Below, in pieces: positions 1 to 64,000 of a DNA stretch of 64,000 nt (positions are counted from its first letter, which is position 1; every line of letters starts with the position of its first letter). Made by a program: the position numbers and the translations under genes. The DNA is taken from the NCBI RefSeq assembly GCF_964194025.1, contig NC_134477.1, forward strand, positions 3,224,001 through 3,288,000, read 5' to 3'. The notes below the pieces were generated by a model. The model had not been told where the DNA came from, did not search any database, and was given only the letters and a program-made list of their open reading frames with translations. The DNA comes from Convolutriloba macropyga (lineage: Eukaryota).

Positions 1-312
1 GCAAACATTGTATTAGTTTTGATATTTTCTTTGATATAATTCTTGATAATTCTTGCTTAATCTTATGATTTCCTGCTACATCTTATTTTTGGGTGCTATT
101 CAATTTTTAATACTTGATATATTTTGCCATGTCATGGTTAGTCTTTCTTGGAAATCTTGCCAAAATCTTGTTTCTTGATAGCCATGCAAAGAACTTGCAA
201 GTTCGTACATATCTTGATGTTTTCTTGGTAAGTACCATGGCAAGATCTTGGCAAGATTTACCAAGATTTAGTATGTCTCTTATCAAGAGGTGCCAAGTTT
301 CACTTCACTGGG
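1..312. mobile_element. Right end of a probable non-autonomous DNA transposon with subterminal TCTTG/CAAGA repeats
   Basis: Dense short TCTTG and CAAGA repeats ending in ...CACTGGG; the left end lies outside the window. Confidence 0.3.
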
Positions 313-816
313 TCCGCAATCATAAAATTAACGATCAACATTGGATGCGAAAAGACATCCTAAAATGGTAGTTTCTACCATATAAGGGTACAGTACGAGT
401 TAGAGTTTAAGTCGCAATATTACAAATTCTTGTTATCATACTGTTGCAGAAGTTGGTTCGAGTCCCGTTTGACCTCATTTTAACGATCAGCTGGAACTAA
501 CAAAAATCATAAAGTTGTATACAAAGTTTAAAAGAACAAGCAGCACGCAAACATTTTTCCTCTAGGCCGGAGTTCTGTTTCGTAACACCCAATGCCGAGT
601 TATAATTCACCACCCCCCCCCCCCCCCCCCCACCCGCAAGACCGCTTTACAAAACCTCAGGTACAAGTAAACTATTATTTTATAATACATTACTGAGTAG
701 AGTGGTACATGCACACTGATTTATGATTTCATGCCCACTAAACAGTGGAATGGCAATGGCGATGGCGGTGGGGGGGGGGGGGTATGCTAAATGTGTTGTT
801 TAATTAATGTGATTAG

Positions 817-909
817 AGGAAGCACTACATATGACTGTGGGAAGATGACAACGTATGCTAACCAAGTGGCAGGTTGCGAATGCCCTTGCGACGATCAGAC
901 ATCTATAGG
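817..909 (+). CDS. Putative internal exon of a small Cys-rich host protein (GSTTYDCGKMTTYANQVAGCECPCDDQTSIG)
   Basis: TTAG acceptor at 813-816 and GG|GTAAG donor at 910; open frame; phase matches the exon at 1427. Confidence 0.5.
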
Positions 910-1426
910 GTAAGATGATATGGATCTTTTCCTTTTCCTAAAAACAATTTGTGATTTGAGCTAAGTTTGCAAGCTTTTGAAGAAAAACCGTAATGGTTGT
1001 GCCCAAAATTGACTTAGGAAAAAATGTAACTTTTTAGATGTGAGAAACAGGTACTGAGTTTCTATTCTTGAAGGTAAAAAAAGTTAAGGACAATAGTGAC
1101 TCAGCAAAATTCAGGCAGAAAAGAGTCGGAGATTTAAATTTTTCACACAAAAGCTTGTTGATGTTGTCAAATTACCCTGGAGCAGATAAAAATCTGTTCT
1201 TTGAAGTCTCTTTCCAATGAGACACTTCAACGACTCTGTTCCCTGAAAAAAACTCCAACTCTCCAGCTGTGTTCAGTCGTTTAAAATTTCTACCATAAAA
1301 ATTGACTCCTAAATCATATTTACGTCTCAATTGAAATTGTCCTTCATTATATTAGATAAAGTCGGTTAGTAGCTAAAATTTTAGTAATTATAATTCGCGC
1401 GCCGAGATATGTAGCCCTCTTCATAG

Positions 1427-1523
1427 ATTCCATAAGGCTGTGAGAAGAGCCCATGTCGAGTCACCTTCATCAATTGCGACCAGTGATGGCTGGAGCAGCC
1501 ACAAGTTTACATGTGGTTGTTAA
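1427..1523 (+). CDS. Putative last exon of the same gene (FHKAVRRAHVESPSSIATSDGWSSHKFTCGC*)
   Basis: Pyrimidine-rich CTCTTCATAG acceptor; phase-compatible with 817-909 (GG+A = Gly); ends in CGC then TAA. Confidence 0.5.
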
Positions 1524-2051
1524 CATTCATCTCCTATAGTTAAATGTTATCAGTCAGCCCTATGGAAAGCAAAACAAAATGCAAAACAAGATGCATAGTT
1601 ACATAAATTTACAAGGCCATCTCAATCGTACAAACCCCCAATTGCATGTAAATTCACGTCTCCAGTTTTTGAACACACAAATGACGTCACCGTTTAACAT
1701 GCACTGCAGCTACAGCGTCGAGCAGCAGCATTGCAAAGACACGATAGGAACTTTCACCCTATTCACCATTACTTCTTCTGCGTGCCTCTTTGCGTTTCAG
1801 TTCACAGACAAAAATCGTCCCGATTGACTTTGCGCTTGGTTTTAGGCAGACATGGGATCAAGTAGATGTATGTTGATGATACCTTAAAATTTTGCTATCT
1901 GTTTTGGATCAAAGACAAATTATCAGTTCAACCAAAAAGTGATAAGATTTTCAATCACTTATTTACAATATGTCAACAAAGTGGGGTAGAAAAACTTTTC
2001 CCCAGAGATGCAACCAACAAGCTTTGGCAGATATGAAGATTTTTTAGATCT

Positions 2052-2496
2052 TGTGAAGGCCGAGCATGAACGATTTCCACAAACATTCATTTCATTAAAA
2101 CAACTTTTATGTCGACATATTCTGTTTCTAAATTGCTTACATTTGTAAACGTGTAAAATGAGCCCCCAAACGTGTGAACAGGCTGACCGGGTTAAAATTT
2201 TAACAAAACGAGGTCACTAAAACTGCTGTATACCAAAATTGCGTTTTACACCTGGTAACAACAAAGTGTTAGTTTGACTTTTCTAAAAAATCACAGCTGC
2301 TGCCACTTATACAGAAGTGAAGTGAAAGAACTAAGACTCGTGAAATTCCGCATAGATCTGATTCCACGCACTTCAGAGCTTAATAAAAGTAAGTGTGTGT
2401 GTGTGTCGCAGATTGCAGTGAACAATCAGAAAATTAAGCTTGAGCTTTGTTGTGATCATAGAAACCGGGTTCAGTTTTGTGGAAAAACGGGAGCTC
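2052..2496 (+). repeat. 5' LTR of the BEL/Pao element (3' boundary approximate)
   Basis: Aligns with 9180-9577 at roughly 90-95% identity by eye; followed by TGGCTTCAGCAG, a PBS candidate. Confidence 0.8.
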
Positions 2497-4427
2497 TGGC
2501 TTCAGCAGAACACAAGATTTGTCAGTTGAAGTCAGGTTGGCTTTGAAAGAACTAAGAAAACTATTTTCACAAGGAAATCCAGTCTGCCTAACAATCTCAC
2601 TTGAGCAGTAAAATACTGTGTCTTGCTAACGTGAAACTTGTAATTTATCTAGCCATCGATTTGGTCTTGAAAGTTTGAGTAACTTGAGAGAAAGGAAAAT
2701 AAAGAACCTCTGATAGCCGAAAATTAGGGTGACAAAAATTCCTCTTCTTTGACCAGACGAACGACTTATAATCAGTTCTTTGAAAGTAATAGGCGGTGAA
2801 AGATAGATTTTCAGTTCACAGACTTGAGTTTTCCAAACCAAAAATCTAGATGCTACGTCATCTCTATGGCTCCGGCCCCAGTAACTAACGAAGGACCTCT
2901 GTTTTGACCAACAATTCAAGTCCGCTTACGGCAAACGACGGGTTCTCCTCTGTGAATTGTGTTCTATTCTGAAACCGAATGTACCCCCGTTTAGAAATAT
3001 AAACAGTGAGCAACCTATAGGGATACAAATTTTGGTTTTGAATAGCCCCAAACTGAATTATTGAGTTGTTAACCAAAACTCAGAAAAATTGTTTATTTAG
3101 TTGGAACTTACTGAGTAATTCCAGCAACTGATTTTATTATTCAGCAAAGTTGAACGATTAGTTATTTGGACTAAAAAACAACGTTTAATGCATTAATGCA
3201 ACGGTAATTTACAGAAAAGCGGTTATGAAGTTACAAAAGCGAACTGCACAACTTACTAACCCGACAGCTTGTAAACCGATAATAACGAACTGGGCGGTAT
3301 AAAACTTTCCTTGTGACTGATAGGAAAGCAGCCGTTACATTTGGTCCGCCGAACCGGACAGTGGAATACAAACCGCTGTCTGATCTCGAACAAAACAAAA
3401 GGCCAACGAGACAATTCGAGTTGCTTAGTCAAACGACGTTGAGGTGCCAACGTTGTCGAAAACAAAACCACGGGACAAAAAAACGTCAAACTGCGGCGTC
3501 AAACTAAACAAATTGTGACTCGGTCACGTAGTCACAGCAACCCTGAGAGACAAATCAATCACTGCGCAAAGCAGATTGAGCTGAAGGAGAAAGAAGGATA
3601 CGAACTGATAAAAAAAAGAATCGGCTTAGCAAAGTTAAAACAGTATATAACCAAATTTTGCAATTCAATAACAGCCTAGAGAAGCTACTTGACAAGAGAG
3701 GTGATATCTTTAACAATTTGGAATTCTACCGACGACACAAAATCCAACAACGCGAATTTTTCATCAACTTAGAAGCGGATTGGTTGCCATATATCCACGG
3801 CCAGACAAGCATGGCGGATCAGCAGAATCAGACCCTTCTTTAAAGCAGGGCTGCAGAGCTAAACAATAAGATTCCAAGATCTATGGGAGGAACGTCCCAA
3901 AATGCTGTTAAGAATCAACAAAAGGAAAACCAGGACAACGAGTCCAAAGCGTCTTCCGATAAAAGGGCAAAGCAAGCAGAGAAGCTTGCAGCTCTAGAAA
4001 AAAAAAATTAACACCAAAATGCGTCTGAAAAAAATTGAATATGTAATGAAGCAGAAGGAGCTGGAGATGGAACTGCACCGTTTGGCAGAAGATGGTGCGC
4101 TCAAACTGCAATACGAAAAAGAAACCCTTGATCCCAAGATTCTGGTTCTGATGATGGTGCCGCGCCTAGTATAAGAAATCGATCGCCTTTCAATTGGAAA
4201 AATCCGAAGAGCAAGGACGTCTTTGGCTGGCTCGACCAATCAGATAATTTGCAAACTTCAAAGACTGTATTTTTGATCATACAAAGAACGGTCACAAAAA
4301 CTATCGAGTCAGTTTTGATCGAGAAAGCCTACTCAAATCCAGATCCCCAAACGGCGACCGTTTCAAACTCAACCGTTTAACCGACCGGTCTGAGTGCAAT
4401 GTACTAAGCAGTAGTCACCTACCAAAG

Positions 4428-7400
4428 TTGAAGTTAAATTCTTTTGACGGCAACCAACTCGAGTGGCCGGAATGGTCGAACATGTTTGTAGCAACCGTTC
4501 ATAACCGTGAAATACCTAGCTCAGAGAAAATGAGCCACTTGAAAACATTGTTAACTGGCATAGCAAGAGCGGCTATAGCAAGTGTGGGCTACTCCGGAGA
4601 TCTATATGGTGAAGCTTGGGCTTTATTGGAACGGAGGTTTGGCCGACCTTACCTAATTGTTGAAGCACAACTCAATACTTTGCGAAATCAACAGGCGATC
4701 CGAATGCATGATTAAAAAGCTTTAGTCAGTTATTCAACAACCATCAGAAACGTAGTCAGTGTTCTGAAGCACTACAAATATGAAGGCAACTTGCAATCTA
4801 GTGCAACACTGCAAATCGCGATTGAAAAATTGCGCCCTAATCTGAAGAAATGGTGGTTCTATGTAGATGAAACCAATGAGCTCCGACCAGATCTCTGTCT
4901 CATAGAGAACTGGCTATCAAGAATGTCATTCGTTTACGAAGGCATGTCGCAGCCCACAGGGGAACGTAAGGAGGATCATCGACGAAATGCGAACAAAACC
5001 AAGCAGTTCTCTAAATCATCGAATTTATGTGCGAGTTCAAAAGTAAGGGAAGCGCAGGCAACGATTAGCGATCACTGCTCATTACCCGATGAAACGCACA
5101 AAATTTGGAACTGTCTTTTGTTCAAGAACATGAACGTGAATGATCGTTATGCAGCTGTAAGGAAGCAACGCCTGTGTTACGGATGTCTGGGAAAAGGACA
5201 TGCGATCAAAGATTGTAAAGTCAACGCTTGTGGTATGAATGGATATACCAAAAAGCACAACCGATTGCTACACTCAGAAAACCAAATGGACGAGGGCAAT
5301 CACGCAGTCAACGTAAGCGCAGCAACAATCAGTCAAAATAACGAAGTTACGAGTTTTCTTCAGATAGTTCCAGTCTCATTTCAGAGTGGCAGCAACAGGT
5401 TAAACACATATGCTTTCCTCGATAGTGGATCAACGGTATCATTCATCGACCGAAGCGTTAATGAGAAGTTGCGAGCCAATGGCACCGATGTTTCACTCAA
5501 CATAGCTGACATACACGGAACGAAAGATTTGAAGACAGAAATGATGTCCATAAAAAAAGGGACCGCATTCAAAAGTACATTCGATAGAAGCGTTTGTACA
5601 CCCGTAAATTTCATTGGGAACCACAAACTACGACTACAACAAACTGAGGCAAAGTTTCAACCACTTGAACGTTCTCCCAAACAAAACGTTCAACTTGATG
5701 GACGTCGGCGTCATTCTCGGTCAAGATGCTTAAGAGCTACAGAGACTATTGGACTACAGGGTAGGAACGCGAAGTGATGCTTTCGGCGTTTTAACAGAAT
5801 TAGGATGGGTGGTCAGTGGACCCATGACGGACAAGAGAAGACAAAATGTTTGTCATTTTGCCTTCACAGAAGATGTGCAAGTGGCTGAGAATATCCAAAA
5901 ATGGTGGGACATAGAAACCTATGGTTCCAAAATTGACGTCGTCATTCAGTCAAAGAAGGAACTGCATGCACAGAAGATGCTAGAGAGTACGACAAAGTTC
6001 ACAGGTGAGCGGCACAAAGTGGGAATGCTCTGGAGTGAACCCGAGCCCAACCTGCCGAACAATTACAGCTCAGCCTTGGGTCAGCTTCACTCACTGGAGC
6101 GAAGATTCCAAATGGACCCGAACCTTTAAAGTTTGTATCAACAGTCGATAGATACAGACGTAGAGAAGGGATTCGTAAAAATATTGGACGAGTCTGATGT
6201 GAAAGGACACTTCGGGAAAGATTGGTATTTGCCACACCATCCAGTGCAAAACCCGAACAAGCCTGGCAAAGTGAGACGTGTTTGCAATGCTGCATCGAAG
6301 TACACTGGTGTATGCCTAAACGACAAGCTACTAGCAGGGCCTGACCTACTGCATGATTTGATTGGAACTATTTTCAGATTTCCTGAAAGACCAGTAGCCC
6401 TAACAGCAGATATTGAATCGATGTTTCTACAAGTGCAAGTTCCCCAGCAGGATAAAAAATGCATGAGGTTTCTATGGCGCCAAAAAACTAATGAACCTGT
6501 TCAAATATATGAAATTCAGCGTCACGTGTTTGGAGCTAAGAGTTCTCCAACTTGCGCAAACTATGCTCTCAAACGAGTGGGACTCGATAACGAAGAAGTG
6601 TATCCAATTGCATCAAAAGCAATAAAAAACAACTTTTACATGGACGATTTCATCAAATCAGTAGAAACCCCTGAAGAGGCAATTGAAGTCTTCATTCAAT
6701 TGCGACCTCTTCTTTCGCAGCATGACTTTCAACTTACAAAGTGGATAAGCAACAGCGATGAGGTCTGCAAAGCAATCCCAATCGACTTGAAATCAATCAG
6801 CAACACGAAGCAAGTCGAAGTGGAATTCAATACAGAGGGATCCTCAGTGCTTGGACTACAATGGACTGTTCCTGATGATAGTGTTCAAGTCTGCTGAGGT
6901 ACGAACAGGGATGTTGAAGCCCCTATAACCCGGAGGAAGATTTTGTCACTGGTATCTTCTGTATTTGACCCAATCGGATTGTTTGCTCCGTTCAGCGTTA
7001 CCATGAGACAACTTCTCAAAGGCATCTGGACTAAAAATGGTCAACATTGGGACAACCAAGTGGAGCCTGGTGAAGTAGCAGAGTTCTTGAGGTGGAAGGA
7101 ACAACTTCTAAATGTAGCTGAAACAAGCATTGATAGAAGATACTTCAACACAGAGAGGGATAAAACCGAACTTCATGTGTTTGCTGATGCACTTGAAGAC
7201 ACAATGTGTGCAGTGGCCTATCTAAGATCCCAACCAAAGGAATGCTCAGCCGATTTAGCATTTTTAATTGGAAAATGCAGAGTGGCACCGATGAGGCATC
7301 TTTCAAGACCACGATTGAATGGCAGTGAGATTGAAAGAACAGATAGTCAAGGAACAAGAAATGAAGATAAATAGTTGCAGATTTTAGTGAGAATCATCTA

Positions 7401-9198
7401 CGGTATTGCAGTGGACACACAGTTTCCATCATAAGCAGCAAGTGTTTGTGGCCTATCAAGTGGCTGAGATACTAGATACAACTGATGTTTCACAGTGGAA
7501 GCATGTGAGCGGTATCAACAACCCAGCGGACATTGGCACCAGAGCAATCAACATTGAGGAACTCAAAAGAAGTGAGTGGATCAAAAGGCCGGCCTGGTTA
7601 AGCAACCAGAATGTGAATGGCCAGAGCAAGTGAACCTAATCGTTGCCTCAGATGAAGAGAACATACCTTCATCAGTCTTCATGACACAAGCTGATAAAAA
7701 GAAAGCGGTTATTCAGTGGGAACGATTCAGCAATTTTAACAGAATAGTGAATACAATGGCATACGTACGGCGGGCATTCAGCAAATACAAACCAGCAACA
7801 CTGTTAGTCAGTATTGAAGAAATAGAAAAAGCAAAAGCAAGCATCCTCAAGTTATTACAGCGAGAACAGTTTGGTGAAGAGATGAAGTCTCCGAAAATTG
7901 AACAAGAAATCCCAAAAAGCAGGAAAACTCTACAATTCTCACCTTACCTGGATGAGGAAGGTCTTATTCGTGCCAAAAGCAGAGTAGGTAAAAGTCAATT
8001 GGGCTTTAACATAAACATCCAATATTGTTACATTGGAAATATCATGCAATTGAATTGTTGTTGCGAAACGAGCACAAGAACAATCAACACGAATGCACAG
8101 AGCATGTCAGAAACATTGTTCAGCAGAAGATGTGGATCCTAGGCATACGAAACGTTTTACAATCAATCAAGAACAAGTGTGTTACCTGCAGAAAAAGCAG
8201 AGCACAAACGATAACACCAGTAATGGCAGATCTACACGAAGAGCGTTTAGATGCGTCAACCGCCTTTACAAATATTGGAGTTGACCACTTTGGCCCTTTC
8301 ACTGTGAAGATTGGTCGAAGAAAAGAAAAGCGATGGTGTTGTCTGTTCACATGTCTAACTGTGAGAGCGGTGCACATAGAAGTGGTACACAAATTAGACA
8401 CGGATAGCTGTCTCAATGCAATCTTGCGATTTATTGCACGAACAGGCAAACCCAGCACGATCATCAGTGACAACGTAACAGACTTTGTTGGAGGTGAACG
8501 AGAGTTTGCAGATTACGTTGCTGCATGGAACGAAGAACGGATTGAGAAACATCTAATTCAGCAAGAAATTAGATGGAAGTTCAACCCACCCGCAGCACCC
8601 CACTTTGGAGGGGTATGGGAACGGTTGGTCAGAAGTTGCAAGAAGGCAATGTATGAGGAACAGATCAGTCACAGAGGACGTTCTTTCAACAACGATGTGT
8701 ATTGTGGAGCAAACATTGAATGCAAGACCGTTGACTCCCGTAAGTTCAGATGTCAATGACCTAGAAGCACTGACCCCCAATCACTTCCTGCTGGGCAACA
8801 CGAATGTTTGCTTACCATACCTACCATGCGCAGAAGAATTTGTCGATCATCGAAAGCTCTTTAGACAAACTCAAGCCTATGCAAATCTCATTTGGGACAG
8901 ATTTCGAAAAGAGTAAATACCAACGTTGAACAACCGGCAAAAGTGGCGATCTACAGCAAACCTTACAGAAGGAGATATCGTTTGGTTGGTCGAAGACAGT
9001 GACAAGCGAGGATATAATAATCTGGGTCCGGTCACGGAGACCATCGAAGGGTCCGACGGAGTGATTCGATCAGCGAAAGTTCGAACGGACTACGGAGTTT
9101 ACAACAGACCAGTGGTGAAGCTCGCTCCTGTGTCACCAAACAGTAAAGATGTTTTCGTGATGGAAAACAGGGCCGGCGATGTGAAGGCCGAGCATTAA
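4428..9198 (+). pseudogene. Fragmented BEL/Pao gag-pol
   Basis: ORF pieces: LNSFDGNQLEWPEW (gag), CYGCLGKGHAIKDC, AFLDSGS, WYLPHHPV...NFYMDDF, NNPADIGTR, GVDHFGP...IISDN...GGVWERLV; many stops and frameshifts. Confidence 0.95.
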
Positions 9199-9577
9199 TG
9201 AATTCCTCAAACTTTCATTTCATTAAAACAATTTTTATGTCGGCATATTTTGTTTCTAAATTGCTTACATTTGTAAACGTGTAAAAAGAGCCCCCAAAAG
9301 TGCGAACAGGCTGACCGGGTTAAAATTTTAACAAAACGAGGTCACTAAAACTGCTGTATACCAAAATTGCGTTTTACACCTGTTAACAACAAAGTGTTAG
9401 TTTGACTTTTCCAAAAAATCACAGCTGCTGTCACTTATACAGAAGTGAAGTGAAAGACTAAGACTGAAATTCTGCATAGATCTGATTCCACGCACTTCAA
9501 AGCTTAATAAAAGTAAGTGTGTGTGCGTGTCGCAGATTGTTGTGAACAATCAGAAAATTAAGCCTGAGCTTTGTTGT
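9180..9577 (+). repeat. 3' LTR of the BEL/Pao element, 3'-truncated
   Basis: Preceded by purine-rich GGAAAACAGGGCCGGCGA; homology to the 5' LTR stops after GAGCTTTGTTGT, so no terminal CA or TSD is recoverable. Confidence 0.85.
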
Positions 9578-12076
9578 TGTCGCGCTATTCTTGTTGTTTC
9601 GCCCCCTCAAAGCTGTCTCTCTGCACATGATGAGTGATTTTTTTGAAAAATCCTTTCTTTTCTTTTTCGTAAGTATTTTTAAGTAAAATCTGTATTTTGT
9701 GTAGGTTCAGAGTTTGTATTTCAATCATGGTTGGTTGAGATAACTATCTCACAGTAGCCTAGATTAGCTGACAGAATGTATACCAGAAGGTAAATTGGTA
9801 AAGACAAAGCACATTAAAATAAAATTTGATGAGATATCTGTAACAAAACACTAGAGGTATGACCCATGAACTGAGTTTTTATCCACCAGCAGTATTGTTT
9901 GGTAATCAAAATGATAACTATGGGAGCTCTTCTATAGAATTATACCTAAGTTGAATCATTGCTTCAAAGATTTTATTGCATAAATTCTGATAAGATTTTT
10001 TCTACATTTCATGAGATCTAAGAAATTAGTTATCCGACAGTGAATAAAAAAGAACAAATGTTTGCTTGGCAAAGTTACCAATTGTAAAATTTAATCGTGA
10101 GGAACAAAAACCAATCAAAAATGTCTGAATTGCAAAGTGAAACTTTTAGCGAATTACCTTAATGGAAAGATACTAGTCGGGCACAATTTGCTTAAAATGG
10201 TGGTTACTCAATTAGTTTCGATGAAAAACAACCAAAAATCAAAAAATCTGAAAAAAAACAAAGATTTTCGACTGCTTCATCAGCAACCCAAGCTTAGAGA
10301 TTTTTGACGGAAATTTGTTTTTTTTTTAATTCAAGAATTCTTCTTTATAGGTTCTATAAGATTTGATGACTTCCAATCGAACCATCTCGTAAGACTTTTA
10401 ATTATGAACTTGTTTTAAACTTTTTCATTGACTAATCATTATTTTATTCATCTTACACAATAAAATTCCTGAATCGCATTTCAAGCGTTCATTTTTATCT
10501 GCAGTTAATAATATTTCTCAATAGGACTTTTTCAATAACTAAGAACAAGTAATGTAGAGTTGAAGATGAGAGTACTGGTCATCCCGAACAAAAAACAAAA
10601 CCTTTATAAAGATTCACAATGATTTGGTCTACCGCCACCCTCAGGATGACATGATACGTTTTTCGTCTGTTTCAGTCCAGTAAGTGGGAAGTCTTGGAAC
10701 AGTGCAGACCATCACGTGTACTCTGTCGTGAAGGGCAGACAGCCGACTACCAAAGAAGACATCAAAAGCGATCACACAGGAATTTATTATATGTCTCCTT
10801 TGTTTAATGCTTAAAATTTAAAAAAAATTGAAGTTTTTTTTCTAAGAGGTCATCTATTTTTGTTCGGTCTTTCAACATCATGATAGCAGCATCCTTTTTG
10901 CGCCCGCTGTCCAAGCGCATGTGGTATTCTTTCCAGAAATAAAATACACTGAGAAAACGCAAACAGTTTACACCGGGGGGTTCATAACCGGCACCAGGGT
11001 GAACAAATTTAATAAGCAGACTTAGCCCCCTCCCCGTCCTCTTCCAGTACCCTAGATAGTCGCATTTCCAATTAATGGGGGAGGAGTGCGGAACCAATTT
11101 TAAATTAATAAACATAAAGTTGATTGCTTTATTATAATTGTGCACCCTTTTGTATACAAGATCTTTCTTCAAAGCTGGAGACCTTGCTTTTATAATCTTT
11201 GGCGAAGCTCTTTCGAAATTATAACTGAACGTAACGAAAAAGTATGCTGGGTCAAATAGACGCCAAAATAAACAAATCTCTTGCTCGCCCGTTCTTTTAA
11301 CAATTCAAATATTTCAATTCAAAATTTGATTGAAAAGTATTAGTCTAGGAAAAAATAACCTCCATGTTAACGTATTTTTGTCGTGAGAATTTTTTTAAGT
11401 TCATATAGATTTATGTCAAGCCCATATGGGCCTATGAAACATGGCAATGACCCACAAGGCATGGCCAAAATCGCTAAATGCGCTGCTCTTTTATTATTCA
11501 ATTACGGGCTCATTTCCTTGGTGTAATCTTCCTTGGGGTTTTTCCCCACTGAAATCAGCTGGGGTTTCTTTTCCGTGGTTTTTTCTCCAAAACCCGAAAA
11601 TTATAGCCAGATGCAACGGGATAAATAAACTTACTTTCAGTTAGAATTCATTTCGCTTTTATTATAATCATCATTTAACTAAAAGTTAACAGACTGCAAT
11701 TTTTTGAAAAAAAATAGTTAAAAATAATAATTTAAGAGAGACGTGTTTCACTCGCACAGAGCTGCTTTGCCCCGCATGCAAGGGTCGTGAACAACCTGAC
11801 GACGGTTCTCAAACAATCAGACTAACAGAAGAAAACGTTGAACAAATTGTTCGCATGATGAAGAAGTCCTCCCGAAGGCGACCTGTTCACGTGAGGTGCG
11901 GTTCAGACAAGTGTGACTGTGCTTACCACTACCTGCGAAATGGTCAACTGTGTTGTACGAAAAAGCCACGAAAGAAGACCAAAAGTTTGAACGCCCCAAT
12001 GGCTGTTGTTTAACGATAAATTGTTTTTTTCTATCACTTTTGGGATCTTTTCCATTAATGCCTCGTTAGATTAGTG

Positions 12077-12253
12077 GGATCTATTCTATTTTGACCCCCC
12101 CCCCCCCAGCTTAGTGGGCTTATATATTTTACGCCCCCTGGCGCGCGTGCTATTTTTTTACATAGTAAGGTGCTATATAACAACATATAATTTGTAAACG
12201 GGGGGGGGGGGCGCTGGCGTAAAAAACATTGGGATACCAAAACAGAATAGATT
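12077..12253. mobile_element. MITE, GGATC-TIR family
   Basis: GGATCTATTCT ... AGAATAGAT ends, poly-C/poly-G subterminal tracts and a CAGCTTAGTGGG motif shared with the other copies. Confidence 0.7.
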
Positions 12254-13329
12254 ACGGGTTAGAAATATATTTAAAGTCCCAAAAACTTGTAGTTATCTGT
12301 ACAAAACAATGTGCTGTTTATAAGTAAGAGATCAAATTCCAGTAGGCTCGGGTTATCCAGGGTGTGGGGTAGGTGATACTTGGGCATTAACGGAAAATTA
12401 ACTCTTCCTTAGATGTTAAGGAACTAAAAACTTACAATTTATATTTCGTTTGCAGTTCAGTTTTGCTCTGAAGGATTATTGTTCCGACATTACTTGTAAT
12501 GAGGTAATTATATTGTAGGCCGTCATATTTTCTCCAGACCAAATCAATATTTAGCAAAAATTTTTTTGCGTTCTAGACAGATTAGAATGATATCATTTAA
12601 AAGCTCATTAAGTGTAGAATTTTAGCACAAGAAGAAATAAAATTAAATTGAGGTGTATGTATTGGTAATTCAAACTTGGTTTTGACGCCTTTGTGAACTT
12701 TTTCAAGTATTTCAAAAACATTTTTTGCATTTTTTTTGTTGTTCCATCTTAATAGGCAAACAAAATTTCTTAAGATTTTATCAGATGAGTAAACATGTGT
12801 ATTGTAGTAAAGTCAAAATCGTTTTGAAAACGATAATACCGGGATGCTTCCTCGAACTTGGTGCAACTATAAATTTGTTCACAATTTTTGTCTTTTTCCC
12901 ATCTTGATATCCAAAGTCAAGCAAGATTCTGTTGGGCTGTAAATTGTTTAATTTGTAGCAATATGACAAGATTGGTAAAAAACATTAACAGATGTTATTG
13001 TACAAAATTCTATTCTCGTTTTTCTTCAGTCCTTTGCTTTTTCATCTATGTTTGAACCAAAAGTGGTCAAGAGGATTTCTTGTTCTGTTTTCCAGCGAAC
13101 AATTGTTCTCTTTTCCAGCGAAAAAAACTGTTTTTTGATACTCTAAAGATCAAGAATGGGTGAAAATGCTTGTTCACTTGTCATTTTTATTTATTTTTTC
13201 AGTTTTTTATTTTGTTTGGGTTTGAATGATCAAAAAAACTCTTCAGAATGACTACAGTTGCCGCGATTTGTAATTTTTGACGAAATTGAAATTGTTGAGT
13301 GGAAAAGTTCTTGACTGCGAAATTTTTTG

Positions 13330-14460
13330 ATTGCAAAGGAAACAGTGCTGATTAGGATCTTGAGGGGAATTATTTTTCTTCAACTTTTCTCTTCTATTTT
13401 TATAATTTTAAAATTGATTCCCTGTTTGAATGTAAGACCTTTCATTTAGTCTGATATCGAAATTTTGGAATATGCGTATTCAGGTTTCTTTTCTGGATTT
13501 GCGCCGCTATGATATTGTTTTTTAACACTGATTTCACACTGCTGTTTGCTGCAATTGAGCGCTTCAAACAGTTTGAACAAAAAACATCAGTTTTTCCAGC
13601 TGTGAATGTAATTACAATGCTTTAAGAATCTGTCGAATTTGATTAGGTTGATAGGTGCACATGATTTGAAGAAAAAAGAAATGACACAAAATGGATTTTT
13701 AAAGATTTTTGTTTGTGCCGATTTAGATAAAGATGTCCAAACTTGGCATCAGTCTCAGATCGCAATGCTCCACTGCCACTGACATTTTTTAGTAATAGAG
13801 AAAAGTTTCTGTCTTTGTCAGCTAGAAAACATTACTGAATTTATGGTTGGCAGTTTTTTTAACACAAGTGTCCAATAAAAATTTTCCGGACTTAGCGGGG
13901 GAAAATTTAACAATTGAAAGTTGATTTCAAAAGAAACAATCTGATTAGTTATTGTCTTTCTTCAACTTTTTTTTCCTCCTGTTTTCATAATTAACTTGAT
14001 TCTCTGTTTGAACGTTAGAGCTTTCAGTTAGTCTGATATCTAGATCCAAAATTTTGGAATAGGCGTATTCAGGTTTTTTTTAGGTTTGCACCGCTAAAAT
14101 GTTGTTTATTAATATTGACTTTACATTGGTCAGTATTTCAAGATGTTAATGTATTTTCAGTGCTTTTAAAAACTGTCGAATTATTTTAGTTTAGAATTGG
14201 TTCACATAATTTGAAAAAGAAATAGAATTTTTGACACAAAATGGGGTTTTCAACGATTTTTGTTTTTTTCCCAAACAAGATAAAATGTTCATACTTGACA
14301 TCAGTCTCTGTCCGCAAAGTTCCACTAACAATTTTTCTAATATGGAAAAAATATTCATTTTGTCAGCCATAAAAGAGTACTGAATTTATAGTTTGCAGTT
14401 TTTTTAATTCAAGTGTCCAATGACAATTAGCTAGACTTAGTGGAAAAAGTTTTAAGAATT
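13330..14460. repeat. Diverged tandem duplication, unit about 0.55-0.6 kb
   Basis: Blocks such as TTAGTCTGATATC, AAATTTTGGAATA.GCGTATTCAGG, GACACAAAATGG and CAAGTGTCCAAT occur twice in the same order. Confidence 0.75.
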
Positions 14461-17431
14461 TAGCAGAAAACTCATATGTCGACAGCGAGATTACCAAAAA
14501 AAGGTAAAAAAAATTGATAATATTACAAAATTCGATTATAAACTACTCCTGCTTTCTCTTTTTTCTCTTTGCTTAGTAGCTAGGATCAAAGACAGCTCTC
14601 TTGTTGTTATTTTCTTTGTAACTTAATTTTCGTTTAGTTTTGACGTAGTGCATTTATTAGTTACCTTTTAATTGTTGTGTCCACTTATTTTCTGTCTCCG
14701 CTAAACAGTGTTGTGATATGCTTAGGTCCTATAAAACACTTTTTCCATTTGGTAGTCAACAACTAAAAGCTTTTTATTTGTAATTTTGATTGGTTGATTA
14801 ACCCTAAACTTCAAACTTTTTTGACATTTTTAGCGTCTGCGTCCATTGAGTTGCATCAAGAATTTAGACTGTGCTCTGTCTAAACTCTGCCTTTTTTCTA
14901 GATGTGTGTACTATACTTTTTTAATAATTATACATCTGTGAAAAAAATTTGGTTTCTTTCTGACTTTTTTTACAATAAGTTAGAGAATAATGATCTATTA
15001 TAATATTTGGCTAGACATTTATCGTCCCCAGCAAACTTTTTTGCAAGTATGAATGCATTTGCAATTTATGAGAGGACGGTTCATAGTATAGCAAAACCTC
15101 TTTTGCTCAAGGGCTTATTGTTGTTCTTGTTTGACACATATTAAGATGCCGTGCTAGTTTAATAGTTGTAAAATAAACGATACATGTTGATTGAAGTAGG
15201 ACCATTTATGAGTTTTTCTAGCCCCACAAAAAAAAACATTTTTGATTTTCTCTTTTATTTCAATGAGTCATTTATGATTTACATGTTGGTCATTAGTGAT
15301 TTACATATGGGTCATTAATGATTACATTTTGATCAATAATGGTTCACCGACAATCAAACATTCATCAACAATTCCTATAAGTCTTATTAGTCTCATAAAC
15401 AATTTGTTTTGTTTCTACTAATACTCATAAATGTTTACTGTACAAAATAATGTTTCCATTAAATAAACCTCGAGAAAAAAATCCCCAGTCTTTATTTTTA
15501 TAAACTAACACCCCATGGATTTTCTATCATTAATCTTTGCTCGTTTGTGATAGTTTTATATTATGTCACACGGGCCTTTAAAGCATCGCAATTTTCCAGG
15601 AAGCGTGGCCAAATGCGCTTGATACGAGGCTCTTCAAACATTAAGAGGAGTGCACTTTGTTTTTAGGGTTTTCTACCCAAAATCTGGTAGGACTTTTTTT
15701 CGTGAGGTTTTTACGAAACTGCGAAATTATGTATTACTTCGAGCTCGCTCGAAAAGAAATGTTTGAATTGTTTGATATGAATGATCCGCATTTGATAACT
15801 AAGAAGTAAAAATTCTTCCAAACAACACCCCCACCCCCCCCCCCTCCCCCCTCCTCCTAATTAAACAATACAATGTGCCAAGACAATGTTAATTGTCATT
15901 TTTGAATTAAAAATTTTGAAAATCAAACATTTTGGTGATAATTCAGTTCTTCTTGGCAAATCTTGATACTAATTGCCAAGAAATTAAGTGTCATTGGTTC
16001 TCAAAAAGCATAAAAAATTTGCAGATGTTTCAGATATTTTGACGTTTTTCTGAAATCAATAAACTTGTGAGCATATATTACGCCAAATCCGTTTTCTAAT
16101 CTGGGTACAAATCTAAAATTGATAGAAATTCCTCCTAGATATTTCATAAGAGAAAATTTGGCGAAATGAGGTTACGGGATTAGCACAACTCATAAGTAAA
16201 TAAAAGAAATTCAGGTAAATAAAATCCAATATCCTTAAATTTATTCCTGGCAACGGCCGTGTACTGGCTATTTCATTTTTTAGCTGAGTCAGTGCTCTAA
16301 AATACTATGCAATGGAATTCAGCGTTTGTTATGCTAGGTAAAAAACTTCATTGAAACGATATTGAAAAAATTATGTTTCTACTTCTTAGTTGATGTTTTC
16401 ATATACATTTTATTTAAATGCATTTTTTACAATTGAATAGGAATTCTGAACACAAAAAGATGGCCCTTATAGCGTTAAATTAAAAAAGCTTTGTTCTTTC
16501 AACTATTTTCAACTATCTTTCAACTTACGTTGGCGTTTTCCACGGCAGGTGTACATAATAAATTGGAAAATAGTTTTTTTTTCAATTTCATTTGCCGTAT
16601 TGAACTGAAATTTACTCGCGAATATTGTCATGATTTGTCACACAAATTGAACATATTAAATTCTAAACTTTGAAACGTTCTTTTTACTCGCGGAATAATT
16701 TGTAGGACTAGATTGTTTTTTTTTGTTTATTTGTGTTTACATAATAATTTTTCTTAACGTAAATTTAGCGTGATGATTTATATAAAGTAAACAATACGTC
16801 GGGAAAAATTAAATCTGGAAACTTTTAAGATTTTAGACGGAGAAGATGATAATAACTTAATTTTTCACTGTCGATCTTTGAGGACCTCGATCGAAGATTA
16901 TTTGGTTAACTACTGAAACTCAAAATAGTTATTTGTTTTTTATCGCGTCTATTTATTCGAATGCGTAAACACGTTTAAACTTTTGCGTACCGTAATCAGT
17001 AAAACATCAATAATTGTATAAAATACGTACAAGTTTAAACGTTTGGTTACAGCAATCAGAAAAACATCGTAAGCTATACTGTAAAAATTGTTATTTGCTT
17101 GTTACGAAAATGGTAACAAATTTGCTTGACTTCAATTTTCCGTTAGTTACAAACTAGTTATGATTCAATAATCATGTTACAATTACTCTCCATTTCTCAT
17201 CTTAAAACTCGCCATCTCTCAATCACAAATTTAATAATTTTTTCTTTAACAAACAGTTATAGCTCTTATTTTTAACTACTGATCAAAGTTACTAAATTAG
17301 TATAACCAAAAATTTTTTCTGGGAAAAAGCAAACTACAGAATGGACAAATAAACGCCACGTGGTTCCCAAGAAAAAAACAACAAACAACCATATTCGCAG
17401 AATTAAGATTTCTGTTAAAATTTATTACACA

Positions 17432-17781
17432 ATGAATTTCTTCGGTATATCCGACAAAAAGGGTATTGTTATGCTTTTATTTATCAGCTTTGTTTATTAT
17501 CTGAACCACAATACTTCATTCCAATCTGATTACTTCGGTGGGATGAACAAATTTGTAAGTTATAATTTTGCCCAAACGCCAGTTACAATTTTGGGTGAAT
17601 CACCACACAATTTTTCACATTTTACAGCTTTACAATTTTCGGATGTTTTGAATGGTTTGCCATTCTGCCAGCGAAGTGATCAGTTCCTAAGATTCCAAGA
17701 CGTCAACTGGCGCGGGTCTGGATTCAAACACAAGCAAGCTGATTTTTTGGGAGCGTGCCAGTTGGCCATTAAGCTTAACAG
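17432..17781 (+). CDS. Host O-fucosyltransferase-like (POFUT/O-FucT family, type II membrane) gene, exon 1
   Basis: ATG at 17432; N-terminal TM segment IVMLLFISFVYYL; GSGFKHKQADFLGACQLAIKLNR resembles POFUT1 [24 protein letters not shown]; ends at AG|GCAATT (GC donor). Confidence 0.7.
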
Positions 17782-17998
17782 GCAATTTGATGGGCTCATA
17801 TCACATGTGTTTAGAAACATTTTTAGAAGGTTTTTAGAGAACTCACTAGCGTAAATTATGCATAAGATAAACTTGACATAGCTTGACAACGCAGCTCTAC
17901 TTGGTACTTGGCTAGTGAGATGAAGCCTTGAGGAACAAGAAAGAACAAGAAAATTGGTAAAAAGAGGTCCCTGGTTCGACCCGGTAAGATGAATATCG

Positions 17999-18165
17999 GG
18001 ATCTATTCTGTTCCCCTCCCCCCAGTTTTTTTATGAACCCCAGTTACAAATTATATGCTGTTATATAGCACGCTACTATGTAAGAAATTAGCACGTGCGC
18101 TTGGGAGTCATAAAAGATTTATGCTCACTAGGCTGGGGGGGGGGGGGGGGGGACAGAATAGATCC
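17999..18165. mobile_element. MITE, GGATC-TIR family, 8-bp TSD GAATATCG
   Basis: TIR GGATCTATTCTGT/ACAGAATAGATCC; GAATATCG at 17991-17998 and 18166-18173. Confidence 0.85.
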
Positions 18166-18636
18166 GAATATCGTCTATCGTCTACAATGTCTCAAACCAT
18201 GCTAGCAAGTAAGAAAAGGGGGTTCAAGTGCAATGGGGGGGGGGGGTTCTCCAGTGGAACATCAAAATTTTTTTAATTAAAAAAAAGAATCTTTCATTCT
18301 GTTGCTATTCAAGTAACAGAAATTTGGATTATTCCAAACAAAATTAAGTTGCAACGCTGTTGATAACATTGCCGCGAAGCCTGTTTGGAGTTGTCCAATT
18401 TGGGTATCAAGACAGATCTTTCAATCAATTGTTGATCCGCCAGAGCTAGCAAACAAAGGGTTGAGTAATCTCAATATTATGAGAGACACCAAAATCGTGA
18501 AAAAATGTTTCCATAACATTAGTTACTGATACAATACTTTGACTTAATGTATAACATGGAATATGAACGAAAAAGTTTAATTGTCCACTAATCCATATCC
18601 ATATTTAGGAGCAAAATTCAATTTTGAACCTTGAAC

Positions 18637-19322
18637 ACCCGGAATAAAGTCCCAGACCCAAGTCACCTCTAACCAGACCGATTTTTAGGTCGCACATAGG
18701 GGACATAGTCCGGACATTGGTTGTACAAAAGTCTGATCAGAAACCAAAGTCTGTACATAGTCTGGACGATGGTTGCTCCTAAGTCTGATCGGAGACTAAA
18801 ATCTGGACATAATTTGTCCCAAAAATCAGATAATTGAGCGCTGAATGGCCATTTTCATTTAAATGCAGTCTTTTTACCACTGTTTTTGGTGACTCAGAAG
18901 CAAAATTACAGGTAATTCAAAATGATGTTTCGCCTTGATCTTAACACGTAATGCAATCTTATTCAAATTTAAATTACTATAGGTTGTAAATGCATATTTT
19001 AAACAAGTTTCGGTTAATTTCCAACATATAGTGATGAATTGTCTGATCAGAGGGAATTTCTTTTTCACTAAAGTTGTACAAAAAATAGCGTTGCACGAAA
19101 ATTGCACGAAAAACTTGGTTCCACAAAATCTGATCAGAGGTCGCTTTGGTCTGGCATTGTTTGATGAGAAGGGCTATGGTAGCAAACGATTGATTGCACT
19201 TTTCCTTGGGCAGCACAAAATTCTGATCAGATATCAATTCAGTCTGTCACACTCTGATAATAGACCTAAGCTTTAGCATGGTCTGATCAGAGGTAGTTTG
19301 GGTCTGCGACTTTAACCTGGGT
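18637..19322. mobile_element. Non-autonomous DNA transposon with ACCC...GGGT TIRs and internal TCTGATCAGA repeats
   Basis: Imperfect TIRs of about 40 bp (AAAGTC.CAGACCCAA); several palindromic TCTGATCAG(A) copies inside. Confidence 0.7.
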
Positions 19323-20552
19323 AGCTTCTTCCAAACAAACTCTTTAAATTAAGGACTTCTTTAAATTAACAGAAAAAAATCGAAACAGAATATTCAATCT
19401 ACTCTGTGTGCTACTCTTAATGCTAACTTTCTTAGCCAGAAACTATTTTCGCCGAAATAATTTTCCTACAGAGCCCAAAAACAGCCTAGACTTGATTTTT
19501 TATTGAAAAAAATGTCTGAGAAAAAAATGGACGAGAGGTGAACTGCACGTTAATGCTTATTTTCTAATATACTCGAGTGTTTTTTGCGAATTTTGATCCT
19601 CTGAACCAACAAGAGAGCGACAGCCTACGAAAACAACTAAACAAAACTTTTGAAATCTGAAAAAAAGAAAAAGCATAAATTAAAAAGATGAAAAGTTCGA
19701 ATCATCGCAACAACAAAATTTTCATTCTTTTGTCGTGGAAATGTCAAAAACCATGATGATTGAACTCAAAAAGATGGCTGAACGCGCACTCGGCGAAAAA
19801 CTGTTGATTTTTGTTCTCATAATTAAAATATACGAAAATGTTTTAAAAAAATTTCATAACGTTTTTCTATAATTGCCCCCATAAGAGACCTAGAATGAGA
19901 ACTTTTAAAATGAAAATTAAGTTTGATTCGGCTATTTTCTTTTCCTAAAGAAAATCGAATCAGGAAACGGCTGAGTTGAAAGTTACTAAAATGTGGGGAA
20001 ACTCTAACCGCAATTTGACTTCCATTTTAGCACTCTATGAGTCGACCAAAAAATTTTTGCGCGAATTTACAAAAGTTTGTTTTTTTCTGATTTGTTTCCA
20101 AAACAAGTACTCTTATCTGAAAATTTTTGTTGCTTAAAAAATAGTCTTTTTTTAATTGCCGCTGTATTGACGGGGGGAAATTGGTGTCCTCGACCGTGGG
20201 ATTTTTAGCTGATTTTGACATTTATTTTTTATTCTATCAACTTTTTAATAACAGCGCCAAAAGAAACTGGTACTCCTAGCATTGAGAAATTGCAAAAAAT
20301 AATTTGATTACCAAAAAAACGGCATAATGATGTCTATAGGGTCTTCCTTTTATTTAAAGTTTGTCGGGAATTCCAAAATTGCAAGTAGAACAATTTTTCA
20401 TGCTTCTTAGCTTCTTTTGTTGACACGTATTTAGATGAGAAAAAATGAGAAAAAGTGTCATTTTTAGTTCAATTGAAAAAATCGTTTCACAATAACAACA
20501 TAAAAAATTAATTGTTTGTTTTTTGTTCACAGTCTTCTTGTTGTCTTAATTG

Positions 20553-20557
<5 letters not shown>

Positions 20558-20615
<58 letters not shown>
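20558..20615. repeat. (TA)n microsatellite
   Basis: Seen directly in the sequence. Confidence 0.99.
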
Positions 20616-20617
<2 letters not shown>

Positions 20618-20977
20618 CAATCAAAAATTGGTTTTCTAGAATAATTGATTTGGAAACACTTTTAGTCGTTATTCAGTCAAAAGTAAGCGTGAAACTACAT
20701 TTCTAAGTAACGAAATTTTTATGAAATGAAAACATTTCCATGTTTTGAAAAAGGAATCCGATAATGTAAATGTCAATAATCCAATTAAACCGATTTCAAT
20801 ACCTCTCAATTCTCTTTTACAAATTTTGTTGTAAATAAGTTTTTATGTTAAAATCTTATATCACCCTTGTAAGTGAAGAAGCTTCAAAGTAAAAAAAAAC
20901 AAATTACAAAACAGCGCAAAAATTAACCAATGTATTTAGAATCAAAATATTTTTGTCCACAAAACAAATTTGATCTA

Positions 20978-23900
20978 TGATACCCAAAAAGGTATAAACG
21001 AGCTATACTATTATCACAACCTCTACTAAAATGCCATTTATACATTATCGTATCTGATGAGACTAGTTCTTCTATATTTTCATCTTTTACTTTTTCCCGC
21101 ATGTTTGTAAACTATTAGTATTTCGCATCTATTTACACCTCACTAAAAACTGATATCAATAATTTCGTTTCTTCCACTGAACTTCAGCTGCTGTTAAAAC
21201 TTCTTTAAATCACGTCAATTCTGAAATTCTGGAGTTGTCTCTCAGATCCGGAACAGACTGAGGGTAAGTGGTTCCATGCGCGAATACGGAACTCATTGAT
21301 TAAATTTCAGTTGAAATAAATACAAATGCAAAAAAATATCACATGGCGCGGTCAGGAGGCAAGGATGCTGGAAATTCTCTTTTGGGGATCTAGTCCGTCT
21401 GGGAAGAGCATCATTGGACCCTACTTTAAGGTTGAAACACTGGCGTTCACCTCTCAAACTCGCAATTTTCGCCCGTGAAGGCATCGTTTTAGAACTCTCC
21501 TAGGCTATACCCCCGACGAAAGTGACAGAAAGGACCCACCACATTGGAAATGAACGAGCAAAGACACCATGGAAGAACAAATGCCGAAAGACAGAAGCCA
21601 TGGGCATTCTCTGTGGTGATAAACCCTCAAAGGTTTGTTTCCAAACGGCCTCAACTCTGATGTATTTCAGTCTGGGAAGGCCGTCAACTCAAAGCACCCA
21701 GGAACCCCCCACATGGATGAAATATCAACAAACGATTTGCGAGACCTGTTGAATTGAACGTTTCTCAAAGCACGAAACAAAACCTTCGACAGGTACTTAC
21801 TTCTAGCGCACAAACATTTCCAAAGAAACCTATAGAAAAACTACATTTGAAAGTATCGTGGATAATTTCTAATTCATCGGCATTGAATTCGAAAAAAATT
21901 CTAATACAGCGCGTTCGCTTTTTAATGACTACCCATCTCCCAGTATTAATTCTGTTGCACAAAAAAAACAACATCTTGACACTCCAGTGAACTTAGCTGC
22001 AGAACACATCGCAGAAACAAATGACCGCGGAAAAAATTGTACTAACTGCTGCATTGCTAATCACTTTGCAAAAATTTGTCGCAAATTTGGAAACAACTCA
22101 ACACAGAACGTTGAACCACAACCTAGAGTCTATAACGCGTTGACGGGAATGAACATTAGGTAGATAAAGAAGAAATTCAAATCACCTCAAATAGTGAACC
22201 CGATTTAGAATTGACTCTTTTTTCAGACGATAATTGTGTTGCAGCATTTAAATGGAAAATCCTTCAATCGCATTAGAACCAATAAATCCACCGATTAAAA
22301 TAAGCTAAACAGAAAAAACTGTGAAGGTGGACCCAGGCGTTGTCTGTACCGTCGTGAATGAAATTTTGACAAGCGAGGTGGTTGCGTATGACATATGATC
22401 GAGATGAATTGATGAACCGAATGCTTATCAAATGAGAATTTTTTCGACGAATCAATGCAAAATGTGAGCATATGAAAAGTTTTTGAAATCGAAAATTGGG
22501 TCTCGACGTACAGACGTAACAGACGTACACCGCTCACAGTTGGAAATAGATCTGTTTCTCCAACTTGGCTTTCATCTTCAACAAGAAAAATTTCAAAATA
22601 CAGTCAATCAGCCAGATCAAGAACTCAGTCCAAATAAACAAAAAATGTCTGATTTTCCGAGTCTGGTCTTTAGATTCGGTCAGTCCAAGTCACAGACTGT
22701 TTGTTCCAGATTTTATTGCAAAAGAGTCCTAACAACCAGACGGGATGACGAGTTAATATTATCTTACAAAAAAGTTAACACAGAAATAAAACAACTCACA
22801 GCTCAAAGTCATTTTGAAAAATTCTAACAATGTTTGAATTAAAATTTTACCTCCCCAATGGTTATCTTAAAAAATCAAGATAGATCTATTGGACTCGTAA
22901 ACTTAAATTATTTCTGTCGCAAAAACAAAAGCCTAAACTCGATGGCCCAGTCGATTCCATTTCACATTTTTTACAACACTAGATTTGTAGTGTGCACACA
23001 GTCAAAGTAATCAAAACCGTAAATAGCACGCCATTGTAATATCCTTGTCATTTGTGGAGAATCAACTGTTTTTTGTAGATTTAAAACGGGTATTTACGAA
23101 CTAACAGATATGCCCAGAATACTTCAAGGAGCAATGGATTACTCGTTTTTTGGCCTTAAAGACACCTATTGTTTGCTTGACGATATCATAATTGTTAGCA
23201 ACGGTAGTAAAAGAGGTCAGTTTAGAGACATTTCTTCTTGTTTAAAAAAGTTAGACAAAGATAATCTTAGAATAAATCATGGGAAATATAATATTGCAAA
23301 ATCAAACGTCAATTGGTTTGTCATTTTGTCAATTCACGTCAATTCTCACAAAATATACCACAGGCATATTCCCAGTTGAATCAAAACAGCAGCAATCTTT
23401 GAAATTATTGCAACGGCTACTCGGAAACAGTTACAATCTTGTTGGAAGCGTAGATCATCTCAGTAAATTCATCTCGAGCTCCCCAAAGTTATCTCATATT
23501 CTCCATCCGTTAATTGAGAAAAAGCAAAATTTTTGGAATGGCAATCATAAGTCACAGTTTGATTATAATGGAAAATTGCAAACAGAACGAAAAACAGTTG
23601 TTTTAATGCTGACTTACAAGCGCGCATCAAATGCGACGCATCTACATCAAGCTTAGGTGCAGTCTTTGAGCAGAAGAACCGTAAATGGTGGAAAAAAACA
23701 GCATTTGCCTCTCAATTTTTAAATTGCAATGAATATTACTATAGCATAAAAGAATTGGAATTGTTCAGTGCTCCCTCTACTCGGTATATTATCTGTTTGG
23801 AAAAAAATTCACAGATTTAGCAGATCATTGTGCAGATTTGTCAATTATGAAGAGTCCTCATTTTAACAATTTTTGAAACTGTAGATAAACAGGATAGATT

Positions 23901-26885
23901 ATTCGACCTTTACCCCTTGATGTTTACAGAGAATATATTCCTGCAACCAGCATTGGATTAGTTGACTGTTTTTCGTGCCAACCAAGTCAAAAAGCACTAA
24001 CTCCCGCATAAGTTCTACTAGAGTAAACTCCGTAATTTCAAATTGTTTTCTGGTATCATTTGAAATGCGAATAATTAGCTCAAATTGCTTTCTACAAACG
24101 CTCAGGGAATCAGCAATATTTCAACTTTATCATTCATAATGTCTCAAGATAAAGCTTCGACAAATTACCCAACAACACCACACCAACTTGGAGTCTCCTT
24201 CTAATTAACTCCAAGAGCACATGAAAGTATTCACCTATCCCGCGCTAATACATCCTCAGAACACGGAGACATTGAACTTTCTGGAGAGAGGATCTTCGAG
24301 GAAAAATCTAAACAGGGACGACTTACTGAAAAAGATCCAAACTGTGTACTGCACTTTGTATATAAAGATGCTGTAAAGTAAGGTTTTACATCAACTCGTT
24401 CTGAGATAACCTACACCCAAAGTCAGGATGCCAGTGTGCAGATGGGCAAGTGGCAATACCAAATTCAATCAAGGATGCAGTCTTCGAATCCATGCAAATG
24501 ACCCACCCAGCCAGTTGAAGAATAATTTCCATCTCCCAATATGCATAGTGGCCTAACAAGCTTTGAGATATTTTAGCTAAAACTATTGACTGAGTTCCAT
24601 GCACGGAAATTGTTGTGAACTTCAAACCTATAACTCCAAAATCAAAGTTGAAACCTTTAACTCTTAAATAAATGGTGAAATACAGACCGATTTCGAGGTT
24701 TCATTTTCAAAGGAAATTTCTCACAAATCTTTTTTGTTACATGGATTGATCGTTACTCATGTTACCATAAAACTGAAAATTTTGAAAAATCTGTGGGAGA
24801 TCAAACAGCGATTAAAAAGGTTGTCGCAAAAAAACCATTTTTGCCCAAGACAGCAATTGGATCAATTACCTATCAATTGCAAATTACATAGCAAAATATT
24901 ACTAAAGTTACACAGATTGAGGCTTGATTTTGTTAGATTGTCTAAATCGCCTTTCAAAATTATTGATAATTCAGCGTCAAAACTAAATTCAGCATATAAA
25001 GGTCACTAATAATTCCTTAGATGCAGAGACAATTACAACGGAACAATACCTTGACGACAAATAATGGATCAGTAAAGAGTGCAGTGATCTCGAAACTGCC
25101 CCCAATTACCACAATCATCAATGAGCCTGGCAAATCTCCTGTAAAAATCGGAGACAGTGACCTTGCTAAATTTGTCAAGAAAGCTTGAAGATCAATAAAT
25201 TTGTGGATTTATGCACAGCGAAGAGTTTTGTCTAACGACAAAATTACTGAAGAGAAAATTGCAAATAACAAAAAAGATGTCAGGAAACAAAAAATGGGTG
25301 GTAAGGATCCGAAATCGCCACCGTAATACAACGTCTGTAACCTCTTTATCAAGTTTAAATATCAGTGGAGCCATGAAAATCAGGAAACCAATAAACTACG
25401 ACACAAAAAAGGAAACAAACGAGCTCTCCAATAGTGCAAGCACATAGGTCACAAACATCGTCCACTTTACATTTGACTACAGAGGAATTCAATGAGCAAA
25501 TGCCACTTGTCAACATGGGGTGGAAAACAGGTAGTCAAGAAATGACGAAAGCAGTTTTATGAATGCTACGAGGAAAACATGTCACCAAAAAATTCACATA
25601 AATCCAGAAGAATCAAGAAACAGTTTCAGTTGTTGAAACATTTCAACACGAAGAAGAAGTGCGAACAAAATCACATCCAAGTCAGCACTTAGTTGTCGGC
25701 TCTCTACGAGATCCCGGTGTCAAATACTAGGAATGCGAACAAAAATGAGAAAAGTCCCCTTGAGACGCAGAAAATGAGATAAGAACTATTGAAGGAAGTA
25801 AACTCAAAACCTAAATTTAGTAAGCTCATCGCTTTTAAAAAAACTCATATTTTCAGTCGTATTTACTATGCGACTGCATAGTTTGCTGTTCATTCATGTT
25901 ATAGTCTATATGGTGGCCGCCGTATTGGCCGACAGGGCGTTTAGCCGACAACCAAAAAATGAGAAATTTAGCCGACAATTTAAGTAAAATGAGCAATAAA
26001 ACTTATTCTGAAGCTGTGATTGGCCAATTTAAAACACTATTTCGTAAGCGGACAAATATACCGCAGTTTTCTCATCAACTAGCGTAACGAAGGTTTATCA
26101 ACTAGTGTAACGAGGGTATTTAACCGCATCTGGCCATGCCTCGCGGGCCATGGCCATGCCTCAGCTGCCCGTGGGACTTGATATGAATCTATCACAACCG
26201 AACTACTGATTTATGGACCAATGAGACTTTTATGACCAATTATGATAAAACTGTCGGCTAAATTTCCCATTTTTTCCTTGTCGGCTAAACGCCCTGTCGG
26301 CCAATTTTCCTAGCACCAGTCTATATATTTATCCAGGACAAATACATTTGTTTTGCTTCAAGTTAATTTAGAGCTACCATTGTTCACCAAAGTAACTTCT
26401 TTGCATTGGCCAATTAATCCTATTATTTTGTATTTTTGTGCATTTCTGATGTTCAATTCAACGATTATTGCAATTATTTCATATAAAATATCAATGATTT
26501 TGTATTAAAATCACGTAAATTATTGAAATTATTGAAGAGGGGAAAATTGATACCTAAATTTGTATTCTTGAACTATTTTATTATCATAACCTCTACTAAA
26601 GTTACATGTGTACATTATCGTATCTGATGAGACTATTACTTCTTTATTCTCCCCTCATATCTTTTAATGATTAATATTTCACATCTGATCAAACATCTTT
26701 AAAAACTGATAATCAAAATCTCGTTTCATTCTCTGAATTTTAATTGCGCTTCATTTTTCTTCAAATAAAATCAATGCCGAATATTTTGATTCGCCTTGTA
26801 ACTCCAAATCAGGGTTTTGAGAATCGAGAGTACGGAACTTACTTAATTATCTCAGTTGAACAAGATATAGAAGTTTTAAGTATCA
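20978..26885 (+). mobile_element. Old degenerate Ty3/Gypsy LTR retrotransposon in host intron 1
   Basis: Diverged LTRs 20978-21341 and 26548-26885 (TGATACC...TATCA; shared TACATTATCGTATCTGATGAGACTA); PBS TGGCGCGGTCAGG at 21344; PPT GAAGAGGGGAAAA before 26548; RT remnant CLLDDIIIV. Confidence 0.85.
25912..26317. mobile_element. Mutator-like MITE with 9-bp TSD, nested in the Gypsy remnant
   Basis: TIRs of about 65 bp (GGTG...TTGGCCGACAGGGCGTTTAGCCGACA); AGTCTATAT duplicated at 25903-25911 and 26318-26326. Confidence 0.9.
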
Positions 26886-27228
26886 CTGAACCACCTATAA
26901 ACTTGTAACCTCAGTCAGAATTTTAAACTTGTTTTAGTCAAGAGTGTTATAACTTTGCAGATAATATGTAAATACGGGTTTTAGTGCATAATCCTAGTAG
27001 CAAAAAAACTATTGTCAATTTTTACAAGTCGAAATTTCTCTGTTGTTCTATTGGGACAAATGACAGACATCAAAACAACCCTAAAAATATTTGAAGAGCC
27101 CATTTGAAAGCTTAGACACTTGGAAGTACAAACGGAAAATCTGGGACAGCAAAAACATGGCATTTTAAAACATCCACGTAAAGGTTTCAAGACAAGCCTA
27201 AGTTAGTCTCAAACCAAAATGATTTCAC

Positions 27229-27412
27229 GGATCTTTTTCGTTTGTGCCCCCCCCCCCCCCCAGCTTAGTGGGCGCATATTATTTGCAACCCCCAGACCCA
27301 CGTGCCATATTTTTACATAATGATGTTCTATGTACTGGCACGTGCTCTGTAACTGGGGGCGCATAACGTACGGGGGGAGGGGGGGGGGGGGTGGCACAAA
27401 CGGAAAAGATCC
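27229..27412. mobile_element. MITE, GGATC-TIR family
   Basis: GGATCTTTT.CGTTTGTGCC / GGCACAAACGGAAAAGATCC; TSD GATTTCAC/GATTTCAT. Confidence 0.85.
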
Positions 27413-27503
27413 GATTTCATTGACAAATTATATTCAACAAAGCATTTTTTTCTGGTTAGCTAACAGTGATATGAGCCCATAAAACTGATTTTTTTGCAAT
27501 CAG

Positions 27504-27636
27504 GACTCTGATAGACTTTTCACCTCGCTTCTCTGCAAATCATGCGCACGGTGAGGGTAAAAACTGGATCCTCGGCTGGACTTTTGGCATGCTGATGAAC
27601 GTTTCCAAAGCTGTGTACAATATTACTTATCTTAAT
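27504..27636 (+). CDS. O-fucosyltransferase-like gene, exon 2 (TLIDFSPRFSANHAHGEGKNWILGWTFGMLMNVSKAVYNITYLN)
   Basis: T-rich ...GCAATCAG acceptor and GTGAGT donor; splicing to exon 1 restores the family motif LNRTL. Absent from the ORF track. Confidence 0.75.
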
Positions 27637-27655
27637 GTGAGTATTATAAACATTG

Positions 27656-27779
27656 GGGTCTTTCCCATTATAGCCCCCCCCCCCGCTCAGTGGCCAGATA
27701 ACCTATAGAACCCCAATCATAGTAATTATACCATAATCGGGGCTATAATTTCATGGAGGGGCTATAATGGGAAAGACCC
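27656..27779. mobile_element. Small MITE with 22-bp TIR GGGTCTTTCCCATTATAGCCCC
   Basis: Perfect inverted termini. Confidence 0.75.
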
Positions 27780-28010
27780 GAATATTACTGATTGGTTAAA
27801 ACATTTTTTGTCATTAGAGAAATTGAATTCGGTCTATCATCACCATTTGAGTGTATCAATGTTTCATCGGCTCTCGATGTAATAACAACAAGAGTTGCGA
27901 AATTTACCGTAGAAATGCAGAGTTAATTAGTTAATTAATGCCCAATTAGACTACCTCTTTGCCCCACTTTTTTTTGCTTCTGCACCCACGCAAGAATTGA
28001 ATAAAAATCA

Positions 28011-28172
28011 GGATCTCTTCCGTTTGTGCCCCCCAGCTTAGTGGGTGCAAATTTTTTGCATCCCCCAGACGCAAGTGCAATATTTTTACATAATGATTTA
28101 CCATGTAATGACAAGTGCTCTGTAGTTGGGGGGAGCATAACGTACTGGGGGGGGCACAAACGGGAAAAATTC
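28011..28172. mobile_element. MITE, GGATC-TIR family, 8-bp TSD AAAAATCA
   Basis: Homologous to 27229-27412; AAAAATCA at 28003-28010 and 28173-28180. Confidence 0.85.
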
Positions 28173-29833
28173 AAAAATCATTACCTCAGGGTGTCTCACA
28201 ACCCGAAGTTATTCAACAACTCAGATATAGGTCAAAGTTTGCTCTAAAATTGAAAAATTGACTGTCTGCACTGGACTCCGCATAAATACTGAAAATTGAT
28301 AAAGCCAAATACGAATTCTCGGGGTGAATTAGACCAAAACCAGTACCATCAAACTCAGCCTCAATACTTTTTGTAAGTGACGAATTGACGAACGACTTTA
28401 ATTATTATGAAAATTAAACGGCCGTCAACTACGGTAAAAGGTTAGGAAAATCAAAAATTAATTAAAAAAAATGGCCCTGAAAAAAGTTTCGGTTAGCAAT
28501 GAACTTCATATGCAAGTTTCGGCTAGCAATGAACTTCTTAAGCTCTAGACAACGCTCATCGTGATGTTTGTGTTTAATTTTTTTTACTATTGTTCAATCT
28601 TTCACATCCTAAATTAAAGAAATTGGTTAAAAATGTTTTGTCAGCATTCCAAAAGAAAGAAAAGAGGAGTTGATTTTTGAGTTGTTCTGAAGTTGCTGTA
28701 TATGGCTGTACTTGCTTGCAGTAGAACAATCCTCTCGAAATTTTCCTGCAAAAAAAAATTGTATTTCAAAGATTGAATTTCAGCATTTTAAAATGCTATG
28801 AAGCTGAAATTTGGAGTCCAACTTGATCGGCATTTTTTATGATGATTTTGTAGTTGGTTGTCACGAATGTTTGTATTCATCTATATATTAATTGCGTGAA
28901 CACATAAGGCGACAAGTTATAGAGGCATCACTGAGCAGCATGTTGCATGTTTTAACAGAAAAACGATACAAAAGGTCATTGACCAAAAAGTGTTGTCAAA
29001 AAATCATTGACCCAAAAGATTGCTAAGAGGTGGTGTCATCTACCGAAAAATGCTTTGCGAAAAAGTCTCTTGCCGAAATTTTTTTGTTAAGGAATAAGTC
29101 AAAAATCGATGTTTCAATAAACAAAAACAATAATTTCGAAAAAATATTTGGCTAATAAGTTGTTCAGAAAAAACTCTATGATCAAAAACTACTTCAGAAA
29201 ACGGTCTTTGACTGATAAGTTTTCGATACTGAAAAGGTAAATGATTGAAATTGTGCCAATACAAAGAGAGTTTACAAACGGAATAAAAACACGGGTTTTT
29301 AGCAATCCATTGTCAAAAAATTGTTCATGATGAAAAAGCTTGTCCTGAAAATTTGTGAAGGAAAAGTCAAAGAAAACAAAAAAATACAGAAGAGTTCAGC
29401 GAACAAAATTTTTGTAGTGTAAAAGACGGAAAAGGCGCCGAAGCAAAAACCAAAGTTAGGTGCTAAAAACTAATGAATGACAAATTTGAGGTCTTGAAAA
29501 ATGTACAGTTTTTTGACACTCAGTCGAGGGTTTTTTTATATTAAGGGCTGCTACTATTAAATTAAAGCATGCAAATTATGATAGGTATATAATTTTTCAT
29601 TTCCAGTTTTTCAAAAAAAATTATTGGTGGCATTAGCTAGCCCTTTAATTCAGTTCTGTGTTTGTTGACGTCTTAAAAGCATTCCCAAAGGCAAGCCAAT
29701 GAGTCCTTTTCATCAGCATATTCCTCGTCTTGGGCCTATCCATTGTGTTCTCATTAGCACATTCAACCTTTTATGAAAACCGGAATTCATTATCCAATAC
29801 AACATCTGTTTTCTTTTCTCTTTTGAGCTGTTG

Positions 29834-29835
<2 letters not shown>

Positions 29836-29868
<33 letters not shown>
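29836..29868. repeat. (CT)n microsatellite within a pyrimidine-rich low-complexity tract
   Basis: Seen directly in the sequence. Confidence 0.95.
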
Positions 29869-29871
<3 letters not shown>

Positions 29872-30168
29872 GTTTTTTTTCTCCATCACTCGTATTTCTA
29901 TTGTGGAATCTTCTATTTTGTCTGCTCTTCAAATGTTTTTTCTGTGACATTTTCTCTTTGCACTCAAAATTTTGCCCTTGTTTTTTGTGCTTGCTCACTA
30001 TCTCGTTGTTCCTGTACCTTCTCTCTCACACACACACACAATTTTGGCTTCTTTCCTTTTGCTGTCCCATTTTCCTTCATTCTATCAGTTTCGATTTTTC
30101 TTGCGTTCTTTCTCTCCTTTAATTTCCTGCTTCTATTTTCTCCCTCTTGTCTCTAACGTCTAACGTCT

Positions 30169-30208
30169 AAATAGACGTTAGTTAACGGCTGTTAACTAAC
30201 GTCTATTT
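30169..30208. repeat. Perfect 18-bp inverted repeat (hairpin)
   Basis: AAATAGACGTTAGTTAAC-GGCT-GTTAACTAACGTCTATTT. Confidence 0.9.
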
Positions 30209-32048
30209 TTCTTTTTATTTGTATGTTTTTGATTGAGTTCTTTGTTTCCTCTTGTTTTTCGTACGAAGGGTTCCTGATAATCTAATGGTTTTGTTGCATT
30301 GTAATCCTTCCGTTCTTTTCTTCCTCATCAATTGCGATTTTTCTATCTCGTTTTCTCGTAAATTCTCATTTTTTGCTTTTCACTCCCTTGGCTTTCTCAC
30401 AGACTCTTGTTTTTTTCTGTTCTCCTTGTCAGCTTTCAAACTTCTGTTCTTCTCTGTCTTTAGGGTTTTTTTGTTTTTTTAAATCTATTTGCTCTCCGAC
30501 TCATTACATATTTCTGCTGCCATCGATCTCTCTTTCTCTCTCTTTATGACTCGTTCATGAAACCTTTCTTTGATATATTCGGCTCGCTTCATTTTTGTTG
30601 GTGTGTCCAAAGTAGTTTTGCAAATTTCATTGAAACGATCCTAAGTACACCAGTTATCACGAATAAATCTTCAATGAAAATAACAACTGTTAAAGTTTTA
30701 AGATAAGTTGCATTCAGATAGCTTTTACGACGGACCTGCTAGTTTTTAATTAAATAAGCTGCAATAACAGCCATAATCTATTTTTCGGGGGAAAAGCACT
30801 TTTGAAATGAGAAAAGTGTTCTATTAAATAGCTGCTAATAAAATGGCCGTTTGAATTTGGTACTGTAACTGAAAAAAATTATCAATAGATCATTCACAAT
30901 TTTCTTGATTCAGTCTTAACTAGTGGTTGATTTTTTTTCAAATGTGATTTCAAAACTTATATGTGCATATTTCTTTCCCATCAGCTTTAGGTTGCAAAAA
31001 ACTTCTTGTTTGGCGAATTGTTGTGCAAATTTGGAATCAATAAATGATGTTATTATTTTCACAAGTGCTCTTTAATCAAATTCTTTTAATCGTATTTTTG
31101 TTCGTTTTTGAATTTTGGTTTCAAGTAACTTTATTATACATCAAGAATATATATTCTTTGTTTTGCTATTTTTGTTTAAAACACGTAAGTGGAGTCCTAA
31201 TTTTGTTCGTTAAAAAATTTCATCTGCATAAATTAAGAACTCCAATTATTCTGAGGCAGCATAAATTTTCATTATGAAGACTTTTTCTTTATTTTTAGTT
31301 TGGTATATGTGAGCATTTGTATTGCTTTACATTTTTTAGAGAGCTGAAATGGGAACTTAGTTTTTGAGAGCTTATTTTTTCCATATCAGCTTTGTTTGAG
31401 AGACCTGATATAAACTGTTTTTTGTCTTGATGAAAACGTCTTTGAGTGTACGAATTCTAACCAATCGGACAATTTTTTAGATTAGTTTTCCCGAACGATG
31501 AAAAATCAATGAGTTTAATATTTGGCTCACCTAAAAACAATTGTCGAGATTGTGCGTACATCTTCTTCTATTTTGATAAAAAAGAAAAATTGAAAGTGAA
31601 AATTTCTAACCAATATTACCACTTGGAGTAGCCCCGTCATTTTGTCTATTTAGAGCAAACTGAATCTGTTTCGTGAGTAAAATTCCTTTTTTAAAAAAAA
31701 TTACTTAACGAAGGAACAGACGAAACTGTTCCAGACGAATTATTCACAAACAAAACGGTCTCAAAAAACAAATAATCCCACATAAAATCGTCCACATATC
31801 AAATGCACCAGCATCTATCAAAAAACATAAAAGTTCATATCATTAAACTAATATTAAATTGATTACAACACATTTTTAGTCAAATTATATATTAAAACGC
31901 AATTTTTTATACGGGTTCTTAATTACGTGATGTATTGGTTCTTAATTACAAAAAATTGTCCTTAACGTCAAACACGTTCCTGCTTCGAAATTCATGATGC
32001 GTGCTTTAACGGGTACTGAAACCTTTTTAGGGCCAGATTTTGTTTCAG

Positions 32049-32606
32049 GGTACTACCCTCCCATGTCGACTTCAAGTGATTCCTATGCATAGTTTCTCCT
32101 TCGAAAGGGTATCTGAAAACACAATTACTATGGAGTTTGCCGCTGGAAACGCCCAATGTTCCGTTTGTCACTACAGAACTAGTAATATCAATCTATCAAA
32201 CACAATTATCGGTCGTCATCAATTTTTGTCATTAGTACAGACAGCGAACTTGAAAGAAGCTATTCCCTTCGGAATATTTTTCAAGCAAACTGCTATTTAT
32301 ATAGCAGCTTATCTGCGAAAAATGTCTTTAAAAATTGCGTCGAAAAATGGCCAAACTTTACACAAATCGCCAGAATTGATAGTTTTGAAACTTCGCGGAA
32401 ACGATAAAAATTGCGCCTTATACCATGTAAACGATGTTGCATTATTGAAAAAGATTGAACAGTTTGGTGTAAACAAAAACAAACAAATTGTTTACGTAAT
32501 GACAGACTTGCTACGAGATAACCAATATACACGAACTTTGCGGAATTATTTCAAAGACCATTACATGTTTGAGTCGTACGATTTGCCAATGATTTTTGAG
32601 GGATCT
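32049..32606 (+). CDS. O-fucosyltransferase-like gene, exon 3 (3' end 32600 or 32606)
   Basis: TTTTGTTTCAG acceptor in phase 0; IVLKLRGND and IVYVMTD match the HLRRGD and FIATD motifs of GDP-fucose-binding GT-B transferases. Confidence 0.7.
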
Positions 32607-33089
32607 GTTTCCTTTTTTTTGTCGTCGAAATTTTCCCGACGATACCAGCCATAGTTTAGCAGTACTGAACTATAGCAGAACAATTAAAATATACCTATGA
32701 ATATCAAACGTTTTACGCAGATGCGCTGGATCAGAGTAAAAACAGACTGTTTCATAGTCTGCTAATAGTAAAAGAAGACTATGATCATATTAAAATCAGG
32801 ATGAAATCAGAGTAATTTTTAATTCTGAAAATAGACTGATCACAGTATATTATGAATCAGAGTAAATACAGACTGAACTTTTCTATGATTCAGAATGGAT
32901 TACTACGTTTGGTACCCTTAAAATCCTGCCCTTAAACTTTTAGTTTTTTCCCTGTTTTACGCTACTAGAATTTACTTAGCTCGCTTTCTTGTCACATTTG
33001 CCTTGTTGACATGCACAATTTTCTAAGCAAAAGTAGGAGAATTGATTTTGATGCGTTTTCTAATGATTTTAAATAAACTTTATTTCAAA

Positions 33090-33456
33090 TGTACTAGCCG
33101 GTTCGGTGATATTTTGTTTTAACTCTTTTGGATTATCCTTAGACTAAGATTCTTATCTTATTGTTTCTAAGTTCCAATTCTTGAGTGAAAATGTTTGTGT
33201 TTAATAAGATGAATTTACTTGAAGATAAATAAATAGCAAAAGTGGAAAGAATATTTTAAGTGTACACAGTAACTTGTGCGCGGAGGTTTATCTGAGGGAA
33301 TGATTGAAAAAGGCTGTAGAGAAGTGCGTACGTACAACACTAAAAAGTGGGAGTAAAAAAGATTACTCATGTTACTCATACAAACAGCAAACAGCACTGT
33401 ATTAAATATGGAAATAGTGGAAATAGTGTGGGAGGAAATAGGAGAGAAATGTTACA
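33090..33456 (-). repeat. 3' LTR (367 bp); ATTAAA poly(A)-signal candidate at 33205-33200
   Basis: Identical by eye to 45142-45508 (offset 12052); the ORF track gives the same 60-aa ORF in both. Confidence 0.97.
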
Positions 33457-33470
33457 ACTCACCCCCCTTC
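33457..33470 (-). other. Polypurine tract
   Basis: GAAGGGGGGTGAGT on the minus strand abuts the 3' LTR. Confidence 0.9.
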
Positions 33471-33647
33471 GAAGGAAAATATAAAAACTACAAACTTACC
33501 AAAGGTATGTCATGCATAATAATTCACGGGCTAAATAGTCCATATCAAAATAATATGCTGAAATGCATAATAAACGTAGAATCAGGAATATACGAACAAG
33601 TACAAGTAATACCAGATACGAACAGTGTTACTAGAGTTAATGACAAG

Positions 33648-35411
33648 TTATTTTTGCTGGCTCTGCTTCTTCGCTTTCTGGTTTATCGGCCAGGGCAATC
33701 TAGCATATTTATTTTCCCAGTTATAATCTTTTTCGAAACCATCACCACTTGGGTACCATATAGTAGATAAACGCTCTTTAACAGTTCCCTTGTAGACGTT
33801 GAAGATTGAATTTTCAAAATAAATTTCGGTGTCGATCGCGGTTGCCAAATCAAGTAATTCTGCCAAAGATGTTTGCAATTCCTTGTATTTTTCGTCGTCC
33901 AGATTTTGAATTAGTTTAATTGCCTCAGCACGTTTTACATCGATGTCAACGCTTATTCGCTGAATATTTTTCAGATGTTGGCCAATTTTACGATTTTCTT
34001 CTGCCTTCACGTTAGCATTTCGATACAGTTGTTGATATTTTAGCTGCTGACTGTCAGCTTTCTCTAAGGCTGCTTTTAGTTCAATAATCTCGTGGTAACA
34101 CTGAAGATACTCGGCCTCAAAACTTGGTTTTGTTTTAACATTGTTTAATTGGGCTTTTAGAGACTCATTTTCACGTTTAAGTTTTACCAGCTCAAGATTC
34201 TTTTCTTGCAATTGTTTGTCCGCAAGCACACAGTTTTGGATGGATAAGTCATACCTTGATTCCGTTTCGTTCCAGTTATGCTGTGCTCGATCGAGGGCTT
34301 TCTGTAAGTTGTCTATTTTCTTTTGCATAATATCCTCATTATTTTGTTGCGTTTGCAATTCAATGGACGATGTTGGAAGATTTGCAGGGAAAGCAGGTGA
34401 GCTAGAGGTACAAGGCTGCGGATTTCGTGGAGGTTTTGACTTTACGTAAGTTGAGCTAGAAGTACAAGGCTGCGGATTTCGTGGAGGTGTTGATTTTACG
34501 TTTGGCCCGAGCCATTCCGAGTTGTACCCATTTGGGAAGGCGGTTAGATACTGGTAAGGTACGTTTAGATAAATTTTGAGCGAGTTGAAATGCACGGTGT
34601 AGGTTTGTGTTGATACGTTTCTCATCTTGATCCGACAAAAATTGAATTCAGGCAGTAGTTGAAGGTTTCCATTCTCCAGTTCAAATTTCCCAATCGCATT
34701 TGATGGTAAAATATGGCGCTTCGTATTTAACGTTTTGTTCTCGTACTCTCGATCAGCAGTCTTTTGCCAGATATTGGCCTCTGGTTTCAAGGAATATTGC
34801 AGGAACTCAACAAACTGAGGATTTATGAAGTTTAGATGTTGTTCTCGTTCTTTTTGTATCTCGAGTCTCGATTTTTTGTTGGGAAATTGTCCTGCCTCTT
34901 TTGGGAGGTTGTCGAAAATTTTTCTTTTCTTCGACTTAGTTTCTTTGGCTTTTGCTGTCCACTTGTTAAAGTTGGAAACAGGAGTCTCCAATATTGGAGC
35001 TCTATTTATTTTAGCAGGAACCGTGTCCTGACTGGTTACTTGACCGGGATTGGCAGGTACCTTGTCCTGATTTGTTACTGGGTCAGAGTGATTTGCTGAA
35101 TATGCTGGTGCTACAGGATCCATGTCCTGGGGCTGCGTTCCAATGGGAGGGTGTGAAGGATCCATGTCCTTCGAGAGAGTGTTAAAGAAATAGTGCACTG
35201 GGGAAGTCAAGTTTTTATTTGCATCAGTGCTTGATACGTGATCTTCGGGGGCTTTAGAGGTGCTATCAGACTCGCAAGTGGCAATAACGAGGTTGCCGGG
35301 AATTGAATTTATGTCAGGGATATCAACGCTAAATTCATCTGGAGTGACAATGTCAGGAGCTGGAAAGAAGTCGTCAATGTCGAAGGTCGTATTGACGTTT
35401 AGAGATGACAT
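33648..35411 (-). CDS. ORF3: orphan accessory protein, 587 aa from the first ATG
   Basis: Intact ORF inside the LTRs; acidic Pro-rich N-terminus, basic KAKETKSKKRK, 18-aa tandem repeat (54 bp, 34399-34500), long heptad-rich coiled-coil region and aromatic C-terminal motif (WYPSGDG...RLPWP). Confidence 0.85.
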   Translation of the reverse strand: MSSLNVNTTFDIDDFFPAPDIVTPDEFSVDIPDINSIPGNLVIATCESDSTSKAPEDHVSSTDANKNLTSPVHYFFNTLSKDMDPSHPPIGTQPQDMDPVAPAYSANHSDPVTNQDKVPANPGQVTSQDTVPAKINRAPILETPVSNFNKWTAKAKETKSKKRKIFDNLPKEAGQFPNKKSRLEIQKEREQHLNFINPQFVEFLQYSLKPEANIWQKTADREYENKTLNTKRHILPSNAIGKFELENGNLQLLPEFNFCRIKMRNVSTQTYTVHFNSLKIYLNVPYQYLTAFPNGYNSEWLGPNVKSTPPRNPQPCTSSSTYVKSKPPRNPQPCTSSSPAFPANLPTSSIELQTQQNNEDIMQKKIDNLQKALDRAQHNWNETESRYDLSIQNCVLADKQLQEKNLELVKLKRENESLKAQLNNVKTKPSFEAEYLQCYHEIIELKAALEKADSQQLKYQQLYRNANVKAEENRKIGQHLKNIQRISVDIDVKRAEAIKLIQNLDDEKYKELQTSLAELLDLATAIDTEIYFENSIFNVYKGTVKERLSTIWYPSGDGFEKDYNWENKYARLPWPINQKAKKQSQQK

Positions 35412-35598
35412 GGTAATGTTGATGAAGGAACAGTAAATAATCTTATTAAACACAAACTCATTAATTGGAACTTTTCCAAAGTTTCATTTTAGTTCATACT
35501 AAGTACTAACAGTATTCGTATACCATTTTAGAATATTATCCTATAAATATTATAATAGTTTTACATGCACTACAAATTTTGTTTTGGAGTTTTAAAAT

Positions 35599-37857
35599 CT
35601 AAGGAGGTGCTAAAGGCGCACTTGCACCCTTTTGATTTTGAATGGTAGGATAAATTTTTATCTCCATTTCTCCCGCATACTTCTCCTGGTGTTCATTGGA
35701 GTTTAGCGGTTTGTTTACAGGTATATAACCTGTTTTGTTTTCGTCATCGTTCGCACCATGGCGATTGAAGATGGAAGTGAAAATGGACAGAACGAACAAA
35801 TTGAAAACTGCTCCTAGCAGGATTTTGCTGAAGCCAACTGTTGCTCCCGTTAGTCGGTGTATTTCAAAAGCTTTAAGGAAAACGACAACAATTTCCGTTA
35901 TAAGTTTGACGAAAAGGAAAACTGCAAACCAAATACCAAGTTTTTCTAGGTAGTAAGCAACAGATCCAAAGGCTGACTTGAACTGCTGCGTGAAGTAGTT
36001 AGGTGAAAGGAATGAGTCAAAATACATTCTATTATTCAAACTGAGCGCCTGGTCTAGCTTTCCGGATTCCATGATTCGGACATTGTCTCCATTTGTTAGT
36101 ATTCGTCTAGTTAACTTTTTAAGAATGGTCGCAGAAGCAGAATTATGGATGACATTGTCCCAAAAATCTTTTATTTGGGCAGGTGAGTAGAGACCTGACC
36201 GTTGTAGGTCGTATTCTTCTGGTTCAGTAATGTGGCCAATCTCCGTTGGCTCAAAAATTAAAGGTGCATTTACTGGTTCCGGTGCCGGTGAGAGCTTATA
36301 CCAAGAAGTAGCTACGTCAAGATCTAATTGGAACATATTCCCGTATGTTCCTTGACATGGGATTTCGTTTGCGAAGGGGAAGGTTTGACGTGTAATTGGG
36401 TCAATAAAGTGAGTTTTCCCTTCGTATTCAATTGGAATGCGGTCATAGCATCTATCAAGGATTTTCAGAGGTGAAATAACCTTTGGGCATTGATACAGCC
36501 AAGCAACGCTACCATCAGTGTCAAGAAACATGGAACGATCTCCAGTGAGCATGTATCCAGCTAAACGAGTATTCTGAAGAGCTAACATAAAAATAATTAA
36601 GAATTGTGTCCTCTCCAATTCGCAATCATTGCGTAGAAGAGTAAGCTCAGAATGGCGAAGCCGCTTAGCGTTATAAAACACTAAAAAGTTTAATTTGGCC
36701 TGAAGATGCAGCTCATAGTCAATTTTATCGGCACCAAATTGCTGCCATGGAGTTTCACCATATCGTGTGCCGTTCGGATGCCATCTATAATTTAAACTTG
36801 AATACTCGAGATTCTGTTGTGAATCAATTGAAAGTCTGTAGGAGTTGGATGAAAAACTCGAAGGTTTTCTGGGGTGCCCAGAATCCAAATTGAAACCGTT
36901 GTCATATGCGACGAATAGGTTAGCGAAGTTTGTTCTGTAAAGTTTTTCTGGCTTGCCACAAACTTGTTTCTTCTCGTTAAACACCCTGATTCTGATATCA
37001 AACTTGATAGGATTTGAGCTATCATTGTGCTCGGTGCTATCACTAACTAAGAAGTATATAGGGCTTTGAAATTTTGGTGTGTGCTTCAACATTCTAGCAG
37101 GTTGGGAGAACAATTGAGTGACCAGACAGTTTTCTGGTGCGTCCCAAACATAAGCATGTGGGTCTAATGTTGTAGTGAAGCAACCCTCTTCGTTTAGGGT
37201 ACATGGGAGTTTCATGCTGAATGGATTCCTGACTTCTAGGGTTTGGAAGTCTACGTACAAAGTGACATTTTGCATAAAGGTTACGATGCTTAGGTGCTTT
37301 ACCTCACCAGAGTCATCGCATTCATCTTTGTTTTCGCGTTTTGTTCCGGCATTTCCCCATGACTGGGTTTCGACATCATAGTCGACACTAGCTGTGAATG
37401 TTTTACCCCAGTAGGAGATATTGAGTTCTTTTGTTGCTATTGCTTGTCTACAATCATCTGCAGACAACACATAGTCGGTGGTAATTGATGATTGTTTATG
37501 AACAATGGATGAATGCGAGAACATGCCGCAGTGAAACCTGAGTGGTTGGATCTTCACTCTACACATTGTAGCATCTACTGAGGTGCGGAATGAACGTTGA
37601 TACACATGAACGTAAGCATCAGCTACTTTGACCTGTTCAGGTGAAATTGTGCAAGGAGCGACTTGATTAAGGGAGTACATGCGATTTTTGCGCATTCGTT
37701 TGCAATCATAGTGAACAACTTTTAAAGACTCGGACACATTGTCCTTTTCGTCTTGCTGTTGACTTTGCGTTTTAGTTAAAGTAATGAGTGTAGAAAACAG
37801 AGTAAGTAAGAAAGTAATAGATAAGAAAAGGAATTGTGTTTTTAGAGAACAACTCAT
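35599..37857 (-). CDS. env: Envelope glycoprotein, 752 aa, chuvirus-G/gB-like (class III fusogen-like)
   Basis: Signal peptide; Cys-rich ectodomain with HYDC, CGMFSHSS, GSVAWLYQC, CYDRIPI...FIDPITR and GLYS motifs; N-glycosylation sequons; C-terminal hydrophobic segments; located right after pol. Confidence 0.85.
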   Translation of the reverse strand: MSCSLKTQFLFLSITFLLTLFSTLITLTKTQSQQQDEKDNVSESLKVVHYDCKRMRKNRMYSLNQVAPCTISPEQVKVADAYVHVYQRSFRTSVDATMCRVKIQPLRFHCGMFSHSSIVHKQSSITTDYVLSADDCRQAIATKELNISYWGKTFTASVDYDVETQSWGNAGTKRENKDECDDSGEVKHLSIVTFMQNVTLYVDFQTLEVRNPFSMKLPCTLNEEGCFTTTLDPHAYVWDAPENCLVTQLFSQPARMLKHTPKFQSPIYFLVSDSTEHNDSSNPIKFDIRIRVFNEKKQVCGKPEKLYRTNFANLFVAYDNGFNLDSGHPRKPSSFSSNSYRLSIDSQQNLEYSSLNYRWHPNGTRYGETPWQQFGADKIDYELHLQAKLNFLVFYNAKRLRHSELTLLRNDCELERTQFLIIFMLALQNTRLAGYMLTGDRSMFLDTDGSVAWLYQCPKVISPLKILDRCYDRIPIEYEGKTHFIDPITRQTFPFANEIPCQGTYGNMFQLDLDVATSWYKLSPAPEPVNAPLIFEPTEIGHITEPEEYDLQRSGLYSPAQIKDFWDNVIHNSASATILKKLTRRILTNGDNVRIMESGKLDQALSLNNRMYFDSFLSPNYFTQQFKSAFGSVAYYLEKLGIWFAVFLFVKLITEIVVVFLKAFEIHRLTGATVGFSKILLGAVFNLFVLSIFTSIFNRHGANDDENKTGYIPVNKPLNSNEHQEKYAGEMEIKIYPTIQNQKGASAPLAPP

Positions 37858-37878
37858 TTTGGCAAGATGAAATGTGGG

Positions 37879-37994
37879 ACTGAGGAAGAAGTTTTTGATC
37901 GTCTGTATTTATACTCCAAATGACGTCATCGAGTGAGACGGGACCTCATTGGTCCAGTTTTTTTCTGCACTCATTGGAGTTTTTTTTTTTTTTT
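37879..37994 (-). promoter_or_regulatory. Putative internal Pol II promoter for env
   Basis: Minus strand: A15, CCAATGAG twice (CCAAT at 37977-37973 and 37952-37948), ATGACGTCAT (37920-37929), TATAAATA (37913-37906), TCAGT Inr with +1 at 37881 (TATA at -32); env ATG 24 nt downstream. Confidence 0.75.
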
Positions 37995-37998
37995 GTGT

Positions 37999-61985: not shown

Positions 61986-64000
61986 TCTGCACTTGAAAAT
62001 CTAATTGAAATTAGAACAATATATTGTAGAAAATTGTTTATAATAGAGACAGTATTGGTAGAACTTGAATTTGCCGGTTAGAATAGTTCAGTAAATCTGG
62101 TTGTGGTGCTCTTTGTAGGACAGGTACTAATAGTGATTTTGGCAAATCTTTGTTTACAATTTGAAAGCCTGAATGTTGCAGCAGTAAACATTATGTTTTC
62201 AGTTGTCTTTGTTTTTTGTATTTGCGTCTGGTGTAATTGCGTTTGACTCTGATTGTCGGTTTTTGTATTACAGATTGAAGGTTAAAGCGGGGAGGGTGTC
62301 CGGTTGGAAACTTTGATAGAATTAACGACCAATTAAGGTTGTTCTTCGTTTTCTTGATTTTGTGGTTTTTTAATGAAGAATTGAATGATCACTTTGTTTG
62401 CGCGGTTTATATTATGGCTCCAGTATTTATATTTGATGGTGCTTCGGTGACCGGAGATCCGTCAGGGAACGTTGGAAAAAATGAAAACAATGGAATATTT
62501 CAAAAGCAGTATTAGAGAGCAAAACAAGGATTAAAAGAGTTGACTGTGGTATTTTTACTCGGATTGCTCCAAAGTGATACTTTATTGTGATTTGAATGTG
62601 CTGATGAGATCTAGAAAGTCAAAAGAGAAATTTTCTTGAACACCGTTAAGTGCGTAGTCTTTTTTTCAAAAAAAATTATATTCACTTGAGTTGGCGCTGG
62701 CCATCCAACTTCAAAGTGTCATTAAAGTACTTTATAGTCTACGAGGCTGGAATATCTACTGGAATTAAAGTATAGGCTAAAATTGTCGAAAGTGTATGTG
62801 AGGATTTTGGATTAACATCAAAAATTGGATAGTTTGGAGAATAATGGAGAAAATTGGATAGTTCTGGAGATCACTAATATAAAAAACCCGGTTCACTTTT
62901 CTGACAACAATGTGAAATCTACGTTGATAAAAAATTTGTGAATTAATTTGTTTGTTTTTAATTTCTGTAAAATATCTTCTGAAGGCTTCTGCATAGGGGT
63001 TCTTTTACATAAAATCTCCAGCCGTTGCTTTGAGGCCATGCGAATAACAATTACTCTCGTCAATGTCGTGGTTTTTTTTGTGCTGGTGACAGAGAAATGT
63101 GTTTGCAAAGGAAAAGTGAGAGCTGTTGTGAGTCCAAACTTGAAACGTTTTTTTAAGATAGGACTGTGCTGTGACAGTTCTAGAATAAATGAGATCTTTG
63201 AAAGCAATTTTAGCTTTAAGAGTTGAGATAATAAGTGATTTTAGTCGATGCTGATTGGAATTACTCCAATTTTCTCCCATTGTTAAAAAAATTACCGAGC
63301 CTTATCTTGACAGATTAACGGAATTGTGGTGTTGCTCCCATAACGATCTGTGATAAAGTTGTCAATTTAGTTTTTGGTTAATTTGTCTCCCTTTATACCC
63401 AAGACGAACGGCCATGTTTTTCCTTTTTCCATTTCCTGATCGAGGTGATTTTGTGGTTGTGCTAAGATAGCAGGTGATAAATTATTCAAAAAACTTGGTT
63501 ATAGTTCGAAAGCGTTATTGTTCCAAAAGTTTATAAAACGTGGGTTATAGTTCTAAAACACTAAGCTTCGAATGATTTCTTCATCAAATTAAATTGCGAG
63601 TTTGGCCTGAAGTTTAAGCAAATCTTCGATACCTTACATCCAAGAACCTTTAAATTCTTCGCAAGCAAAGAACGCTTTATCAAAAAAATTATGTCAAATA
63701 ACTTATCAAAAAGATTTATGATAGGGGACCGACAACCAGGTGGTTTCTCGTCATGGGCTGAAAAAATTTCCGACGCAACTTTAACCCCTTGACCTCAAGG
63801 TTTCGGTTCCAAAAGCAAAGGTCTCTTTTGCTGAGAATGTAAGAGAGTTTTTTATTGCAGCGTTTTTGCCAAATTAGAAAACGATGCAACTGTTCGCAGT
63901 GACTGTAAACGATATTCTCAAAAACGATAAGATTGCTGACGGGATCTTCCATGACTTTGAACAATAATTGATAGGTATATGGATAATATTGAACCTGATA

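Follow-up and report, generated by a model that had tools for sequence, protein, structure and literature searches.

In foamy viruses, the 5′ poly(A) site is blocked when U1 binds a splice donor in R; at the 3′ LTR the RNA folds differently, which presumably excludes U1 (PMC3694450, in the part of the paper drawn on here). Ty1 reverse transcription needs pairing between CYC5, downstream of the primer-binding site (PBS), and CYC3, in the 3′-terminal region with PPT1 (excerpts of PMC4974528 and PMC7969010). Among metazoan env-carrying Ty3/gypsy elements, or 'errantiviruses' in the wide sense, gag, pol and env stand between LTRs (PMC13524379), env of Oikopleura Tor3b and Tor4b is preceded by its own promoter-like motifs (PMC4402516), and extra ORFs in LTR elements are already known (PMC5408684), each according to parts of these sources.

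Here we describe an element, referred to as family A, in a 64,000-nucleotide stretch of Convolutriloba macropyga DNA (the window). A segment of the spacer between its env and the following gene, ORF3, is complementary to part of its own LTR. As in foamy virus, a donor appears to stand upstream of the 3′-end signal in both LTRs (from motif order in the related family F, and by extension in family A), and the donor region would be refolded by a sequence that only the 3′ copy has upstream of it; unlike in foamy virus, where 13 nt of adjacent U3 refold locally, the predicted partner is a long tract lying 2 kb away (family A) or at the polypurine tract (related families B and F) (PMC3694450, same part). 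With Ty1 the element shares direct long-range complementarity in LTR-retrotransposon RNA, one arm being in the 3′ region (PMC4974528; PMC7969010; excerpts), whereas here the LTR itself contains one arm, which therefore occurs twice, and the env-ORF3 spacer contains the other. Like the 'errantiviruses', it has the Ty3/gypsy pol order, several near-identical copies and an env that is a viral fusion protein; unlike them, it has an extra conserved ORF after env, with small-ORF arrays in related families (PMC13524379). The main text of that paper does not contain 'antisense', 'promoter' or 'splic', and its supplements may list family A. Promoter-like motifs also precede env here, as in Tor3b and Tor4b, although they are predicted from sequence, and no LTR-complementary spacer is described in the part of the Oikopleura report drawn on (PMC4402516). 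The arm is real; if it works, it would act like the foamy-virus or Ty1 devices while being a member of neither, and its function is putative. No description of such an LTR-complementary arm in a Ty3/gypsy element was found in the literature, as judged partly from titles and the starts of abstracts.

An env-carrying Ty3/gypsy element with an additional gene

The element is intact, 12.4 kb long and on the minus strand at 33090-45508 (Table 1). The features of env-carrying Ty3/gypsy retroelements that were tested were all found: direct LTRs with TG..CA ends, a 4-bp target-site duplication (CAAA) just outside both LTRs, PBS, polypurine tract, pol order and env. Four sequencing runs combine even depth with an empty insertion site and thus behave as DNA contigs; the insertion is polymorphic, the empty site also being present in these DNA runs. 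Of the 40 genomic LTR matches that were scored, 18 are full-length at 99-100% identity and most others fall at 80-90%. The family A element is young.

Table 1. Features of the family A element and of its complementary segments (window coordinates)
Feature	Position	Strand	Details
3′ LTR	33090..33456	(-)	367 bp, TGT...ACA
5′ LTR	45142..45508	(-)	367 bp, no difference from 3′ LTR
Polypurine tract	33457..33468	(-)	
PBS-like sequence	45124..45141	(-)	
gag-pol, single frame	37999..44151	(-)	protease, RT, RNase H, integrase (Ty3/gypsy order)
Promoter-like set before env	37879..37977	(-)	two CCAAT, TGACGTCA, TATAAATA, CCTCAGT ~30 nt past TATA
env, 752 aa	35599..37857	(-)	Pfam PF24664 Monjiviricetes_fusion, E 5.9e-47
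ORF3, 587 aa	33648..35411	(-)	ATG at 35411
Internal partner, env-ORF3 spacer	35432..35473	(-)	complementary to LTR positions 238-288; blocks of 11, 18-21 and 7 bp
Further pairing block	35486..35504	(-)	in c1 and c2 (older copies) pairs with LTR ~306-319; the window's lineage is one pair short
Target in 3′ LTR	33169..33219	(-)	LTR positions 238-288
Target in 5′ LTR	45221..45271	(-)	as in 3′ LTR
Donor-like GTAAAT (CAA/GTAAAT)	33213..33218; 5′ copy 45265-45270	(-)	7/9 to U1 consensus; putative donor
ATTAAA hexamer within main helix	33200..33205	(-)	candidate poly(A) signal
AATAAG variant hexamer downstream of main helix	33157..33162	(-)	alternative candidate 3′-end signal

Several smaller observations concern the ends and flanks of the element. 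The first 8-9 letters of the PBS-like sequence also follow the LTR in related families B, C, E, F and G; it is itself a small hairpin, and a second donor-like word, CCA/GTGAGG, overlaps it. The gag leader (44200-44700) holds repeated units with TTC...GAAC ends that could form hairpins and are candidate packaging or dimer signals. An LTR variant without 66 nt (33255-33322) is present in the DNA runs, and its deletion ends are not GT-AG. On the minus strand of the 5′ LTR, an ATG-led frame of 54 codons (45265-45431) stops on a TAA within the donor-like GTAA; in an alignment read by eye it is not kept in the oldest subfamily. Plus-strand frames at 32031-32654 and 45908-46189 lie on either side of the element, perhaps as exons of a single host gene into which it inserted in antisense; neither matched Pfam, and the host gene is a candidate.

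The env gene, encoding a viral fusion fold and placed after pol, is intact in several genomic copies. The promoter-like set before it is textbook in form and is not evident before env in five relatives compared; its CCTCAGT is initiator-like and also acceptor-like. The pattern of shared changes, which affect 13-17% of third codon positions vs 2-9% of first and second positions, indicates that ORF3 is a real gene under purifying selection. Related families carry an ORF3 homologue as their last ORF; no outside homologue was found, with all atlas matches below 0.9 and nothing beyond weak coiled-coil matches in Pfam and PDB. A domain of ~130 aa (34422-34949) that has 11 invariant residues and precedes a coiled coil is seen in 7 proteins from 6 families and had no match in Pfam, PDB or the atlas. 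A 54-nt tandem duplication lies within ORF3 (34395-34501).

Six related families were compared, five from the same genome (B, C, E, F and H) and one from another record (G); the env proteins of B, C, E, F and G are 43-49% identical to that of the window. The nearest outside relatives, env P0003 and P0004 from another genome, are 64-65% identical; P0003 was looked for in the present genome and is absent, and scans gave only two distant loci or none. In B, C, E and F (L019, L021, L027 and L054), the interval from env to the last ORF is a dense array of short ORFs, with 9-18 frames of at least 35 aa per family, some of which overlap chance frames. Many encode look-alikes of ~75-90 aa or Cys-rich products, and several are joined by stop-start junctions like TAATG; the arrays suggest polycistronic translation by reinitiation. 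Family G (L059) carries two tandem copies of an ORF3-like gene, each behind a clear splice acceptor.

Complementarity between the env-ORF3 spacer and the LTR

According to the original prediction, the ORF3 leader is complementary to the region of the candidate poly(A) signal in the LTR, and its sequence claims proved accurate. Positions 35440-35457 are the exact 18-nt reverse complement of 33193-33210 and 45245-45262, an adjacent 11-nt block (35463-35473) matches 33169-33179, and a 7-bp block (35432-35438 with 33213-33219) provides the predicted extension to ~40 nt, so that 42 nt face 51 nt of LTR. The target indeed contains ATTAAA, and the partner lies 21-62 nt upstream of the ORF3 ATG. The complementarity is exact and beyond chance. 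Its local alignment score of 41 was reached by none of 300 block-shuffled LTRs (maximum 35), and the longest exact match is 18 nt vs a shuffle maximum of 15; the best of 136 real flanking windows of 367 nt scored 38, real AT-rich DNA coming nearer than shuffles. Self-BLAST of the whole window gave E 0.023. The duplex has a predicted energy of about -41 to -49 kcal/mol, and the helix also appears when the 2.5 kb running from the spacer to the end of the LTR are folded at minimum free energy (MFE). The predicted helix covers the donor-like GT, yet MFE folds without the spacer also pair the donor. Rfam returned 0 matches at E <= 1 across 33000-45600.

The helix starts exactly at the donor-like site. 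The splice, TATA and poly(A) consensus words used here are general knowledge. In family H, TATAAAAGG (TATA box) stands ~200 nt before a perfect CAG/GTAAGT, and in family F a TATAAA (23/23 matched copies) is followed by the donor and then by AATAAA near the LTR end (20/24 units). This motif placement suggests that the donor is transcribed at both element ends and upstream of the 3′-end signal. ATTAAA and AATAAG, both candidate signals only, follow the donor-like site in family A; because of the order in family F, the family A signal may lie downstream of the main helix, which appears more likely than the ATTAAA inside it. All six related families have a donor-like site in the 3′ half of the LTR that corresponds in position to that of family A, mostly followed by a short AG-ended unit. 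No spliced retrocopies were found, and the junctions at 25 loci of deleted or rearranged family A copies show no GT-AG pattern. As a separate observation, the LTRs of B, C, E, F and G (L020, L022, L028, L054 and L059) contain an intron-like GT..AG unit of 34-83 nt, with a branch-point-like CTAAT in F and G, and a AGACTTAT motif downstream of the unit is common to B, C, E and F.

On the opposite strand, the spacer segment could be a duplicated poly(A) site at which antisense RNA would stop short of env and pol, and the plus-strand ATTAAA (35445-35450) followed by a U-rich stretch has the appearance of such a site. However, ATTAAA is only a candidate LTR signal, the hexamer differs in two of six older family A copies, an antisense frame (33357-33770) is open in none of the six, and the complementarity in families B and F comes without such a hexamer, all of which makes this reading very improbable. 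An origin of the segment as part of the host gene's sense strand, also proposed, is excluded: the segment cannot have arisen for the host gene because it is present in all 18 spacer copies genome-wide and this insertion is polymorphic.

The position of the arm bears on another possibility, namely that the helix brings an RNA end or an LTR leader exon to the ORF3 start and so aids ORF3 expression by shunting, reinitiation or a spliced junction. The helix base is 21 nt from the ATG of ORF3, a real gene, and at the end of a putative leader exon. The last 35 nt before the ATG contain no AG acceptor, in contrast to the last ORFs of E and G, and the spacer holds five short upstream ATGs. However, an AG at the helix base occurs in 3 older copies and is absent from the window's lineage and three others, and a conserved acceptor-like TTTATAG site 140 nt upstream could serve ORF3 without a helix. 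The B and F partners, which pair with the corresponding LTR window, are far from any start codon, and the proposed role in translating a downstream cistron is thus unsupported. The argument for this reading is one of geometry, and we consider it improbable.

History of the two arms within family A

Every one of the 18 spacer matches found genome-wide is from family A. The six older copies that have both parts keep both halves, and the duplexes of their own spacer with their own LTR range from -24 to -51 kcal/mol vs -48 for the window; a further older copy, c6, is rearranged at that place and was excluded from the duplex table. In c1 and c2 pairing extends further, to about LTR position 319. 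Changes found in both LTRs of one copy were counted as predating its insertion. By this count the LTR core has an inherited change in 0/29 columns vs 54/326 elsewhere in the LTR (p 0.013), a constraint that could stem from the LTR motif's own role; when all paired LTR columns are counted, 3/41 changed (p 0.17). The proper test lies in the spacer half, where shared changes affect 6/39 columns vs 12/89 env four-fold sites (p 0.79), and in the spacer core alone 1-3 of 32-33 columns (p 0.04-0.30 by way of counting), so that constraint on the spacer half is not measurable in these alignments. The long-range RNA duplex of the original prediction is plausible, with indirect support from related families; the compensatory changes sought as its signature were found in none of 7 older family A copies, whose sampled history is shallow.

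This record is one that a neutral scar could also leave. Template-switch insertions are a known mutation class, and an aberrant switch may have placed an inverted copy of ~50-80 nt of LTR in the spacer, where it would be slowly decaying. Relatives carry a small-ORF array between env and the last ORF, and the event perhaps accompanied its loss from family A. Such an origin agrees with the near-neutral rate of change in the spacer half, with the two pairs that older copies have and the window's lineage lacks, with the lack of any compensated change, and with the shallow history of the family, whose sampled LTRs are 7-16% from the window's. In one older copy the spacer carries a local fold-back insertion of 24 nt, and no relative carries a partner at family A's spacer position. 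However, the pattern is not one of even decay: the oldest copies already show near-perfect blocks, split by a 7-9-nt gap and an unrelated stretch. In addition, younger copies gain pairs through two lineage-level changes, one at LTR positions 272-273 and one of 1 nt in the spacer opposite the GT (polarity inferred from copy age), and the same LTR window is paired in B and F. The scar reading stays strong as a competitor because family A alone lacks the array at the arm's place and because the spacer arm shows no measurable constraint; we regard it as rather unlikely.

Related families and possible masking of the 3′ LTR donor

The relatives were compared under a fixed rule, framed after B, C and F had been seen, in which the donor window from -3 to +62 (65 nt) is set against other LTR windows, and their duplexes were scored by wobble-aware alignment. 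The donor window ranks first in pairing among the 5 LTR windows of A, the 11 of B and, by score, the 12 of F, and the rule fails in C, E, G and H, so that 2/6 relatives pass. In family B, 34 nt pair with the polypurine-tract region at -37 kcal/mol, a value reached by none of 200 shuffles and none of 67 other internal windows. Family F has a perfect 14-bp helix with its partner 27-40 nt before the 3′ LTR. The diversity of this UTR arm is 0.014 vs a median of 0.36 in 26 upstream windows; all of the last ~56 nt before the LTR are conserved, not just the arm. The LTR arm of F is invariant at 13/14 positions in 21 units, which is not significant (p 0.47). On these predicted duplexes, B pairs its donor window strongly and F moderately. 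Their partners are unrelated in sequence to that of A and to each other, and all three lie upstream of the 3′ LTR; replacement of both arms at the family level was seen only in B and F. Across families the pattern is suggestive.

Other relatives gave negative results. A blind test of polypurine-tract pairing in family H failed in 2/2 usable copies (L079 was dropped, its donor not having been found), such pairing is weak in E and G, family C passes a restricted-window test only, and L059 has no LTR-complementary arm above shuffles. Within family A, the polypurine tract matches the donor region only weakly and with many wobbles (-10 kcal/mol), not exceeding controls.

The location of the B and F partners also raises the possibility of cyclisation as in Ty1, in which the partner and the 5′ LTR copy in full-length RNA would draw the 5′ end to the 3′ region and help reverse transcription or packaging (drawn also from part of PMC11381356). 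The B and F partners adjoin the polypurine tract, much as CYC3 and PPT1 share the 3′-terminal region in Ty1, Ty1 reverse transcription depends on its own pairing (PMC7969010; PMC4974528; excerpts), and the 5′ LTR copy, made first, is available to the spacer in unspliced RNA. However, the family A partner precedes the 3′ LTR by ~2 kb and is 2.2 kb away from the 3′ target, a poor end-to-end bridge, and the LTR itself holds the target, at a donor-like site, whereas in Ty1 CYC5 is found downstream of the PBS. Complementary arms near both RNA ends were not found in A and are present by position only in B and F. Cyclisation fits B and F better than A, and as an account of the arm it is distinctly unlikely.

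We tentatively favor a different reading, in which pairing with the upstream partner would mask the donor of the 3′ LTR copy and free 3′-end formation. The spacer arm is the reverse complement of an LTR segment starting at the donor-like GT, and its predicted pairing with the 3′ LTR would hide the putative donor. [quoted passage not shown] At the 5′ LTR, where the partner would not yet be made, the donor would be free for U1 and would feed spliced gag, env or ORF3 RNAs. At the 3′ LTR the partner would already exist 2 kb upstream, and a helix of ~40 bp would close over the donor, keeping U1 from blocking polyadenylation and preventing splicing to exons of the host. The same device would exist in families B and F, with the partner beside the polypurine tract. 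As the partners are upstream of the 3′ LTR, they are present in the nascent RNA after the 5′ LTR copy and before the 3′ copy, and this timing would suit a device that treats the two LTRs differently. Masking would be counter-productive if the ATTAAA inside the helix were the signal.

Each LTR element must make two identical repeats act differently, and the answer has been worked out in just a few retroviruses. That donor masking is a retrotransposon answer to this problem via long-range pairing is more doubtful than the masking itself, though it deserves consideration. If the arm is a scar, it is still a record of how family A rebuilt its 3′ half; if the helix is functional, an invertebrate Ty3/gypsy clade would supply a compact case that can be tested, in which natural variants place the partner at different spots.

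Follow-up and report, generated by a model that had tools for sequence, protein, structure and literature searches.

The locus considered here raises the question of how an LTR retrotransposon expresses an envelope gene that lies behind a complete gag-pol frame. Within a window of 64,000 nucleotides from Convolutriloba macropyga, the whole stretch of DNA that was analysed, an intact 12.4-kb Ty3/gypsy LTR retrotransposon occupies positions 33090-45508 on the minus strand. A spacer of 141 bp (37858-37998, minus strand) separates its pol and env genes, bounded on the sense strand by the pol stop codon (38001-37999) and the env ATG (37857). Judged from its sequence, this spacer is probably a compact TATA-box Pol II promoter that drives env independently of the LTR, and it is predicted to hold both the internal promoter and the env 5′ leader. 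The mechanism is already known from the Oikopleura elements Tor3b and Tor4b; what is probably new is the lineage.

The element and its neighbourhood

The two LTRs of the element (5′ LTR, 45142-45508; 3′ LTR, 33090-33456; both minus strand) are 367 bp each, have TG...CA ends, are 100% identical and have a 4-bp target duplication on either side. The 3′ LTR holds candidate poly(A) signals at 33219 and 33205 (minus strand), and no TATA-like word was found in the 5′ LTR. A single gag-pol ORF of 2050 aa (37999-44151, minus strand) encodes domains in the order gag-PR-RT-RH-IN (Pfam). The best PDB matches of the RT-RNase H region are 4ol8 and Ty3-G Gag-Pol, with E about 1e-33, and Pr125Pol entries match the element RT more weakly (E about 1e-22). 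The TG...CA ends, a duplication within 4-6 bp, the PR-RT-RH-IN order and the Ty3-like RT place the element in the Ty3/gypsy group (Metaviridae).

Searches of the window by tblastn and blastn returned no second copy of the element. Clusters at 99-100% identity contain 17 env, 20 pol and 9 ORF3 member sequences, and these near-identical members are consistent with recent activity of the family. Because the element is intact, its LTRs are identical and its proteins have such numbers of near-identical cluster members, env needs some route of expression.

The 5′ region of the element carries several further features. The primer-binding site (45139-45122, minus strand) begins with TGG, two bases past the LTR, and had no match in the seven supplementary files searched. 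Just after it, at 45072-44992 (minus strand), lies the strongest local fold of the element (z about -6.5). The 5′ leader (44652-44241, minus strand) contains a two-part motif in four spaced copies, each forming a hairpin interrupted by a small internal loop; in the upper stems the copies differ by compensating changes, and three of the four are fully paired. These hairpins are a candidate packaging or export signal. They have no Rfam match, and taken over its full 534 nt the leader region does not exceed its shuffles in stability. A tandem pair of TGAGTAA words in the LTR (45433-45414, minus strand) and one TGACTCA word in the leader at 44311 are presumably bZIP-type sites.

Other, broken retroelements are located at about 4200-9200, 22400-23800 and 49100-51400, all on the plus strand. 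They comprise one integrase-bearing element, which we take to be BEL/Pao-like, and two RT/RNase H relics. A 207-codon open frame without a Pfam match (32031-32654, plus strand) adjoins the 3′ LTR. A Pfam scan of 101 of the 109 listed stop-free stretches found retroelement domains and two weak matches that do not seem exon-like.

Env and ORF3

The env gene (35599-37857, minus strand) encodes a protein of 752 aa with an N-terminal hydrophobic segment, C-terminal membrane segments and a match to the Monjiviricetes_fusion family (PF24664; Pfam E 5e-47). A sequence search of the PDB gave no match for env. Its predicted model has a mean pLDDT of 63 and a pTM of 0.33, and the best Foldseek matches of this model are herpesvirus gB proteins, with an E-value of 5e-13 and low TM-scores. 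By family and by the local fold of the model, env is classified as a class III, gB-like fusogen. With intact gag, pol and env genes and a gB-like fusogen recognised through PF24664, Atlas neighbours and Foldseek, the element belongs to the gB-type env Ty3/gypsy elements.

The preliminary description had credited env with a signal peptide of its own. A hydrophobic N-terminal segment is indeed seen, a feature that does not separate a promoter from splicing. Among related proteins, 59 env matches reach the N-terminus and in 51 of these the anchor is preceded by 20 or more residues; a hydrophobic leader is found in 41 of the 51. A short motif, E[ED]GE[ILV], occurs within the first 15 residues of 7 of the 120 env matches (P0016, P0039, P0040, P0044, P0066, P0078 and P0087), which corresponds to seven of the eight matches with a long N-terminal extension, and beyond residue 60 in none of the 120. 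We take it to resemble the ARS2-binding EEGEI motif. Of env matches of at least 690 aa, 7/33 are on contigs shorter than 5 kb, too short to include gag-pol. These short contigs could fit env-only transcripts, which either a promoter or splicing would produce.

Downstream of env lies ORF3 (33648-35411, minus strand; 587 aa), a frame without a Pfam family that would be carried by the same predicted subgenomic RNA as env. Sequence searches with ORF3 returned only its own cluster of nine members, and its Atlas scores do not exceed 0.84. Within the gene, 53 nt are tandemly duplicated at 34395-34501. In the 187-bp spacer between env and ORF3, which holds five ATGs, no TATA-initiator pair, no pyrimidine-rich acceptor and no comparable cassette was found; the promoter model therefore leaves the expression of ORF3 unexplained.

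Promoter motifs in the pol-env spacer

Every motif that had been proposed for the spacer was located on the minus strand in the order and positions described, with textbook spacing: two CCAAT boxes 25 bp apart, a perfect 10-bp CRE, a TATA box at -32 and a TCAGT initiator. Positions are counted from the A at 37881, the predicted start, as +1. The most distal feature is an A15 tract (37980-37994, minus strand; -113 to -99), the sole run of at least ten A residues on the sense strand of the element, although the length of such a homopolymer may be imprecise. It is possibly a nucleosome-disfavouring element. The distal CCAATGAG CCAAT box (37970-37977, minus strand; -96) spans an upstream ATG (37974). 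Its proximal CCAATGAG counterpart (37945-37952, minus strand; -71) includes the ATG at 37949 and fits the extended NF-Y consensus RRCCAATSR fully. The CRE ATGACGTCAT, a palindrome (37920-37929; -48 to -39), overlaps a third upstream ATG at 37929. Only two TGACGTCA sites exist in the window, one of them within this CRE.

The core begins with the TATA box TATAAATA (37906-37913, minus strand), whose first T is at -32 and which also contains an in-frame TAA closing the env frame 5′ of its ATG. A pyrimidine run leads into the predicted initiator (37879-37892, minus strand; TCAGT at 37883-37879), which is equally a candidate 3′ splice site. The ATG in the env start context GCCAAAATG follows the initiator A by 24 nt, at +25, and the predicted 24-nt env leader is free of ATGs. 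A TATAWAWR word about 30 nt before an initiator, with CRE and CCAAT motifs at their usual proximal positions, corresponds to a TATA-box promoter by general consensus definitions and usual positions, which are not host-specific.

The rarity of this arrangement was assessed against 20000 dinucleotide shuffles and 892 non-overlapping 141-nt control windows. The full ordered motif set was absent from both (0/20000 and 0/892). A TATAWAWR word and an initiator spaced by 28-34 nt occurred in 4/20000 shuffles and 1/892 control windows, and the 8-bp CRE in 69/20000 and 2/892; two CCAAT words alone are unremarkable (58/892 control windows). Across the window there are 81 TATAWAWR words, three with an initiator at the right spacing, and the spacer's pair is among these three. 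Under looser rules, an Inr-like word follows at 26-35 nt for 16 of the window's 165 TATA-like words; three of these pairs, that of the spacer among them, are also preceded by bZIP-type and CCAAT words. Of the 16 pairs, that of the spacer alone leads by its next ATG into a long ORF (752 aa versus at most 54 aa). The motif set was picked post hoc, after the sequence had been seen, which makes these figures optimistic; the margin is nonetheless wide. A chance arrangement devoid of function is very improbable: up to three sites in the window satisfy the most permissive definition of motifs selected after the fact, but the strict set appears in neither control and the cassette directly precedes an intact 752-codon ORF.

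Alternative routes to env

Translation of env from the full-length RNA faces several obstacles. The pol and env genes share a reading frame with two in-frame TAA stops between them, the pol stop and the TAA inside the TATA box. Stop read-through would need two suppressions and was rejected. The upstream ATGs at 37974, 37949 and 37929 open ORFs of 21, 7 and 6 codons, and all three are embedded in CCAAT or CRE motifs and precede the predicted start. Leaky scanning was likewise rejected, as these ATGs would intercept ribosomes. With read-through and scanning blocked by the TAAs and the upstream ATGs, env needs a new 5′ end. A route at the RNA level would avoid this requirement if a possible stem-loop over the three upstream ATGs (37914-37980, minus strand), for which there is modest support, hid them while ribosomes entered or shunted on the full-length RNA. 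The hand-picked 71 nt of this structure fold at -22.5 kcal/mol (z -3.4), and by energy the stem-loop is third of 1235 windows of the element; part of the promoter cassette thus also folds as a stem-loop, a point against the promoter reading. Over the whole spacer, however, z is only -1.6, the rank by z is 53/1235, and Rfam gave no match across 33000-45600. Shunting past a 2050-codon ORF is unlikely in itself, and the RNA-level route is highly improbable.

Splicing would supply a new 5′ end without an internal promoter. It had been argued that the env ATG lacks a good pyrimidine-AG acceptor in front of it, but the initiator word itself provides a pyrimidine tract followed by YAG, in the form of a CAG (AG at 37881-37880) after nine pyrimidines in ten positions. 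By pyrimidine count this site is among the five best of the 308 YAG sites in the element, and the argument falls. A transcript from the 5′ LTR could be spliced in cis from a donor such as GTGAG at 45128 to this CAG, in which case the upstream motifs would be an enhancer or incidental. The leader contains donor-like words, and splicing is the usual route to env, including in Tor3a (PMC4402516). The exon would begin at 37879, 22 nt before the ATG, bypassing all three upstream ATGs and yielding nearly the same mRNA as the predicted start two bases away. A branch point is expected about 18-40 nt upstream of an acceptor, with no intervening AG. On the env side, YTRAY words are absent from 117 nt of sequence; the A of the nearest candidate, CTCAC, is 53 nt upstream and two AGs intervene, AGs lie 23 and 34 nt upstream, and the preceding 100 nt are A-rich (35 A, 23 T). 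Acceptors of this grade are common by chance, being found in 210/892 control windows against 1/892 for the TATA-Inr pair, so the env-side acceptor weighs little against that pair. Cis-splicing also leaves a TATA box at exactly -32 unexplained and is unlikely. The double nature of the initiator, which is also a strong pyrimidine-CAG acceptor, still counts against the promoter, as does the acceptor-like appearance of the same word before the gag ATG. Promoter and acceptor could both be used.

In this second pyrimidine-CCTCAGT word (44184-44196, minus strand), 35 nt upstream of the gag ATG, the A is at 44186; a third, looser version sits in the LTR. The gag-side site lies in a T-rich stretch (38 T in 100 nt), with 24 YTRAY words in 534 nt (44720-44184). 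Two YTRAY words fall within 35 nt of it, the sequence is AG-free for 51 nt, and there is no TATA at -30. Its sequence context suggests an acceptor that would remove seven short upstream ORFs, and the T-rich stretch suggests a gag-pol mRNA that is spliced, trans-spliced or separately started. The word common to the regions upstream of the gag and env ATGs would be accounted for if the host added a capped spliced leader (SL) at both CAGs, thereby resolving a polycistronic LTR transcript. Such trans-splicing is known from several invertebrate groups and affects 30.2% of genes in one acoel (10.1101/2022.08.27.505549), and the gag leader, with its seven short upstream ORFs and T-rich, YTRAY-dense stretch, would suit it. 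Around env, however, the context is A-rich and without branch-point words, ORF3 is not preceded by a pyrimidine-rich acceptor, and the promoter motifs are left without explanation. Trans-splicing at env is quite improbable.

A proposed mechanism for env expression

If the spacer is a promoter, NF-Y and a CREB/ATF-type factor would recruit TFIID to the TATA/Inr core. Transcription would start near 37881 and yield a subgenomic transcript of about 4.7 kb, capped and ending in the 3′ LTR, with env translated from its first AUG. Having neither the primer-binding site nor the 5′ leader, this RNA would be excluded from copying and, probably, from packaging. The supply of env would thus be uncoupled from the genomic RNA, as in Oikopleura Tor4b. 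The promoter may in addition be responsive to cAMP or to stress signals. The CREB/ATF response and the switch between intracellular and enveloped modes put forward in the preliminary description would follow from a single motif match.

The env promoter and the gag-side site may be combined into one joint reading, which we regard as doubtful. An unnamed gB-env Ty3/gypsy clade (22 RT rows) would, in this rather speculative scheme, run separate cassettes, with a signal-responsive CRE/NF-Y/TATA promoter gating env. The gag-side pyrimidine-CCTCAGT word would, just as tentatively, give rise to a translation-only gag-pol RNA that contains neither the primer-binding site nor any of the four leader hairpins. 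Were this scheme correct, infectivity, protein supply and genome packaging would be governed by different RNAs, and host cAMP or stress signalling would toggle the element between retrotransposon and virus.

Phylogenetic position and relatives

A quick pol tree was built from 82 of the 88 pol matches, six having been dropped for short alignment; long-branch warnings concern positions outside the clade of the element, and the tree label ‘caulimo’ is a guess from Pfam domains. In this tree the clade that includes the element has 22 rows, a support of 100, a long stem and no named member. No named Tor protein is present among the 88 pol matches. Scans of genome contigs for related DNA confirmed none of nine candidate stretches with the env alignment and none of 32 with the pol region. 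The pol and env ORFs of the relatives do not run through the spacer; as they stop short of it, the ends of these proteins yield no reading of the spacer.

Comparison with known systems

An internal promoter in another retroelement is that of foamy viruses, which is situated close to the 3′ terminus of env and directs the expression of tas and bet (PMC12789967). The element resembles foamy viruses in having a second promoter, here a predicted one, inside the provirus. Its spacer, in contrast, lies upstream of env and would drive env itself, and its RT is closer to Ty3. A foamy-type internal promoter was thus discarded, given the position of the spacer upstream of env.

Other LTR retrotransposons share parts of the architecture. 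Anakin, a BEL/Pao element with a chuvirus glycoprotein (PMC7642597), is described in a paper that mentions neither ‘promoter’ nor ‘splic’. The element is like Anakin in being an LTR retrotransposon with a chuvirus-type glycoprotein, as its env matches the Monjiviricetes fusion family. Membership in Anakin was rejected, since its pol is Ty3/gypsy rather than BEL/Pao. Troyka elements have CG...CG ends and a 3-bp duplication (PMC12440569), and membership was likewise rejected for an element with TG...CA ends and a 4-bp duplication. The gB-env Ty3/gypsy ‘errantiviruses’ in the broad sense (PMC13524379) share with the element the intact gag-pol-env arrangement, the gB-like fusogen and the occurrence of several near-identical copies. 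That study catalogues 1512 elements, and its main text mentions neither ‘promoter’, ‘splic’ nor acoels (PMC13524379).

The experimental precedent comes from Tor. For five Tor3b/4b cases, Henriet et al. (2015; PMC4402516) report capped, unspliced env 5′ ends that lack LTR sequence, located inside pol in Tor3b and in the pol-env space in Tor4b. Constructs without the 5′ LTR still gave Env expression, and pol and env expression patterns differed for two Tor elements (PMC4402516). These authors term Tor unique for the transcription of env from an internal promoter, and the main text of their paper does not mention a TATA box or an initiator (PMC4402516). A literature search, in which subscription papers were largely out of reach and which is no proof of absence, found no further internal env promoter in a Ty3/gypsy element. 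As Penv of Tor3b/Tor4b is an experimental precedent, the promoter reading becomes more plausible but less novel. The claim of LTR-independent env transcription stands with this precedent as the best reading, while the missing acceptor that had been called on to support it does not.

Like Tor4b, the element is a Ty3/gypsy gag-pol-env retrotransposon with a non-coding pol-env space, here of 141 bp. As demonstrated for Tor3b/4b (PMC4402516), its env RNA is predicted to lack LTR sequence and to start upstream of env. In contrast to Tor3b/4b, its env has no match to F-x-G, N-[LV]-G or the R-x-K/R-R furin site. The appendicularian elements in the table of Chary and Hayashi carry F-type env (6/6; PMC13524379), whereas env here is gB-like, and an extra ORF follows env in this element, unlike in Tor. 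The absence of the Tor3b/4b env patterns and the different env type led to the rejection of Tor identity. The element is closest in function to Penv of Tor4b without being a Tor element. Because the Tor env features are absent, it is probably an independent case of an internal env promoter, in an unnamed clade, and the promoter remains a prediction from sequence. If true, it would be a second case, with a separate pol clade and an unrelated fusogen class, and the internal-promoter route would have had more than one origin. Such a case would also point to a way in which a captured envelope gene is expressed without having to be accommodated by genomic-RNA splicing. The promoter can be read to the base, which gives a single-nucleotide prediction of the start and a motif screen applicable to the 1512 catalogued elements.
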